A DNA stretch of 64,000 nucleotides from a virus (lineage: Duplodnaviria; Caudoviricetes). Below the pieces are notes generated by a model that searched no databases, was not told the origin of the DNA, and saw nothing but the letters and a program-made list of their open reading frames with translations. The stretch is taken from IMG/VR virus record IMGVR_UViG_3300033075_001536, positions 1-64,000 of that record, one strand, 5' to 3'. Below are positions 1 through 64,000 of the stretch, in pieces (the stretch's first letter is position 1; each line of letters opens with the position of its first letter). The translations under genes and the position numbers were made by a program.

Positions 1-207
1 GAATTCCCAGAACTAGATTCTAAAATCTCAAATCTTAAAACTTCTAACCTCCATTTCAAGAAGCTCTACGAAGAATATAATACTTTAGATAAAGAAATTT
101 TTAAGATGGAAACATCAGAAGTATTTACAGACAAGACACTTGAAGATTTAAAGAAGAAAAGAGTTTTCTTAAAAGATCAACTTCTAACTATTTTAAAAGA
201 GAATTAA
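1..207 (+). CDS. YdcH/DUF465-family protein, 5'-truncated by window edge
   Basis: Frame 1 reads EFPELDSKISNLKTSNLHFKKLYEEYNTLDKEI...LKKKRVFLKDQLLTILKEN*, the FPE..I..LK....F..L...LD.EI...KK.R..LKD pattern of YdcH. Confidence 0.7.
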   Translation, partial: EFPELDSKISNLKTSNLHFKKLYEEYNTLDKEIFKMETSEVFTDKTLEDLKKKRVFLKDQLLTILKEN

Positions 208-632
208 TATTCTTTGAATATAGGATTATTCTTTATAGTTTTTCCATGTGCCTCTCTAACAATAGCCCCAATACATTCGGTATTATACATAGATTTTAAA
301 TTATATGTTAATAAGAAATATCCAAATTGTTTACAGACTTCACCACACCGATCAATAAATTCAAAATAATGATCTGATTCAACTAAATTTTTATAATCTT
401 CTTCCAATTTACCGGAGTCCCATCTTCTATACTTCGGGTTTAAAATTCCAATAAACATTTTATACTGATCCAATCCATTAGAATAGTTCTCCGATTTCAA
501 ATCAATCTTACATTGATATCCCTCATCTTCTAAAATATAAAAGAGGGATTCGATTTCTTCTTTAAGATTTCTAGCATTCTCCAACTCATCTTTAAATTTT
601 TTCAACTCATTCAAGATTTTAATATATCTCAT
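204..632 (-). CDS. YILEDEG-family phage protein with N-terminal CTS-like motif
   Basis: MRYIKILNE start; EIESLFYILEDEGY and YFEFIDR motifs shared with paralogs in the window. Confidence 0.75.
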   Translation of the reverse strand: MRYIKILNELKKFKDELENARNLKEEIESLFYILEDEGYQCKIDLKSENYSNGLDQYKMFIGILNPKYRRWDSGKLEEDYKNLVESDHYFEFIDRCGEVCKQFGYFLLTYNLKSMYNTECIGAIVREAHGKTIKNNPIFKEY

Positions 633-647
633 TTAATATATATTAAA
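632..647. promoter_or_regulatory. Bidirectional AATATATA putative late promoter
   Basis: Perfect palindrome TTTAATATATATTAAA between divergent starts at 632 and 650. Confidence 0.55.
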
Positions 648-649
648 GA

Positions 650-1255
650 ATGAAACAAGATAAGGATAAAGAACTCTTAAAATCTCTTAAAGATCTAGAA
701 CACAAAATGGGTCAGCTCAAAAGATACTCAGAATTTGTGAACAGGAAATCTATGTTTCCATCTGACGAAGAACTAAAGAAAGATAGATCCAAACTAACTA
801 AACTTTCTTCTTCTGTGGAAGAATTAATTTATTCTATGACGGATAATGGTTGGTTATATTACAAAGATTACGAACTTGTAAATTTTTACTCAGAAATAAC
901 CTTCGAAAAAGAATTTCCTTTCTCAGAAGCTTCTCAAGATTTAGTGGATGAGATTTCTTCAGAAATGGATGAGGTAGTTTCACACTTCTCAGAAAGAAAG
1001 TTTAACTGTCACTACAAACTAAAGTTTAATGGTAAAGACCAATCTGAGAACGATCCCCAAACACACAAGAATGATATCTACACATTCAAAGGACCAGTCC
1101 CAAGATTAGATAAATATAATAAACCATACACAGGTCGTCTCTTCTATCCTCAGGAAAGATTTGAAGAACTTAGATCCGGTGGTTGGACTCTTAGGATGAA
1201 ATCCTACGATTCTTCAGAAAATTTCATTGCACAAATTATTTTACTTTACATATGA
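650..1255 (+). CDS. Hypothetical phage protein
   Basis: 201-aa ORF; internal MGQLKRYSEF resembles the CTS-like motif. Confidence 0.7.
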   Translation: MKQDKDKELLKSLKDLEHKMGQLKRYSEFVNRKSMFPSDEELKKDRSKLTKLSSSVEELIYSMTDNGWLYYKDYELVNFYSEITFEKEFPFSEASQDLVDEISSEMDEVVSHFSERKFNCHYKLKFNGKDQSENDPQTHKNDIYTFKGPVPRLDKYNKPYTGRLFYPQERFEELRSGGWTLRMKSYDSSENFIAQIILLYI

Positions 1256-2523
1256 AGATAGAAAGATATACTGAATTTATTAATGAATCTCTGAATTTAG
1301 ACTGGGAAGAAATAAGACATATTCTAGATGATATGGGATCTGGTGAATTTACTCAAGATATATCTAAGTATTATACTTGGGCCAGAGAAACTCACGGACT
1401 CCCACTTGGGTTCTATGTTTGTGGTTATATTAACCAGATTCAAGATCCCTCAGAAGAAGATATTGAAACAGCTAAGGATAGATTGGAAGATATTGGACTC
1501 ACCCTAGTTTCACTAGACATTCCATCTACCTCATCTGACGGTATTAAATTTCTTTTAGTAGAAACCGATTTACTTAATAATCTAAAATCATCGGGTTATA
1601 AGTTCCTAGATGATTTAGATTGGAAAGATTGGCACATGAATAAAGTATTTCAAGATACAAGAATTTTTAGGCAATATACTGGGGTTAATGATATTCCTGA
1701 AAAAGTTATAGACACAAAACACTCCAGACAAAAAATTGGAGATTCTGAAATATCAATTGTTTGGGGACCAATGGGTCCATTTGAAGATGAGGGTCTTGAT
1801 CAATATGAATTCTATGATGGTGATGATACTTACAAAATATATTCCAAAGTTCAGGCAGAGTGTTTTAATATACATCTCCAACAAAGGGAAAGAGGTTCTC
1901 AAGAAGTATTTAAGAAATTAAGATCTTTTGAATCATTTTCTCAAGAAGAAAAGTCACTAGGTAGAGTTCTCATTCTCCATGGTTACGAAGCAACCGCTTC
2001 TGACTGTTTTTATCCTTGGTTAAAAGAAGAATTAGAAAATATTGGGTATGAAGTAGAACTTCCTGAACTTCCATCTCCATTTAATCCAAAAATCGCTGAC
2101 CAAGTTAAATATATACAAGAAAACTATCCACTCCAGAAAGACATAATAATTGCTCATTCTCTAGGTGGTTGTGTCGCTTTAAAATATTTGGAACAATCAG
2201 AAATGAAAACTAAATCACTTTACCTATTATCTTCTTTCTTAAACTTTAATTTTTATAAAGGAGATGAAGACATTGAAAATCTTAAACATGTTTTTTCTTG
2301 GAAATTTGATTTCCATAATATTAAATCAAAAGTAGAAGATATTTTCGTTCTCTATCCCTCAACTGATACCTCAGTTACGTTTAAACAAGCTTCCGAAATG
2401 GCTGATGCTTTTAACACAGAGGTTATTACTATGGAGTGCTCAGATGATCATTTTTGTGGGGAACAAGAGCCACAGATTTTAAATTTCATAAAAAATAAAG
2501 AAGGCTTGAATGAGGAAGCTTAA
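1252..2523 (+). CDS. Two-part protein: unknown N-terminal region plus C-terminal RBBP9/YdeN-type alpha/beta hydrolase
   Basis: LILHGY, FYPWLK, AHSLGG nucleophile elbow, DHF; N-terminus MKIERYTEFINE. Confidence 0.8.
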   Translation: MKIERYTEFINESLNLDWEEIRHILDDMGSGEFTQDISKYYTWARETHGLPLGFYVCGYINQIQDPSEEDIETAKDRLEDIGLTLVSLDIPSTSSDGIKFLLVETDLLNNLKSSGYKFLDDLDWKDWHMNKVFQDTRIFRQYTGVNDIPEKVIDTKHSRQKIGDSEISIVWGPMGPFEDEGLDQYEFYDGDDTYKIYSKVQAECFNIHLQQRERGSQEVFKKLRSFESFSQEEKSLGRVLILHGYEATASDCFYPWLKEELENIGYEVELPELPSPFNPKIADQVKYIQENYPLQKDIIIAHSLGGCVALKYLEQSEMKTKSLYLLSSFLNFNFYKGDEDIENLKHVFSWKFDFHNIKSKVEDIFVLYPSTDTSVTFKQASEMADAFNTEVITMECSDDHFCGEQEPQILNFIKNKEGLNEEA

Positions 2524-4900
2524 ACAATATAATAATTTTTATAATCTTCTTCTAGAATCACACCTTCTAGTAGATGATGAGTTTAAAAAAATAATTATTT
2601 CCACTAGAACAAAATCTATTGTTTCTAATAATTTATTTAGATTATTCAATAAGGATATTCAAACCAATGTCAATTATCTCTCACTTGGTAAAGCCAACGA
2701 TGAGGTTTTATTCACCAACGACAAACAAGTATCTCGTATAGTTCAATCTGGATCAGATCCATTTGAAAAATCTAGAAACAATTCAAAAGTAGGTCGTCTA
2801 GTTCGTCAGCTTTTGGTAGCCAATAATATAGATGTTACTGACAAACAAATTGAGGATTTTGTTAATCTATATAAGATAGAATGGGATGCTCTAAACTCAC
2901 CTGGTAATTTTGAAATAGTAGAAGGTGATAAAATTAAATTCTGGTATCTAGAATCTAACTACGAGAAAGGAAATGGCTCACTTTCTGGATCTTGCATGAG
3001 ATATCCAAAGTGTCAGGACTTCTTTGGTATTTATACAGATAATCCAAATGTTTGTAAATTAGTTATCCTAAAATCAGAGGATGGTACAAAATTACTTGGT
3101 AGAGCTCTTCTCTGGAAAATATGTGATGGTCAAGCTGATTACTACCTAGATAGAACTTACACACTAAGAGATTATGACGAGGGTAAAATGTTAAATTGGG
3201 TTCTATCTCAATTTCCAGACAAAAAGATTATATCCTACAAGAACAACGATTCTCTCTCAGGAGTAACTGTCCTTCTAGATAATTGTACTTTTGATAAGTA
3301 TCCATACATGGATTCTCTTAATTATCTAAATGTTTCAGAAAAGAAACTAATGGCTTCTCTCTCAAACAAAGAAGACCTATTCTTCCAGTTTGGAGATACA
3401 GGAGGACAATACACACCAATCAATCAAGTGTACTCAAAATTATATAAAAAGTATCTTAAACAAAAAGAATCTGCTTACGTACAATCTCTCTCTGATTATG
3501 TTCCAACTTCAGATTGCTATCTAGAGGTAAGATCTCTTAAAAGAAATCCGGTCTGGGTTTATAAAAAAGATGCTGTCTATTCAGAACTCTACAAAGGATA
3601 TATCTTTAAAAAGGATGCACTCGAAACAGATAAATGGGGAGTAGTTCCTCGCTGGAGTTTAGTGGAAGTTACTATTAATGATTTAGGAGGGAAAGAAAAA
3701 ATACCTCTCGAAGCATTTGGTGATAAATATTGTAGAGCATTTACCTCAGAGTACCACCACAAATTCATTAGGACAAAAGAAGCTTTCAAAGATATCTTAG
3801 GAACTTATTTTACAAATAAATCAAAATCTAAATTACTTTCTTCTCCAGATATTAATATCTGTGTCTTAAAAATGGCTAAGGTAAGTTCTTCTGGTTTGGT
3901 TAAATTAGGTTCTCCCGATATTCGTAAAAATTTCTTTCAAGTTGGAATGTTTAAAGAGGAACTTAACTCACAAACTGTTCAAGTTTGGGGACTTGAAGGA
4001 ACCGATCTTCCACTTGCTGTAGAATATTCTCATGTTCCAGGAATCTACTCTCCTCTATATTTAGCTATTTCTTTTGGTTTAGAGATTATCACTCAAGAAG
4101 AATTATACTTAACTCTAAGGAACTTTGCATTTGATGCTCTTGAAAGATTCCCAATTTATAACCTAGATAGAATAAACGATAAAACATCTAAAGAGACACA
4201 TTTAAATACGGTTCATACTCTTCTTGACTGGGATAAACAAATGACCCGCAGAAGTGGATACTATGTTCAGAATAAAGACTTTTTAAGTATTTCTCATATC
4301 TCAGAAAAAGAAAGGTTTAAAATTTTTAACAAAACAATTCAAGAAGGTTGGTCAGATTCAAGAATCTTTAAAAAATGGATCATGAATTTTAGATCTCAAA
4401 TGCTTGATCCAAAGAATTCGGAAATATTAAATAGAGTTCTTGGATACTTTAACAGAAGAAGACCATTCGGAGTCAATAGAAGATACAATTCACTTGAACT
4501 CACTGACTGGTTTGAATCTAACTTAGATAAGATATTATGTTATTTTTATATCTGGTATCTTACATTCGATAGATACAGCGCATCTAAAATGGCTGCTGAA
4601 TACTTTGGAGACTTTACTGAGAATACCAAATCTTGGTTAAATGAATTTACCTTTACCGAAAATTCACTTTCCTTTGGAGATGATCTTTATATGTTTGTAG
4701 AAGAAGGAAATTATGATTCTAAAGATGGCACTTCTGGTAAAGTATCTAGATGGATTCGTCAACAATTATTGAAAAGTAGTACCGCTAATGATGATTATAA
4801 TGATCAAACAGATGAAGGCTCATATACCTATCCGAATATTCTTCCTGCTCTTGAAAAATTTAAATCAGAAAATATACCACCTCTTTTAAAGAAAGGATAA
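2510..4900 (+). CDS. Large SCM-family phage protein (paralog 1), putative virion-internal
   Basis: KVGRLVR, GSCMRY, GRALLW, YLDRTY, YPYMDS. Confidence 0.75.
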   Translation: MRKLKQYNNFYNLLLESHLLVDDEFKKIIISTRTKSIVSNNLFRLFNKDIQTNVNYLSLGKANDEVLFTNDKQVSRIVQSGSDPFEKSRNNSKVGRLVRQLLVANNIDVTDKQIEDFVNLYKIEWDALNSPGNFEIVEGDKIKFWYLESNYEKGNGSLSGSCMRYPKCQDFFGIYTDNPNVCKLVILKSEDGTKLLGRALLWKICDGQADYYLDRTYTLRDYDEGKMLNWVLSQFPDKKIISYKNNDSLSGVTVLLDNCTFDKYPYMDSLNYLNVSEKKLMASLSNKEDLFFQFGDTGGQYTPINQVYSKLYKKYLKQKESAYVQSLSDYVPTSDCYLEVRSLKRNPVWVYKKDAVYSELYKGYIFKKDALETDKWGVVPRWSLVEVTINDLGGKEKIPLEAFGDKYCRAFTSEYHHKFIRTKEAFKDILGTYFTNKSKSKLLSSPDINICVLKMAKVSSSGLVKLGSPDIRKNFFQVGMFKEELNSQTVQVWGLEGTDLPLAVEYSHVPGIYSPLYLAISFGLEIITQEELYLTLRNFAFDALERFPIYNLDRINDKTSKETHLNTVHTLLDWDKQMTRRSGYYVQNKDFLSISHISEKERFKIFNKTIQEGWSDSRIFKKWIMNFRSQMLDPKNSEILNRVLGYFNRRRPFGVNRRYNSLELTDWFESNLDKILCYFYIWYLTFDRYSASKMAAEYFGDFTENTKSWLNEFTFTENSLSFGDDLYMFVEEGNYDSKDGTSGKVSRWIRQQLLKSSTANDDYNDQTDEGSYTYPNILPALEKFKSENIPPLLKKG

Positions 4901-4934
4901 TTTTTACTAGATGAATTTTAATATATAAAATATT

Positions 4935-7541
4935 ATGTCAAAGATTAAGAAAGTATCAGAAGATTTAGACCTTATCTTAGAATCTATTCTCCAAATGGAT
5001 AGAAAGTTTAGACAAGTTATAGAGATATTAGTGAACAACTACGATCCAATAGCTACCAATTTATATAGATTATTCAATAAGGATATTAAAACAAATATTA
5101 ACTTCTTAAATCTTGGTCCTGCAAATGATGAGATATCCTTTGTAAATGATACACAAGTTGCTAGAATTCTAGATGCTGGTGGTGATCCATTTTCAAAATC
5201 GAGAAATGTTCAAAAAGTCGGAAGAGCGGTTCGTCAAGTTCTAACCTCTAACGGAATAGAAGTAACGGACAAACAAATTGAAGAGTTTGTAAATAGATAT
5301 AAAACAGAGTGGGACAAGCTTAATGCTCCAATTAATATAGATTTTGTCACAGGAAATGAGATTAAAAAGTGGTACTTGGATGTCAATTATGTTTCTGGAT
5401 CTGGTCAACTAAATAATTCTTGTATGAGATATCCAGCCACTCAGAACTATCTTGAAATCTATACCAGAAATCCGGAACAATGTCAACTGGTTATATTAAA
5501 GACTCCAGACAACACAAAACTTCTTGGTCGAGCTCTTCTCTGGAAATGCTCAGAAGATTCAACAACAGTAGCAAGAACTCCTCTTAAAGTAGATTATTAT
5601 TTAGATAGAATATACACTGTTTTTGACCATGATAGAGATAAGATTAAAGAATTTGTTAAAAACAAATTAAAGGATAAAAATGTTATTTGTCATATTGATG
5701 TCGTAAATGACTTTTCAAAACTTAATAGAATTAAAGTATCTCTTGAGAATGTAGAATTTGCGCAATACCCATACATAGATTCTCTTTACAATGTATATCC
5801 AAATGAGAAATTTATATCTGCTGTAGATGATGCTCGTTCACTAGTCTACCAGTGTCGTCAAACAAACGGTAATAAAATAGTTAGAAACTGGGTTCATTCT
5901 GTTAATCTAAACAGATATTTCCCAGCATCTGAAGTTATTATGGTAGATTCATTAAGATCGTACATGCCTTTATCTGAATGTCTTCAGGACTATCAAGGTA
6001 GATGGATTTATCGCGGAGATGCTATCCAATCCGAAATATACGGGGTAATTACCCGTAGAAATGCTCAACAAACTCGTTGGGGTTGGGTTCCGAACAATGA
6101 GTTGGTGACAGTCTATACCAACACTTCATCCACTGTTGCAATGCCTAGAAGACTTCTAAACATCGAATTCTTTGAATGTAGAAATAGAAATGGTTCTTCA
6201 TCTTTCGGAACAGAAGAAGCGTCTTTCTTGGATGTTACTGGTAAAAGATATCTTTTAGCTGACAAGAGACATTTAATTGCAAGTTCTGCTAACTGGGAAG
6301 GTTTAGTTAAGGCTGTTCGTATTATGTCAGAGGATGTTAAACCTCTTGGAAATGTTCATCCATCAAGTTATGCTCCAGGAGTTACTTACCAGTTATATTC
6401 TCTTCCAGACTCAACTCTTCCAATTGCTATTAAATATAACTATCCACCAACAGAAAGGTTAGTAGCAACATATTCATTCTCAACACCTGTTTCACCAACA
6501 GCTTCGGCTCCCTCAACAACTTCAGGAGTTATAGCTCTCGAAACAGATGTAAATGCATTTAGATTGAGAAAAAGGAGAGCAGCTCGTGGAACAAGATCAA
6601 CAGACATGTGGATCCTAAAGAAAGGATATGCTCTAGATTACTTCTTAAACCACCCAATCACAGATAAAGTTATTTCAGATACACTTACTCTAATAAAGGT
6701 TGCTGGTAACCAAGAAACAACTTCTGCTAAAATGCAATTGCTAGCTGATACCAACAACTACTTATATTCCCAATCAGCTCCTTACCAAAGGGCTCTTAAA
6801 GAAGCGGTTTTAAAATCTTCTACTAAAGAATCTCTTTACAAAGAAGTCAATAAGAATCTAGAGAACTTCTGGAGAACAAGGGATTCTAATATAAGAACTT
6901 ATATGTCAAATATGGTTCAACATTTGTCTGCTCAAAGAGGACAAACCGCTCCAACTCTTCTTGACCAAATGTTAGAAGATTTTAATGGTCGTGGTCCATT
7001 TGAAACAGAAAAGCCTTTGGAACTAAACGAGTTCAAGCAGTTTCTTTTAGAAGCTAGAGAAATGTTTATCTGTCAAATTTATATTTGGAGTCTAACTAGA
7101 AATAGAGTTCTAGCCGGAAGAACAGCAGCCAGACATTACGGGTTTTCTGATAGAAGAAGTGCTGCTTACCTATCATCTTGGAGCTACAATAGATACTCCG
7201 GTCAAGTTGGAGAAAGAGTTTTCCAAGTATGTGAATCTTTCTTCCCAAATTCTAGATTTCCAGTTGGAAATCCAATAGCTTCTATGAAGTGTGAAGCTGC
7301 TTATACATCTACTGATCTTTTAACTATCGATAAAAAGACAAATACTTATAAAGAACTTCTCAAAGCTTGGGATATGTTTGTTAAAGAAAACTTTTCAACT
7401 GTATTTCCTCCTCTAACGGTTCCACCAATTCCAGGTGAAAGACTTTCTAAACAAAGAGTTCGTAAATTTGGAGTTAAAAAGGAAGAGCCTCTTTCTCCAG
7501 AAGAAAGAGTTCACAAATACAATGAATTAAGTGATGATTAA
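4935..7541 (+). CDS. Large SCM-family phage protein (paralog 2)
   Basis: N-terminal third clearly similar to 2510..4900 (RLFNKDI, NSCMRYP, GRALLWK, YLDRIY, YPYIDS); AATATATA at 4920-4927. Confidence 0.75.
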   Translation: MSKIKKVSEDLDLILESILQMDRKFRQVIEILVNNYDPIATNLYRLFNKDIKTNINFLNLGPANDEISFVNDTQVARILDAGGDPFSKSRNVQKVGRAVRQVLTSNGIEVTDKQIEEFVNRYKTEWDKLNAPINIDFVTGNEIKKWYLDVNYVSGSGQLNNSCMRYPATQNYLEIYTRNPEQCQLVILKTPDNTKLLGRALLWKCSEDSTTVARTPLKVDYYLDRIYTVFDHDRDKIKEFVKNKLKDKNVICHIDVVNDFSKLNRIKVSLENVEFAQYPYIDSLYNVYPNEKFISAVDDARSLVYQCRQTNGNKIVRNWVHSVNLNRYFPASEVIMVDSLRSYMPLSECLQDYQGRWIYRGDAIQSEIYGVITRRNAQQTRWGWVPNNELVTVYTNTSSTVAMPRRLLNIEFFECRNRNGSSSFGTEEASFLDVTGKRYLLADKRHLIASSANWEGLVKAVRIMSEDVKPLGNVHPSSYAPGVTYQLYSLPDSTLPIAIKYNYPPTERLVATYSFSTPVSPTASAPSTTSGVIALETDVNAFRLRKRRAARGTRSTDMWILKKGYALDYFLNHPITDKVISDTLTLIKVAGNQETTSAKMQLLADTNNYLYSQSAPYQRALKEAVLKSSTKESLYKEVNKNLENFWRTRDSNIRTYMSNMVQHLSAQRGQTAPTLLDQMLEDFNGRGPFETEKPLELNEFKQFLLEAREMFICQIYIWSLTRNRVLAGRTAARHYGFSDRRSAAYLSSWSYNRYSGQVGERVFQVCESFFPNSRFPVGNPIASMKCEAAYTSTDLLTIDKKTNTYKELLKAWDMFVKENFSTVFPPLTVPPIPGERLSKQRVRKFGVKKEEPLSPEERVHKYNELSDD

Positions 7542-7912
7542 ATTTTCTTAATCACCAAATCTCGTCTCACAGATTTTAATTTTTGAAGTTTTTCTTCTAA
7601 ATCAATTCGATAAGGAATATTATAAACATACTTGACCTGTTCTTTTTGGTGTTCATTCTCTATATTCTGAACAATCTTATCAATTTGCTTTATAGTCAAT
7701 TCTTCTCTATGATACTTAAACCAATCATCCTTTATATAAGAAGGCATATTGATAATTTCATTTAACTTATCTTTTTCTTCTTTTAGATAGAAATATAAAC
7801 CACCATCCTCAATGATTAGTTCTTCTATTTTGGTAATTGGATCTACCAGTTTATAGTAATTTGGACCAACTGGATCGCCTACCCACCTTTCAAACCTGAA
7901 AACAATTTCCAT
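7538..7912 (-). CDS. Hypothetical protein with C-terminal RDxKL-like tail
   Basis: Ends VRRDLVIKKI; abuts the topoisomerase gene. Confidence 0.7.
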   Translation of the reverse strand: MEIVFRFERWVGDPVGPNYYKLVDPITKIEELIIEDGGLYFYLKEEKDKLNEIINMPSYIKDDWFKYHREELTIKQIDKIVQNIENEHQKEQVKYVYNIPYRIDLEEKLQKLKSVRRDLVIKKI

Positions 7913-9253
7913 TTATTTGAATTTCTTTTTTAGTTCGTTTAAATCTTCTAGATACATATCCTTTGGATCGACTTTTTTTAATTCTTCTATCTCATTTTTC
8001 TTAATTTGAAAATCTTCTTTTAACTTCTCATACACCTCTTTAGTTAAGGAGTAAATTGCCATTCGAAGTAGATAATCAAAATCACCATCTATTTTTTCTA
8101 ACTTTAACTCTTCAATTTGTTTAATAATATCCACCTTCGGAACATTATTCACTTTAATTTTACCATCTAAGATAGCCTTAATGAATCTACCACGATTAGA
8201 AAGAACTTTTAGCTCATGGTTAAGCTTATCGAGCTTATATTCTTTTCTTTTCGTATAGAACCCAAGTCTAAAAATAACAAAGTATCGAATGATATCAGAC
8301 ACGCTGGAGAATATTTTAAGTTTACCATTCTCATCTAAGGTAGTTAAATTTTCAGTCTCATATTCTTCTAACTTTAAAAGCTTCAAAATTTTCTGTTCAT
8401 CCAATTTTTCTAAATAAGCTCGACTAAATTTGATAATATACTCAATACCATTTTTACAATTATCTTCATACGAATTTATTTTTCCGTCTTCTACTAGTTT
8501 GTCTAGATGAGATTCAAAAGCTTTATAGGTTAGAGAAGGTGGAAGCTCAGTTATTTTGATAGTAGAGGTATTGGTTTTTTGAAACAATCCTCGTATGATC
8601 CACCGGTTTGGTAGCTCAGGATCCTTGGTATAGGTTCCATGAAATACATTACTCTTTGGTTTAAGGTCTTCAATAGTCTTATTGTTCAATAATTTAATAC
8701 ACGAATCAATAAGTTCTTTTGGATCTCGATTAAGGATATTGGAAGCAAATCCAACGGCAATTCCAGATCCTCCGTTTAACAAAACAGTTGGAATAATCGG
8801 TAGAAAAAATCTAGGTTCAATTGATTCACCCTCTTCCTCTTTATATTCAAGAAGCTCGAAGTCTTTATAGAGTTGATGGAAGTTATCGGATAACTTGGTT
8901 TCAATATATCTTGCTGATGCCGCTTCAGGCGATCGGAGAGATCCATACTGACCAAGGTCTTCTAATAGAGAAGCATTATTTTTAAATTTTTGAGCCATAT
9001 TCACAATAGCCGCATTAAGAGAAGCATCCCCGTGATGATAATAACATTCAGAAGCAACACGACCCGATAGTTGAAAAACCTTTAAGGACTTTTCATTACC
9101 AGTCTTCCATATTCTAGAAGCAACATGGATTACTTTTCTTTGGGTTGGTTTAAAAGAATCAATCACGGAAGGAATTGCTCTGCCTTCAAGAACATACATA
9201 GCAAACTCTTTATACTCGGTGGATAGGAAATCACTAATGGTTTTATTATTCAT
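7913..9253 (-). CDS. Type IIA DNA topoisomerase, T4 gp52-like (GyrA/ParC-type) subunit
   Basis: RAIPSVIDSFKPTQRK, YHHGDASL, catalytic AASARYI, NGGSGIAVGF; short T4-like length. Confidence 0.95.
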   Translation of the reverse strand: MNNKTISDFLSTEYKEFAMYVLEGRAIPSVIDSFKPTQRKVIHVASRIWKTGNEKSLKVFQLSGRVASECYYHHGDASLNAAIVNMAQKFKNNASLLEDLGQYGSLRSPEAASARYIETKLSDNFHQLYKDFELLEYKEEEGESIEPRFFLPIIPTVLLNGGSGIAVGFASNILNRDPKELIDSCIKLLNNKTIEDLKPKSNVFHGTYTKDPELPNRWIIRGLFQKTNTSTIKITELPPSLTYKAFESHLDKLVEDGKINSYEDNCKNGIEYIIKFSRAYLEKLDEQKILKLLKLEEYETENLTTLDENGKLKIFSSVSDIIRYFVIFRLGFYTKRKEYKLDKLNHELKVLSNRGRFIKAILDGKIKVNNVPKVDIIKQIEELKLEKIDGDFDYLLRMAIYSLTKEVYEKLKEDFQIKKNEIEELKKVDPKDMYLEDLNELKKKFK

Positions 9254-9280
9254 TATAATTTATATATAGATAAAATAGAA

Positions 9281-10213
9281 TTGTTCATTTTGAAATATTT
9301 ATTACCTTTTAATGAAAAAATGGGAATTAATCAGGATCTTGAAAACCAGGTAGATGATTTCTACAAAGAAATAAATTTACCCGAAAACAAAGATAAGAAT
9401 GAATTTGATTTTTTTTATCACTGTTCTAAAGGTAATATTGGTTTCAAATTAATTATCAATGATAAATTAAATAAAGGAGAATCTGGTAAACAAGGAGAGT
9501 TCTCACATAATCCAATTTTATTTAACGGATTTACTATATCACTTTTAAATAGAAGAGATAAAGATGTCCTTCTACATGAATTAAAACACCTTGATTATGT
9601 TTTTCAAAATAAAAGAGCAAATACTAATAAATTAATTAAAGGTGTTCAGAGATTTGATAAAAAAAGATCAGATGGAATACAACAAGCTTTATTTCTATGT
9701 TATGTTTTTGATACTGATGAATTTCAAGCTAAATACCATGGATACTATTCTTATATAGATTCTTATATTAAAAAGAACCTAACAGAAGAATTAAAAACAT
9801 CTGATGGTATTACTAAGCTGGTGAATGCTGCTTTAAAAGAAAATACCGACAAGACTTATACTTACTATCTAAATAAAGATGATTTCAAATTTTTTAACTA
9901 TGGTATATCTCAAGATGACTTGAATACTCTATTAGTTAAATATATAAGAGATAAAGACATATCTTCTATTTCAAACAATACTGGAAATATACTAAAAGAT
10001 GTTATCAATACCTATAAATGGGGAATTAAATATACTTGGAATGACATTAAACATAAAATAGGACTTATCACTAAATCAGAGCAAAAAGAAATTAATCTCT
10101 TAGTTAAAAAATTAGAAAAAGATATTAATTGGAAAAGAAAGAAATATAATCGAAAATTTAGAAGAATACTAACACTTATGCTGGATAAATATTTACCAAA
10201 TAAAACAAGATGA
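9281..10213 (+). CDS. Putative zincin metallopeptidase
   Basis: LLHELKHLD (HExxH) and downstream DEFQAKY; LKYLLPFNE N-terminal motif. Confidence 0.6.
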   Translation: MFILKYLLPFNEKMGINQDLENQVDDFYKEINLPENKDKNEFDFFYHCSKGNIGFKLIINDKLNKGESGKQGEFSHNPILFNGFTISLLNRRDKDVLLHELKHLDYVFQNKRANTNKLIKGVQRFDKKRSDGIQQALFLCYVFDTDEFQAKYHGYYSYIDSYIKKNLTEELKTSDGITKLVNAALKENTDKTYTYYLNKDDFKFFNYGISQDDLNTLLVKYIRDKDISSISNNTGNILKDVINTYKWGIKYTWNDIKHKIGLITKSEQKEINLLVKKLEKDINWKRKKYNRKFRRILTLMLDKYLPNKTR

Positions 10214-10311
10214 TAGACCAAGAAGAGCTTAGATATGAATATGTTTATGGAGATGTTATAGAAGAACCAAAATCCCTAATCAAAAAGTTCAAAGATTTTT
10301 TTAATAGATAG
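10210..10311 (+). CDS. 33-aa small protein, not in ORF track
   Basis: ATGA overlap with the upstream stop; MIDQEELRYEYVYGDVIEEPKSLIKKFKDFFNR*. Confidence 0.5.
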   Translation: MIDQEELRYEYVYGDVIEEPKSLIKKFKDFFNR

Positions 10312-10315
10312 ATAT

Positions 10316-10531
10316 ATGAAATACATACAAACAAATGAAGAGTTTATTGGAAAGGTAAAGAAGTTTTTTGGTATTAGTCCATCTACACTCAGAGACTACC
10401 AGGAACATTTTGATGGTATTATATTTGATGGAGAAACTAAATCGCTTACCGGAAAATGTAAAAAGTGTGGAGTCCGTGAGGATATTATAAAACACAAGTG
10501 TAAAGATGAAACATCTAAGGAGAATAAATGA
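10316..10531 (+). CDS. Small protein with CTS-like N-terminus and CxxC...HxC Zn motif
   Basis: MKYIQTNEEF; CKKC...HKC. Confidence 0.65.
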   Translation: MKYIQTNEEFIGKVKKFFGISPSTLRDYQEHFDGIIFDGETKSLTGKCKKCGVREDIIKHKCKDETSKENK

Positions 10532-10940
10532 AAATATTTCCTCTTTTGAGGAATTCGATCTAGAGGAAATTAAAAATCTTTTAAATATATTAAAAGATGA
10601 TGGAGTTCCATTTGAATGTAAACTTGCTCATAGAGATAATCATTTCACTTTAGCTAGTGCTAATCATTTTCATAAAGACATCTATAAAAGTATATTTCCA
10701 GAAGAAACTAACTCTTGTAAAATTCCTTTTATCTATGTGATGATATATCCATATAAAGGTATTGATAAAAAAATTCCTTTACCAGAACATATTAATATAA
10801 TAAAGGAAAGATTTGAGTCTATGTCTGAATTTATTAATAGGGTAAATGAAATTTATATATTTCATACACCAACAAAAGAAGGTTTGTTATCACTAGAAGG
10901 GAGACCTGTTTATAAAATTGCAATTGTATCTAAAAAATGA
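10506..10940 (+). CDS. Divergent YILEDEG-family protein
   Basis: MKHLRRINE; EIKNLLNILKDDG; EFINRV. Confidence 0.7.
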   Translation: MKHLRRINENISSFEEFDLEEIKNLLNILKDDGVPFECKLAHRDNHFTLASANHFHKDIYKSIFPEETNSCKIPFIYVMIYPYKGIDKKIPLPEHINIIKERFESMSEFINRVNEIYIFHTPTKEGLLSLEGRPVYKIAIVSKK

Positions 10941-10977
10941 TATTCTTCGAAAAATCTTAGTCTTTTATATCAAAAAG

Positions 10978-11005
10978 AAACAATAACTTAAATCTCTACT
11001 ATAAA
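10978..11005 (+). promoter_or_regulatory. AAAC-N18-TATAA putative middle promoter
   Basis: AAAC 10978-10981 and TATAAA from 11000; same spacing before several replication/metabolism genes. Confidence 0.5.
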
Positions 11006-11011
11006 TAAAGT

Positions 11012-12886
11012 ATGTCTATTGATCCTAAAAAATTCAAAAAACTTTCCGATATCGACCATGTTCTGAAAAGACCTGGTATGTATCTTGGTTCTCTTAAACC
11101 ACACACCTCTCTTAAATGGGTATATTCGGAGGGTAAAATGATTCAAAAAGAAATTACCTATAACCCAGGATTTCTTAAAATCTTTGATGAGATCATCACC
11201 AATTCAGTAGATGAATCTAAGAGAAAAGGTTCAAAACTAAATACGATAAAAATCACCGTAGATAAAGGTTCAATTACTATCTGGGATAATGGTGGTATTC
11301 CTGTTCTTAAAGATGAGGAGCACAATGAGTGGATACCTGAAATGATTTTTTCGAATATGAAGGCTGGGTCCAATTTCGATGATTCAGAGGACCGTTCCTG
11401 GGCAGGAACCAACGGTGTTGGATCTACGATCACCAACATCTATTCAAAAGCTTTCTCTATATCCACTTGTGATGGTAAGAATTCTTTTAAACAGACTTTC
11501 TCAGATAATATGCGGAAAAGAACTAAGGTAAAAATAACACCTTCTACCAAATCACATACTGAAATTTTTTATATTCCAGATCTTGAAAAATTTGGACTAA
11601 CAGATATTGACGAATCTCACTCACTTTTGATAGAAAAAAGAGTTCTGGATATAGCCGCTTGTAATCCTAAACTTAAAATACACTTTAATGGAAAACCAGT
11701 GATCATTAAATCATTTGAAGAGTATATTAAACTATATCTTTCAGAATGTTTTTATGAATCAAAAAAGGATGCGTCTTGGTCAGTGGGAATTGGACTATCT
11801 GAGTCAGGATTTCAACAGGTGTCTTTTGTTAACTCCACAGAAACATATGATTCAGGAACACATGTGGATTATATCTTGGGACAGATCATTGTTTCTCTTC
11901 GTGAGTTCTTTCAAAAGAAATACAAGGTGGATATTAAACCATCCGAAATAAAAAATCATATATTCTTATTTATTAATGCAACTGTAACTAACCCAAGTTT
12001 CTCTTCTCAAACCAAAGAGAAACTAATCACGGAGATAAAGGACTTTGGATATACTTTTGAAGTATCTCAGAAATTTATACAACAGATTCTAAAATCCGAA
12101 ATTGTTGCTTCTATTCTAGACTGGATTGATCAAAAGAAATTAGCAGAAGAGAACAAGCTTCAAAGAGATCTCAATAAGAACTTAGGTAAGATTAAGATTG
12201 AAAAGTTAATCGATGCTAAACATAAAGACCGTTGGAAATGCTCGATTGGTATATTTGAAGGAGAATCGGCTATCTCTGCTTTCAGAGATTATAGAGATAC
12301 TAATTTTCAAGGAGCTTTTGCCCTAAAAGGAAAGTTTGTAAATGTTTCAGAGATACAAACCTCTAAACTTCTTTCAAAGAAAGCTTCGGGTGATTACAAC
12401 TACGAGGAATTGGTTTCTATCATGGGAGCTATCGGACTTAAACTTGGTCAGGAGGTTAATTTGAAGGATCTGAGATACGGTCGAATTCTTTTCTATTGTG
12501 ATGCGGATGTGGATGGTAACTCAATCGTTGGATTACTGGTCAACTTCTTTTATAAATACTGGCCAGAGCTTTTTGACCGTAAGATGATTTATAAAGTAGA
12601 AACTCCAATTGTGGTGGCTATTCCAAAGAGTAAAGGAAAAAATAAGATATTTTTTTATTCACAAACCGAATACATGAATTGGTGTTCTAAAAATGATTTA
12701 AAGAACTTCGAGATTAAATATAAGAAAGGTCTAGGTGCTCTAGTGGGTGATGAATATAAAGACATTATAGAAAATCCAAAGGTTCTACAAATTACAAAGG
12801 ATGAAGCATCTAAACGATCACTGGATGTTTGGTTTGGTGGAGACTCAGAGCTTCGTAAAAGCGCAATGTTAGAGGTTAATATATAA
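11012..12886 (+). CDS. Type IIA DNA topoisomerase large subunit (T4 gp39+gp60 fused; GyrB/ParE-type)
   Basis: HVLKRPGMYLGS, EIITNSVDE, DNGGIP, GTNGVG (GHKL ATPase); EGESA, LKGK, DADVDG, YKKGLG (TOPRIM). Confidence 0.95.
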   Translation: MSIDPKKFKKLSDIDHVLKRPGMYLGSLKPHTSLKWVYSEGKMIQKEITYNPGFLKIFDEIITNSVDESKRKGSKLNTIKITVDKGSITIWDNGGIPVLKDEEHNEWIPEMIFSNMKAGSNFDDSEDRSWAGTNGVGSTITNIYSKAFSISTCDGKNSFKQTFSDNMRKRTKVKITPSTKSHTEIFYIPDLEKFGLTDIDESHSLLIEKRVLDIAACNPKLKIHFNGKPVIIKSFEEYIKLYLSECFYESKKDASWSVGIGLSESGFQQVSFVNSTETYDSGTHVDYILGQIIVSLREFFQKKYKVDIKPSEIKNHIFLFINATVTNPSFSSQTKEKLITEIKDFGYTFEVSQKFIQQILKSEIVASILDWIDQKKLAEENKLQRDLNKNLGKIKIEKLIDAKHKDRWKCSIGIFEGESAISAFRDYRDTNFQGAFALKGKFVNVSEIQTSKLLSKKASGDYNYEELVSIMGAIGLKLGQEVNLKDLRYGRILFYCDADVDGNSIVGLLVNFFYKYWPELFDRKMIYKVETPIVVAIPKSKGKNKIFFYSQTEYMNWCSKNDLKNFEIKYKKGLGALVGDEYKDIIENPKVLQITKDEASKRSLDVWFGGDSELRKSAMLEVNI

Positions 12887-12889
12887 GAG

Positions 12890-13360
12890 GTGGAAAATTT
12901 AAAAACAAACGAAGAATTTCTAGATATCTTCAAAACTCCTAAACGGAAAATTGTTATCTACCCTGCTCAAATTCTTAGAACAAGATGTAAAGATGTTTCT
13001 GAATATCCGAAAGAACTAGTTGAAGATATGTGGAAAGTTTTAGCTCGTGGTGGGGTTGGTCTTGCTGCTCCACAGGTTGGAGAAGACTTAAATGTATTCT
13101 TAATTAGTTATGCCTTTAAAAGAAAAGTAGTTCTTAATCCTAAAATATTAAAATATGGTACAGAGACAAGTTCATATAGAGAAGGATGTCTAAGTATTCC
13201 AGGAAGAATGGTTAAAGTCTGGAGACCTAATTCAATAGATGTGGAATTTAGAGATGAGAAATTTGAATTAAAGAAAGCCACCATCTCAGGATTTATGGCT
13301 CGTATATTTCAACACGAATTTGATCACTTACAAGGAAAATTAATTATTGATTATGCTTAA
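12890..13360 (+). CDS. def: Peptide deformylase
   Basis: GVGLAAPQVG, EGCLSIP, QHEFDHLQG. Confidence 0.95.
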   Translation: MENLKTNEEFLDIFKTPKRKIVIYPAQILRTRCKDVSEYPKELVEDMWKVLARGGVGLAAPQVGEDLNVFLISYAFKRKVVLNPKILKYGTETSSYREGCLSIPGRMVKVWRPNSIDVEFRDEKFELKKATISGFMARIFQHEFDHLQGKLIIDYA

Positions 13361-13604
13361 AGTAGATGATCCAATTAAATATCGATTAGGTGATAGTAAA
13401 GAAGAGATTGAATTTTTTAAAAATAAATTCAAAGTAGATCCTCATCACATAAAGGGTAAAGTACTTAGTATAAGTAAAGATTACTATTTAATAGAATTGG
13501 ATATTGAGATATTTGGTGATAGAATCATTGGATTTTATGAAAGTGAAATAGAACTCGATGTGCAAAGGAAAAGAGAACAGACTTTAGAAGATATTTTTAG
13601 TTAA
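13347..13604 (+). CDS. Small hypothetical protein with RxxxL-type tail
   Basis: Ends QRKREQTLEDIFS. Confidence 0.65.
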   Translation: MIMLKVDDPIKYRLGDSKEEIEFFKNKFKVDPHHIKGKVLSISKDYYLIELDIEIFGDRIIGFYESEIELDVQRKREQTLEDIFS

Positions 13605-14209
13605 TCAATATATCTTCCATTTTTATCTATATTTCTAGTTGGTTTTGCCTTAACGCCATATGGAAGTTCTTTAGAAACACTTCCAAAATATAAATGTATT
13701 TCATATCCGCCACGACACTTGGTAACATAAACATTTTTCCAACCAGGATATTTATGTACAATTATTTTATCATCCTTATTAACTAAGATATGATCACCAC
13801 AAGGACTGGTATCTACTCCAAATAAGTCTTTAATTCTTTCTAACCTGTATTCCAATTCATCTTCACAAAATTCATCTATTTTTTTAAAATCAATTTTTTT
13901 ATTTTGATCTTTCAATTCTGAAATATACCATTGCTCTGGATTGGATCTTCCAGAATGTTCTTTATGAAACTTTTTAAATATAGACTCATTTAAATTTATG
14001 GTAACAATAGTTAAATACCATCTCTCTTCATAGGAAACAGAATACTCACTACCCAAATCAACAATATCATTAAATACATTTTTTATATCTTCTGTGAAAT
14101 GTTCATACTCAGTTTCTTGGTGTTTAGGGATATAAGTATTCCCTTTCATATAATATTTACCATGATCTTCCATCTCATCCAAGTCCATGTCTTTAAACCT
14201 CTTTATCAT
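13601..14209 (-). CDS. Hypothetical protein with CTS-like N-terminus
   Basis: MIKRFKD; IKNVFNDIVDLG related to the expanded domain family. Confidence 0.7.
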   Translation of the reverse strand: MIKRFKDMDLDEMEDHGKYYMKGNTYIPKHQETEYEHFTEDIKNVFNDIVDLGSEYSVSYEERWYLTIVTINLNESIFKKFHKEHSGRSNPEQWYISELKDQNKKIDFKKIDEFCEDELEYRLERIKDLFGVDTSPCGDHILVNKDDKIIVHKYPGWKNVYVTKCRGGYEIHLYFGSVSKELPYGVKAKPTRNIDKNGRYID

Positions 14210-14256
14210 TTATTATATATAAACTTCTATAATCTAAATAACTATAACTTAATTCT

Positions 14257-14754
14257 ATGAAGGGTCGTGCAAATAGGCGTTGGAGAGAAGAGGTGATTGT
14301 TAAGAAAAGACTTAAATCTCTTTCTTACCGTTCATCATGTTATAACTTTCATGATGGTAATGATGATCGTATAAGTTCACCAACTTGGAAAGATTTTATT
14401 GGGAGGATAGAAAGTTTCATGTTTAAAACTTATGTCACTCACAGATGGGATTCAAGACATAAAGTTAAATATTCAGGAAATAGAACAAAGGGATATTACA
14501 GAGACCCTGGTAAAAAGGGAACCAGAATTTATGATAAACAAAATCTTTTAAATATACTAGAAGAATATGGACTTAGAAGTGTTAATTCCGGACAATTCGG
14601 AAAAATGGATTATTCAGAGTGGTTATCTATTTGTGAACAAATATGCGAAGATCCCAATTTCTTTTATCAAGGAGAATGGGAAAGTGGTAATATTTCTGGA
14701 CAACAAGATCAGAAAGGAAGTGATCAAATTGATGAATCATCTCATTCAAAATAA
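14257..14754 (+). CDS. Basic hypothetical protein
   Basis: ORF preceded by AAAC-N18-TATAAC (14221-14248); its 3' part overlaps the next gene. Confidence 0.6.
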   Translation: MKGRANRRWREEVIVKKRLKSLSYRSSCYNFHDGNDDRISSPTWKDFIGRIESFMFKTYVTHRWDSRHKVKYSGNRTKGYYRDPGKKGTRIYDKQNLLNILEEYGLRSVNSGQFGKMDYSEWLSICEQICEDPNFFYQGEWESGNISGQQDQKGSDQIDESSHSK

Positions 14755-15103
14755 TATAGAATTCCTATGTTATTCACCCACCTTTTCAGGACCAAAGAAA
14801 TTTGATTTGGATGAGTTTAATGCAATAAATATTAAAAACTATTTACACGCGTATTCGCTAGATGGCTTCTATGATGGGTTTAATAAAATTGGATTTGATG
14901 TTTCTAAAGGTATTGTGGACTATTGTGTTGAATTTAATTGTTATCATTTGGTCCAACCTATTTTAGAGGATGTAAAAAAACATGTTCTTGGTCATCAAAT
15001 GGATTGGAGAACCAATCAAAAGATAATGAATGTGGAGAGGCAAGATATTCGAGATAGCTTTAACTCTCTTTACAGAGATATACAACTATCTAATATTTTA
15101 TAA
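14567..15103 (+). CDS. Hypothetical protein with RDxxL tail
   Basis: Ends LYRDIQLSNIL. Confidence 0.7.
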   Translation: MDLEVLIPDNSEKWIIQSGYLFVNKYAKIPISFIKENGKVVIFLDNKIRKEVIKLMNHLIQNNIEFLCYSPTFSGPKKFDLDEFNAINIKNYLHAYSLDGFYDGFNKIGFDVSKGIVDYCVEFNCYHLVQPILEDVKKHVLGHQMDWRTNQKIMNVERQDIRDSFNSLYRDIQLSNIL

Positions 15104-15559
15104 TTTAAGAAAATTACTACCCCTTAAATCTTGTATAATCACTTTATATCTAAGAGGTTTACCATCTTTATGGAATTTATTATTTTGTTTCCATTTAGGA
15201 TCGCCTACCACACAAATTCGAAAATCTGGATACCCAGTCATTACACCTAGTGTAATATCTATCACTGGTGGATTTGTTCCGTTAATTAAAGTATCTTCGA
15301 CCAACTCTTGAATTCTACCCATATACTCTTCAATAAGTTCATAAAAATCTTCACCTGGATAATATATTGAAATAATCTTATCACTAGTTTGAGTTTGAAT
15401 ATTGATATCAATAGCTGTTATCATAAGTCGATGTAATTCACCAGGACCATGCACAGTTATTTTATATCCCTCATCTTGTATGATATAAGATAATTCTCTA
15501 ATCTCTTCTACGAGATTTTTAACTTCTTCCGATTCTGAAAAGTCTTTAAATTTTTTCAT
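15098..15559 (-). CDS. YILEDEG-family protein
   Basis: MKKFKDFSE; EIRELSYIIQDEGY; AATATATA at 15565-15572 (minus). Confidence 0.75.
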   Translation of the reverse strand: MKKFKDFSESEEVKNLVEEIRELSYIIQDEGYKITVHGPGELHRLMITAIDINIQTQTSDKIISIYYPGEDFYELIEEYMGRIQELVEDTLINGTNPPVIDITLGVMTGYPDFRICVVGDPKWKQNNKFHKDGKPLRYKVIIQDLRGSNFLKL

Positions 15560-15580
15560 AGGATTATATATTAATCCTTC

Positions 15581-16315
15581 TTAGTGAACTCCTCTATAAA
15601 CACCATCCCACTGCTTAACAACTTCTTGAGCAACTTGAGCTTGTGGTTGCTCAATAACAGTTGGTGTATTCTCAGCTTGTTTAATTAACTCCTCTAATGT
15701 AGATATACTTTGATTAACACGATTTTCCCAAGTAAGAACTTCAAATTCTTTGTTCTTCACTTCTTTAGTTCTATTTTCTAATTCAAAATCTAAGTCTTCT
15801 AATCTTTCTTTTCTTTTCTTGAGTTGTTCTTCACGAAACTCTACATCCTTTTCTCTTTCTTCCAAAGCTCTATTTACATTAGATTCTTTCTTTTTAAGAA
15901 GATTATTCAATTCTTCAATTTCTAAATCTTTTTCCTTAATTGTCTTTTTTAGTGATTCAATGTTTTTTAGATGCTCTGGATTATCCACAATTACTTCTAC
16001 TTTAGATTCAACAGTGGAAATAGAAGTTGAATAAGAAGATGTGGATATCATATCTTGAATAAAAGGTTGAATTTTCTTAGAAAGAACAGCAGGCTGTGGA
16101 ATTTTTTGGGATTTTAGATAAGCTGTTAATTCTGCTTTCCAATCAAAAATTTCAAAGAACTTTTCATTCTTTTCAACCGCTTCTTTACCCACTAAGAGTT
16201 CCCCCATAGTCCCCTTTCTAAAAATATAATCTTCTAGAATAGTTCCTGCTTTTATAGTAATGATATTTTTATCAGGTCCCATCAAATGAAAGTCCTCAAT
16301 TGTTTTGTGTTTCAT
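15581..16315 (-). CDS. Coiled-coil protein
   Basis: E/K-rich heptad region; AATATATA upstream. Confidence 0.7.
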   Translation of the reverse strand: MKHKTIEDFHLMGPDKNIITIKAGTILEDYIFRKGTMGELLVGKEAVEKNEKFFEIFDWKAELTAYLKSQKIPQPAVLSKKIQPFIQDMISTSSYSTSISTVESKVEVIVDNPEHLKNIESLKKTIKEKDLEIEELNNLLKKKESNVNRALEEREKDVEFREEQLKKRKERLEDLDFELENRTKEVKNKEFEVLTWENRVNQSISTLEELIKQAENTPTVIEQPQAQVAQEVVKQWDGVYRGVH

Positions 16316-16374
16316 ACTATTATTATATATTAAATTTCTTGGTTTGTTACTAATTATTTATTATTTTTGTAAAA

Positions 16375-16704
16375 GTGATCCTATATCCAAAGCATAACAT
16401 TTATCTATCAGATGACTCAATTCCTATTTTTAGGGATGGTGAAAAGTGTGTTATGTCCATGATGGAAATTACACATACACTACATTCTAATAAAGGATAT
16501 ATCTCTAAGGGGGTGAAGTATATGATATATAACTATCACTACATAGATAACAGAATAGAATTTTTTATTGGAGACGATGATGAGAATGGAATTGACATGA
16601 ATTCGGTCAGGGGATTTTTAAAAAATTTTATGAGGGAAGATGAGTTTAGAATGTCTCAGATAATAAATAAACAAAATTCTAAAAAATTAGAACTTTCTAA
16701 ATAA
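16375..16704 (+). CDS. Hypothetical protein
   Basis: 109-aa ORF after Bacteroidota-type TATTTTTG (16362-16369). Confidence 0.55.
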   Translation: MILYPKHNIYLSDDSIPIFRDGEKCVMSMMEITHTLHSNKGYISKGVKYMIYNYHYIDNRIEFFIGDDDENGIDMNSVRGFLKNFMREDEFRMSQIINKQNSKKLELSK

Positions 16705-16710
16705 ATTGAT

Positions 16711-16718
16711 TATATTTG
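16711..16718 (+). promoter_or_regulatory. Bacteroidota housekeeping-sigma -7 element upstream of the RNase P RNA
   Basis: TATATTTG matches TAnnTTTG, just 5' of the structured RNA. Confidence 0.55.
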
Positions 16719-16731
16719 TATTCTGATTTAA

Positions 16732-16956
16732 TAATTAAAAGATGATATATCGCACTACGGTTTAAAGACCATGTGAGGAAATTCAACACATCTTTGCTTA
16801 AGATGGGAGGCCTAGTAGAAATTCGAACAGTCGCTATCACCATCGAGGATGCAACTCAAAACAGACTAGCGGGTGAGCAACGCAATAATGTCGAGGTAGA
16901 GGCCAGTAGATAAATGATATGTTTAAAAACAGAAAGTTGATTACGATCATTAATTA
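16732..16956 (+). ncRNA. rnpB: Miniaturised RNase P RNA
   Basis: CR-I GAGGAAATTCAAC (16775-16787); CR-IV TAGATAAATGAT; CR-V ACAGAAAGTTGATTAC; P4 AAT(T)CAAC/GTTGATT with the bulged U; P2 ATATATC/GATATGT; P3 CAC..GGTT/GACC..GTG; P1 TAATTAA/TTAATTA; GC-richer than flanks; no ORF. Confidence 0.85.
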
Positions 16957-17012
16957 AAAAAACAGACATGTCGGTTTAATAACAAAGTTTTAAATAAAAA
17001 TTAAAAACAACT

Positions 17013-17159
17013 ATGATTTTAGGTGTTTGTGAACATCTTGAAAAAATGTTAGGAATTCCAGCTCTTCTTGCTAGAATTCTATTTGTTGTGTGGTTATTCA
17101 ATAGTATATCTGCTTTCTGGATATACATACTTATTGCTCTCTTAATATCACTTTCTTAA
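17013..17159 (+). CDS. Minimal PspC-domain membrane protein, not in ORF track
   Basis: MILGVCEHLEKMLGIPALLARILFVVWLF...IYILIALL matches the PspC I.GVC..L....GI....R..F pattern. Confidence 0.75.
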   Translation: MILGVCEHLEKMLGIPALLARILFVVWLFNSISAFWIYILIALLISLS

Positions 17160-17178
17160 ATAAAAAATAAATAAACTT

Positions 17179-17349
17179 ATGGCAAGTCAATCAGCACGAA
17201 TTAGTAAAAGAGAATCATTTCTCGAAGTAGAATCTATCGAAATTCCAAAAACTGGAAACAAAAACGAACAGTATCTACAAATTTTAAAAGAAACCGGAAA
17301 ATCTGCTAGATATAGTGGTAAAACAAATTGTTTTTACATCACTAAATAA
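17179..17349 (+). CDS. 56-aa hypothetical protein, not in ORF track
   Basis: MASQSARISKRESFLEVESIEIPKTGNK...YSGKTNCFYITK*; A-rich leader; fills the gap to the next gene. Confidence 0.6.
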   Translation: MASQSARISKRESFLEVESIEIPKTGNKNEQYLQILKETGKSARYSGKTNCFYITK

Positions 17350-17352
17350 TAA

Positions 17353-17949
17353 ATGGTTAGCAAGGTTCTAAACTTAGTTGCTTATGTACATATTCTGGTT
17401 CCACATCTTGAAAGAAGATTGAACCGGGTATGCTCTGGGTATTCTTGGCCAGCGTACTTTTCAACTGTTCAATTAGAAATAGATGATGAATTTAGCAAAT
17501 CTTATCTTTTAGAAAAGTCAAATAAGTACCTTGGATTTGACTTACTTGATATAGATTATGATCGTATCTATGAAATAGATATGACGGATACTTCTATGTT
17601 TTCAGAAAAGTCAGTTAATCCAAATCCAATTAAAGTAAAAGGTCTAAAAGAAATTACTGATTATTTTATAGAACTTGGTGTGTATGGTAAAATACATGAT
17701 ATTAGTTTTGTTGAACCAGAAACATTTTTTACCTTTAATGATAAAGAATCTGATTTACTTGAAATGCCATTTAGAACACATGGAGCAGATCCTTGGGTCA
17801 ATACCTCTATTAAAGAGTATTATGAAAAATACATTTGTAAAAGAACTTGGAAAAGGAACGACCATACTGCTGGTAATGGCACTTGGGAAAAGGAAGATAA
17901 ACTTCCACAAATTGAAAGAGATTTGAAATTGAGATCTATTTTAGGTTAG
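17353..17949 (+). CDS. Hypothetical protein with RDxKL tail
   Basis: Ends IERDLKLRSILG. Confidence 0.7.
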   Translation: MVSKVLNLVAYVHILVPHLERRLNRVCSGYSWPAYFSTVQLEIDDEFSKSYLLEKSNKYLGFDLLDIDYDRIYEIDMTDTSMFSEKSVNPNPIKVKGLKEITDYFIELGVYGKIHDISFVEPETFFTFNDKESDLLEMPFRTHGADPWVNTSIKEYYEKYICKRTWKRNDHTAGNGTWEKEDKLPQIERDLKLRSILG

Positions 17950-18919
17950 GTTTATTAATTTGCATTTTCTGATACTTTGCCTTTCCGACCTTTTTAAGAA
18001 GATAGTTTTTCTTTCGATTAACTACTGAGTATCCCCATTCTAAAAAATCATCAATCGTTTCAATACTGGAAAAATCAGCTTCATTTTTATTAGCATCTCG
18101 GTATAGAATTTTAATAAATTCTTCATCTGAAATACCTTCAGATTCTAATTCTTGTTTAATGTTTTTAAGTATCCGAGACTTTGATTTACTTCTAAACCAA
18201 TCAATATACTCTACCCAAAAATCACCGGTATTTGATTTTGATCCAACTTGTGCTAAATAAGCATCTGTCTCAGATTTAGTTAGACATATATACATCAGGG
18301 AAGTAAACACATTAAATAGATTTCCACCTCCAGTATATCTTTGCACAATATCACTTGAAAACTCCAATATAGTCGAAGTAACTTCATAATCTTCATAAGT
18401 TAATCCTTTTTGATCAATCTTATAGGATTGGAAAAGGTGTGTCAATTCGTGAGATCCAATTTCATACATTTTTTCAATAACATCTTGCGTAAAATCTTCC
18501 TTGCTTTTTCTAGGGACAAATATTCTAATTTCCATGCCAATTTCTATTCCCTTAGGTGTGTATCTAGGTGATAGTTTATTTTTCTTTGGGTTATCTTTTT
18601 CCCCAAAAGTAAAGCAATATCCAGATGAATTTATTTCATCATCAGCTGATAGAACAAATACTAATTTGATATTCATTCGATGGATATCAAATTTTCTATC
18701 TTTTGTCTTTGGTTTAAAATTAAATATATCTACAAAATTTCCTGGTTTTAATCCTTTTGAATGTTTTCTTTTTCTACCCTCATGGTACCACCATTCAAAT
18801 TTAGGCAAACAAATATCCACAATCTCTTGGCTAAGCTCATCAATGGTATTATTAATCGAGTACTTTTCATTAAGGAAAGTAATCATCTGGCGCTGGTTCA
18901 GGAATGTAATCTTCTTCAT
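17936..18919 (-). CDS. Putative zincin metallopeptidase
   Basis: GSHELTHLFQ (HExxH) and SETDAY; N-terminal MITFLNE. Confidence 0.6.
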   Translation of the reverse strand: MKKITFLNQRQMITFLNEKYSINNTIDELSQEIVDICLPKFEWWYHEGRKRKHSKGLKPGNFVDIFNFKPKTKDRKFDIHRMNIKLVFVLSADDEINSSGYCFTFGEKDNPKKNKLSPRYTPKGIEIGMEIRIFVPRKSKEDFTQDVIEKMYEIGSHELTHLFQSYKIDQKGLTYEDYEVTSTILEFSSDIVQRYTGGGNLFNVFTSLMYICLTKSETDAYLAQVGSKSNTGDFWVEYIDWFRSKSKSRILKNIKQELESEGISDEEFIKILYRDANKNEADFSSIETIDDFLEWGYSVVNRKKNYLLKKVGKAKYQKMQINKPNLK

Positions 18920-20630
18920 CTTGTTTTATTTTATCTCTTACTACTATATATAAAGTTGGATTTTTCGATAAGCTTCCTTCACTAAAATTAAATGACATGA
19001 TTAAATCATCATCCTTTAATCTATCTCTAGCCACCGATAATTCTTCAAAAACTTCAGATATTAAATTATCATAGACATGTCCCATTCTATGTGCACTGGT
19101 ATCTTTTTTAGCTTTTAACGGTATACTTAGTAAATAGTATCCACCAATACTTCCTTGATTTGAACTTGGTCTAACTTCTCCAGTCTTTACCTGTTTTATT
19201 TCACCTGGACAAAGGGATAAAACATCTGCAAATATATCTTTGATATATTGTTCATCAAATTTTTCAAAAAATGACTTTCGGTGCTTTTCTTTTTGATCTT
19301 TTTCTTTTATTTCTTTTAGGTGGTTTTCATAAGATCCACAAACTTGATTAGAAATTGCCTGACAAATTTGATTTCTTGAAATTAAATATCCGCGTTCTGC
19401 CACATCATCAAAATCAAATATCCAATCTATTTCTTTTGGGATATACTTCATAATATAAATATTATACATCTCCTCACCATTTTCTATTGGTGTTTTCCTG
19501 GACTGTCTAATAAAAACATAGAAATACTTACTCTTTTTTGACATTCCAAAATCATCATAAGGATCTTTAATTTCTTCTGGAAGTGTTGCTTTAAAACTAA
19601 TCATATTTTTTATAGCTGCTTGATCAGTGTATTTAAATAAAAATTTACCAGTTGGCTTTAAATCTAACTTTTCAATGGTAATATTATTCTTTTTAAATCT
19701 TTCTGAATTATTTAAATCCAAAATCTCTTTAGATATTTCTGGATCTACCGGATTCTTTTTAAATACATCTTTTATACCTTCATTGGTTGTCTCTGGTAAA
19801 ATTTCTGTTAGTCGAATTAGTATAACTCTATTAACACTTACTTCCATGTTTAAACCTTCTTCCTCCAATCTATCCTTAGTTGCTGCCAATTCGTCAAATA
19901 TATCACCTATTTTTGAATTCATTTTCATATAGGATGGACCATCTGAACTAGAAATATACTCTTTCTTATCTGGATATAGAGTAATGTATATCGGATCACT
20001 TGGAAGTATTCTACCTATTTCATACTCACCACACAAATCAAATACATTGGAAAATTCATCTAAGATAAATTGTTTAGTAAATTTATTTTCAAATTTTTTA
20101 GCTCTTTCTTCCTTTTCTTCCTTTTCTTTTTTCTTTTTACCTGCTTCTATATTTTGTCTCTCTAGTTCTTCATCATATAAAGGTAATATGGTTTTAAATT
20201 TTTCTATGATGTCATCAATTGTTTTAACTTCTATAAAGTTTGAATTGTAATTCATTCTTGTTCTAAGACTACCCACATGAAAATTCACCCAATCATTTGT
20301 AAATAACTGAACTTTATAGGTCTTATCATCATTTTTTAAAACTCCTATAAATATAGGCATGTCAGTTCTTCTAGTTTTGATATTAGAATATTTTACTTCA
20401 AATAGACAAAATACTCGTTTTGTTCCAAGATCTTTTAAATAATCATTTATACGAATTGGTATTTTAAAATTATTATATGGTTCGGAGTATTCGGTATCAA
20501 TTTTGATCATCCATATACCTCTATTCTTAAATTCTATATCATCATTTAATGCAAGAATTCTCCTAGATACTTCCGGATCAATTTTAGATTTTAAAAAATC
20601 ACTATATTTTTCAACTATTCTTTTTTGCAT
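18870..20630 (-). CDS. Tandem-duplicated two-module protein (likely start MQKRIVEKYSDF)
   Basis: IDPEVSRRILALN / VDPEISKEILDLN and FDELAATKDRL / FEELSVARDRL repeats. Confidence 0.7.
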   Translation of the reverse strand: MQKRIVEKYSDFLKSKIDPEVSRRILALNDDIEFKNRGIWMIKIDTEYSEPYNNFKIPIRINDYLKDLGTKRVFCLFEVKYSNIKTRRTDMPIFIGVLKNDDKTYKVQLFTNDWVNFHVGSLRTRMNYNSNFIEVKTIDDIIEKFKTILPLYDEELERQNIEAGKKKKEKEEKEERAKKFENKFTKQFILDEFSNVFDLCGEYEIGRILPSDPIYITLYPDKKEYISSSDGPSYMKMNSKIGDIFDELAATKDRLEEEGLNMEVSVNRVILIRLTEILPETTNEGIKDVFKKNPVDPEISKEILDLNNSERFKKNNITIEKLDLKPTGKFLFKYTDQAAIKNMISFKATLPEEIKDPYDDFGMSKKSKYFYVFIRQSRKTPIENGEEMYNIYIMKYIPKEIDWIFDFDDVAERGYLISRNQICQAISNQVCGSYENHLKEIKEKDQKEKHRKSFFEKFDEQYIKDIFADVLSLCPGEIKQVKTGEVRPSSNQGSIGGYYLLSIPLKAKKDTSAHRMGHVYDNLISEVFEELSVARDRLKDDDLIMSFNFSEGSLSKNPTLYIVVRDKIKQDEEDYIPEPAPDDYFP

Positions 20631-21033
20631 TGACCAAATCAACAATTTTTTTATAATAAATACCAACAGACATTCCTTCTAAATTATTTTGAATAAAAAC
20701 ATAATATCCTAATTCATCTAATCGATTTCTAACTTCAATTAGTTCATCAAATATTTTAATATATTCATCTGTTAATTTTTGTGTGTTTCCATTATATCCA
20801 CCATTTTTAAATTTTAAAATAAGTCCATATCCTTGTCTATCTTTACTAGCATGATATACCCTCATAATAGTATAATTATCCACTGATCTCTTCACAAAAT
20901 TCTTCTCATCACACAAATCCATAACACCATTACATATTCCACGAATTTCTTCTTCGTCTTTAACAACTTGACTAGTCCAAGATTTAAATTCATCCACACT
21001 AACATCTTCAAAAATTGGTTTTAAGTGTTTCAT
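20611..21033 (-). CDS. Single-domain relative of the modules in 18870..20630
   Basis: MKHLKPIFE; IFDELIEVRNRLDELG; AATATATA 21039-21046. Confidence 0.7.
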   Translation of the reverse strand: MKHLKPIFEDVSVDEFKSWTSQVVKDEEEIRGICNGVMDLCDEKNFVKRSVDNYTIMRVYHASKDRQGYGLILKFKNGGYNGNTQKLTDEYIKIFDELIEVRNRLDELGYYVFIQNNLEGMSVGIYYKKIVDLVNAKKNS

Positions 21034-21078
21034 TTTAGTATATATTAAATAGTGATCTTAAAAATCAATATATAGAAT

Positions 21079-21891
21079 ATGTCAAATACACACTATAATC
21101 CAAATGCATCGGAAGTTCCATTTCAACCAAACCAATATGGATATACCATTGAAGAGCTAATTGATTTTGTTCAAAATGATTTAACAGTTGGTTGTGCTCT
21201 TCCAAGACAACTTCAGGACACAGAAATAAGAAGAATTATTGAGACTAGGGCACTTCCTTGGTTTTATAGAAATTACCAATACTCAGTTCAAAAAATGTAT
21301 TTTTTAATTTATAAAGAGGCGTTCTATACTGAAGAATATACAAAGTATAAATATGTGAATATGCCTTGTGAAATACAATCGGTTATTTATTTGTATGAGA
21401 TGAGGGGAATTTCATTGTTTCAGCTTGGTATAAACACACCAAATATGTCAGTTAATCTTGGAGTTACTAACCAACCATACCTATCTTCTTATGTCACCAC
21501 CATTGGTGAATTGGGTGTATATAAGACACTTTTGGATAATATGAGTGATATGATGAATCAACTTAGTAAATTTACTTTAAAACATCATTATAATCAACTA
21601 GCTCACAGACTTCATATACTTACCGATGTTCAATATGATGTGGTGGTAGAAGCTTATGCAAATATACCAAGAGAATATCTTTTTACAGATGATTTGTTTA
21701 TTAAATATGTTACTGGTTTGGCAAAGGTTCAGTATGGTAATATGCTTGGAAGATATGACTTCAATTTACCTGGAGGAACAAAGATTAACTCAGCTGACTT
21801 AATCAGTCAGGGAAAAGAAGAAACTAAAGAAGTGGAAGAAGTGATTAAAGGAATGTCGGACTCAAGTTTCTTTTTTATGGTTAAAAAATAG
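21079..21891 (+). CDS. T4 gp13-like neck protein
   Basis: C-terminal KVQYGNMLGRYDFNLPGGTKINSADLISQGKEE resembles gp13 (LPGG.T.N); AATATATA 21067-21074. Confidence 0.75.
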   Translation: MSNTHYNPNASEVPFQPNQYGYTIEELIDFVQNDLTVGCALPRQLQDTEIRRIIETRALPWFYRNYQYSVQKMYFLIYKEAFYTEEYTKYKYVNMPCEIQSVIYLYEMRGISLFQLGINTPNMSVNLGVTNQPYLSSYVTTIGELGVYKTLLDNMSDMMNQLSKFTLKHHYNQLAHRLHILTDVQYDVVVEAYANIPREYLFTDDLFIKYVTGLAKVQYGNMLGRYDFNLPGGTKINSADLISQGKEETKEVEEVIKGMSDSSFFFMVKK

Positions 21892-21931
21892 GGAATGGTT
21901 ACCATTTAATATATACATTAAAAAAGTATGT

Positions 21932-22801
21932 ATGGAAAAGACTTATATTTATAGCTTATCTGATCCAGTAACAATGGAAACTAGATATATTGGAAAAACA
22001 TCCTATATAAAACAGAGGCTCTATGCTCACATAAAGGAATGTAAATCAAATGGTAAATCACACAAAATATCATGGATAAAGTCCCTCTTAAACAAAGACC
22101 TAAGGCCAATTATAGAAATTATTGATGAAGTTCCAATTTCTGAGTGGGAATATTGGGAATGTTATTGGATAGAACAATTTAAGTCATGGGGATTTAATTT
22201 GGTAAATTTAACAAAAGGTGGCGGGGGCGGAAACGGATATCGACACACCAATGACTCCAAAGAGGTAATGAAACACAAAAAAATTGGAATTCCATTATCC
22301 GAACCCCATAAGGATAAAATATCCGAAGGAGTTAAAGAAAAAATAAAACTTGATCCTAATTATAATAAATGTTATGATAAGACACATTTAATAGATAAAG
22401 ACCTTTTATATCAAAAATATATTACTGAGAATTTATCAATGCCAAAAACAGCTAAATTTTTTAATGTTTCAGAAAAAACAATATTCACAAATTTAAAAAA
22501 TTATAATATTATAAAAGATAAATCGGTTTGGAAACAGCAATGTTCTTCCCACCCAAAAAAAGTTATATTACAATATGACCTATATGGCAATTTAATTAAA
22601 GAACATCTTGGATTAGATAGTATAGAATTTGGTCCAAGTGGTATATCAAAATGTTGCCGAGGAGAAATGAAATCATCACATGGATTTATTTGGAGATATA
22701 GAGATAGTTGGTTTGATCTTGGAATAGATAAATTAAATCATAAATATATGAATAATAAAAATAGAACTAAATATATAGACCATGAACCTACTTCTATTTG
22801 A
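21932..22801 (+). mobile_element. Free-standing GIY-YIG homing endonuclease with NUMOD3/NUMOD1-type DNA-binding modules
   Basis: YIYSL...RYIGKT, ECYWI, LVNLTKGG, HKDKIS, ILQYDLYGNLIKE, ISKCCRG...HGFIWRY. Confidence 0.85.
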
Positions 22802-23228
22802 ATCTTTTACTAGAAAAATGTTAGATGAAAAGGATAAACTATTTAAAGAGATTCAAGATAAATATAAAGAGTCTCTAAAAGAATTTCTACATGAGATTAC
22901 AGATAAATTTACACCCACAAAATTTGAAATTGGACCATCATCAATCTTTAATATATGGTTCAAGGTTGATATAAAAGATGCAGATGAATTTTTTGAAGTC
23001 TTCCATGAAGATATATTTGATAGGATAAAAAGTGAGTATCCTGGATCAGTAACAAAGTTCAAAATTGGACTTAAAAGAAAATTTATGGAAGCTTATCCCT
23101 GGACATATTTTAGACACATTGGTGAACTAGTTGATTGTAATGATGAAGATATTCAAATGGTTTGTGATTATATTAAGGAAGATGGTGTTGATCGCTCACA
23201 CTTCATTATCTGTTTATTTATTTCCTAA
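22782..23228 (+). CDS. Hypothetical protein, paralog of 38678..39166
   Basis: MNLLLFES; [10 protein letters not shown] versus FHEGIFDRIK. Confidence 0.7.
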
Positions 23229-24264
23229 AACTCTTAGACTCTTTCAAGTCTTCAAAAATTTGTCTCTCTTCTTTAGTTAGGTTATTAGGTATCTGTACAT
23301 TTAATTTTATGTATAAATCACCCGTTCCATAATTCATATCTGGAACTCCTTTTCCACCCACACGAAGAATTTTACCATGGTTGGTTCCTGGTTCAATCTT
23401 ATAATTTATTCTACCAGTTGGTGCATCTAACTCAACATCAGTTCCTAGAATAGCATCCAAAACATTGATAGTCTTTTCGGTTACTAGATGGTTACCATCT
23501 CTTCTAAATACTGGGTCTGGAATTTCATCCACTACGATTAATAAATTTCCTGGATTTCCACCACGAATATAATTACCAGCACCTTCCATACTTAAAATAG
23601 TCCCATCATGAACACCTTGTGGAACATCAATATCAATGGTGTTTTCACTTACAAATATGCCTTCCCCATGACAAGACTTACATCTATTCATGATGTTTTT
23701 ACCAGTTCCGTTACAATTATGACACTGAGTAGCTTGTCTTATCTGTCCAAATGGTGTCTGTTGTGTCATAATTCTTTGACCAGTCCCCGCACAAGCGATA
23801 CAATCTCTTATATCCGTTCCGCCCTTTCCATCACAAGGTTTGCATTTATCGTGTCTTTTATATTTTAATTTTTTATTAACTCCGTTTAAAACATCTTGCA
23901 GATTAAGAGATATTCTTATTCTTACATCACTTCCCTTTGGAATAGAATTTCTTCTTGAACGAGACGATCCCATTCCACCAAATAGATCTCCGAAATGTGA
24001 AAATATATCTTCTGGATTAAATCCACTAGAATTAAACCCACCGAATTGTTGACCTGGGCCGGCCGATCCGTAATTATCATATTGCTGCTTTTTTTGAGGG
24101 TCTGAAAGTGTTTCATACGCCTCAGAAGCTTCTTTAAATTTAGCTTCATCACCACCTTTGTCTGGGTGATGTTTAAGTGCCATCTTTCGATATGCTTTTT
24201 TTATTTCTTCTGGAGTTGCTTCTTTCTTTACTCCTAAAACCTCATAATAATCTTTTTGTGTCAT
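23218..24264 (-). CDS. dnaJ: Chaperone DnaJ
   Basis: J-domain HPD, G/F region, four CxxCxGxG repeats. Confidence 0.97.
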
Positions 24265-24277
24265 AACTTATCTATAT

Positions 24278-24293
24278 ATCAAAAATTGTGCCA
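24278..24293 (-). promoter_or_regulatory. Sigma54-like -24/-12 promoter of dnaJ
   Basis: Minus strand TGGCACAATTTTTGAT. Confidence 0.6.
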
Positions 24294-24299
24294 TTTTGT

Positions 24300-24815
24300 T
24301 TAATAACGAAAAACTGTCTTACTTAATTCATATCTTAACATATCCGAAGGGTCAATTAAATCAGCTGGTTTTGTTTCTCCACGATGCCAGATGATTGGTT
24401 CTTGTGTCCCATTCTGATATAACTCAATGTGTAAAGTTGGTACTGAAACACCGTTCATTATTTGTTTAACTCCACCAATCAATTGTCCTTCTTTTATTGG
24501 TTTTCCGAATTTAATATTCTGATCAATTATAATTCCAGAATAATTAATAACACCAGAATTTCCTTCCAATAGAAGTGTATAAGTATTGTTGAACCATGAT
24601 GATCCAGCATTTTCACCAGTGGATATAAACATATCCACCACATCACTTTCCTCAATAGCAAAAATTTCCTGATTCTCTGCGCAATATAAATCTACTCCTG
24701 ATTGATGCTTTCCATCTTTTTGTGAAAACCCAAAACCAGCAGACGATTCAAATGAATATGGTAATCTATGTCTATATCTTTTTATTGGGAACATTATTTC
24801 CAAAATTGCCACCAA
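24300..24815 (-). CDS. M23-family peptidase-like protein, possibly degenerate
   Basis: HQSGVDL (HxxxD), GQLIG, TLHIEL (first His of HxH replaced), IDP. Confidence 0.65.
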   Translation of the reverse strand: MVAILEIMFPIKRYRHRLPYSFESSAGFGFSQKDGKHQSGVDLYCAENQEIFAIEESDVVDMFISTGENAGSSWFNNTYTLLLEGNSGVINYSGIIIDQNIKFGKPIKEGQLIGGVKQIMNGVSVPTLHIELYQNGTQEPIIWHRGETKPADLIDPSDMLRYELSKTVFRY

Positions 24816-25003
24816 GGCTTTAAAATTTTTTCCAATTTTTTATTTCTAATTGCCTTTGCACTATAAAGTTTTTCTATACAACTTTCACAAGTTTGTGGAT
24901 AATCATCACCAATAGTATCATTTATAGTATCCGCATCAAATGTGGTCAATCTACCACATTCCAAGCAACCACAAGTAATTGAGACATCATAGTAGTAACT
25001 CAT
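24794..25003 (-). CDS. Small Zn-ribbon protein with RNKKL tail
   Basis: CLEC...CESC; IRNKKLEKILKPWWQFWK. Confidence 0.65.
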   Translation of the reverse strand: MSYYYDVSITCGCLECGRLTTFDADTINDTIGDDYPQTCESCIEKLYSAKAIRNKKLEKILKPWWQFWK

Positions 25004-25254
25004 TTTAAAATTTCTTCCAATTTTTTATCACGAATGTAATCTTTGTGTTCATTCTTAATTTCAAGTTCTTGAAGTCCGAATGGTCCCATATAATTATACC
25101 TTGAATGACATCTGGTGCAGGTTATATTGACTGATCCACCACCTTCTGGACCTTCCCACCAATCAGTATCCTCACAATTCGGACACTTTAGACCATTGGA
25201 AGGTTCTTCTTTTTCTCTAAAGATTAAATTTTTTACTTTTTCAAATATACTCAT
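25000..25254 (-). CDS. Small Zn-ribbon protein with RDKKL tail
   Basis: CPNC...CTRC; IRDKKLEEILK. Confidence 0.7.
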   Translation of the reverse strand: MSIFEKVKNLIFREKEEPSNGLKCPNCEDTDWWEGPEGGGSVNITCTRCHSRYNYMGPFGLQELEIKNEHKDYIRDKKLEEILK

Positions 25255-25263
25255 TTTGCTAAC

Positions 25264-25704
25264 TTATTGACCTAAAATAACCTTTGGATATCGAATTGGT
25301 TTTCCGTTTAATTTGTACCCTTTACTAACCATCTGAACTTTATCCTTGCCAATTGGTGCAACGGATATTACCTCATGTAAATCAGAATCATATACATCTG
25401 TTTGTATAGATTCGATGTTTTGTGATTTTAGGAAATTATCTACCTTTGATATAATTAGTCTAACTCCTTTTTTAGATTCTTCATCTTTTAAAGCAGATTC
25501 TGCAATATGTAAATCCGAATCAATATCCAAAATAGAGGATATCATTTTAGATTTTATAGAGTGTTCCAATTCTTGTTTTTCACGAACCATTCTTTTTTTA
25601 TAATTATCAAACTCAGCATAGAGTCTCAAATATTTCTCATTCCACTCTTGTTCAACTTGCTCAATTGTTTTTTCAACAACAACTTCTTGTTTTGTTTCTT
25701 CCAT
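25264..25704 (-). CDS. grpE: Nucleotide exchange factor GrpE
   Basis: YLRLYAEFDNYKKR, LHEVI, KGYKLNGKPIRYPKV. Confidence 0.92.
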   Translation of the reverse strand: MEETKQEVVVEKTIEQVEQEWNEKYLRLYAEFDNYKKRMVREKQELEHSIKSKMISSILDIDSDLHIAESALKDEESKKGVRLIISKVDNFLKSQNIESIQTDVYDSDLHEVISVAPIGKDKVQMVSKGYKLNGKPIRYPKVILGQ

Positions 25705-25908
25705 TTATTTAATTTTAATTATTGTATAAGCCATTCTCCAACCAACCAATATACACATCAATACTCCCCAAATTGTATATCCCCAAATAAAATTAGAAAT
25801 TTGAACAATCAATAAAGGAAGTCCAACTAGCATAATCATTAGTAAAAATCTATATGGTTCTGGAACATTATTGTACCATTCATTGGATTTTATTATAAAT
25901 TCTTTCAT
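25705..25908 (-). CDS. Small two-TM membrane protein
   Basis: Two hydrophobic segments; abuts grpE. Confidence 0.65.
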   Translation of the reverse strand: MKEFIIKSNEWYNNVPEPYRFLLMIMLVGLPLLIVQISNFIWGYTIWGVLMCILVGWRMAYTIIKIK

Positions 25909-26120
25909 TTTAAAATTTGTTTTAATTTTCTATCCCTCATTGTATTTAAATCTTCGAAGTGCTTTTTAAATATATCAATTTCTATTGGTGTATCACCTCC
26001 TTTAACTGTTTCTAACCAATAACAATTGGTCTCTTTTTCAAAATTTCCTTCATATAGTTTGTTTTCTTCAAAAAAAACCACATCAGCTAGAGATAATTTG
26101 GACTTACAAAAATATATCAT
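25905..26120 (-). CDS. Small protein with RDRKL tail (likely start MIYFCKSK)
   Basis: Ends MRDRKLKQILK; TAACTTTG element at 26130-26137 (minus). Confidence 0.65.
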   Translation of the reverse strand: MIYFCKSKLSLADVVFFEENKLYEGNFEKETNCYWLETVKGGDTPIEIDIFKKHFEDLNTMRDRKLKQILK

Positions 26121-26141
26121 ACTTAAACACAAAGTTAATAA

Positions 26142-26627
26142 TTAATAATTGAAGCTCAAAATTTTCTTAACAGAATTTGAATTATAAAATTCATAAGTTC
26201 CCATTTGATCTTTAATTTCTATAATGTCCAGCTTTTCAATTTCTTGCTTCACTTCTTCTATATATTCAACCAAATCAATGAGTGCCTTTTTGTAGGAAGC
26301 ATCCGGAATCCAATAATCCGGAAATTTATCCGGAAACTTTTCAATGGCGGATTCTAATGTTTTCTTTCGAATTAAAAGAGAATCTTTTTCACGAATGGAC
26401 TTATTGGTTAAAAAATCAACCATATGTGTATTAAATCGATGAATTAGATTATCTGTCTCAATTACCTTTAGAAGTCCTATAACTAGTGCATCTCTCTCAG
26501 AAATTACAAATTCTTCATTCTTTTTTAGTATTTTTTCAGCTTCTTTGTCTGATCCGACAATATAATAGACAAAATTGTCCCATAGACATCTCTTGATTAA
26601 ATCTTCTCCTGTGATTTTAATTTCCAT
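26142..26627 (-). CDS. Hypothetical protein
   Basis: 161-aa ORF; AAAC-N17-TATAAT upstream (26652-26678, minus). Confidence 0.75.
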   Translation of the reverse strand: MEIKITGEDLIKRCLWDNFVYYIVGSDKEAEKILKKNEEFVISERDALVIGLLKVIETDNLIHRFNTHMVDFLTNKSIREKDSLLIRKKTLESAIEKFPDKFPDYWIPDASYKKALIDLVEYIEEVKQEIEKLDIIEIKDQMGTYEFYNSNSVKKILSFNY

Positions 26628-26695
26628 AAATATATTACTCCTTATTTTAATATTATATCTTTTATTTCAAATTTGTTTTTTTAATATATAATTAT

Positions 26696-27898
26696 GTGAA
26701 AAGTCCAATTATAAAACTTAATGATATTGTAGAAGACTCTTTAAAAAAGTATAAAAATGGTAAAGAATTTTTCTATCATATAGATTCAGAAATTAGAAAA
26801 TCTGAAAATGAGGACATTGTTTTAAATCTGTTTCAAAGAATTTATAATAAGTATGGATATTCTTATAATCTTGTTATATCTGGATCTTTTTCAGAATACA
26901 TTTTGTATTTACTAAAAAAGAATAAAATAACTTGCAACGGAACTATACTACAGCTTTCAGGGTCTATTACTTCTCATCATGGAGAAATTGGTAAAATCAC
27001 ACCAGATAAAGAAATTGTTGTTCAATATAAAAATGAGGAATATTCCAATCGTGATTTTATTTTTGTGGATGATTCCTATTTTTCGGGAACAACAGAATTT
27101 AAGATAAATGAATTTTTGGGAAAGGTAAATTCTAAAATAATTAAGACATATATTGTTTATGATGGAGGATTGAAAAATAAAGATAAAGTATCTTTATACA
27201 GATATTTTGATCATCATAAAGGATCTTTGGACACGGTTAAAATTTTATTAGACTATCTGCATAAGAAAAAAGATATTCCTTACAGAGAACTTGAAAACAG
27301 AATAGTTAAAGGTGAGATCAGAACAATTTTTGATCTTAAAAACAAAATTAATGATTTCTATGCTAAAATTGGTAAAGAAAAAATGAATGTTTTTAGTAGA
27401 AATGAGAGTAGGATTATGGAAAATAATGAAACTGATTATATGTTACAAGTTTTTTCGGAAATGATGGACGACTGGAATTTTGAAATTATACAAAAGTTAT
27501 TTTTTAAAAAGGGTGAGTTAATAAAGGGAGGCAGTGAAGAGGAGCTTAAATTTGGACAAAATTTAAGAAAGGCAAATTTCTGTGATCAAGGAAAAAAGCG
27601 ACCATTCACAGAAGATGAGTTTGATTTGATCCCTAAAGAAAATACCTACTTATTTAGATTTATGTGGTACAAACACAAATTGAATAGAACTCCAACTGAT
27701 GACGAGGTTTATGAAATAAATGAGTATTTGGAAGGTAGAAAAGAATACTTGGAAATAGATGGATACAAATTAAATTATAGAGTAACAACAACTGGTGGTG
27801 GATGTATGGTAACAATAGTTATTCAGAAAAGTAAAATAAATGAATTAAAGTCCTATAAAATGTTTATAGAATCAAAAGAAGAATTGGATTTTTTATAA
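26696..27898 (+). CDS. Phosphoribosyltransferase-fold domain fused to an unknown C-terminal domain
   Basis: FIFVDDSYFSGTT PRPP-binding loop. Confidence 0.65.
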   Translation: MKSPIIKLNDIVEDSLKKYKNGKEFFYHIDSEIRKSENEDIVLNLFQRIYNKYGYSYNLVISGSFSEYILYLLKKNKITCNGTILQLSGSITSHHGEIGKITPDKEIVVQYKNEEYSNRDFIFVDDSYFSGTTEFKINEFLGKVNSKIIKTYIVYDGGLKNKDKVSLYRYFDHHKGSLDTVKILLDYLHKKKDIPYRELENRIVKGEIRTIFDLKNKINDFYAKIGKEKMNVFSRNESRIMENNETDYMLQVFSEMMDDWNFEIIQKLFFKKGELIKGGSEEELKFGQNLRKANFCDQGKKRPFTEDEFDLIPKENTYLFRFMWYKHKLNRTPTDDEVYEINEYLEGRKEYLEIDGYKLNYRVTTTGGGCMVTIVIQKSKINELKSYKMFIESKEELDFL

Positions 27899-27969
27899 AC
27901 ATTCTGTACATATTTTTAAATTTTAATGAAAAAACAACAAAACAACTTTCGATCATAAATATATATTTT

Positions 27970-27977
27970 TATCTTTG
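27970..27977 (+). promoter_or_regulatory. Bacteroidota -7 promoter element
   Basis: TATCTTTG(CA), 40 nt before ORF 28017. Confidence 0.6.
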
Positions 27978-28016
27978 CAAGTATATTGTAAACTAAAAAA
28001 TAACTAACTAAAGAAA

Positions 28017-28256
28017 TTGGAATATCCCACTCAACTCGAACTCACCACACCTAGTGGAACAGCAAAATTAGAAAAGATCTATTTCACCGAACTTGGTCAT
28101 ATCATGGCTAAGGTATATTATCCAAAACGAAAAGAATGGATAAGATATAACATCGGAAATTTATCAGAAATGACCAACTCAAATCTTGATTTTTCTAATC
28201 TAAACTTCACTAACTATAAAGAAAGGATTTTTAAAAAGGTCTTGGATAAGTGCTGA
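28017..28256 (+). CDS. Hypothetical protein
   Basis: 79-aa ORF with TTG start after an A-rich leader. Confidence 0.6.
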   Translation: MEYPTQLELTTPSGTAKLEKIYFTELGHIMAKVYYPKRKEWIRYNIGNLSEMTNSNLDFSNLNFTNYKERIFKKVLDKC

Positions 28257-28295
28257 GTTATCCGTCATTTTGACGGTTAATATATACACTTAATC

Positions 28296-29891
28296 ATGAA
28301 ACACCTAAAATACTTTAAAGAACATGTTGAATTTGGAGAAACATTACAATCTATGTTTCGTCAGATTGATCATCCTTTAACACAAGCTATTCTTGCTAAA
28401 TATAGAGATCAATTTAGAACCGACTCAACACACAAGTCTGAGTACTCATGGATTGAAGCTTATCCAAATAGCGATGGTTTAATTTCCTTTAAAAGAAATG
28501 GGGAGGATAGAGAATATTCTACTAGAGTTGGTAGAATGGTTCGTTCACTTTTAAATGAATTTCAAATTCCTTATACCGACAAAGATTTGGAAGATATTAA
28601 TAATATCTATCGTTCTTTTCTTGGAGAAAAAACCATTGAAATTTGGGAAGGTGAAAAAGTGGTTGATGCTTATCAATCTAAGAATCATACCAAAGAATTT
28701 AAACACCTTTGCTCACTTGGATCTTCTTGTATGAATGGTGCCTCAAAAGAAGAATTAAAATTCTATACCGATCAGCCAAATATCAAAGTAGCTGTAATGC
28801 TAGATGAATCTGGTAAAATTTATGGAAGATGTGTTCTTTGGAACGCGGATATTGGGGGTGTTCCTGGAAAAACTTTACTGGCAGATAGAAATTATGTAGC
28901 TTCTGAAATTTTAGTTTTCCAGTTTATTCGTTGGTTCAATGAAAATGGTATTGCCTACATAAAGGATGTTTATGATCCAACTCAGAGAAACTATGATGAT
29001 CAGTACCGTCAGGATATTATTTTAAATGGGCAAAGATTTAATCATGCTCATGTTGAAATTGATGGAATAAAAAACTATACTGATTTTCCTTATTTGGATC
29101 ATTTCAGATTTTCTGATGGAAAAGATATTTTTAACTATTTTGAATCTGGTGTAGATAAACCAATTTGTTTTCATCTAGGAAGAGATGGTTTATATAATAA
29201 TTATTTTTTAATTAAAAAATCTCCAAAAACCGGAGAGACCATTAAATATGTTGGAAATACTTTTGATAGAAACCGATTAGGTGATATTGTCTATTCTAGT
29301 TTCTATAATGAGTGGTATTTAAAGGAAGATACCTTTGAAGTTGAATATAAGGTAGGTGGTAAATCATTTAGATATACCTGCCATAAAGATTTTATTCGAG
29401 AAGATGGAAAATATATTGATCGGTATGGAAAAGAACTTACCAGATTTGTAGATATTAATGTAAGTCCGGTTCCAGATTTTACAGATGCTTTTGATCGTAA
29501 AGTTTGGCAGCACTTTTTTATTGAAGCTCTTAGAGAATCTATTGGACTATATACCTTTGATAGAGTTGAATTTAATAAATACGATAATTATTACAATGAT
29601 GGTCCTCTCTCACATTCAAAGGCTAAATTTGAATATAGAAAGAATGAAGTCTTATTCACCTTATATAAATATGTTTCTAAAAATAATTTTTGGAAAAGAG
29701 GCAAAGGTGGTGTTGAAAAAGAAGGATATTCAAAACCATATCAATGTAGATTAAAAATTTATCCAACTAGAGTTATTTTTGAAATGACCAATCGTGTTGG
29801 AAAAACAATGGAATGGAGATATAAAAATTGGGAAGATTTTAATAATCGATCATTTGCCGATATAAGATATTTTACAAATTTACCAAATTAA
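28296..29891 (+). CDS. SCM-family phage protein (paralog 3)
   Basis: MKHLKYFKE; RVGRMVR, LGSSCMN, GRCVLW, LADRNY, FPYLDH. Confidence 0.75.
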   Translation: MKHLKYFKEHVEFGETLQSMFRQIDHPLTQAILAKYRDQFRTDSTHKSEYSWIEAYPNSDGLISFKRNGEDREYSTRVGRMVRSLLNEFQIPYTDKDLEDINNIYRSFLGEKTIEIWEGEKVVDAYQSKNHTKEFKHLCSLGSSCMNGASKEELKFYTDQPNIKVAVMLDESGKIYGRCVLWNADIGGVPGKTLLADRNYVASEILVFQFIRWFNENGIAYIKDVYDPTQRNYDDQYRQDIILNGQRFNHAHVEIDGIKNYTDFPYLDHFRFSDGKDIFNYFESGVDKPICFHLGRDGLYNNYFLIKKSPKTGETIKYVGNTFDRNRLGDIVYSSFYNEWYLKEDTFEVEYKVGGKSFRYTCHKDFIREDGKYIDRYGKELTRFVDINVSPVPDFTDAFDRKVWQHFFIEALRESIGLYTFDRVEFNKYDNYYNDGPLSHSKAKFEYRKNEVLFTLYKYVSKNNFWKRGKGGVEKEGYSKPYQCRLKIYPTRVIFEMTNRVGKTMEWRYKNWEDFNNRSFADIRYFTNLPN

Positions 29892-29895
29892 AATT

Positions 29896-30537
29896 ATGAG
29901 CAAGTATAACAGAACATATCATTTACCATGGAGTCCAGGATCAACCAATGATGATCGTATATCCAAAAGTGTGGAATCACTTTTAGGAATAGACATTGTT
30001 ATTACTGAAAAACTGGATGGAGAAAATTGTGGAATCACTAGAGGTGGTGTTTTTGCAAGGTCTCATGCTGCTTATACAAGCAGTCCTTGGAGTGTGGAGG
30101 TTAGAAAATTACATCAAAGAATTGGAAAAGATATTGATGAGGATGTATTTTTGTTTGGTGAGAATATGGAGGGGATTCATTCCATCGAATATTCTAAATT
30201 AACTTCTTATTTTTATTTATTTGGAGTTCGAGATGGATCTATCTGGATACCTTGGGTTAATGTGGAGGAATATGCCTATCTATTAGATATTCCAACAGTT
30301 CCGGTCTTGTTCAAAGGACAAGTTCAAACCGAAAAAGAATTAAGAGATTTGGTTGAGAGCTTTGTGTCTAAGTCATCTAAACTTGGTGGAAAAATTGAGG
30401 GTGTGGTGGTCCGTAATGCTGGTATGTTCCATAACGACCATTTTTCGGAAAATGTGATGAAGTGGGTTAGGGGAAGCCATGTACAAACAGATATTCATTG
30501 GACCAGAAATTGGAGAAGAGCTAAAGTTGCATTTTAA
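29896..30537 (+). CDS. ATP-dependent RNA ligase family protein
   Basis: KYNRTYHLPWSPG, TEKLDGEN (motif I), GEN, EGVVVR, KWVR. Confidence 0.85.
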   Translation: MSKYNRTYHLPWSPGSTNDDRISKSVESLLGIDIVITEKLDGENCGITRGGVFARSHAAYTSSPWSVEVRKLHQRIGKDIDEDVFLFGENMEGIHSIEYSKLTSYFYLFGVRDGSIWIPWVNVEEYAYLLDIPTVPVLFKGQVQTEKELRDLVESFVSKSSKLGGKIEGVVVRNAGMFHNDHFSENVMKWVRGSHVQTDIHWTRNWRRAKVAF

Positions 30538-30558
30538 ATATAATATATAATTTTAAGC

Positions 30559-30957
30559 ATGAAAAAAATTAAATCATTTGAAGAATTGAACTGGTTTAGA
30601 AAAAAATCCGAGGAGCCAAATATCGATGTTGAATCGGATAAAAATGTTCGATCAGCTTTTGAATCCATCAAATCCACATTTAAACCAGAAAAACTTACCC
30701 TTAAATCAAATGCTGATACAGATGATGAGGAGTGGTTTAAAGAATTTACCTATAAAATAACAGAGTCTTACAATTTTGTATTGTCTAAAATGAGTAATTT
30801 TGATTTATTTAGCTTTAGAAATGCAAATAAGATAAAATATACTATTAAAATAGGCTCTAAAATCGTTGAATGTTCTGACAAATTGTGTGAGGAAATGTTT
30901 GAGTTCTTTAAAGATGAGTACAATAAGAAGAACAAAAAATCTAAGGGTGGAATTTAA
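30559..30957 (+). CDS. Hypothetical protein with CTS-like N-terminus
   Basis: MKKIKSFEE; AATATATA 30542-30549. Confidence 0.7.
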   Translation: MKKIKSFEELNWFRKKSEEPNIDVESDKNVRSAFESIKSTFKPEKLTLKSNADTDDEEWFKEFTYKITESYNFVLSKMSNFDLFSFRNANKIKYTIKIGSKIVECSDKLCEEMFEFFKDEYNKKNKKSKGGI

Positions 30958-33479
30958 ATCTTAAATATTACCCATTCCGTAATAATATATTTACTTAACT
31001 TACTTTTAACTCCTGAAGATTTTGTAAAATTATAGTATTTTTTGGCAAATATACTTGCGATATAGTCTACCGAACTCCACATATCTAATGTTGCTTTTAG
31101 CTCTGGAATTTTCATATCCCACGAAGCAATTTTGGAAGCTAGTTTAATACATTCTTCTTTTTGATTTGTTTTGTATAGAAAGATAAGAGTTGGTTGTAGT
31201 TCCTTTATTCTAAGTGTGATAAATTTTTCGTTTTTAAAACCACCATCTGAATAATTATAGTTTTCACAATTATTTTTCATATGAGAAACCTCTTCCACAT
31301 AATCATTAAAAGAATCTCTATCAAAAATAAACATACTATCTTGATAGTAGTATTCCTTTCTCCTATATCTTCTTTGTCCTCCTCCGTGGTAATCAATTCG
31401 ATTAATATCCTCCAAATTCATACTAGTTATGAAAAAGTATATCTTTTTTCTTTGTTCTATACTTAGAAAATATTCAAATGGCTCTTTTTTATTTGTTGGA
31501 TAAGAAATACATTCACTTAATTTTCCAATAAAGTTGGTATTTCCCCACAAAGGAAATTCCAATTTTTTTAGCTCATCCAATTTATCGAGTTTAGAGTATA
31601 GTAAAATGGTGTTTATATTTATGGTAATTTTATTATACGATTTATTAAATCTATCCAACTTATCCCATCTTTGCACATGTGTTTTCCATTTGTTATAAAA
31701 TTCTTTACACTCACTTTCATATGGATATTTATTTCTAAATAATCTTTCAATTTCTTGGTTATAATCATAGACATCATTTACCTCTTTGACAGCAGATAAT
31801 TGATCACTAGTTAAAAATCCTTTTAGTTTATCAAAATTATAATCTCTGAAGTAATGTTTATTATCTTCCCAATTTTTAAAAAATATATCTCTATATTTTT
31901 CATATCCTAATTTTTTTAATGATTTATATGCATCACAATCATAAGAACGAATATCTGTTAAAAATTTTAATATAGTTTTTTCATCATCAAGATCAAATCC
32001 CATATATCGAATAGTTTGGAATATTGGTTTAATTTCATACTCACTAAATCCATCACGATCACTTTCTACTATTTCAGAAACCTCATATAATGTGCAATCC
32101 TTTGAAGTAACATTATTCCATATAAGATTAAATAAAGTTAGCTCTAGTGAATATTTATTTTGATCATCTCTATCAGAAAATATTCTCTTTTCTCCGACTT
32201 TGAAATTGTCTAATTTATTTTTCCACTTGGTATCTGATATAATTTCTGGTTTACCACCACTTACTATTTTATTAAATCTTTTCTCATAATACAATTTAGA
32301 TATATTTTCACGAACAAACTTTTCAAATTTTGGGTTGGTAATATAGTTGATGATGTCATTTAAGTAAAATTGGTTACATCTTAATAATAAGTTTTTATTC
32401 AAAATTTCTTCATCACTATACTCTTTTAACTTTTCTCTAGTGATTTCAGATTTATCCAATAGATTCCATTTTTCTATTTCTTCTTTTGAGAATTGATTTA
32501 AATCATTCGGTTTATAGGAATTTTTATTTTTAATAATTTCTTGTTTTGTCCAACCATATTTTAATAAGATAAAAACAGATGCCTTTTGCATGTCAATGGT
32601 GTTTTTATTAATGAAGATACTAAGATTTAATCCATACTCAGATAGTAATTTTGATAGATTTTCTTGAGAAACACTACCATCGTTTATATTGTGTGCTGTC
32701 TGAAATGGGTCACTATCCGTTCTACTTAGAGCATAGGTTATTCCTATCTTTCTATTCAGATCTTCTCTGTTCAATAAAAACAAAATAAATTGATAGCAAG
32801 TTTTATCATAGACATAACTTTTAAAAGTAGCATCATTTTTAATGCACCACGCTGAATCACCAGCTAAGATTCTAATTTCCGAAGCACTATATACTCTAAC
32901 TACTAAAACATCCTTTTCTTCTGAGTAATAAATAACATCTGATCCAATTTCTTTACACTTTTTTATAATATCATTTGCTTTTGCATTTGGATCAACCTTT
33001 AGAAAGTTTTTTAATCCTTCTATTAAATCTTTTCTATTTTTATAAGAGGCAATTTTTCTAAAAAATGTAGAACTATCCTTTCGTTTGGATAGTTGACTAA
33101 GTAAATCACTATCCTGTTTAGTTTTTATGAAGCTTTTTTGTAGCTTTGGAAATTCACTGTAAATATGGTGGATACTAGAGTCCAATTTTAACTTCTCTAT
33201 CTCATCAATCACCTCTTCAATAGTATCATATTTAATAAGTGGCTTAGGAAATTTATTTATTTGTGACTGGCTTTTTTGAATAACATCAAAAAATTCTATT
33301 AAGTCTTCAACACTATTATTCTTTTCATATCTAAGATGTGTGAAAAATCCAATATATCCTGGATTCTTTTTTAAAAGCTCTCTTATTTTTATGAAATCTG
33401 GATCAGTTTCAAAAATCGATTTATTTTTTAAAATAGATCTTGCCTTATTAATATCCTCAAATAATTTTATAAATTGCAT
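30954..33479 (-). CDS. Large hypothetical protein with CTS-like N-terminus
   Basis: 841 aa; MQFIKLFED; SAWCI motif; AATATATA 33485-33492. Confidence 0.75.
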   Translation of the reverse strand: MQFIKLFEDINKARSILKNKSIFETDPDFIKIRELLKKNPGYIGFFTHLRYEKNNSVEDLIEFFDVIQKSQSQINKFPKPLIKYDTIEEVIDEIEKLKLDSSIHHIYSEFPKLQKSFIKTKQDSDLLSQLSKRKDSSTFFRKIASYKNRKDLIEGLKNFLKVDPNAKANDIIKKCKEIGSDVIYYSEEKDVLVVRVYSASEIRILAGDSAWCIKNDATFKSYVYDKTCYQFILFLLNREDLNRKIGITYALSRTDSDPFQTAHNINDGSVSQENLSKLLSEYGLNLSIFINKNTIDMQKASVFILLKYGWTKQEIIKNKNSYKPNDLNQFSKEEIEKWNLLDKSEITREKLKEYSDEEILNKNLLLRCNQFYLNDIINYITNPKFEKFVRENISKLYYEKRFNKIVSGGKPEIISDTKWKNKLDNFKVGEKRIFSDRDDQNKYSLELTLFNLIWNNVTSKDCTLYEVSEIVESDRDGFSEYEIKPIFQTIRYMGFDLDDEKTILKFLTDIRSYDCDAYKSLKKLGYEKYRDIFFKNWEDNKHYFRDYNFDKLKGFLTSDQLSAVKEVNDVYDYNQEIERLFRNKYPYESECKEFYNKWKTHVQRWDKLDRFNKSYNKITININTILLYSKLDKLDELKKLEFPLWGNTNFIGKLSECISYPTNKKEPFEYFLSIEQRKKIYFFITSMNLEDINRIDYHGGGQRRYRRKEYYYQDSMFIFDRDSFNDYVEEVSHMKNNCENYNYSDGGFKNEKFITLRIKELQPTLIFLYKTNQKEECIKLASKIASWDMKIPELKATLDMWSSVDYIASIFAKKYYNFTKSSGVKSKLSKYIITEWVIFKI

Positions 33480-33500
33480 TTGAGTATATATTAAACAAAT

Positions 33501-34163
33501 TTAATCGTTAATATAAGTGAATTTTGGATTGGCTCTAAAACTAATCCCAATACAATCTGTTTTTCTACCTGGGTTGGAATAATACTGTGCTCGACCAACC
33601 ACTAATTTTTCTCCCTCAATTTCTAAGTTATTTATCACATCAGTAATTCTTTGAACTTCGGTAGAATTCCCCCTATATCTTATATCTGAGTCAATTTGTC
33701 CAGATGGGTATTCACCCTCAAATGTTGAATAGGTTCGACTCATGTGAAGATTATAATTTCCACCAACTACTTTCTTAAATCTACTAGAAACAATTCTAAC
33801 ATCATTTCCACGAATCTGATAAAATGATCCCTCTTTGAATCCAATTCTTATTTTTAGATGTAAGTTACTACTATATTCATGAAAATAAGCTGGTAAATTT
33901 GGATATTCTTCTTTAAGTCTATCATAAGCAACTTTAAATTCGTCTATTACCTTTATATTTTCTTCAAATGCTTTAAAATATTGATCTATATTTCCTTCTT
34001 CAGATGGATGTAAACTAACTTCAATAGTAATGACCCCATCTTTTTCATGGAAATATCCCAATTTTTCATCCACCATATCCTGGAATATATTTCTTATCAT
34101 GGACACCATATCCTCAGTAGATGAAGATTCCAAAAATTTTTTTATTTTATTTCTGTTTTCCAA
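33501..34163 (-). CDS. Hypothetical protein of the expanded domain family
   Basis: KIKKFLES; IRNIFQDMVDE; YDRLKEEYP. Confidence 0.7.
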   Translation of the reverse strand: MENRNKIKKFLESSSTEDMVSMIRNIFQDMVDEKLGYFHEKDGVITIEVSLHPSEEGNIDQYFKAFEENIKVIDEFKVAYDRLKEEYPNLPAYFHEYSSNLHLKIRIGFKEGSFYQIRGNDVRIVSSRFKKVVGGNYNLHMSRTYSTFEGEYPSGQIDSDIRYRGNSTEVQRITDVINNLEIEGEKLVVGRAQYYSNPGRKTDCIGISFRANPKFTYIND

Positions 34164-34536
34164 AGTAAAGTGTTAAATATTTTTGTGTGAAGTAATCATC
34201 TCCATCATCTGTTGAGAATCCTCCAAATGTCCATCCATCACCAACAATTCTATCTTTTGATTCAATAGAGGTGGTCATTAATTCTGCTAGATTTTCAAAA
34301 TCTTTTTCCAACTCATCATTATCTGAATTACCATAGATAATTTTAATGGATAGAGAGAGGTATGGGGGATGTCCTTTAACATCCGATAAAGTACACTCAA
34401 CTATAATCTCTGTATATCCTAAATCTAAAATGTCTTGTAAATATTCTTCTAGATTTGGAATTTCCTTTAAAGATCTATTTGTTTTATAGTCTTTAAATGT
34501 TAATCGATTAAAATTTTCAAATAGTTTAATTTCCAT
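34147..34536 (-). CDS. Hypothetical protein of the expanded domain family
   Basis: MEIKLFEN; YLQDILDLGY; SKDRI. Confidence 0.7.
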   Translation of the reverse strand: MEIKLFENFNRLTFKDYKTNRSLKEIPNLEEYLQDILDLGYTEIIVECTLSDVKGHPPYLSLSIKIIYGNSDNDELEKDFENLAELMTTSIESKDRIVGDGWTFGGFSTDDGDDYFTQKYLTLYFGKQK

Positions 34537-34571
34537 TAAATCTATATATTAAGTATTTTAATATATAAATT

Positions 34572-35018
34572 ATGTCTAAAAAAGTAGATAGGTTATCCCA
34601 AATTGTTCCAGAAGTTTTTCCCAATATGGTTCGTACCTATAATGGGTTGTTATACGATGGAAATGGAAATTTAATAACAGTCTTATCCCAATTATCATAT
34701 AAAGTTTACACCTGTCTATTAACACAAAATGCTACATCAGACCCAACAGTTGTTGTCTTAGAAAATACAATCGGTGATATAAAATGGATAAGACATTCGA
34801 GTGGTGTATATCATGCATATTTAATAGATGCTTTCCCAGAAAATAAGACTTTCTATTTTTCACAAGCTACACAAAACAACACACCTGATAACGTTTGTGT
34901 CTATATGTCTAGAGGAAATAATGATATAATATCTATATCTACTTTATGGCAAGGATCTGGTGAAATTGATGGTTGGTTATTGAACACTCCTGTTGAAATA
35001 AGGGTTTATAATACCTGA
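34572..35018 (+). CDS. Putative virion structural (beta-rich) protein
   Basis: YKVYTCLLTQ..VLENTIG..PVEIRVY composition; AATATATA 34560-34567. Confidence 0.5.
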   Translation: MSKKVDRLSQIVPEVFPNMVRTYNGLLYDGNGNLITVLSQLSYKVYTCLLTQNATSDPTVVVLENTIGDIKWIRHSSGVYHAYLIDAFPENKTFYFSQATQNNTPDNVCVYMSRGNNDIISISTLWQGSGEIDGWLLNTPVEIRVYNT

Positions 35019-35197
35019 GATCCCTCTTGATTTTGCTCTAATCCATTCAAATATTCTTGAACTTTGTCTTTGTGAATAATTTCATCGGACCATTTGTAAG
35101 AGGTTCCTTTTTTTCTAGCTACAATTACCTTGACCCAATCTTTGGATCCTTCTTGTGTCTTTCTACCGGTATTTGCGTTTTTTGATACTTTTGCCAT
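35006..35197 (-). CDS. DUF4295-family protein (bL38-like ribosomal protein)
   Basis: MAK start, EGSKDWVKVI, SYKWSDEIIHKDKVQEYL match the Bacteroidota DUF4295 pattern as recalled; size fits. Confidence 0.65.
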   Translation of the reverse strand: MAKVSKNANTGRKTQEGSKDWVKVIVARKKGTSYKWSDEIIHKDKVQEYLNGLEQNQEGSQVL

Positions 35198-35210
35198 AAT
35201 TTCTTATATA

Positions 35211-35801
35211 TTAATTTTTTTCAAACTCTTTAAAACTTTCCACATGTTGAAGTTGATATCTTTCCTTCATTCTATCAAGAACCCCATTAATTTGTGAGAG
35301 TATATTGAGTTGTTTTTTATTTAGTTGACGAAGTTCAATAAGTTTTGAAACAATAAATTTTGTCTCATTAAAATATTTTGTTCTAAATTTATCCGAAGCA
35401 GTTGGGTGATCAGATATATTTTGAAGTCTATCACACAATTTAATTAAAAGTGCACCATCCGACATATTAATCATTTTATGTAGAAGATAATTTGCTTTTC
35501 CAACTGATTTAATTTTTTTGTCCGAGGATGAAAGTTCTTGTACAATATCAGCAATTTCTTTTCCAAACTCTTTTAACAAAACTTCATAGGTCACATCATC
35601 AACATCCTCTATTGAATCATGGAGTAAAGATGCGGCTCCTAAAATTGGATTGGTATCTACTCCCTTTAAAATTTGAAAAACTTTACGAACATGTCCATCA
35701 AAATAGGACATTTTTGTGAATTTTCTATTTACACCATGATGGGCTTTAATTGCAAAGTCCCAAGCTTTCTTTTCTAAGTCTGTAATTGGTTTGACTGCCA
35801 T
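35211..35801 (-). CDS. HD-domain small alarmone hydrolase (SpoT-HD/Mesh1-like)
   Basis: FAIKAHHG..RK...Y...H, LLHDSIED, FGKEIADIV.ELS, IKLCDRLQN. Confidence 0.85.
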   Translation of the reverse strand: MAVKPITDLEKKAWDFAIKAHHGVNRKFTKMSYFDGHVRKVFQILKGVDTNPILGAASLLHDSIEDVDDVTYEVLLKEFGKEIADIVQELSSSDKKIKSVGKANYLLHKMINMSDGALLIKLCDRLQNISDHPTASDKFRTKYFNETKFIVSKLIELRQLNKKQLNILSQINGVLDRMKERYQLQHVESFKEFEKN

Positions 35802-35852
35802 TAACTATATATTTATTTAAAGATACGGAAAATTTTCTTTAATATATAAGAG

Positions 35853-36146
35853 ATGATGTCAAAAACCGAAATGGATGAACTTTTTAAATCAGGTAAGAAA
35901 TTATACTCACCTTTGATTAAATTAGTTTATTTACCAGCTGCTGAAAAAGAGATAATTATATCTGCACCAATACGGACATTTAAAAGAGCTGTAGATAGAA
36001 ATAGAATTAAAAGACTCATTAGAGAATCTATCAGAAAGATGGAAATTGGTAAATATCATCTAGCTATTATCTATATTGGAACTAAAGTGGAATCATTTGA
36101 AAATATAAAAGCTGAATTAGAAAAAATTATTCCTAGAATAAAATGA
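35853..36146 (+). CDS. rnpA: RNase P protein component
   Basis: LFKSGKK and RNR motif FKRAVDRNRIKRLIRESIR; 97 aa, basic. Confidence 0.9.
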   Translation: MMSKTEMDELFKSGKKLYSPLIKLVYLPAAEKEIIISAPIRTFKRAVDRNRIKRLIRESIRKMEIGKYHLAIIYIGTKVESFENIKAELEKIIPRIK

Positions 36147-36715
36147 AATATTTGAGGAAATTTAATGAAGCAATTATGACTTCTCTTGACAAAATAAAAT
36201 CGGAAATTGATGATGTTTCTTATATTTTAGAAGATGAAAATCTCAATGTGCGCTCTTTTAGAAGGGGCTCAGAATATGTTGTTATTAATATAATAAACCC
36301 CGAATTAAACACCAATGGATTTGTAAATGCTCCAGGATATGTTCCCACCCCAACTAGATGGGATAAACGTGGATACCTCAAAAGAAGTTGGTTAAAATCA
36401 TTAGCCTTTAACGATGCTTTCGTTGAATTTATCGATCGTGTTGATGAAATTTGCAAAAAGAATGAATATGTTATTTTTGTTAATGGGTGTTCAAGTAGAT
36501 TTAAAGGGGATGATGAGATTGTAAAGTATTATAATTTTGATGAAATGTATATTGGTTCAAAAAATAGACCATTTACTCACATTGAAACTTTTATTGATGT
36601 TAAGAAAGCTATTAGAAATGAGCATAGATGGGCATATCCTGGAAAAATCGATAAAGGTATTAAATGGATAAATAAAAATATAGTTTATCCAGCAGCGGAT
36701 CTTATTGGAATTTAG
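36143..36715 (+). CDS. YILEDEG-family protein
   Basis: MKYLRKFNE; EIDDVSYILEDEN; FVEFIDRVDE. Confidence 0.75.
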   Translation: MKYLRKFNEAIMTSLDKIKSEIDDVSYILEDENLNVRSFRRGSEYVVINIINPELNTNGFVNAPGYVPTPTRWDKRGYLKRSWLKSLAFNDAFVEFIDRVDEICKKNEYVIFVNGCSSRFKGDDEIVKYYNFDEMYIGSKNRPFTHIETFIDVKKAIRNEHRWAYPGKIDKGIKWINKNIVYPAADLIGI

Positions 36716-36724
36716 TTTAATGAT

Positions 36725-37040
36725 ATGATTGAAAAATATTTAAAATTTTTTGAAAAGTTAGGAGATGGTGAGTTTTATAAATTCTCTAAAACTATTAATG
36801 AGTATAGATATATTTTAGAGGATGAAGGATTTGAGGTTGAAATTATAGACTCATCGAGCTACTAACTTCAATTCGGATGAACTTTTTGAATTTATGGATA
36901 GAATCCAAGGAGATCTTCCTGATTATGAAATTGTTGCTGATCCACCACTGCCAGCTTTTGAAAACGAAATATTTGGATCTCTCTATGTAGATAGTATGAC
37001 TAATAAAAAGTATATTAATGTTTTCTTTAGAAAAAAATAG
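36725..37040 (+). pseudogene. Frameshifted YILEDEG-family gene
   Basis: MIEKYLKFFE...RYILEDEGFEVEIIDSSSY* continues in another frame as NFNSDELFEFMDRIQ...FFRKK*. Confidence 0.65.
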
Positions 37041-37051
37041 ATATATAGATT

Positions 37052-37474
37052 ATGATTAAAAAATATTTTCAATTCTTAAAAGAGCAAGATGAATTTGTGG
37101 ATGACTCTATTAATTTAGATATTCCTAAAGAAGAGGAAAAAGAACCCAAAGAAGAAAAGTCATCTTCCAATTTTGAAGAAGTAATTTCTGGAATAAAAGA
37201 ACTTATTGAAGGAACGGTTGAGAAATCTGGTGGAGAATTTGAAACACTTAAAGATTCATTTTTAAAAGATCCAAAAGAAATTAAAATAGAAGGACTCATC
37301 AATGATTCGGATGTCTATGATTTTTATTTAAAATACAGAAATGATATTGATGAGGTTCTAGGTGATATTAATTTTTATGATGAAGTTCCTTCAGAAATGA
37401 ATACATTTGGTCTATATGAATATACCATCAAAGGCACTATGAAAGCTGTTGAGGAATTTGTTAAAAAAATGTAA
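37052..37474 (+). CDS. Acidic protein with CTS-like N-terminus
   Basis: MIKKYFQFLKE; E/D-rich. Confidence 0.75.
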   Translation: MIKKYFQFLKEQDEFVDDSINLDIPKEEEKEPKEEKSSSNFEEVISGIKELIEGTVEKSGGEFETLKDSFLKDPKEIKIEGLINDSDVYDFYLKYRNDIDEVLGDINFYDEVPSEMNTFGLYEYTIKGTMKAVEEFVKKM

Positions 37475-37477
37475 TTT

Positions 37478-37915
37478 ATGAAATATTTAACCAAATTTAA
37501 TGAATCTGATTATTTAAAGATAGGAGATGTAAAATCAACTCCAGTGGATGTTTCAAGTGATTGTAAAAAATTTTTAGATAAATATTCTAATAAGTTACGA
37601 GGGTGGAAAAATGCTCTCGAATCTATAAATAATTTATCCACCAAATACCCAACACCAACACTCGATTATAGTTTTTATATTATCAAATCATATGACTGTG
37701 AAGGAAGATATGTTACTGGAAATATTGGTTATGAAAGAGGTGTTAATAAGTCACATGCCAGACTTAGATGTGCTCTTGATCATGGATTTGAGGTATTTGC
37801 AACTGGATTTTATGATGCTGATAAAATAGATATTGATAAAGAAATATCCGGAGCTTTAAAAAATCTAAAAAATGCTCAAAGTAGAGTAGAGAATCTATAT
37901 CGACTAAAAGAATAA
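37478..37915 (+). CDS. Hypothetical protein with CTS-like N-terminus
   Basis: MKYLTKFNES. Confidence 0.7.
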   Translation: MKYLTKFNESDYLKIGDVKSTPVDVSSDCKKFLDKYSNKLRGWKNALESINNLSTKYPTPTLDYSFYIIKSYDCEGRYVTGNIGYERGVNKSHARLRCALDHGFEVFATGFYDADKIDIDKEISGALKNLKNAQSRVENLYRLKE

Positions 37916-37916
37916 A

Positions 37917-38639
37917 CTATTTATTCAACACTTCTTTATTATAATACTCTTCAAATCCCTCCAACATATTTGAAACAGATGGTGATTTATCCAATCCGAT
38001 AATTTCATCCACTAATCCAAATTTCAAAGATTCATCAGAATTATACCAACGGTCTCTTCTTGAAAATTCAAGAACTTCATCAAATGTCTTTCCGCAATTT
38101 TTAGCTAAAATTTTAAATAAAATATAATTATACTTTTCTGCTTCCATTTGATTAATTCTGGTATCTTGGACATTTCCTTGAGTTCCATGACTTACCTGAT
38201 GTGTCATTACCTTTGAATAAACCAAGGAAGATCTTTTGCCTTTAGTTCCAGAGGATAACAATACAGATCCCATAGAAGCACACATACCGATATTGACGGT
38301 GGCTACATCCGAACTAATATAGTTCATAAGATCAACAATTCCTAGACCACACAAAACAGAACCACCTGGAGAGTTAATATAGAGAGTTATATCTTTCTTT
38401 TCCACATTATCTAAAAATAAAAGCTGCGCCTGAACAACATCTGACATATATTGATCAACAACTCCAGATACCCAAAGAATTCTATCTCTCATGAGTCGAG
38501 AAAAAATATCCATTTGTGTAACTCTCATTTCTCTTTCTTCGAGAATATAAGGTGTTAATGAGGTTTCAAATTGGTCTAATACGATTGAAGAAATTCCTTC
38601 ACTTTTTCCGAATTTTTTAAAATCTTGTCCTAAAGTCAT
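37917..38639 (-). CDS. clpP: Clp protease proteolytic subunit
   Basis: TPYILEER..QMDIFSRLMRDRI, YINSPGG, CASMG (Ser), THQ (His), RDRW. Confidence 0.95.
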   Translation of the reverse strand: MTLGQDFKKFGKSEGISSIVLDQFETSLTPYILEEREMRVTQMDIFSRLMRDRILWVSGVVDQYMSDVVQAQLLFLDNVEKKDITLYINSPGGSVLCGLGIVDLMNYISSDVATVNIGMCASMGSVLLSSGTKGKRSSLVYSKVMTHQVSHGTQGNVQDTRINQMEAEKYNYILFKILAKNCGKTFDEVLEFSRRDRWYNSDESLKFGLVDEIIGLDKSPSVSNMLEGFEEYYNKEVLNK

Positions 38640-38677
38640 TTAATTTATTTTAAGGTGTGAATAATAATATATAATAG

Positions 38678-39166
38678 ATGCGATATATCAAAATGTTTGA
38701 ATCTTTCTCGAAAAAATTTACCGAAAGAATAAGTAATCTTGAAAAAGAGGCTATGGACGATCTAATGGATTATCTCTATGATATAAAAGACGAATTTCCA
38801 GATGTGGATATATCCAAGGACACTTGGGCGAACAATAAGTGCTTTCAAATTGAAATTAAATTTAAAGTATCTGATTTGGAAAAATTTAAAAATCTTTTTC
38901 ACGAAGGCATATTTGATAGAATAAAAGACGATCACATAGGAACCGAAATAATATATAGCGTCAGTTTAGAATGGTATAGCAATGAGTCAAATAGTTGGGG
39001 AAATTCTTTTATGTCTAGTAAGTCTATAAAATTATCAAATCCACTTGATGATTATCCAAACTATTCTATGGATATAAATTCACTATTAAATGCAATGGAT
39101 AAAAATAAAGTGATAGAGACAAAATCATCAACCCCACTTTTCAATATTCAAATACATATTATCTAA
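38678..39166 (+). CDS. Hypothetical protein, paralog of 22782..23228
   Basis: MRYIKMFES; FHEGIFDRIK; AATATATA 38666-38673. Confidence 0.7.
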   Translation: MRYIKMFESFSKKFTERISNLEKEAMDDLMDYLYDIKDEFPDVDISKDTWANNKCFQIEIKFKVSDLEKFKNLFHEGIFDRIKDDHIGTEIIYSVSLEWYSNESNSWGNSFMSSKSIKLSNPLDDYPNYSMDINSLLNAMDKNKVIETKSSTPLFNIQIHII

Positions 39167-39602
39167 ACCACCCAATAATTATTTGCCAAGTATCATAGTG
39201 TAGATGAAAATGGTTAATCACCAAATAAGATGAGGCAATAATTTTTACCCAAACTAGTTGTAGAGATATTAATTTTGAAATAGGTTCTGTATTAATTTTT
39301 AATTTTAGTAGATTGGATAGAATAGTATATAAAATAAGTCCCAAAAACACATACCAAGATCCAGTTAAAACACCACAGACCAACCATATAAAATCAATTA
39401 TATCAAATAGTGAATAAATACTAAAATCAGAATATTCTTGTTCACTTCTGAAATCTTCTCTAACTGGTCTTTTACCAGTAACCCTTTGGTATTTCTCAAC
39501 CCATTCTTTTACATTATAAAAGGATCCAAATTTAGAAGCAATACTAAATAAAACCAAAACGATAAGAAGTCCGATAGCATAGTAGATGTGTCCTAAAAAC
39601 AT
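39159..39602 (-). CDS. Multi-pass membrane protein
   Basis: 3-4 hydrophobic segments; AAAC-N17-TATAA upstream. Confidence 0.7.
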   Translation of the reverse strand: MFLGHIYYAIGLLIVLVLFSIASKFGSFYNVKEWVEKYQRVTGKRPVREDFRSEQEYSDFSIYSLFDIIDFIWLVCGVLTGSWYVFLGLILYTILSNLLKLKINTEPISKLISLQLVWVKIIASSYLVINHFHLHYDTWQIIIGWFR

Positions 39603-39692
39603 AGATGTAATTTATAGAGATAAAACCAAATTTGTTTTAATAGAAAGAGAATTGCATTTTAATATATAATTAAAAGTTTTTAACTCTAAAAC

Positions 39693-42371
39693 ATGGTAAC
39701 TCCATTATATTCATATTTAAAAGAAAACGGCACTTCATTTTATGCTTTTCCTGGTGCATCGGAAGACATTTCAGCTTCCTATCAGAATCAAAATTATAAA
39801 ATGTATTTTTCTAAATACATTCTTTTAAATTTTCCAAAACAGCAATTAGTTCCTGGATCCACTGGATCTTGCAATCCAGTTCATTGGGATTTTGATAATA
39901 CTTCTGGGCTTGGATATGGATTCATTGAATCAAGCTCTTACACCGCACCAGCGACTTTTCAAGATGCTGTGATTGAATCGCTTAGAAATTATGTGGCTAA
40001 TCAAGAGGTTACGATTAGAGATTCTAGAATTAATAATACCGAATTTTATTATAACCCAAATGAACTTGGAACTACTGCCGAAAAAATATTTTTCAAATGG
40101 TGTAAAAAATTAGGACTTATTGACTTTGAACCGGCTATTGGTGGTGCTGTTCAATATTTTGATACACTGGATGAATTTAAAAGAAATAATGAAAATGATG
40201 ATTCTTATTTTCCAGAGTATTTATGGCAAGAAAGAAGAACAACTTCATATGATATTTCTAGTTGGTCTAATCCATCTGGTAATATTCAAGCTAATTTTAT
40301 AACCACTACCAATTTTAGAGAAGGTGATGTTATTACTATTACCGATGTTGTTAATACGGACATCACTACTGATTTGGGAACACATTCAAATGTTAGAGTG
40401 ATTTCGGTCACCACACTTCCGAGTGGAGATCAACATGTTGTTTTAGATGTTCCAGCTTCTATTTTATCTGGAACAGCTTCTGAAGGAACCGCTAAGGCAT
40501 CTTTAAATTACAATCGACTTGTTCAATATGTCGGTGAAGTAAATGGGGTGAGTAATGTAAATGAGTCTAATAAATCATATACTGAAGTTTACGCACATGT
40601 TCCAGATCATTCAGGATTAACTCCAGATATTTTATTTAGAACCATGGTGGATAGTAATTACAAACCAAACATGGTCTTCCCAATTGTCCCATCACAATAT
40701 CAACCAGAAATTATTGGGGCTGAATTATTTAATTCACCAATTGTATTAGCTCCACAAAATTATCCTGGATCTTATTTCGCACAATTCGATGTGAATGATT
40801 TTACCTATGATATTAATAATGGAGACTCAATTAGAAGAAGTGGTGACTACTTTGGAATAAATGGTGATATCAATTCTCCAATTGTAGATGGAAGAACATT
40901 AGACGGAATTTCCATAGATTTTAATACTTCTCACTATGCAAAGATGAATATTCCAAATAGGAATTTAACTAACTTTGATCAATTCAATGCTCTTGAGGTA
41001 GACAATAACCCGCCAAAAGATTTCGAATTTAATGCTATTCTTTGGTACTACACAACTATGGATCCAACAGGAACCATGTCAGAAAATCTATATGGTATAT
41101 CATTTTTGGATAATCCAAATAATAATCCAAAAGAATCTGAAGTTGGGATTGCTTTTCCAAAATTTAATAAATTGGTAGCTAATGGGTCTCAAGATGGAAC
41201 ATCTTATGCATTTGGATTAAATATCAATTTTAATATTGTTTCTGATAACCCGGTAGAAGCGTATAATCCAGAAGCTATTAACTCTTTATTTGGTATGAAC
41301 TTATTTAATGATGCGATGGAGAAACTTTCCAGTATTAATGATACATTTATACAAATGTTGGCAGATAACGCTACACTTGCTCAACAAGTTTCCGGACTAC
41401 AAAGTTTGTTGTATAGTCAAACCGATTTAAACACCATCAACCAAAGAATAAATAATCTAACCTCTTTAATTAATTTATATCAAACAAATCAAATTGTGGA
41501 TTCCGAGTCGGTTGTTGTTAATTATAACGGACAAACATCCCCACCAACTATTCAACTTAGTACGCAAGATCCAAGCTATGTTCAATTAAATTCCATAGCA
41601 ACCTCTAATATGTTTAATATAAATGGAATTATACCATACACTGTAAATGTTCCGGTAAATAAAAATTTCTTAACTTATATAACAAATGATGACCAAGTAT
41701 CATTCGATCTTCCAAATAATGATAAACTAACAATTGTGTTGGATAAGGATTTGTATTATAAGCAAAAGGCAGACTTTACCATCACTTCCTCTGACTTAGC
41801 TACGGAAAATAAAAAGTTAGATATTTATATGATGAGTATTTCGGAAGGAACATCTGTTCCAGTTGAAACGCTATTAATTGGTGATATTGATCTTCCGATA
41901 TTTTTTAATAAAAATACTCAGCAACCAAATTCAGCTAAGACTTGGAATAGTTTTGATTTTAAAATTGATTTTTCTCAAGATATAACATTAAAGTCAAATG
42001 CTATTTTACAATTAAACATTGATGCTCGATTTGATATCTTAACAAACTCAATAAAAGCAGGAGATGCTTTGGTTCTAAATAATTTATTTATTGGGACAAC
42101 TTCTGTATTTAATTTTTCTGGGCAATATGTGGTAGATTCTGTCTCAACTACTCAATCACAAATTAATTTAGATATTTCATCTAATCAAACATTCGTGAAT
42201 TATGGTGCTTCACAATCTTTGCCAATGACTCTACATGGATCATCAACTACTCTACTATCTAATCTTCCGTATATTTCTTTAAATAAAGGATATAAAATTT
42301 CTATCACTAGAATAGATTCTGATTTAGTTGCACTTTCTGATAGATATAATATTCAGATTAGTCACCTATGA
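39693..42371 (+). CDS. Large putative virion structural protein
   Basis: 892 aa, N/S/T-rich, low lysine, short coiled coil; AATATATA 39661-39668. Confidence 0.6.
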   Translation: MVTPLYSYLKENGTSFYAFPGASEDISASYQNQNYKMYFSKYILLNFPKQQLVPGSTGSCNPVHWDFDNTSGLGYGFIESSSYTAPATFQDAVIESLRNYVANQEVTIRDSRINNTEFYYNPNELGTTAEKIFFKWCKKLGLIDFEPAIGGAVQYFDTLDEFKRNNENDDSYFPEYLWQERRTTSYDISSWSNPSGNIQANFITTTNFREGDVITITDVVNTDITTDLGTHSNVRVISVTTLPSGDQHVVLDVPASILSGTASEGTAKASLNYNRLVQYVGEVNGVSNVNESNKSYTEVYAHVPDHSGLTPDILFRTMVDSNYKPNMVFPIVPSQYQPEIIGAELFNSPIVLAPQNYPGSYFAQFDVNDFTYDINNGDSIRRSGDYFGINGDINSPIVDGRTLDGISIDFNTSHYAKMNIPNRNLTNFDQFNALEVDNNPPKDFEFNAILWYYTTMDPTGTMSENLYGISFLDNPNNNPKESEVGIAFPKFNKLVANGSQDGTSYAFGLNINFNIVSDNPVEAYNPEAINSLFGMNLFNDAMEKLSSINDTFIQMLADNATLAQQVSGLQSLLYSQTDLNTINQRINNLTSLINLYQTNQIVDSESVVVNYNGQTSPPTIQLSTQDPSYVQLNSIATSNMFNINGIIPYTVNVPVNKNFLTYITNDDQVSFDLPNNDKLTIVLDKDLYYKQKADFTITSSDLATENKKLDIYMMSISEGTSVPVETLLIGDIDLPIFFNKNTQQPNSAKTWNSFDFKIDFSQDITLKSNAILQLNIDARFDILTNSIKAGDALVLNNLFIGTTSVFNFSGQYVVDSVSTTQSQINLDISSNQTFVNYGASQSLPMTLHGSSTTLLSNLPYISLNKGYKISITRIDSDLVALSDRYNIQISHL

Positions 42372-42742
42372 TCAGTAAATTTGATGAATATGTTTCTCCA
42401 GAAAAAATAATTTCAGAAATAAAAGAAATTTCTTATATTTTGGAAGATGAAGGATTCAATATAAATTATACAGTATCAAAAAATATTTATATAGGATATC
42501 TTTTTATAGTGATATCTAGATATCATAGAATAAATTACAAATTCCAAAAAAATCTCATGGAGTCTGAGTATTGGTTGGAATATATAGACAGATTAAAAGA
42601 AATTTTGGATAGATTTGGATTTTATCCAAGATTACCATGTTTATCGAGATTACACTTCGAAAACCGTCCCATAAATATAACTATTGTGATAGAAAAGTTT
42701 ACTCCAAGACAAAAAAGAAAAATGTTAAATAAAAACAAATGA
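42368..42742 (+). CDS. YILEDEG-family protein
   Basis: MISKFDE; EIKEISYILEDEGF; LEYIDRLKEI. Confidence 0.75.
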   Translation: MISKFDEYVSPEKIISEIKEISYILEDEGFNINYTVSKNIYIGYLFIVISRYHRINYKFQKNLMESEYWLEYIDRLKEILDRFGFYPRLPCLSRLHFENRPINITIVIEKFTPRQKRKMLNKNK

Positions 42743-43092
42743 TTTGTAAATTTAACGAATTAAATCTTGAGAACGAAATAAAAGAAATATCTTATATCAT
42801 AGATGATGATTTTGGATATTTAAAAATTTCAAAAGCATATGGTAAGATATACATAACCATTTTGAACAACAGCTCTCCACCATCTAACAGCGCTTGGAAC
42901 CGGAAACCAAAAGTATCTAAATCACTAATTGATAGTGATCAGTATATTGAATTTTATGATAGGTTGAAGGAAATATTCTTTAAATTTAATTACAATTTAT
43001 ATCATCTAAAAGATCATAAGAATATTATCGTCCTTTCACCAATGACTGATATGCAAGTAAAGAGAAAATTAAAAAAGAATTCCAAATTATAG
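42739..43092 (+). CDS. YILEDEG-family protein, tandem paralog
   Basis: MICKFNE; EIKEISYIIDDD; IEFYDRLKEI. Confidence 0.75.
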   Translation: MICKFNELNLENEIKEISYIIDDDFGYLKISKAYGKIYITILNNSSPPSNSAWNRKPKVSKSLIDSDQYIEFYDRLKEIFFKFNYNLYHLKDHKNIIVLSPMTDMQVKRKLKKNSKL

Positions 43093-43134
43093 AATTTAGA
43101 TTTTAATATATACTAAAAATATTAAACTTAATTC

Positions 43135-44313
43135 ATGGGATGTGGAAACGATAGTCTTTTTGGTGGAACTAGCCAATTTATAAAAACAAATGCTGGTGAT
43201 TTAATTGCGGTTCTTGGATCTAATACAATTGAAAGACAAATGCTTGCTGATCTAAGAATTCCTTATAAGCAAATTTTACATTCTAGGGTTATTTTAAAAG
43301 CTGGTCAAATTAATTATCTACTTAATTTTTTAGGCATGGGTGATAATGCAACTTTTCTTTCTATGAAAGCAACCTATGATCCAAAGTCTGTAAATGAAGA
43401 GTCTAATTATATTAATTGGAGCTTTTTTGATAGCTTATCAACGGTTAATCATATGGATCAATTGATGATCTTAACTGGTAACTCTACAAACAGAATTAAG
43501 CAATTGTACCTAACAAATCCAAATTCAACCTATCCGGTCATTATAGATGTTTTGGTGGCAAGTATTGATGATACTTATTCTTATTTTCAAGATACGGTTA
43601 ATCAAACTGGAACCATGTTTACTGGATTGTCTTATACAAATATTGAAACTTATGTGGTGGATGAGTCGATTGTTATTTTTGATTCAAATTCTCCTAGAAA
43701 TGCATTAATGTATATCGTTTTGACAAATATAAATTCAATTACAAGAACATCAACTATGTTAGTCATTGAAGATGTTTCTGCTGGTATGATATATTTAACA
43801 TTTTTAACAGAATGGGATGCGATGCAGGCTCAATCTGCTTTGAATTATGTTTTGCAAAATTCTGGAGCAATACTCCCAATGACATCTGATTTGGTTCCAC
43901 CAGTAGTTTATTTATTAAATCAAGTTGGAGCATCGTCATCAGGAGCGACCTTATCTATTATTGGAACAGGAGCAACTGGTCCATATAACACATCATGGTT
44001 TGGATATACCTATTCAAGCACTATATCAACTAGCATTTTAGCCACATTTGGGGCAACCATTTCGTTAGCTGACTTTGGTGATAGTGGAACGATTACCTTA
44101 CCAAGATTGAATTCACTATTAGTTGGATCAGCATCTGATAATAGAGACGGTGATTTAACACTTTCAGACAGCAATTTTGTTTTAACAAACTATGCTGGAA
44201 ATTCGGTTGTTTCTATAATAGCTACTGGAACATACTCATTAAAGTTTGTCCTCAAAGATATTGCCGGAAATGAAATAAATTCCTTGACAAAAATTGAATT
44301 ATATATAATCTAA
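43135..44313 (+). CDS. Putative virion structural protein
   Basis: S/T/G-rich; C-terminal ASDNRDGDLT...GTYSL...DIAGN Ig-like pattern; AATATATA 43105-43112. Confidence 0.55.
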   Translation: MGCGNDSLFGGTSQFIKTNAGDLIAVLGSNTIERQMLADLRIPYKQILHSRVILKAGQINYLLNFLGMGDNATFLSMKATYDPKSVNEESNYINWSFFDSLSTVNHMDQLMILTGNSTNRIKQLYLTNPNSTYPVIIDVLVASIDDTYSYFQDTVNQTGTMFTGLSYTNIETYVVDESIVIFDSNSPRNALMYIVLTNINSITRTSTMLVIEDVSAGMIYLTFLTEWDAMQAQSALNYVLQNSGAILPMTSDLVPPVVYLLNQVGASSSGATLSIIGTGATGPYNTSWFGYTYSSTISTSILATFGATISLADFGDSGTITLPRLNSLLVGSASDNRDGDLTLSDSNFVLTNYAGNSVVSIIATGTYSLKFVLKDIAGNEINSLTKIELYII

Positions 44314-44708
44314 TGGCATATAATGTAAGTAATTTTTTATTATCTAAATCATCTTCTGATTATAATATTGTTATTCAAAACTCACTTGGTGAGTTAATGA
44401 CAATTAAGACATTTAATATTATTAATATTTTTAGTATTAATAACTTAGTTAAAATTAAACTAAAGGGTAATGAGGTAACAACACTTGATTTTAATACTCA
44501 AGTGGAGGCATTTACTGCTTTGCAAATTTTAAAAGAGCAATGGACAACAGCAAGAGAATTAAAACCTTATTTAATTGATAAAGAGGTTGTTAATTATGTT
44601 TCTGGTAAAACATTTTCAAATATCTCCATGACTATGTCTGTTCTATTAGCCGAGGGAGGATATTCTACACTCTATATTGAAAATGGTATTGTTATAAATA
44701 TAATATAA
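44313..44708 (+). CDS. Hypothetical, possibly structural, protein
   Basis: Translationally coupled to 43135..44313. Confidence 0.6.
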   Translation: MAYNVSNFLLSKSSSDYNIVIQNSLGELMTIKTFNIINIFSINNLVKIKLKGNEVTTLDFNTQVEAFTALQILKEQWTTARELKPYLIDKEVVNYVSGKTFSNISMTMSVLLAEGGYSTLYIENGIVINII

Positions 44709-44738
44709 ACAATTATTATATTTTTTATAAAATATTTA

Positions 44739-46571
44739 ATGCACATCTTAAATATAATCACTCGATGCTCAAGAACAAAAAATATTTTAAAAGTTAAAGA
44801 ATCTATTTTTAAAAATATACCAGAAAATTTTGAAATATTCTGGCACATCACATTTGATACAACCGTTCTAAAAGACATATCAGCAGAAATTCTATCTGAA
44901 TTGGAACATGATTTTATTTCTCTAAAATTTAGAAAGTCAATACCAGGTGATTATGGTCATAATTTTATAAACATATCATTGGGACAAATTTCTTCTGGAT
45001 GGATTTATATTTTAGATGATGATAATATTTTACATCCAGATTTATTAAAAACAATTTCGGAAAAAATAGAAGAATTTCCAGAAAAAAGAGGATTTATTTT
45101 TAATCAAAAAATTGGTGGGAAAGATTTTTCTGGGTTGGACATAAGAGAAGCTAAATCGGAAAATATAAAAGTTGGATCCATTGATATGGCACAATTTTTA
45201 CTACGAAGGGATTTAATAGGATTTAAACGACTAACATCAAATGAATATAAAGCAGATGGGTATTTCATAGAAGACCTTTTTCAATTCAATCAAGATGATT
45301 TTTTATTTATTGAGAAAGAATTGTGTTACTATAATTATCTACAATCTGAAAAAATGCCAATTTCATTACCAAGGGTTTTATTACTAGGTGAAGATTTTGA
45401 TTTAAAATCCAAAAAATTCTATGATTATGAAGAAGATAGAATAAATAAAAAATTTATAGAAGATAAAGATATAAATAAAGAAGTGATAAAATTTAACCCA
45501 GATGCAATTATTTCTATTGGTGATAATTATAATCAATTTACAATACTTAGTCACTCACCAACCGATATTCGAAAGAGATGGATGCATATAGGAGGTGATG
45601 TTCCAAATAAAGGAGAAATTGCCTACCAATGTGCTATGTCATATATTTTAAAAGGACAAGATCAAGAAACCCCATTAGTTTCATTCTTTACTCCGTTTTT
45701 TAACACTGGTGATAAATTATATAGAACTTATGAGTCTCTAAAAAATCAAGCCTACTCAAATTGGGAATGGGTCTTAGTAAACGACTCAACGGATGAAGGA
45801 AAGACTTTAAAAATAGCTGAACACATTGCTTCAGAAGACCCAAGAGTTAAAGTGTATGATTTTAGAGAAAAATCTGGTGGAATTGTAGGAGAAGCTAAGT
45901 ATAGAGCCGCTTCTTTATCGAGAGGTAAATATATTATGGAGTTGGATCATGATGATGTTTTAACTAATTATGCAACAGAATTAATGGTACAAGCTTTCAA
46001 AGAACATCCAGATGCTAAATTTGTTTATTCTGATTGTTCAGAAATTGATGAAAATCATAATTCACTTACTTATGGAGACGGATTTGCTTTTGGATATGGT
46101 AAATACAGAACAGAAAACTATAACGGTAGAGACTATCAAGTAGCAGCCACACAAAATATAAATCCAAAAACAATAAGACACATTGTTGGGGTTCCGAACC
46201 ATTTTAGAGCATGGGATAGGGAATTTTATCACTCTATTGGAGGACATAATAGAAGGCTAACCATTGCGGATGATTATGAGTTAATAATAAGAACATTTTT
46301 AAAAACTCGAATGGTTGGAATTAGAAAACTTTGTTACTTGCAATTTTATCACAATTCATCTACTCTAAATAACACACAAGACTCATCAAGAGCAGATATT
46401 CAAAGAAGAGTTAGGTCTATTGCACAATATTATAATATAGATATTAAAAACAGATTTGAAGAACTTGGTGTAAAAGATTGGGCATATGAATTTAGTCCAC
46501 ATTTCCCACTTTTAACCGAATCAAAATTCGGTGAAGAGGAAGGTTATGTTAATTATATTTTTAATATATAG
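44739..46571 (+). CDS. Double-domain family-2 glycosyltransferase
   Basis: YILDDDN in the first GT-A domain; VSFFTPFFN, WVLVNDST, ELDHDD, ADDYEL in the second. Confidence 0.85.
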   Translation: MHILNIITRCSRTKNILKVKESIFKNIPENFEIFWHITFDTTVLKDISAEILSELEHDFISLKFRKSIPGDYGHNFINISLGQISSGWIYILDDDNILHPDLLKTISEKIEEFPEKRGFIFNQKIGGKDFSGLDIREAKSENIKVGSIDMAQFLLRRDLIGFKRLTSNEYKADGYFIEDLFQFNQDDFLFIEKELCYYNYLQSEKMPISLPRVLLLGEDFDLKSKKFYDYEEDRINKKFIEDKDINKEVIKFNPDAIISIGDNYNQFTILSHSPTDIRKRWMHIGGDVPNKGEIAYQCAMSYILKGQDQETPLVSFFTPFFNTGDKLYRTYESLKNQAYSNWEWVLVNDSTDEGKTLKIAEHIASEDPRVKVYDFREKSGGIVGEAKYRAASLSRGKYIMELDHDDVLTNYATELMVQAFKEHPDAKFVYSDCSEIDENHNSLTYGDGFAFGYGKYRTENYNGRDYQVAATQNINPKTIRHIVGVPNHFRAWDREFYHSIGGHNRRLTIADDYELIIRTFLKTRMVGIRKLCYLQFYHNSSTLNNTQDSSRADIQRRVRSIAQYYNIDIKNRFEELGVKDWAYEFSPHFPLLTESKFGEEEGYVNYIFNI

Positions 46572-46574
46572 TGG

Positions 46575-48212
46575 ATGGATATTTTAAGATTCAAACAGTT
46601 TGAGAAAAAACTTTCTATTTCCGAATTATCTGAACCAGCACCTTCTAATTTTAACGGAAACGGAAATAAAAGAGGTGATGTTTTGATAAAGAAAGTAGAA
46701 GATGGCGATCCTTTAATTATTGGGCCTGTTGGTAATCGAAAATCTGTTATTGTGGATGAGATTAGAGACCCAGAAGGTGTTGTATTGGATAATTTGGATG
46801 GCATGGATGGTGTAAAAGATAATGAGGATAGATACGATCCTAGCCTAGCAACTAACTTTTTTAAAAATGGAAGAGGACACTATATAAATACATTTATTGG
46901 GCAACAGGCCGATGGGACAGATTGTGAATTCACATTAAATAATATTGAAAAAACAACCGATTTCGGATCCTCTGGTCCTGGAAGAAATATAGATAAATGT
47001 GAAGTAATACAAGCTATTTTTATACATCTAAACAGAGTTAATCCACAGATAGCTTTATCTGTTAAAAACGCTGTTCAAATATTTCAACAATTTGTTTTGG
47101 ATACACCAAATTTAACCGACTTCATAAAAACTAATATGGAAATAACTCCAGATATGATTAATGATCTGGATAGTGATTGGTTATATACTTTTTCAGAAAT
47201 TCCTGGTGAGATTGAACATTTATTAAGAGATCATAAAAAGAGCCAATATGTTATTATACATAACAAGTATAATCGACCATCTCCATATAGATCAATAAAA
47301 AATAAAGTTAAGCAGTTTTTACCAGGTACAGAAATTTCAAAATTTTACCCAGGTGATTTAATTGTTGTTTCTGATCATAGACTAGTTATAGATGTTGTGA
47401 ATGGAAATAGAAATGGTGGATTTGGATATTTAATGGGTAAAATAGAAGCAACCCAAAATATAAACGAATTGATTTCTCTTTTAAATAACCTATTTAATGA
47501 AAAGGTAATGTGCTCATTGTCATTAAAGAAATTAAAAGCTGGGCTAGATTATAGTGTTATTATTAATAATGATAGTATTATTGGTAATAATATTCCAGAT
47601 CCAGTTAATTTTGAATTTAATGGGTTTGAAATAAGTAGAGTTCCGGAAAGAGGAAGGTCTTCAAAAGTTTCAACAATATCTAGATATCGTGGTGTTCCAA
47701 GGTATAGAATAATGATATTTAGAGGTGATAAGGGAGGAGATCTAAATGGTGAAGTAGAAGGATCAACTTCTAGACATGGTAAAATATCTTTACAGATTAT
47801 AAATAAGATAATTAGAAGACACTTTCAAGACTTTGGATTACAAACGCAAGATTTTGAATTTGTTAGAAGGAGAGTTGTTTTAAATGATTTAAATAATAAT
47901 CAATTATTAAATCAAATAAACTCTCTTATTGGTGATGTTGCAGAGCTTGTAAATCATGGATTTAATATAGATAGAAATTTATCTGGAAGAGATGATATAT
48001 CTAATAACAGAGATGGACTAATTTCTAAATTACAGTCTTTGGAAATGATTAAATTATTAGCAGATATATCAATGGAAAACAATGAGTGTTTTGATTTAAT
48101 TATTAATGATATTTTTAAATATGCGATGTCAATACAAGTTTGGCATGATCAGAACACCCCACCAAATCGCCAAGGAAATTTATTAACTCCTAAATATTTT
48201 AGGACAGTTTAA
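46575..48212 (+). CDS. Hypothetical protein, possible PD-(D/E)XK nuclease fold
   Basis: MDILRFKQFE; FYPGDLIV and SLSLKK spaced like P.D...SLK nuclease motifs. Confidence 0.45.
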   Translation: MDILRFKQFEKKLSISELSEPAPSNFNGNGNKRGDVLIKKVEDGDPLIIGPVGNRKSVIVDEIRDPEGVVLDNLDGMDGVKDNEDRYDPSLATNFFKNGRGHYINTFIGQQADGTDCEFTLNNIEKTTDFGSSGPGRNIDKCEVIQAIFIHLNRVNPQIALSVKNAVQIFQQFVLDTPNLTDFIKTNMEITPDMINDLDSDWLYTFSEIPGEIEHLLRDHKKSQYVIIHNKYNRPSPYRSIKNKVKQFLPGTEISKFYPGDLIVVSDHRLVIDVVNGNRNGGFGYLMGKIEATQNINELISLLNNLFNEKVMCSLSLKKLKAGLDYSVIINNDSIIGNNIPDPVNFEFNGFEISRVPERGRSSKVSTISRYRGVPRYRIMIFRGDKGGDLNGEVEGSTSRHGKISLQIINKIIRRHFQDFGLQTQDFEFVRRRVVLNDLNNNQLLNQINSLIGDVAELVNHGFNIDRNLSGRDDISNNRDGLISKLQSLEMIKLLADISMENNECFDLIINDIFKYAMSIQVWHDQNTPPNRQGNLLTPKYFRTV

Positions 48213-48664
48213 AGATTTCTATCTCTATTTATCTGTTCAGACCTCACAATAGCAGTGTGTCCATAATATCCATTATGACAGTTATAAGCAGTAAATTGCA
48301 ATAATCCTTCAGATGTTTCTATGTTTACAAACATAGTTTCTCTTTCTTCAGGACCATCAGTTATCTCATCTAATCTACTAACATTTAAACACTCATCTAC
48401 AATTTTAACACCTATTAATTTTGACCCTATAAAAGATTTATATTCATCATTGGTGAAAAAATATCCAAATTTTTCACAACAGTTTTGATCATTTTCAATC
48501 AAAAGATATATGGTTTGTTTATTGGTGTGAATAGCAAATCCATCATAAGAAGACATACTACCTCTCAAATCTATCTCATCTCTTCCAAACAGCTCCTCTA
48601 TTTCTTCAATAATTTCATCAGAAGAGTTCTCAAATAGTTTAAATTTCTTGATAATTTTAGACAT
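48209..48664 (-). CDS. Conserved-type phage protein (QxCCE / HNGYY)
   Basis: QNCCE and HNGYYG motifs; KFKLFEN N-terminus. Confidence 0.7.
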   Translation of the reverse strand: MSKIIKKFKLFENSSDEIIEEIEELFGRDEIDLRGSMSSYDGFAIHTNKQTIYLLIENDQNCCEKFGYFFTNDEYKSFIGSKLIGVKIVDECLNVSRLDEITDGPEERETMFVNIETSEGLLQFTAYNCHNGYYGHTAIVRSEQINRDRNL

Positions 48665-48696
48665 AAACTATATATAAAAATATTTATATAATATTA

Positions 48697-49665
48697 ATGC
48701 TAACTGATTTAATCATTGATGGAAATTATATCTTATCTAAATCCGTTTTTGTTTTACATAAAAACAATTTGCTTTATGGTGCTCTACACAAAGCTTTAGA
48801 AAACACAGTGATGAATTATAGGAAATGGTATCCATTTCAAAATGTCTATTTGGTTTCTGATTCCAAGGAAAGATCATGGAGAAAAGATATTAATGAATTT
48901 TATAAAGCAAATAGAAAAAAGGATTCAGATATTGATTGGAACTTTGCCTATACAGCTTATGGTGAATTTAAACAAGGATTAAAGGGAATTAAAGTGTTGG
49001 AGCAGTCTTCTATTGAAGGAGATGATTGGATATCTTTCCTCATCAATAAATCGAATTCTAGTGGTCGTGGCACCATCACCGTATCCAATGATGGAGATAT
49101 TAAACAATTGGTTTCTTATTCACTGGATCCACTCTATATCAATATAATGACCAATGAAATGTATAATAAAGAGAAAGTATTTTTACCAACAAATTATCAG
49201 CTATTTTTAGATAAATTAAATAAGCTTCCAAATGATGACATTTTCTCTTTGAACAATCACTCTGAGTTCAATCAACTTTTTAACAATTTTTTAAATAAAT
49301 ACGAATCAGTTGAGGTAAATCCAGTGAAGTCTTTGGTGATTAAATTAATCTCTGGGGATATTTCTGATAATATAAAATCGGCATGGGTGGTTGAGAAAGA
49401 AGGCAAAACTAGAGGAATTGGACAAGCTGGTGCTGAATCAATTTATGAAAATTATTTAACCGAATTTGGAGAGATTAATTTATCAGATCCAGATGTTTTT
49501 GAAAATATAGCAGATCTAATTTGTGAAAAAAAGAAGTTATCAAAAACATTTATTTCAGAAATTGTAGAAAATATAAAATTTAATATGCGATTAATTGATT
49601 TAAGAATTGATCAGCTACCAAAAGAAATTGTAGAAAAAATGGAAGAAAAATATAAAATTAGTTAA
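48697..49665 (+). CDS. T4 RNase H-like 5'-3' exonuclease (FEN family)
   Basis: LIIDGN, SWRK, YKANR, EGDD, SNDGD, GDISDNI; AAAC-N18-TATAAT upstream. Confidence 0.88.
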   Translation: MLTDLIIDGNYILSKSVFVLHKNNLLYGALHKALENTVMNYRKWYPFQNVYLVSDSKERSWRKDINEFYKANRKKDSDIDWNFAYTAYGEFKQGLKGIKVLEQSSIEGDDWISFLINKSNSSGRGTITVSNDGDIKQLVSYSLDPLYINIMTNEMYNKEKVFLPTNYQLFLDKLNKLPNDDIFSLNNHSEFNQLFNNFLNKYESVEVNPVKSLVIKLISGDISDNIKSAWVVEKEGKTRGIGQAGAESIYENYLTEFGEINLSDPDVFENIADLICEKKKLSKTFISEIVENIKFNMRLIDLRIDQLPKEIVEKMEEKYKIS

Positions 49666-49670
49666 TAAAT

Positions 49671-49901
49671 ATGGAACATTATATCGCTTTTTATATAACA
49701 TTTATATTTTTTACATTTATTATTTTATTTGATTTATCACCAATTAATATTGTAAAATTTATTTGTAGAGATAAAAATACCACTTTTGGCATTTTGACTT
49801 TTGGTATCCATCAGTATAGAAAATATAAAGAGAAGAAACTTTCTGAAAGAAACACTTTACAATATATTAGGAATAAAAAATTAGAAAAAATTTTAAAATG
49901 A
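49671..49901 (+). CDS. Small membrane protein with RNKKL tail
   Basis: N-terminal TM; ends YIRNKKLEKILK. Confidence 0.65.
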   Translation: MEHYIAFYITFIFFTFIILFDLSPINIVKFICRDKNTTFGILTFGIHQYRKYKEKKLSERNTLQYIRNKKLEKILK

Positions 49902-50137
49902 AAGAAAATAATACAATTATTGCTATAAAAAATAGTATAGATTTTTATATGGATAGTGGAAAAAAGATTTTATATTATTATAAATATGATAATTTTAAAG
50001 TTATAAGGACATTTTTTGGAACAGATGAAATATCGATTTTTAACCCGATTTTAAATGAAAAAATATTTGTAGATAGTAAAGATTTTATAACCTTATTCGA
50101 ATATAGAGATCAAAAATTAGAAAATATTCTAAAATGA
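49898..50137 (+). CDS. Small protein with RDQKL tail
   Basis: Ends EYRDQKLENILK. Confidence 0.65.
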   Translation: MKENNTIIAIKNSIDFYMDSGKKILYYYKYDNFKVIRTFFGTDEISIFNPILNEKIFVDSKDFITLFEYRDQKLENILK

Positions 50138-50556
50138 AAAAAATAGATAATAATTTATTAGCAATTTCTAAAGCAATGTTGGTTGATAGAGATGACTGGC
50201 AATATGTTTCTGATGAACAAAAATCTACATTTTTCTTTATTACTTCTCGTTATTTAAGTAAGATATATCCAAAAGAATCTAAACTTTTGAATTCAAAATT
50301 AATAGATAAGGCTACAGGTATGGACATTTGGTTCCATTTTTTAAAAGATAAGCCTTATCCTAAATTGATGTGGTCTAAATCTGAAAAAGAAAAATCGGAA
50401 GATATTCCAGAAAAAGATTTCGAATTACTCTACGAAAAGCTTGGTCTAAATAAAAAAGAAGATCTAAATTTCCTAATAAATAGGTTTCCTGAATATATTG
50501 AAGAGGAATTGGATTATTATAAAAAACAATTAAAATCAAAAAAGAAAAATGGTTAA
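50134..50556 (+). CDS. Possible T4 gp62-like clamp-loader small subunit
   Basis: FFITSRYLS..YP...LLN...D...W.K loosely matches the gp62 F.INR.LS pattern; size fits. Confidence 0.35.
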   Translation: MKKIDNNLLAISKAMLVDRDDWQYVSDEQKSTFFFITSRYLSKIYPKESKLLNSKLIDKATGMDIWFHFLKDKPYPKLMWSKSEKEKSEDIPEKDFELLYEKLGLNKKEDLNFLINRFPEYIEEELDYYKKQLKSKKKNG

Positions 50557-51097
50557 AGAACAAAAAATGAGTTGGTATGTCATAAAGACACAATCAAACA
50601 AAGAAAGAAGTGTTGTAGAAAAATTAAACCTAGAAATGTCTAGAAGTAGTATTCAAGATAAGGTGGGTCGAATTGTCATTCCAACCGAAAAAGAGGTTCA
50701 GATTAAAGATGGTAAAAGAGTATTTAGAGAGAAAATTACCATGCCTGGATATGTTTTTATACAAACCGGTGCTATTGGTGAATTAACACATATCTTAAAA
50801 AATATAAACGGGACCTCTGGATTTTTAAGAACAAAGGATGGTAACCCACAAACGATGAAAGATATAGATGTTGCTAAAATGTTAAACGAGCAAGAATTAG
50901 TTGATTCTAAAGAGCTTAATTCTTCCTTCATTCTTAATGAAGAGGTTAAAATTATTGACGGGCCTTTTGCATCATTTAAAGGAAATGTTGAATTTGTGGA
51001 TAAAGATAGAAATAAAATAAGGGTCTCGGTTTCTATTTTTGGTAAAAAGACGATGCTTGATTTACACTTACTTCAAGTTGAGAAGGTAGAAAACTAA
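50549..51097 (+). CDS. nusG: Transcription elongation factor NusG
   Basis: WYVIKTQSNKE, MPGYVFI, KOW motif VKIIDGPFASFKG, VSIFGK. Confidence 0.93.
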   Translation: MVKEQKMSWYVIKTQSNKERSVVEKLNLEMSRSSIQDKVGRIVIPTEKEVQIKDGKRVFREKITMPGYVFIQTGAIGELTHILKNINGTSGFLRTKDGNPQTMKDIDVAKMLNEQELVDSKELNSSFILNEEVKIIDGPFASFKGNVEFVDKDRNKIRVSVSIFGKKTMLDLHLLQVEKVEN

Positions 51098-51098
51098 G

Positions 51099-51866
51099 AT
51101 GGCTAGATTTGGATCACTTATTGAAAAGGATAGGAAAATCTACGGAAATTGTCAAGTTTTATCACCTGATGGAATTCTTATGTTCAGATGTGATGATAAG
51201 AAATTAAATTGGTATCTAAAGAGAGATTTGGCCGAATTAGTGGAAGAGGATCCAAAAACAATTAAATTAAAATTTACTCCAAATGGTCTTGGTAATCATA
51301 ATAAGCAATATGGTCTCACCGTTATGGAAAACAAATGTGTTTGTTGTGGTGGTATAGAGTTTTTAACCCGTCACCATGTAGTGCCTTATTGTTATAGAAG
51401 ATATTTTCCAACCGAGATAAAATCACATAATTTTCACGATGTTTTATCACTTTGTGTGGATTGTCATGAGAAATATGAAGTATTCTCCTTTGAGAAAAAG
51501 AGAGAGCTAGCTAATATACACTCAGCCCCAATTAATGGGGATATTATTGATAATAAAGACATTATAAGGATGCGGAGAATTGCTTCTGGAATTTTATTTA
51601 ATTCTAATATCCCTGATAATAGAATTAGAGAAATGAAAAAAGAAATTAAAAATTTCCTTGGTTTGAAGAGATTATCTTTCAAAAAGATTAAACAATTATC
51701 TGATTTAGATATACCAATTTATAGTAAAACACATGGTGAAATGGTAGTTGCTAAGATTGAGAATCTACAAGAATTTATCCAAATGTGGAGAGAACATTTT
51801 ATAGAAAATTCAAATTGCAAATATTTACCAGATAACTGGAGCACAAAAAATGAATTTGGTAAATAA
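51099..51866 (+). CDS. HNH-type nuclease resembling the EXD2 C-terminal domain
   Basis: YGNCQVLSPDG...WYL, CVCCG, RHHVVPYCYR, HDVLSLCVDCHEKY, WREHF. Confidence 0.7.
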   Translation: MARFGSLIEKDRKIYGNCQVLSPDGILMFRCDDKKLNWYLKRDLAELVEEDPKTIKLKFTPNGLGNHNKQYGLTVMENKCVCCGGIEFLTRHHVVPYCYRRYFPTEIKSHNFHDVLSLCVDCHEKYEVFSFEKKRELANIHSAPINGDIIDNKDIIRMRRIASGILFNSNIPDNRIREMKKEIKNFLGLKRLSFKKIKQLSDLDIPIYSKTHGEMVVAKIENLQEFIQMWREHFIENSNCKYLPDNWSTKNEFGK

Positions 51867-52276
51867 TGGATGTTGATAAAGTTATAGAAATTTATAAAAA
51901 TTATAAACTAAGATGTTCCACTATCTTGGAAATGTCCAAATTGTACTATAAATATGAACAAAAATATATTCAAGACTCTCATCAAGAAATAAGAAAGGAG
52001 TTGGAGCTAAAATTTAAAGATGTTGATTTTAGAGAATTTACTAAAGAAACTTTAATAAAAGAATTTAATTTTGGACCATGGGATGACGATTTAGTGTTGT
52101 GTCCAATCTGGACAGATGGTTTAATAAAAGAGGGAACTGAGTTATATACCATTAGTGAAAATATGGTAATATATAAAAAGGGAGAGTTGAGTAATGACTC
52201 TAGATTTGGCTGCTTCTGTTACGGATTTAGAACATCTGATTTGAGGGACTACAAGTTAAAAAATTTAACAGAATAA
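51866..52276 (+). CDS. Hypothetical protein with RDYKL tail
   Basis: Ends DLRDYKLKNLTE. Confidence 0.7.
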   Translation: MDVDKVIEIYKNYKLRCSTILEMSKLYYKYEQKYIQDSHQEIRKELELKFKDVDFREFTKETLIKEFNFGPWDDDLVLCPIWTDGLIKEGTELYTISENMVIYKKGELSNDSRFGCFCYGFRTSDLRDYKLKNLTE

Positions 52277-52277
52277 T

Positions 52278-52745
52278 ATGCAATTAATAACAACAAAAAC
52301 AGTTTTGGCAATGGATATGGGAGTATCTAACAATTTATTCGGTGGAATAATGCTTTCATGGCTAGATCTTTCTGGAGCAGCCTATGCTGCCCAAGTTTGT
52401 GATTCACCTAGATTAGTTACTAAGAAATTTGAAGAAGTTGTATTCGAAAAACCTTGCAAAATCGGAAATCTAATTAAGATATATGGAACAGTTGTAAAAT
52501 TTGGAAACACCTCTATTACTATAAAATTAGAAGCTAGAAAACATAATGTAGAAACTGGATCGCAACAAATTGTTTGTACTACCAAAGTGGTTTTTGTAAA
52601 AATAAATGATGAGGGAGAGCCTGTTCCTATTTCAGATCGTGTAAAAGACCGATATAAAGAAAGAGTCAAAAAGTTCGGAAAAGGACTTCTTACACCAGAA
52701 GAGCTGGAATCTGAAATAAAATCAAAACTAGAAAAATCTTCATAA
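52278..52745 (+). CDS. Acyl-CoA thioesterase (hotdog fold, YciA-like)
   Basis: NLFGGIMLSWLD, F.KP..IG, GNTSI, VFVKI...G.P.P. Confidence 0.88.
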   Translation: MQLITTKTVLAMDMGVSNNLFGGIMLSWLDLSGAAYAAQVCDSPRLVTKKFEEVVFEKPCKIGNLIKIYGTVVKFGNTSITIKLEARKHNVETGSQQIVCTTKVVFVKINDEGEPVPISDRVKDRYKERVKKFGKGLLTPEELESEIKSKLEKSS

Positions 52746-52814
52746 GTAAAATAGTAAAAAATCGATTTTGGAATATAATATATATTATAATTAAAAAAAT
52801 AATTAGAAGCCAAA

Positions 52815-53219
52815 ATGAGCAATATTTACATTAAAATCGATTCAGCACAGTATTTAACATCTTCAGCAGGTCCATCATTGAGACACATTGCTGGGACAAT
52901 TTCCCTAACCTATTCTTACGCTAGAGTAAGAGGATCTGCGGACACTATCCTTTTAAAAGGAACTCAATCAACAGGCTCTGCAATGGTTTTTGAAGGAGCT
53001 AGCTCAACTGGGGCAACTGCTGATACATCATCTGCTGCGACATCAAGTTTATTTAGAAGTTTCTTTGTTGGAACTTGTTCGGCTACTTATAGTGGAAGTA
53101 CTGGTATTGGAGGTGGAACTAATTCACACGGACCACTCATCGCTGGTAATTATCCATTGACACTCTCATTTGCATCACATGGTAATGTGTCACCTGGTTA
53201 TATTTTAACAGTATCTTAA
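52815..53219 (+). CDS. Small S/G/T/A-rich putative virion protein
   Basis: Composition; stand-alone unit with AATATATA upstream and a strong terminator. Confidence 0.55.
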   Translation: MSNIYIKIDSAQYLTSSAGPSLRHIAGTISLTYSYARVRGSADTILLKGTQSTGSAMVFEGASSTGATADTSSAATSSLFRSFFVGTCSATYSGSTGIGGGTNSHGPLIAGNYPLTLSFASHGNVSPGYILTVS

Positions 53220-53247
53220 TTTTTATAAATTAAATTATTTTATATTT

Positions 53248-53287
53248 TTCACCAATTCCTGTAAAAAGAATTGGTGAATTTTTTTTT
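53248..53287 (+). terminator. Intrinsic terminator
   Basis: TTCACCAATTC / GAATTGGTGAA 11-bp stem followed by a T run. Confidence 0.8.
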
Positions 53288-53391
53288 ATTCTAATACATT
53301 CTCCAATTTTAAGTCTCTTAAAACTGATTTATTACTAATAACATCATTTATTTTCAAACTTACAATATGGACAAGTAAAATATCCCGGCAT
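53286..53391 (-). pseudogene. Remnant of a small Zn-ribbon gene with RDLKL tail
   Basis: MPGYFTCPYCKFENK* then, in a shifted frame, KINDVISNKSVLRDLKLENVLE*. Confidence 0.5.
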
Positions 53392-53393
53392 AT

Positions 53394-53741
53394 TTAAAAT
53401 ATTTTTTCAGACTTTATCTCTATATCAACTAAATGGTTTTTTAAAAATTTTTCACGATTATGCCCTCCAATTGGCATTCCAGTTTTTGGACTAATAAATT
53501 GCCAACCATACTTACCATCTAAGTCTAAAAATTCTCTAACTCTATAATTCCCAGAGTGGATTGGATTAAATTTTAAAGCTTTATCATTTGATAAAATCAT
53601 TACCCTGTGTATTGGTCTGCGAACATATACCTCTAGTATACGAGTGGTTACTTTAGGATTTTTTTGACCAGACTTTCTTAATTCTCTTAGATGAGCTTTA
53701 TTTCCCTCACTACCATACCTAAAAATATCAATATGTTTCAT
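53394..53741 (-). CDS. Hypothetical basic protein (likely start MKHIDIF)
   Basis: TAACTTTG element at 53748-53755 (minus) supports the ATG at 53741. Confidence 0.65.
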   Translation of the reverse strand: MKHIDIFRYGSEGNKAHLRELRKSGQKNPKVTTRILEVYVRRPIHRVMILSNDKALKFNPIHSGNYRVREFLDLDGKYGWQFISPKTGMPIGGHNREKFLKNHLVDIEIKSEKIF

Positions 53742-53892
53742 TTTGAACAAAGTTAATTATTAATTTCAACTTTTCAAAAATTATATATACATTTGTATAT
53801 AAGTTTGCCTCATTGTGTGTTTGAAGAGTGTGTTTGAGAGGTAAATTCAAAAAATAATCCATTTATGGACGACCCTAGTTATTTAAAAACCA

Positions 53893-54156
53893 ATGAAGAA
53901 AAATCTCAAAGAAATGTTAAGTCACAGAGAGAAGATAGCAGCAATATGCCTTCTAATGGGCTCGTTTTTCCTTCCATTTGGATACGATGCCCTTTTTGCT
54001 ATTATCATGAAATTAACCAATTCATATTGGATTACGGATTTTATTTTCTATTGTATTTCGGCAGCTTTCTTTGGGTTCTATTTTTACTTATCTGGATATA
54101 ATCCATTTAGTCGAGTTTATTTAAAGATCAGGGGAATCTTTTTTTCTAAGTTTTAG
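53893..54156 (+). CDS. Small two-TM membrane protein
   Basis: Two hydrophobic segments, FFLPFGYD; TACATTTG at 53788-53795. Confidence 0.65.
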   Translation: MKKNLKEMLSHREKIAAICLLMGSFFLPFGYDALFAIIMKLTNSYWITDFIFYCISAAFFGFYFYLSGYNPFSRVYLKIRGIFFSKF

Positions 54157-54918
54157 AATTTCTTTATATGTTGGATTTCCACTATCAAATTTGTTCGATT
54201 TTATAATATTTTCACTAGACCACATTGGTATAATATTTTTATAATGGCTTAAAATTTTTAACTCTTCCTCTGTTTTAGCAATAGATATTGGTATGGTGTG
54301 ATCTAGGTGCCAAAGGCTTCTATTTTCCCAATTCATTCCTTCTACAAAATTATCTTCGATATGTTTTTTAAACTCTTGCATTGAACATCCTAATATATCT
54401 TTCGATTTAAAATCTTTTTCCATACCTATTAGTTTTAAATATTTTCTTATTCGACTACTATATCTCAATTTCAAGTTCCAAATAGGGTCTTTTTCGAGGA
54501 CTTCTCTTTTGTATATCTTTCTTGTTGCATTTATTTTCCTTCTATTATTCTTTGAATATTCTTTGCTGTATCTTTTCTTTTCATCTGGAGAAAGTAGATA
54601 TTTCATTTTTTGATTATTGGATATTTTTTCCTTGTTTTTTATATTATATTTTTTTAGATATTCTTTTTTACATAATTTACAAATTCTTTTTTGATGTATA
54701 AACTCCTCTATTTTCTTTTCTTTATCACACGAACTACAAATTTTTTTATCTGGTTTAATACCCTTTTTAATAGTAAATTCTTTGTTTTTGTTCCCTCTTC
54801 GATATTCCCTTAAATATTTTATACGACACATTTTACACTCATTTCTTATCTTTCCTGATCCTCTTTTACCAAACTCGGTAGTGTCCTTTTCAATTTTACA
54901 AACTTGACAAATTTTCAT
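54121..54918 (-). mobile_element. Free-standing HNH-type homing endonuclease with Zn-finger repeats
   Basis: Repeated C..C..EK...EF...C..C; LGCS, GMNWEN, WHLDHTIP, HYKN..PMW..EN..KSNK. Confidence 0.75.
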
Positions 54919-55079
54919 CTAATATATATTAATGACACCATAACCCCTTTGGGTTTGTTTTATTTGATTTATTATTCCAAATCTTGAATTATAATTCCTA
55001 TTTTAGCCTAAATCATTTTTATATATAATAGAAAGGATAAATTAACAAAATTAATTTAAACTTTTTATATATAGTTAAT

Positions 55080-56348
55080 ATGAAATTGACAGGATACAAT
55101 GAATTTATTTTAGAGAACCAAATCGCAGAACTACTAGTGGAATCACAAATTGTTTATTCGCAGAAATTTCTTAACCTATTAAACACTATGGGTAGAACTC
55201 CAATAGTTCCTAAACTATTGACACTACAATCACAAGATAAAGAAATTCAACAAAATTATATTGATGTTGGTGGTGCTAAAGACACCGTCACTTTCACACC
55301 AGAAAGAAAGGTTAGAGAGCTAACTGGCAATAGAAATATTGTCTATGTTAGACAAGGAACTGGTGGGTGTTTAAGTCACATGAGTCGAAATCGATTTATT
55401 TTTGGAAGACTTGGATATACACCAGAGGGTGGATACATTACTGATGAGACACAATCACCACACTACAAACCACAAGAAGGAGAAGTTGGTAAAATTGTTG
55501 CTACTACACAAGGTATTAAAGCTCCCATTCAGACCTATGTCTTATTTGAGTGTACCGAAGGTGCTAATAAAGGTAAACAGTGTGTTATTAATAGAAGAAA
55601 GTTGAATGAAAGAGATGATACCTTTTCACAGATTTGGACAACTCAAAGAAATTCAATTAAAGTTGGAAGACTTGCAAGAGCTTTGATAACTCTACTCGGA
55701 GAAACTGTTACTGATGCTCAAGTAGAAGACTTTGTAAACAAATACAAATCTGCCTATGATGTAATGAATGATGCTTTCTCAAGATTTGATATTGTCGAAG
55801 GAAATAAAATTGCTTACTGGTATAACTATGAAAGATATGAGGATGAAAATGAAGGTGTTTTAGGATCTTCTTGTATGAAAAATGCTAGTTCTAGTTGGCT
55901 TAAAATTTATACAAAAAATCCAGAACAATGTAAATTAGTAATTTTGTATTCTGATGCTGGATCTATTGTGGATGGTAAATTTAAATCTGAAAAGATTAGA
56001 GGAAGAGCAATTCTATGGAAAACAGATCAAGGTGATATGTTTATGGAAAGAATCTATACCAAAGATGATTCTGATGTTGATTTATATAAACAATTTTGCT
56101 TCCACAATGGTTGGTGGTGTAGAACTCGTCAACAATATGGAACCGAATTCCAAGTTGAGAATGGTCACCAAACCAAAACAGCTCAATATGTAGTTACATT
56201 AGCAGAGTGTGATTTTAATCACTATCCATTTGTTGATTCTCTATGTTATTTGAATACATCAACTAAGAAAATATCCAATGTTCGGAGCTTAGTCTCTCCA
56301 GATAGAGTTATACAAAATACGGGTGGTGGATATAGTCCGTGTAGATAA
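55080..56348 (+). CDS. SCM-family phage protein (paralog 4)
   Basis: MKLTGYNEFILE; KVGRLAR, LGSSCMK, GRAILW, FMERIY, YPFVDS. Confidence 0.75.
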   Translation: MKLTGYNEFILENQIAELLVESQIVYSQKFLNLLNTMGRTPIVPKLLTLQSQDKEIQQNYIDVGGAKDTVTFTPERKVRELTGNRNIVYVRQGTGGCLSHMSRNRFIFGRLGYTPEGGYITDETQSPHYKPQEGEVGKIVATTQGIKAPIQTYVLFECTEGANKGKQCVINRRKLNERDDTFSQIWTTQRNSIKVGRLARALITLLGETVTDAQVEDFVNKYKSAYDVMNDAFSRFDIVEGNKIAYWYNYERYEDENEGVLGSSCMKNASSSWLKIYTKNPEQCKLVILYSDAGSIVDGKFKSEKIRGRAILWKTDQGDMFMERIYTKDDSDVDLYKQFCFHNGWWCRTRQQYGTEFQVENGHQTKTAQYVVTLAECDFNHYPFVDSLCYLNTSTKKISNVRSLVSPDRVIQNTGGGYSPCR

Positions 56349-56415
56349 TACTTGAATTTATTTAAATTTAAACACTTTTAATTTTTTACTTATTTTTAAT
56401 TAAATATATAATTTA

Positions 56416-56664
56416 ATGACTAGTTCAACCAAAGAAGAATTGTCGAATACTATTAAAATAATGGGTATAGATACCAATGAAATAGAGGTAGATATAACTC
56501 TCGGTGGACTTTTTTTTAACACCGTAGAACTTGTTCCAGAAGAAGATAAGATTATTCTTCATTATTTTGAAGATAACTATGATTATGAGTTTGACTTTGA
56601 TGACTTTGATGAAGAGAATCAAAAACAAATCTATAATTTGATTTCAATAACTTTACTAAATTAA
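56416..56664 (+). CDS. Small acidic protein
   Basis: 82 aa; AATATATA upstream. Confidence 0.6.
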   Translation: MTSSTKEELSNTIKIMGIDTNEIEVDITLGGLFFNTVELVPEEDKIILHYFEDNYDYEFDFDDFDEENQKQIYNLISITLLN

Positions 56665-56781
56665 TTTATAAAAAATCCACTAATCTATAAACTTTATTAA
56701 TTTAATATCATATATACAAAGATAATTTATCGGAAACTATTTTTTGACTAAGACTACTTAGTTCAAAAAAAAAATTTCAAA

Positions 56782-57666
56782 ATGGTAAAAGAAAAGAAGA
56801 TTTCAGCTCGACCTTACGAGCAAACAATGATTAAGCCTCTAGATTTTGACAAAATGACTCAAAAATTAAGAGGTTTTTTTATGCCACTTGGCTTTAAAGA
56901 AACATTTCCACAACCTAGAGTATCTATTCTAGCAGCCTGTGAGGATCCAAAAACAATTAGAAAGTACACATTTTCTGGAACAGAATGGCCTCTCATTCAA
57001 ACCAATCAAATGTGGTTAGAACATGACATTTTAAAAGAACCAGAATTGGAAGGTGTTTTTTGTTTATCTACCTCATATAGAGACGAGCCAAATCCAATAG
57101 AAGGAAGACACAATAAAATATTCCCAATGTTTGAAGCGGAGCACCTTGGAGATTACGAACATTTATTAAAAACATTATCAGACTTATGTGTTCACCTAGG
57201 ATTTGTCAAATCAACAAAAGATATTCCATTTTTTACTTATGATGAGCTTTGTGAAAAATATGGAACTTTAATACTTGAATCTGAACACGAAACAAAAATG
57301 TGGGAGGAGTATGGTGATGTGGTTGCAATCACACATTTCCCTCAACGAACAAGTCCATTTTGGAACATGAAATCAATTGGCAAAAATAAACACGGTGAAA
57401 AAATATATGCAAAATGTGATTTCATTATTTGTGGACAAGAAACCATTGGATCTGCTGAAAGAGATACAGACATTGAAACGATGAGGAAAAATTTCCATAC
57501 TATTTCTGGTGGGGAATATGCTAAAATTTTGTTTGATCAATTCTCAGAGGAAAGAGTAGAGTCAGAACTAGAAGACTTCTTTAGTTTACCAATGGTTGAG
57601 AGATGGGGATTTGGGATGGGACTTACAAGACTTCATAGAGCTTTAAAAATTAAAAATCTGATTTAA
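56782..57666 (+). CDS. Class IIb (Asp/Asn/Lys) aaRS-like catalytic domain with no anticodon-binding domain
   Basis: Motif 1 LRGFF..GF.E; motif 2 SYRDEP...RH..IFPMFEAE; ETIGSAER; motif 3 GFGMGLTRL; 294 aa. Confidence 0.85.
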   Translation: MVKEKKISARPYEQTMIKPLDFDKMTQKLRGFFMPLGFKETFPQPRVSILAACEDPKTIRKYTFSGTEWPLIQTNQMWLEHDILKEPELEGVFCLSTSYRDEPNPIEGRHNKIFPMFEAEHLGDYEHLLKTLSDLCVHLGFVKSTKDIPFFTYDELCEKYGTLILESEHETKMWEEYGDVVAITHFPQRTSPFWNMKSIGKNKHGEKIYAKCDFIICGQETIGSAERDTDIETMRKNFHTISGGEYAKILFDQFSEERVESELEDFFSLPMVERWGFGMGLTRLHRALKIKNLI

Positions 57667-57680
57667 TCAGGTTTTTTTTT
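57652..57680 (+). terminator. Probable intrinsic terminator overlapping the stop codon
   Basis: AAAAATCTGAT-TTA-ATCAGGTTTTT plus T run. Confidence 0.5.
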
Positions 57681-57693
57681 GTGAATATTTTAA

Positions 57694-57792
57694 TGTTGGG
57701 TGGTGAAATTGGCAAACACACCGTACTGTCTATACGGCATGGATAAAGGAATAAAAACCTCCATATACATCGTTCGAATCGTGTCCCAACAG
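57694..57792 (+). tRNA. Atypical long-variable-arm tRNA, anticodon GUC (nominally Asp), no encoded CCA
   Basis: Acceptor TGTTGGG/CCCAACA + G; D-arm GTG-AAATTGGCAAA-CAC; anticodon stem CCGTA/TACGG with loop CTGTCTA; ATGGA/TCCAT variable arm; TTCGAAT T-loop. Confidence 0.8.
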
Positions 57793-57830
57793 CTGTAGAA
57801 AAAGGTTTTGAAAATTTAATATATAAAATT

Positions 57831-58487
57831 ATGAAACCATTGTTTGATATCAATGATTATAAGAATATAAAATGTTTAGAATTTGAATGTGAATTTTGTG
57901 GAAAGTCATTTGCTCCTTTAAGGAGAAATGCAATACAATCTATTCGTAAAGTTCAAAATGTTCAATTCTGTTCTACTATTTGTAGAATAAATGCTCGTGT
58001 AGAAAAAATAGAAATACCTTGTTCTAATTGTAATAAATTGGTGTATAGAACAAGCTCACACTTTAAAAAAAGCAAAAATAAACGGGCTTTTTGCTCAAAA
58101 TCTTGTTCAGCAATTTATAATAATACCCATAAAGCCTATGGAACAAGACGAAGTAAATTAGAAGCATGGATAGAAAAGAATTTAAAAGATAGATATAATT
58201 TTGAAATAATATTTAACGGAAAAGAAGAAATTAATAGCGAGTTAGATATTTTTATACCGAGTTTAAAATTGGCATTTGAATTAAGCGGAATTTTTCATTA
58301 CGAGCCAATTTATGGAATTGAAAAATTAAATATGGTAAAAAATAATGATAATAGAAAATTTCAAGCTTGTTTAGAAAAAGGAATAAAATTGTGTATAATT
58401 GATACTTCAAATAGTAAAAAATTTAAACCAGAAAGAGATAAAAAATATTTAAATATTATAGAAAAAATAATAGACTCAAAAAATTAA
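57831..58487 (+). mobile_element. Free-standing endonuclease: treble-clef Zn repeats plus PD-(D/E)XK (Vsr/DUF559-like) domain
   Basis: CEFC..FCS..C and CSNC..FCSKSC; SKLE, ELDIFIPSLKLAFELSG.FHY. Confidence 0.7.
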
Positions 58488-58517
58488 ACCATAAAAACAT
58501 AAAATTAAATTGAGTGA

Positions 58518-58724
58518 TTATAAATTTGACCAAGTTTGATGACTAACAATACCATCTACTTCTATTCCAGCAGATTTTTGGAATTTAGTTACCGATATTA
58601 ATAAATTTTGTGAAAAATTTTCATCTATTTTACCGGTGAAAAGTCCCTTCTCTTTTAATTTAGTTTGGAGATATCTAACATCTTCTCCAGAATCACCTAG
58701 TTTAAGAGTCCTTTTTAGCTTCAT
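58518..58724 (-). CDS. Stand-alone peptidoglycan-binding domain (PG_binding_1)
   Basis: LKLGDSGEDVRYLQTKL...FQ...GIEVDGIV...TW. Confidence 0.85.
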   Translation of the reverse strand: MKLKRTLKLGDSGEDVRYLQTKLKEKGLFTGKIDENFSQNLLISVTKFQKSAGIEVDGIVSHQTWSNL

Positions 58725-59217
58725 ATCTTTCTTTATTTTTTTGATCCATAAATGCTTTTAAATCTTCATATGAAACAGCTCCTGGGTTTTTAAACAACGC
58801 CTCAGCATTGGCTTTTTTCTTCTCATCCTCTTTTCTTTTTTGACCGTTTAGAGATCTTTCCTCTATTTTCTCATCTAGCTCTTTTAATAGACATCCTAGA
58901 TAGGCATCAATTCCCTTTTCATTTAGTATTATTTTACTAAACTCTAAAATATATTCTTCATTTTTCTCAGTATAGATTGCTAATTTTGAATCGGTAATAT
59001 AATAATCCACATAGAAATGTAAATCTCCAATAATACCTTGTCCATAAATAGTCGTCTTGTATAAATTGTTATAGAAAAAAGCAAATCCATCTTTATCAAA
59101 ATTTTTACGATTTCCAGAATTATCCGGCATCGTTGCAGTATATCCTAGGGACATTTTAAAATATTTTGATTTCTTTACTTCTTGAATAATTTGTAGGTTG
59201 GTAACAATGCTATACAT
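58702..59217 (-). CDS. Hypothetical protein
   Basis: 171-aa ORF; AATATATA upstream. Confidence 0.7.
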   Translation of the reverse strand: MYSIVTNLQIIQEVKKSKYFKMSLGYTATMPDNSGNRKNFDKDGFAFFYNNLYKTTIYGQGIIGDLHFYVDYYITDSKLAIYTEKNEEYILEFSKIILNEKGIDAYLGCLLKELDEKIEERSLNGQKRKEDEKKKANAEALFKNPGAVSYEDLKAFMDQKNKERYEAKKDS

Positions 59218-59232
59218 GAATGTATATATTCT

Positions 59233-59793
59233 TTACTCTGTTGTTTCGATGGAAAATTCCTCATCTTCTTCACCAAAATCCTTATCCAATTCTAATTTTA
59301 GTTCAATTAATTTATCTTCGTTTAGGTCTTTAATTTTAATTGTTTTAGAAACTTGTCCAATTAATTCGTTGTTTTTGTCTTGATCATATTTCTTAAATTT
59401 AACATAACAATTTTCTATATCCTTCCAAGAAAAATCTTTTTCTTTATCTTCTGGTATAGCATCTTTTAGTTGAATCATGACAAATAGATTATAGAAATAT
59501 TTAGCATCAGTAAATTTAAAAGTTACAGAATCATATTGTTTAGAATATTTAGAAATTTCTGAGGATTCTAGTCTTAGATTTAAATCCTTAAAATTCATCT
59601 TATCACCTTTTTCTTTTTTTTCACCTTTAGCCTGAGCATCTGCCAATGTTTCAACTTTCTCAGGTTCTCCTTCGGATTCACCAAAGTAAGAATCTATTTT
59701 TGTTTTTATTTGTTGCAAGGCAGTGGATACATAGGTCTCTGGAGTATCTTGGAAATTCTCTAAAACAAATTGTTTATATTTTACGATCTTCAT
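59233..59793 (-). CDS. Acidic protein with CTS-like N-terminus
   Basis: MKIVKYKQFVLE. Confidence 0.75.
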   Translation of the reverse strand: MKIVKYKQFVLENFQDTPETYVSTALQQIKTKIDSYFGESEGEPEKVETLADAQAKGEKKEKGDKMNFKDLNLRLESSEISKYSKQYDSVTFKFTDAKYFYNLFVMIQLKDAIPEDKEKDFSWKDIENCYVKFKKYDQDKNNELIGQVSKTIKIKDLNEDKLIELKLELDKDFGEEDEEFSIETTE

Positions 59794-59833
59794 ATTTTTT
59801 ATATATTAAAATTCATAAATCAATATATAAGTA

Positions 59834-60268
59834 ATGTTAAAATATGATAAATTTATAATTGAGAAGTTATGGAAGGACATTGAAGAGCTTGGATACATTC
59901 TATCAGATGAAAATATCCACCACACTATTGTTCAATATCATGCTGAATTTGATTGGAGAATTAAAAGTGGTATAGGAGAAGTTTTAAAAATGGGTCGTAT
60001 TATTAGGCGTTTACTTGGATCAGAATTATTTACAAATTTGGAAATTTCTAATGTAATAAGGAAAATAAATAAAAACCAAAATTATTTAGGAACAATAATT
60101 ATACACCCACAAAATACAGGATTTTCATACATCACATCTAAATGGTTCAGAAATATTGACGATGATCCAAACTATCTAGAATACTTGGATAGAGTGGAGG
60201 AGACCATCCAAGGGTATGGATTCAAACTAGAAATAGATAATAAGGTATTTCTCAATATTTTTAAATAA
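59834..60268 (+). CDS. YILEDEG-family protein
   Basis: MLKYDKFIIE; DIEELGYILSDEN; YLEYLDRVEE. Confidence 0.75.
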   Translation: MLKYDKFIIEKLWKDIEELGYILSDENIHHTIVQYHAEFDWRIKSGIGEVLKMGRIIRRLLGSELFTNLEISNVIRKINKNQNYLGTIIIHPQNTGFSYITSKWFRNIDDDPNYLEYLDRVEETIQGYGFKLEIDNKVFLNIFK

Positions 60269-60279
60269 TATATAAGATC

Positions 60280-61041
60280 ATGAAATATTTAAAACTATTT
60301 GAGGGATTTTCCAAAGGTCCAGAATTTAAAGTTACAAAATTAGAACTGTCTCCAGATAAAGAAGGATTTGTGGAAGCTACCATTGAATGGAGTACAGAAA
60401 AAAGAATTCTAGAAATGGAAGATTATTATTTCCTTGCTTATATTCAAAAAGAAAATGAGAATTTAAAAGCATATATAAGTGGTCTAAAAGGAGAATCTCC
60501 AGAAATGATATTGGGTGACTTACAAGAAATTGGGGTTTCTTTAAAACCAATTATGCAAAAATATGTGGATGAAAAAATGACTATGGAAGAATTCGAAAAA
60601 TTAAATTGGGATCCTTCTCAAGTTTCGGATGCTGATGTTAAAGGTATTTTTGATGATGAAGATGGTGATGTTGGATTATTAGAAGAAGGTTGGAAAAGTT
60701 GGGTCGCTGGTGCTTTATTATTTTTAACATCTTGTGATAGTGTTACTATTAAGGACAAAACAGGAAAAGAACTTCCTGTACATTATGTTGATGAAAAATA
60801 TACCACCACCGGAACAATTATTGAACTAACAAAAATGCCAATGAAAAATGCCACTCAATATGAAATTACTGTAAAAGACGATAGTACTGGTAATAACATA
60901 TATATAGAAAAACACGCAATGAATCCATTTCCGGATGATGAAACTCCAGCAAATTGGTGGATGTCTAATCTAAAGGAAGGATCTAGAGTAAAAATAGTTT
61001 GTAGAGATGATTGTAAAGTTTATCTACTTGATAAAAAATAA
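60280..61041 (+). CDS. Two-part protein with an internal lipobox-like segment
   Basis: MKYLKLFE; internal LLEEGWKSWVAGALLFLTSC. Confidence 0.7.
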   Translation: MKYLKLFEGFSKGPEFKVTKLELSPDKEGFVEATIEWSTEKRILEMEDYYFLAYIQKENENLKAYISGLKGESPEMILGDLQEIGVSLKPIMQKYVDEKMTMEEFEKLNWDPSQVSDADVKGIFDDEDGDVGLLEEGWKSWVAGALLFLTSCDSVTIKDKTGKELPVHYVDEKYTTTGTIIELTKMPMKNATQYEITVKDDSTGNNIYIEKHAMNPFPDDETPANWWMSNLKEGSRVKIVCRDDCKVYLLDKK

Positions 61042-61074
61042 AAAACCCTCACAAATTTCTCTGTAAGGGTCTTT
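61041..61074. terminator. Probable bidirectional terminator between convergent genes
   Basis: ACCCTCACA / TGTAAGGGT stem flanked by an A run and CTTT. Confidence 0.6.
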
Positions 61075-61093
61075 CATCCAAGCTGTTGAAAAA

Positions 61094-62992
61094 TTATTCT
61101 TTTACTTCTTCAAAAGTAGCATCTTGAACATTTTCAAATCCACCATTTGGATTCTCTGTGGTTTGAGGATCTTGTTGAGTGGTTTGTGTATTCTGATACA
61201 TTTTTGTGGAAATAGAATTCCAAGTTTCGGTTAACTTTTGTGTTGAAGAGTCGATAGAAGATAAATCTTTTGACTCATAAGCTTTCTTTAAATCCGCTAA
61301 AGCATCCTTTAGACTTGATTTATCTGATTCACTTAATTTTTCATCAAATTCCTTGATCTGCTTTTCAGTTGAAAAGATAAGATTGTCAGCTTGATTTAGC
61401 TTTTCAATTTTTTCTTTTTCTTGACGATCAGATTCAGCATTATCTTCAGCCTCCTTTTTCATACGAGCAACCTCTTCTTTTGAAAGTTGAGATCCACCTT
61501 CAATGCGAATTCTATTTTCTTTAGAAGTTGCCTTATCCTTTGCGGTAACCGATAGAATACCATTAGCATCAATGTCTAATGAAATTTCAATTTGTGGAAT
61601 ACCTCTTGGAGCTGGCATAATTCCTTCTAAGTGGAAACGACCCAAAGAACGATTGTCTTTAGCCATTGGTCTTTCACCTTGAAGAACATGAACCTCAACC
61701 GATGGTTGATTGTCAGAAGCAGTTGAGAATGTTTCTGATTTTTTGGTTGGAATAGTTGTGTTTGCTTCAATTAATTTGGTAAATACCCCACCCATCGTTT
61801 CGATACCAAGTGATAGTGGTGTTACATCAAGTAGCAAAACATCAGTAATATTTCCAGTTAAAACCGCCCCTTGAATAGCTGCTCCGATAGCAACTACCTC
61901 ATCTGGGTTAACAGATTTATTTGGTTTTTTACCAAAGAACTTTTCAACAGCTTCTTGAACAGCTGGAATTCTTGTAGAGCCACCTACTAAAATTACTTCT
62001 TCGATTTCAGATAATTTAATATCTGCGCTCTTGATAGCTGATTTGCAACATTTGATCGTTCTATCTACTAAAGCAGATGTCATTTGATCAAATTTAGCTC
62101 TTGTTAGAGTCTTTACATAGTGTAGTGGAACACCATCTAAAGCAGTGATATAAGGAAGATTGATCTCAGATTGTGTTGTTGAGGACAATTCAATCTTAGC
62201 TTTTTCAGCAGCCTCCTTTAATCTTTGAAGAGCCATTGGATCTTTTGAAAGGTCCATGTTGTGCTCTGATTTGAACTCAGAAACCATCCAATTAATAATT
62301 TCGTTGTCAAAGTCATCCCCACCAAGGTGTGTATCACCATCAGTTGATTTAACTTCAAATACTCCATCACCAATCTCTAGAACAGATATATCGAATGTTC
62401 CTCCTCCAAGATCATAAACGATAATTTTCTGATCTTTTTCTTTCTTATCAAGTCCATAAGCAAGTGCCGCAGCTGTTGGCTCATTGATAATTCTTTCCAC
62501 TTTAAGTCCAGCAATTTGACCAGCTTCAATAGTTGCTGTTCTCTCAGCATCACCGAAATAGGCTGGAACAGTGATAACTGCACGAGTTACTTCATGTCCT
62601 AAATAATCTTCAGCAGTTTTCTTCATTTTTTGAAGAATCATAGCTGAAATTTCTTGTGGGGTGAAGGTTCTATCACCAATTTCAACAGCTGGAACATTTT
62701 TTCCAACCTTAACTACTTTATACGGAACTCTTTTAATCTCATCCGAACAATGAGAAAAATCTTTTCCAATAAATCGCTTGATCGAATAAACTGTTTGTGT
62801 CGGGTTGGTAACAGCTTGTCTCTTTGCTGGATCACCAATTTTACGATCCTTATCAGTGAATCCAACTACTGACGGAGTTGTTCTTTTTCCTTCCGAATTT
62901 GTGATGATGATTGGTTCTCCATTCTCAACAACCGCAACAGCGCTGTTAGTGGTCCCCAAATCAATTCCCAGAATTACATTTTCTTTTGCCAT
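61094..62992 (-). CDS. dnaK: Chaperone DnaK (Hsp70)
   Basis: [38 protein letters not shown]. Confidence 0.98.
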
Positions 62993-63019
62993 AATTTAAT
63001 TTGTTTTTAATATATATCT

Positions 63020-63035
63020 ATCAAATATCGTGCCA
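63020..63035 (-). promoter_or_regulatory. Sigma54-like -24/-12 promoter of dnaK
   Basis: Minus strand TGGCACGATATTTGAT. Confidence 0.65.
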
Positions 63036-63105
63036 ATTTAAAATCAGACATTTTGACAGTGTTAGATGAATTAACTGTTTATATATGGTGTATAATTAGA
63101 AAAGT

Positions 63106-63999
63106 TTAATTAAATCCTAACCAATTTTTTACTTTTCTACCGAAGCTTGGATGTGTTCGATCATATTCCTCTTGTTCAAGTCTTTGTCTTTCGATTTCAG
63201 CAAGTCTTTGCCTTTCTTGTTCTTGTCTTTGCCTTTCTACCTGGTCAGCTATTGATTTATCATGTGTCTCTTTTGCCTTTCTTTTTTCCTCTTCGACTCT
63301 TTTCTTTTCAGACTCTTCTTCTAACTCGTTCTTATAAAACTTAATAAGAGCATTTCTTAAATTTTCAAGACCAAAAATAGTATCTATGACATCAGATGAT
63401 TTTTTGCTTATTGGAATGCTTAGATCCGAAAACCCTTTCATATTTGGACCACATATATTATTTAAATCATTAAATAGAGTAGTTGGTCTCCTATTCTTAT
63501 AGATAAAAAATACATTGGTGGTTGTTTCACCATCATAGTTTTCTGGCTTAGTATCTGTTAGATTAACTACTAAGTTATCACGATTGTTAATAAATGGGAC
63601 ACATAACCATTCCCGACCTTTACTATTTTTGAAGATAGAACATTCTGGATTTTTGGTTAAAAATTCCTCTTGTTTCCAAATACCTGTTTTAAAAGCAATG
63701 GATAATAATGGTGTTGGTAGGTATTTTTTTAGTTCCATTCTATGCTTAGTTATTTCGTAATATACTTTTTGATTAATAATTGGGTATAAATTATTTGTTT
63801 TACCATCAAATTCATAGACATAATACCCTTCGAGTCCAATAATTTTATTGAATTGTCCATTCACAGTAAGTAAATAGGAAGGTCCTTCGGTACTTTTAAT
63901 ATCAACTTCAAATATGACATATTCTTCTATTTTTTCAATATCTCCTTTACCCAACAAATACAATTTTTTATTTTTGTCAAATGTTATAATTGCTTCTTT
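63106..63999 (-). CDS. Hypothetical protein with charged coiled-coil C-terminus, 5'-truncated by window edge
   Basis: Frame is open to the window end; E/R/Q-rich tail; ends GRKVKNWLGFN. Confidence 0.7.
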   Translation of the reverse strand, partial: KEAIITFDKNKKLYLLGKGDIEKIEEYVIFEVDIKSTEGPSYLLTVNGQFNKIIGLEGYYVYEFDGKTNNLYPIINQKVYYEITKHRMELKKYLPTPLLSIAFKTGIWKQEEFLTKNPECSIFKNSKGREWLCVPFINNRDNLVVNLTDTKPENYDGETTTNVFFIYKNRRPTTLFNDLNNICGPNMKGFSDLSIPISKKSSDVIDTIFGLENLRNALIKFYKNELEEESEKKRVEEEKRKAKETHDKSIADQVERQRQEQERQRLAEIERQRLEQEEYDRTHPSFGRKVKNWLGFN

Positions 64000-64000
64000 T

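Follow-up and report, generated by a model that had tools for sequence, protein, structure and literature searches.

The ribosomal protein bL38 is found mainly in Bacteroidota and was discovered and named in 2020. It corresponds to the family DUF4295 (PMC7797042), and its published architecture is a beta-hairpin packed on a helix (PMC11851116). On the ribosome, bL38 extends the beta-sheet of the uL6 C-terminal domain and touches H95 (the sarcin-ricin loop) and H97 (PMC11851116). It stabilises the labile uL6, raising its Tm by 12 C, and promotes the entry of uL6 into the 50S subunit, and when bL38 was depleted 50S assembly stalled at particles without uL6 (PMC11851116).

The ribosomal proteins known to be encoded by viruses include bS21, bL12, bL9, bL31, bL33, bS6, uS9, uS15 and others (Mizuno et al. 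2019, PMC6375957; for phage bS21, PMC9723584), and the 2019 survey reports 14 of them (PMC6375957). The main text of that survey lacks the term "L38", and no bL38 figures among the proteins it names there. The word "phage" is likewise absent from the bL38 assembly paper (PMC11851116). We found no report of bL38 in a virus in the literature searched, and none of the DUF4295 papers found there was on phages.

Here we describe a bL38 homologue in a large T4-like phage. Like the cellular bL38 of solved ribosomes (F. johnsoniae 70S, 7JIL chain 4; P. gingivalis, 9I5T/9I5V chain 15), the phage protein is small and basic, starts with MAK, has the common layout of tail, hairpin and helix, and keeps K23, Y34 and V46. 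In contrast to the cellular copies, it is detached from rpmB-rpmG-ftsY and lies behind an alarmone hydrolase gene, and it has a shorter turn, Trp36, a polar C-terminal extension and a lower charge. It resembles the described virus-encoded ribosomal proteins in several respects: it is a lone, small surface ribosomal protein taken from the host lineage, purifying selection acts on it, and its carrier is a large-genome aquatic phage. Judged by its sequence, it joins their class. However, the known role of bL38 is in subunit assembly, as a uL6 chaperone, and not in initiation or factor binding.

The phage record and the bL38 locus

The window, meaning the whole stretch of DNA that was analysed, comprises the first 64 kb of a 170,678 b IMG/VR virus record with an estimated completeness of 78%. 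The record carries genes for topoisomerase II, a ClpP-like prohead protease, DNA polymerase, helicase, RNR, UvsX and a T4-type RNA ligase. The C-terminal end of a gp23-type major capsid gene (record 170445-170678) is severed by the record end, and this 78%-complete record lacks most of the structural module. The record is that of a large, uncultured, T4-like freshwater phage. The viral record, the phage genes on its flanks and the related phage-like contigs described below agree with the original prediction that the bL38 gene is phage-borne. The features of the locus are collected in Table 1.

Table 1. Features at the phage bL38 locus (window coordinates).
Feature	Position	Strand	Description
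bL38/DUF4295 homologue (phage rpmL-like gene)	35006..35197	-	ATG start, 63 aa (63 codons)
AATATATA box of bL38	35205..35212	-	7 nt before the ATG; 2-nt overlap with the HD stop codon
HD_4 small-alarmone-hydrolase-like gene	35211..35801	-	196 aa; directly upstream of bL38; Pfam 2.3e-12
AATATATA box of HD gene	35806..35813	-	4 nt upstream of the start; kept in related phages L006 and L009
rnpA (RNase P protein)	35853..36146	+	97 aa; divergent; PF00825 2.1e-13; TIGR00188 41.8 bits (cut-off 38.35)
AATATATA box of rnpA	35841-35848		own box
Convergent 148-aa ORF	34572-35018		its 3' end overlaps the bL38 3' end by 13 nt (35006-35018)

Several other features of the record were observed. Peptidase genes matching phrog_4191 (E 1e-68 to 1e-74) occur as three dispersed paralogues at record 78544-79761, 145644-146705 and 166449-168023, and a tRNA-Cys lies at record 94325-94396. 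In the window (1-64000), no tRNA was detected by ARAGORN and no RNA family by Rfam at the gathering threshold.

Homology to ribosomal protein bL38

The 63-aa ORF had been predicted from the letters alone to encode a DUF4295-like protein. The HMMER search against Pfam gave a match to PF14128/DUF4295 with an E-value of 9.3e-6, in which protein residues 13-50 aligned with profile positions 9-47 of 47, but the score of 25.8 bits was just under the curated gathering cut-off of 27. Such scores are not exceptional, as 16 of the 61 DUF4295-positive genomes in a sample of 121 Bacteroidota genomes were also below 27 bits. The Pfam model thus under-detects divergent bL38, which is likely under-annotated. 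In the same sample, a DUF4295 match at E <= 0.001 was obtained in those 61 genomes only.

Further searches bore out the homology. An HMM built from 75 extracted cellular bL38 copies, nearly all of which were shown to lie inside an rpmB-rpmG-rpmL operon, matched the phage protein with 74.7 bits (E 2.4e-25). A tblastn search of the record with a Chitinophagales bL38 query returned the ORF as its sole match (E 1e-15, 61.5% identity over 52 aa), and a six-frame search of the whole record gave a DUF4295 match at this ORF and nowhere else. A profile of 19 close-family sequences reached the bL38 chains of two solved ribosomes: 9i5t_15 (7.3e-7), the bL38/DUF4295 chain of the P. gingivalis ribosome, and 7jil_4 (2.6e-5), deposited as "50S ribosomal protein L38" of the F. 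johnsoniae ribosome. These chains were reached with the family profile only, and no bL38 chain came up when phmmer was run on PDB sequences with the phage protein alone.

A search of 5.8 billion proteins gave 18 clusters, 17 of which carried a precomputed PF14128 match. The invariant or near-invariant columns of the bL38 family (M1, A2, K3, K23, Y34 and V46) are intact in the phage copy, which shares 58-68% identity with Chitinophagales copies and about 31% with Flavobacteriia-type copies. The ORF is a true homologue of the Bacteroidota ribosomal protein bL38 (rpmL, DUF4295).

The searches of virus collections gave no further copy of the phage protein. No match to it was found by tblastn in 50,697 GenBank phage records, the IMG/VR scan with the close-family alignment gave no further viral relative, and PHROGs held no family for it. 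Megablast of the 12 kb around the gene also gave no match.

Cellular relatives, phylogeny and host

A scan with one genome per species gave 390 relatives, the best of which (58-63% identity) were from freshwater Chitinophagales MAGs. We kept 80 cellular bL38 loci, and bL28 and bL33 were directly upstream in all 74 that had at least 700 nt of upstream DNA. This arrangement and the published assignment (PMC7797042) confirmed the statement in the original prediction that DUF4295 follows rpmB-rpmG in Bacteroidota and is bL38. The operon context was not found in the phage, where the flanks are the HD hydrolase gene and the convergent ORF, and no bL28, bL33, uL6 or bS21 gene was found in the record (about 78% complete). 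The operon position belongs to the cellular locus and not to the protein, and a captured gene is expected to lack rpmB-rpmG.

The clusters from the protein search were of two kinds. Five (P0001-P0005) were of the phage type, with 72-95% identity to the window copy, and came from phage-like contigs of several samples. The more distant clusters, at 50-68% identity, were cellular. The closest cellular relative (P0006, 68% identity) is followed by ftsY in an rpmB-rpmG-DUF4295-ftsY setting, and the same setting was found for P0007 and P0008, whose contigs carry Bacteroidota type-IX-secretion genes.

The six phage rows of a 120-sequence bL38 tree formed a single clade with an SH-aLRT support of 98 and a long stem of 0.40 changes per column. 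Its sister was the cellular P0006 (support 90). The phage clade was nested in a lake Chitinophagales group, itself within a Chitinophagales/Saprospiraceae set supported at 99. The deeper branching order is soft because the tree has only 58 columns. The phage copies were shown by this tree to share a single origin.

The composition of the phage was similar to that of these relatives, with a GC content of 30% compared with 31-35% in the nearest cellular contigs. GGAG or GAGG occurred in only 3 of the 226 upstream regions (-20..-4), which were about 85-90% A+T. Since Bacteroidota ribosomes are Shine-Dalgarno-blind (PMC7797042), this scarcity is expected for a phage that they translate. From these sequence characters we infer a freshwater Chitinophagales-type Bacteroidota as the host.

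Linkage to an alarmone hydrolase gene and conservation

The ORF had been described as clustered with an alarmone hydrolase and rnpA, and both neighbours were identified (Table 1). The product of the upstream gene is of the HD_4/RelA-SpoT hydrolase type, and its best solved relatives are MESH1/HDDC3 and bacterial small alarmone hydrolases (3NR1, 5VXA and SAH structures). Like these small alarmone hydrolases, it is a single-domain HD_4 protein.

The HD_4 gene was directly upstream of bL38 in all four contexts examined (window, P0001, P0003 and P0005). The contigs of P0001 and P0003 also carry rnpA, T4-type RNA ligases and a PQ-loop protein near bL38, and the distance between rnpA and bL38 in the relatives was 1-2.5 kb. 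The gap from the HD gene to bL38 in the relatives was 9-31 nt (L006:6100-6151, L009:6890-6933). No terminator-like hairpin was found in 34400-36300 of the window.

Among bL38, HD and rnpA, bL38 was the best conserved, with identities between the window phage and L009 of 95, 77 and 74%, respectively, and between the window phage and L006 of 78, 53 and 56%. Comparison of the bL38 genes of three phages over 51 alignable codons gave dN/dS values of 0.026-0.133 with dS of 0.9-1.5. The phage bL38 was shown by these codon comparisons to be under strong purifying selection.

Upstream signals

The motif AATATATA occurred 43 times in the window against 14.4 expected, and none of 100 shuffles reached 43. 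Across the record, the motif stood within 30 nt of the start in 65 of 226 crude gene calls, where about 1.6 were expected. Its start position peaked sharply at -12/-13 from the ATG, leaving 4-5 nt between the box and the start codon. The motif (window examples 635-644, 21039-21074, 34543-34567, 35806-35848 and 59800-59829) often took the form TTAATATATA, and it marked the heads of apparent transcription units and divergent gene pairs. Many of the large ORFs that bear the box had no PHROG match, and the box was absent before all five genes checked for it (topoisomerase II, RNR, helicase, DNA polymerase and prohead protease). Should AATATATA act as a -10-like promoter element, transcripts would have almost no leader or none at all.

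The original prediction had given bL38 its own AATATATA site. The box does exist there in the window, but in the related phages L006 and L009 it is kept before the HD gene and absent before bL38. What is conserved is therefore a unit of two genes, HD and bL38, and the window bL38's own box is a local addition. The box of the HD gene is likely the control element of this unit.

Two further observations concern these signals. An HNH/homing-endonuclease gene (phrog_559, record 81839-82921) has its own AATATATA box and adjoins the UvsX-like recombinase gene. The topoisomerase II and helicase genes have CTATAAATAAA about 5-13 nt before the ATG (upstream of window 11012 and upstream of record 133288-134955); CTATAAATAAA resembles the T4 late-promoter core TATAAATA and may be a second promoter class.

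Predicted fold, phage-specific features and complex prediction

An AlphaFold2 model from a 58-row alignment had a pLDDT of 72.6 and showed a disordered basic tail (1-20), beta-hairpin strands (21-30 and 33-42) and a helix (43-61). We overlaid this model on solved structures. The P. gingivalis bL38 chain 9i5v_15 was the top VIA-align row, with an rmsd of 1.2 A over 32 of 34 residues and a Z of 2.8, which alone is not significant. In Foldseek against the PDB, the P. gingivalis bL38 chain ranked second (prob 0.89, TMt 0.75, E 1.1), and there was no match at E <= 0.001. These structural statistics are weak because the domain is tiny, and we take the fold as consistent with bL38 and not as independent proof. 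The modelled tail, beta-hairpin and helix are consistent with the bL38 architecture.

The phage copies showed several features of their own. The hairpin turn was 2 residues shorter than in most cellular copies, and 1 residue shorter than usual in some cellular Chitinophagales copies. Residue 36 is Trp in the phage bL38 and Phe or Tyr in the cellular copies. At the C-terminus, the phage copies are lengthened by a variable, polar stretch of up to 8 residues, which was modelled as a continuation of the helix. The net charge of the phage bL38 was +3.6, about half that of the nearest cellular copies (+6.6 to +7.6), with a pI of 9.5 compared with 9.8-9.9 for cellular copies, whose charge ranged from +5.5 to +7.6. 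With this lower net charge, the phage bL38 could bind rRNA less well or behave differently.

Prediction of a complex between the phage bL38 and a Chitinophagales uL6 was graded as weak support, with a score of 0.59 against 0.02 for the best of 3 controls, and may reflect likeness to the similar complex solved in 7JIL and not binding by the phage copy. The mark used for such predictions was passed by 58 of 80 complexes with a solved structure and by 2 of 110 mismatched pairs, and the passes at scores of 0.60 or less were only 7 of those 80 and both of the passing mismatches. The prediction runs had a contact agreement of at least 87%, and the pLDDT of the partner was at least 61.

Discussion

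We consider it probable that the ORF is a functional phage gene, derived from a Chitinophagales-type rpmL, whose product acts like cellular bL38 during infection. The rpmL gene would have been captured alone, without rpmB and rpmG, from a freshwater Chitinophagales-type Bacteroidota host, and a lineage of large T4-like phages would since have kept it beside the small alarmone hydrolase. The phage bL38 would join host uL6 by adding to the beta-sheet in the C-terminal domain of that protein, would stabilise it, and would enter the 50S subunit together with it, beside H95/H97. Large-subunit assembly would then continue as host bL38 synthesis falls. Binding of host uL6 and support of 50S assembly are, we infer, the most likely activities of the phage protein.

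The alarmone (p)ppGpp halts the synthesis of rRNA and ribosomes. The alarmone hydrolase, expressed along with bL38, would remove (p)ppGpp, so that this synthesis could go on, and with the RNase P protein of the phage the two would make up a module sustaining translation capacity. As an alternative to (p)ppGpp removal, the HD neighbour might act against tRNA-pyrophosphorylating defence toxins. As a counterpoint to the whole proposal, a phage may need no new ribosomes in one infection cycle.

The original prediction had suggested that the phage may remodel host 50S subunits late in infection. The known biology of bL38 points to a role in assembly and uL6 stabilisation and not to the remodelling of finished subunits. 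In a further reading, which we regard as unlikely, phages of Bacteroidota would intervene in ribosome biogenesis, beyond translation initiation: the phage protein, co-expressed with the alarmone hydrolase from their conserved pair of genes, would take over the chaperoning of uL6 in 50S assembly, and its extended C-terminal helix by the sarcin-ricin loop would give phage-marked, altered large subunits. The phage bL38 might instead be a decoy or inhibitor that binds uL6 but keeps the pair out of the 50S subunit, or alters the surroundings of the sarcin-ricin loop, so that host assembly is blocked or redirected. The hairpin turn shortened by 2 residues, the polar C-terminal extension, the charge of +3.6 against +6.6 to +7.6 and the stem of 0.40 would fit such a divergence, and the stalling of 50S assembly on bL38 depletion (PMC11851116) marks this step as a sensitive point. 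However, the core residues of the whole family are intact, one-residue differences in turn length also exist between cellular copies from Chitinophagales, and the conserved partner gene encodes an alarmone hydrolase, which promotes rather than blocks ribosome synthesis. Moreover, those virus-encoded ribosomal proteins that have been tested to date did enter ribosomes (PMC6375957). Inhibition of this kind seems quite improbable to us.

A non-ribosomal job in the phage, for instance binding phage RNAs as a cofactor or partnering the HD hydrolase, would account for the conserved linkage to the HD gene, for rnpA lying nearby in three phages, and for the loss of the operon partners bL28 and bL33 with no uL6 found in the record; the published discussion also stresses the plasticity of bL38 (PMC11851116). 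Yet bL38 is the most conserved of the three genes and keeps 58-68% identity to cellular bL38, and this high conservation fits a conserved host partner better than a phage-specific partner that is free to co-evolve. No data point to another ligand, and we give such a change of function little credence. The gene might also have no function in the phage, being cellular contamination, the product of a chimeric assembly, or a recent passenger drifting to loss, as could be suspected of a tiny gene in a metagenomic assembly. Against this, the order of HD and then bL38 recurs on contigs that are independent of one another and stem from several samples and assemblies. The gene is flanked by phage genes, all phage copies group in one clade with good support, and dS is near saturation with dN/dS of 0.03-0.13. 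We regard a gene without phage function as scarcely credible.

The preferred reading, a phage gene that acts like cellular bL38, bears on both the protein and its carriers. Stabilisation of uL6 and its incorporation during 50S assembly is the only demonstrated role of bL38 (2025). The described viral ribosomal proteins are mostly exchangeable proteins of mature ribosomes, whereas bL38 is an assembly helper. As a natural variant, the phage bL38 could serve to probe the bL38-uL6 interface, and it is a phylogenetic marker pointing to the host lineage (freshwater Chitinophagales). The conserved association of a phage bL38 with an alarmone hydrolase suggests that ribosome production is protected or steered by some large phages of Bacteroidota.

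Follow-up and report, generated by a model that had tools for sequence, protein, structure and literature searches.

A mini asparaginyl-tRNA synthetase (AsnRS)-like enzyme and a tRNA-shaped RNA with an Asp-type anticodon lie next to each other on the plus strand at positions 56782–57792, where they form one instance of a two-part module conserved among phages. The pairing is genuine, the two genes have been conserved and inherited together, and neither part requires the other everywhere; the pair probably serves metabolism and not ordinary decoding. Other synthetase paralogs that lack an anticodon reader have been described, and to our knowledge none of them is accompanied by an RNA gene of its own. 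Literature searches turned up no account of the module and none of phage Asp/Asn tRNAs with a long arm. The DNA analysed (the window) comprises the first 64 kb of the virus record of a large freshwater phage, 170,678 bp long and about 78% complete. The phage has a G+C content of 29.9%, GAT is its main Asp codon, and Asp accounts for 6.8% of codons. The features of the locus are as follows:

54121–54918, minus strand: homing-endonuclease-like gene, on one flank of the module
56782–57666, plus strand: mini-AsnRS-like enzyme of 294 aa (plus stop), a class IIb catalytic core that lacks an anticodon-binding domain (PF00152)
57652–57680, plus strand: A/U-rich hairpin overlapping the enzyme stop codon and followed by a U run, a weak terminator-like or processing element
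57694–57792, plus strand: 99-nt tRNA-shaped RNA with a class II (Leu-type) body, placed by covariance model R1 and by sequence
57694–57700 with 57785–57791, plus strand: acceptor stem, 7/7 pairs, with U1-A72
57726–57732, plus strand: anticodon loop CUGUCUA, with GUC at 57728–57730, U37 at 57731, and A38
57738–57766, plus strand: variable arm of 29 nt, closing stem AUGGA/UCCAU, with the arm motif represented by its 5' half only
57767–57784, plus strand: T arm, with a single bulged U in the stem and UUCGAAU as its loop, read from the sequence
57831–58487, plus strand: homing-endonuclease-like gene, on the other flank

The module thus sits between the two homing-endonuclease-like genes.

The open reading frame at 56782–57666 matches the Pfam family PF00152 (tRNA-synt_2, the class II D/K/N core) with an E-value of 2.6e-13 over profile positions 27–292 of 308, and class II motifs 1, 2 and 3 are present. 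An AlphaFold2 model of the enzyme reached a pLDDT of 91.5 and contains the antiparallel sheet; in Foldseek, its best matches were the AsnRS structures 9SH8 and 1X54, followed by AspRS and LysRS. NCBIfam and PDB sequence searches with the single enzyme gave weak matches with AsnRS as the best, and a profile of the enzyme family against PDB retrieved AsnRS at an E-value of 4e-10, with AspRS and LysRS next. There is no N-terminal room for an OB-fold domain, since the 294-aa protein has about 25 residues ahead of its catalytic domain; its start agrees with those of the relatives (alignment A5), all of which are 265–310 aa long. The class IIb core without an OB domain that had been read from the window alone is therefore borne out by the Pfam match, the lack of space upstream and the AsnRS-type folds, and the enzyme is a class IIb paralog of AsnRS type reduced to its catalytic core. 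A plain relative of AsnA or EpmA, which had also been considered, appears in neither the sequence nor the fold searches: AsnA, archaeal AsnRS2 and EpmA are absent from the family-profile matches in PDB at E-values up to 5, and none of the three is among the top 50 Foldseek matches.

The motifs of the enzyme family are QT[GN]QMxLE, SYRxE, GRH, FPMFExE, ETIGSAER and RxGxGxGxxR, and the motif-2 loop of the window enzyme has the length seen in aminoacyl-tRNA synthetases. QMWLE, FEAE and GSAER of the enzyme align with QLYLE, VEAE and GGSMR of AsnRS. In published structures, a Leu-Glu following the QxxQ motif marks AsnRS, against Lys-Gln in AspRS, and motif 2 closes with Glu in AsnRS, against Asp in AspRS; the Arg before motif 3 is a further Asn-type pocket residue. 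Judged from the aligned sequences, the LE and ExE pocket positions are AsnRS-like and do not show the K and D of AspRS. The pocket and catalytic motifs are invariant in enzymes linked to GUU RNAs, in those linked to GUC RNAs and in those that have no RNA (alignments A4 and A5), and no pocket residue in these alignments distinguishes the GUC-linked from the GUU-linked enzymes. The amino-acid side has therefore not changed along with the anticodon, and faithful decoding is difficult to square with a partner RNA that switches between Asn and Asp anticodons while the enzyme pocket stays constant.

The RNA begins after a spacer of 27 nt from the enzyme stop codon. The acceptor stem is followed by G73 at 57792 and then by CTG, so that no CCA is encoded; the D stem has 3 bp, the D loop is AAAUUGGCAAA and the D arm is Leu-type; the anticodon stem has 5/5 pairs; and the variable arm keeps the 5' half of the family motif (GGAAUAAA) and lacks the 3' half (CYUAA). 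The anatomy given in the earlier note (GUC, U37, U1-A72, G73, a Leu/Ser-style D arm, a variable region of about 29 nt, the T-stem bulge and no CCA) is confirmed by the sequence. That note had looked to tRNA finders for an isotype, and here the outcome was divided: ARAGORN does not call the RNA and finds no tRNA in the window or the record, and the Rfam tRNA model RF00005, in gathering and E-value modes, likewise finds no tRNA in either; the family covariance model R1 detects the RNA at 64.8 bits and an E-value of 1.3e-16, at full length and with all pairs standard. It is the sole R1 match and the sole tRNA-shaped gene in the 170,678-bp record. R1 was built from 20 diverse relatives with the window copy left out, because MAFFT misaligned the window RNA. 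The model is not specific by score alone, since ordinary phage tRNA-Leu reaches 55–69 bits, which indicates that the RNA body is Leu-like; the family is marked by U1-A72, G73, the anticodon loop and the genomic context rather than by the R1 score. Within its clade the window RNA is the most divergent copy, with A38 in place of C38, the T-stem bulge and half of the arm motif missing.

The odd features of the RNA had suggested a chimeric or decaying tRNA, a view that did not survive comparison with relatives, because the same features define a large family with strong covariation. In the R1 seed of 20 diverse members, 98.3% of cells are paired and 18 of the 24 pairs show changes on both sides; alignment A7, contaminated by ordinary tRNA-Leu, was kept out of these counts. 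The family loops CUGUCU(C/A) and CUGUUUA are invariant, as is U37. A scan with the D-loop and anticodon-loop patterns found the GUC RNA in many viral contigs and prokaryote genomes among the matches listed, and the prokaryote matches listed are chromosomal and nearly all from Bacteroidota (Cyclobacteriaceae, Saprospiraceae, Spirosomaceae, Flavobacteriales and others). Among 124 bacterial copies parsed from the matches listed, CUGUCUC, U1-A72 and G73 each occur in 123, and the lengths range from 108 to 182 nt. U1-A72 and G73 are also found in nearly all phage copies, and the 83 unique GUC-type RNAs that were parsed, from phage contigs and a few metagenome records, share the same invariants with variable arms of 15–102 nt. 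A two-sided A-rich arm motif (AYAAA ... CYUAA) is present with both halves in order in 60 of these 83 arms; plain short arms are also found in L138, L224, L267 and L301. No named family was found by Rfam in the giant variable arms of the relatives.

Most RNAs of the GUC family have no mini enzyme nearby. For instance, the enzyme-less GUC RNAs of L144, L180 and L168 adjoin a tmRNA gene, and the open reading frames upstream of those in L144 and L180 have no Pfam match; the mini enzyme was not found in the complete phages G009 and G011, which carry the RNA, or in five RNA-bearing bacterial genomes. U1-A72 and G73 are equally invariant where there is no mini enzyme and are therefore not evidence of recognition by it. 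The five bacterial genomes encode canonical AsnRS (5/5) and mostly GatB (4/5); among 121 Bacteroidota genomes, the exact RNA pattern occurs in only 2, both with GatB, against a base rate for GatB of 101/121. Roughly half of the phage copies belong to tRNA arrays, and in the arrays of L240, L272, L289, L290 and L325 an ordinary tRNA-Asp(GUC) stands beside the family RNA, an arrangement that speaks against simple decoding of Asp codons. These RNAs form a genuine family, and they are not normal decoders.

The two genes have been kept together over considerable distances. The nearest relatives of the enzyme, P0004, P0007 and P0013, are 78–82% identical to it, and each has a GUC RNA about 30 nt downstream; these RNAs are 109–111 nt long, carry the loop CUGUCUC, and their stems differ from those of the window RNA by compensated changes. 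A GUC RNA lies 8–32 nt 3' of the enzyme in the window, L204–L210, L235 and L138; the gap is 8 nt in L235, and in L138 (= L162, L165) an enzyme with 48% identity ends 14 nt upstream of the RNA. A pattern scan of viral contigs further yielded more than 100 cyanophage RNAs, all with GUU and falling into two subtypes, and wherever upstream DNA exists a same-strand enzyme ends 10–30 nt upstream of the RNA (about 90 nt in a few). Tight same-strand adjacency thus recurs in two RNA branches, across enzymes that are only 47–50% identical. The earlier note would have given up the pairing if the adjacency were not conserved; the adjacency is kept in P0004, P0007, P0013, L235, L138 and the more than 100 cyanophage contigs.

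A maximum-likelihood tree, rooted on bacterial AsnRS and AspRS with very long branches, recovered the mini enzymes as a monophyletic group (99/93). Within this group, a single clade (100/100) unites all six GUC-linked enzymes with the RNA-less ones and contains none of the GUU-linked enzymes. The window enzyme's own clade has six members (100/100) and includes L006 and L007, in which the adjacent RNA has been lost. The enzyme clade tracks the anticodon type, and GUC is a conserved state and not a slip. L006 and L007 (78–81% identity) and L010–L018 all have the enzyme with no such RNA nearby.

The enzyme search covered 1.8 billion cluster representatives and gave 137 clusters at E-values up to 1e-30, two of which are fusions. 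P0127 joins a dihydroorotate dehydrogenase to the mini enzyme (45% identity), with an OMP decarboxylase gene adjoining; P0141 joins the mini enzyme (42% identity) to OMP decarboxylase, with Pribosyltran (phosphoribosyltransferase) and DHO_dh genes adjoining. All enzyme motifs are kept in both. The last three steps of UMP synthesis are thus found beside the mini enzyme, a strong case of guilt by association that points to a role upstream of dihydroorotate and is at odds with a spare translation factor.

Several known systems share parts of this picture. Canonical AsnRS (T. thermophilus 9SH8, P. horikoshii 1X54, human 8TC8/8H53) gives the best sequence and fold matches of the enzyme and has motifs 1–3 and the LE and ExE pocket positions in common with it, whereas the window enzyme has no N-terminal OB domain, is only about 19% identical, has a GUC partner RNA and has relatives fused to pyrimidine enzymes. 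Catalytic-core-only paralogs include the asparagine synthetases AsnA and archaeal AsnRS2, as well as EpmA/PoxA, which lysylates EF-P; Glu-Q-RS/YadB, a class I enzyme, glutamylates Q34 of tRNA-Asp. Like the window enzyme, AsnA, AsnRS2, EpmA and YadB have kept a synthetase core, lost the anticodon reader and taken up a new job, but none of them is known to have its own RNA gene. On the RNA side, bacterial class II tRNA-Leu resembles the window RNA in its D arm and overall body, while the window RNA has G73 instead of A73, U1-A72, the GUC anticodon and U37. Bacterial tRNA-Asp has the GUC anticodon and G73 in common with it; the window RNA differs in its 29-nt arm in place of a short loop, U37 in place of a purine and U1-A72 in place of G1-C72.

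The closest counterpart of the pair is found in the Prochlorococcus phages P-SSM2, P-SSM5 and P-SSM7, where a homologous enzyme with 47–48% identity is annotated as "tRNA ligase" (T4-GC 194) and a GUU "tRNA-Asn" of 85–88 nt with the loop CUGUUUA lies immediately 3' of it. The cyanophage and window RNAs share U1-A72, G73, U37, the Leu-type D loop and the same-strand position; the cyanophage RNA differs in having GUU and not GUC and an arm of 17–18 nt without the A-rich motif, and its module belongs to phages of marine cyanobacterial hosts. In the literature, the cyanophage "tRNA ligase" and "tRNA-Asn" are a table entry only (PMC3037559). The uncatalogued giant-armed GUC RNA of Bacteroidota and their phages shares with the window RNA the U1-A72 pair, G73, the class II body, the D loop GAAAYUGGCA(G/A)AC, the loop CUGUCU and U37; the window copy differs from it in A38 instead of C38, the 29-nt arm and the absent 3' half of the arm motif, and it is tied to a mini-AsnRS, unlike most members of the giant-armed family. 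In the window two families meet, the mini-AsnRS with its long-arm tRNA and the giant-armed GUC RNA of Bacteroidota and their phages.

The explanation that we favour, tentatively and with less than even confidence, is that an anticodon-blind, Asn-handling enzyme works with a non-decoding carrier RNA and feeds the supply of asparagine or pyrimidines. It starts from what is observed, namely the anatomy of both genes, their conservation, the covariation of the RNA, the co-inheritance of enzyme clade and anticodon, and the pyrimidine fusions; the chemical steps, the direction of the reaction and the contact between enzyme and RNA are what we infer. The enzyme would derive from AsnRS, having kept the ATP site, the Asn-type pocket and the motif-2 loop and lost the anticodon reader. 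The RNA would belong to the GUC branch, in Bacteroidota and their phages, of a class II-bodied family marked by U1-A72, G73 and U37, and would most likely be a carrier rather than a decoder. Through its Asp-type anticodon and G73, it may be loaded with aspartate by the host AspRS. U1-A72 is the pair by which GatCAB selects tRNA-Asn, and it could mark the RNA for Asp-to-Asn conversion. The family combines this pair with GUC, G73 and mostly C38; compared with the known tRNA-dependent formation of Asn, in which a non-discriminating AspRS and GatCAB act on tRNA-Asn, the proposed substrate would be a tRNA look-alike that does not decode and has an Asp anticodon. The RNA would be barred from the ribosome by U37 and the extra arm. 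Being blind to the anticodon, the enzyme would act at the acceptor end of the RNA, where it may load or remove an asparagine-like group, or it may use the same asparagine-like metabolite; the product would go to the asparagine or dihydroorotate/pyrimidine supply of this A+T-rich phage and not to translation. The difference between GUC and GUU may reflect which host AspRS must load the carrier.

Several observations count against this carrier-RNA explanation: each part is often found without the other, neither a DHO_dh (pyrD) nor an OMPdecase (pyrF) gene is present in the whole record of the window phage, and the window RNA is itself divergent (A38, the bulged T stem, the half motif). A bolder version of the explanation, which we consider fairly unlikely, is a tRNA-dependent shortcut into nucleotide synthesis: the look-alike would be loaded by AspRS and amidated by GatCAB, and the enzyme would make dihydroorotate from its Asn-like group or from free Asn. 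Such a shortcut would replace carbamoyl-phosphate synthetase, ATCase and dihydroorotase, and the GUC or GUU anticodon would be a mere handle for the host's AspRS.

Among the alternatives, it is a serious though doubtful possibility that two separate auxiliary genes travel together and never touch, the enzyme being a free-substrate ligase (e.g., dihydroorotate/asparagine) and the RNA an extra copy of a host carrier served only by host enzymes. The fusions and clusters with pyrD, pyrE and pyrF would suit such an enzyme; each part is widespread without the other, a weak terminator-like hairpin separates the two, and the homing-endonuclease genes on both flanks suggest mobile cargo. However, the tight same-strand arrangement, with gaps of 8–32 nt, recurs in two RNA branches with enzymes 47–50% identical, and the aaRS-length motif-2 loop and the nearest folds, which are true tRNA synthetases and not AsnA, also count against this reading. 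A private translation pair is unlikely; here the enzyme would charge the RNA with Asn, so that GAU/GAC is partly read as Asn, or would by now be specific for Asp. In favour, the cloverleaf is intact, its T loop is canonical and its anticodon loop has 7 nt including U33; the cyanophage version has the cognate GUU; and GAT predominates among the Asp codons, which make up 6.8% of the total. Against this, the identical pocket motifs of GUU- and GUC-linked enzymes leave no specificity switch visible, Asn at Asp codons would harm the phage's own proteins, a translation factor would have no reason to be fused to pyrimidine enzymes, and the arrays also hold a normal tRNA-Asp. Position 37 of tRNAs is a near-universal purine, and the U37 of this RNA also speaks against decoding.

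The remaining alternatives concern the RNA more than the enzyme. Anticodon nucleases of the colicin E5 type cut Tyr, His, Asn and Asp tRNAs, and U37 might let the RNA escape or soak up such a nuclease as a spare or decoy tRNA. Compared with the loops of E. coli tRNA-Asp and tRNA-Asn, CUGUCUC and CUGUUUA are changed only at position 37 (A37 to U37). It has also been proposed that phage tRNAs with changes in the anticodon loop evade anticodon nucleases (PMC10264068). We nevertheless regard a decoy as decidedly improbable, in view of the same RNA on the chromosomes of many Bacteroidota, which is unlike phage counter-defence, and of the giant structured arm, U1-A72 and the linked enzyme, all of which it leaves unexplained. 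It is less probable still that the window copy is a decaying remnant beside an enzyme that works alone, as in L006 and L007. The three departures from its closest relatives (A38, the bulged T-stem U and the missing 3' half of the arm motif) and the loss of the RNA in these two sister phages would fit decay; however, 24/24 modelled pairs are standard, many substitutions relative to L206 and L209 are compensated, the D, T and anticodon loops are intact, and L138, L224, L267 and L301 likewise manage with arms that are plain and short. SerRS recognizes the long variable arm and not the anticodon, and with its class II body, G73 and G2-C71 the RNA might be charged by the host SerRS through its long arm and G73 and serve as a serine donor or missense tRNA. 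This is the least probable reading and a very remote one: the body is Leu-type and not Ser-type, as the R1 scores of phage tRNA-Leu indicate, U1-A72 is not a Ser feature, and the AsnRS-type partner and the restriction to GUU and GUC anticodons would be left unexplained.

If the favoured carrier-RNA explanation is true, phages would possess auxiliary metabolic RNA genes of a new class and possibly a new nucleotide-synthesis enzyme, and the dihydroorotate dehydrogenase and OMP decarboxylase fusions would point to an unrecognised route that connects Asn/Asp, a tRNA-shaped carrier and pyrimidine synthesis. If the module is instead a working anticodon-blind synthetase/tRNA pair, nature would have supplied an orthogonal pair ready for use.

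The hairpin that closes the enzyme gene had been taken earlier as terminator-like. It is real: positions 57636–57692 fold into an 11-bp stem of −9.3 kcal/mol (z −1.96). As a terminator it is weak, since 12 of 200 shuffled sequences fold equally well and a consensus terminator scan does not call it. The enzyme genes of relatives end in similar hairpins, whether or not the RNA is present.

The tRNA-shaped RNAs with a GUC anticodon form a large family among the matches listed in viral contigs (L211-L330) and prokaryote genomes (L331-L450), in both of which they are marked by the loop CUGUCUC, a U1-A72 pair and G73. Their variable arms range from 15 to 102 nt among these matches and conserve a two-sided A-rich internal-loop motif, GRAAUAAAS ... 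CYUAAHC, which resembles a tetraloop-receptor-type internal loop; an inner GGGUUGACCAC element is also frequent in these arms. Rfam holds no name for this motif, and the family is uncatalogued. In a second GUU subtype (L019, L033, L039, L067, L115 and similar loci), the acceptor is UCUGGGG and the arm measures 13–15 nt. Genes of this subtype encode the CCA end, which is not encoded in the GUC branch or in the principal GUU type of cyanophages.

In two marine contigs, a long-arm tRNA(GUC) without the enzyme stands beside a tmRNA gene:

L144, 113-546: enzyme-less tRNA(GUC) and tmRNA gene
L180, 586-1019: enzyme-less tRNA(GUC) and tmRNA gene

In both, the acceptor is of type 2 (UCUGGGG), the tmRNA gene begins 4 nt downstream and its tag ends in ...VALAA; none of the three upstream ORFs was matched in Pfam.

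The mini-AsnRS core also occurs in natural fusions to pyrimidine enzymes:

L454, 5001-6986: fusion to dihydroorotate dehydrogenase, 661 aa
L457, 544-2310: fusion to OMP decarboxylase, 588 aa

The fusion genes belong to small clusters that also contain pyrE-like and pyrD/pyrF genes, and both contigs are short.

In the window, HNH/homing-endonuclease-like genes bracket the module:

54121-54918, minus strand: endonuclease VII/HNH
57831-58487, plus strand: zf-FCS with PHROG HNH endonuclease

Their presence on both flanks suggests that the module occupies a variable and mobile genomic region. No ordinary tRNA gene was found in the whole 170 kb record (Rfam tRNA model, E up to 0.001). In addition, the phage encodes a full-length Hsp70/DnaK (61094-62992, minus strand; PF00012, E 3e-256) and a 610-aa protein with a GtrB-like family 2 glycosyltransferase domain (44739-46571, plus strand).
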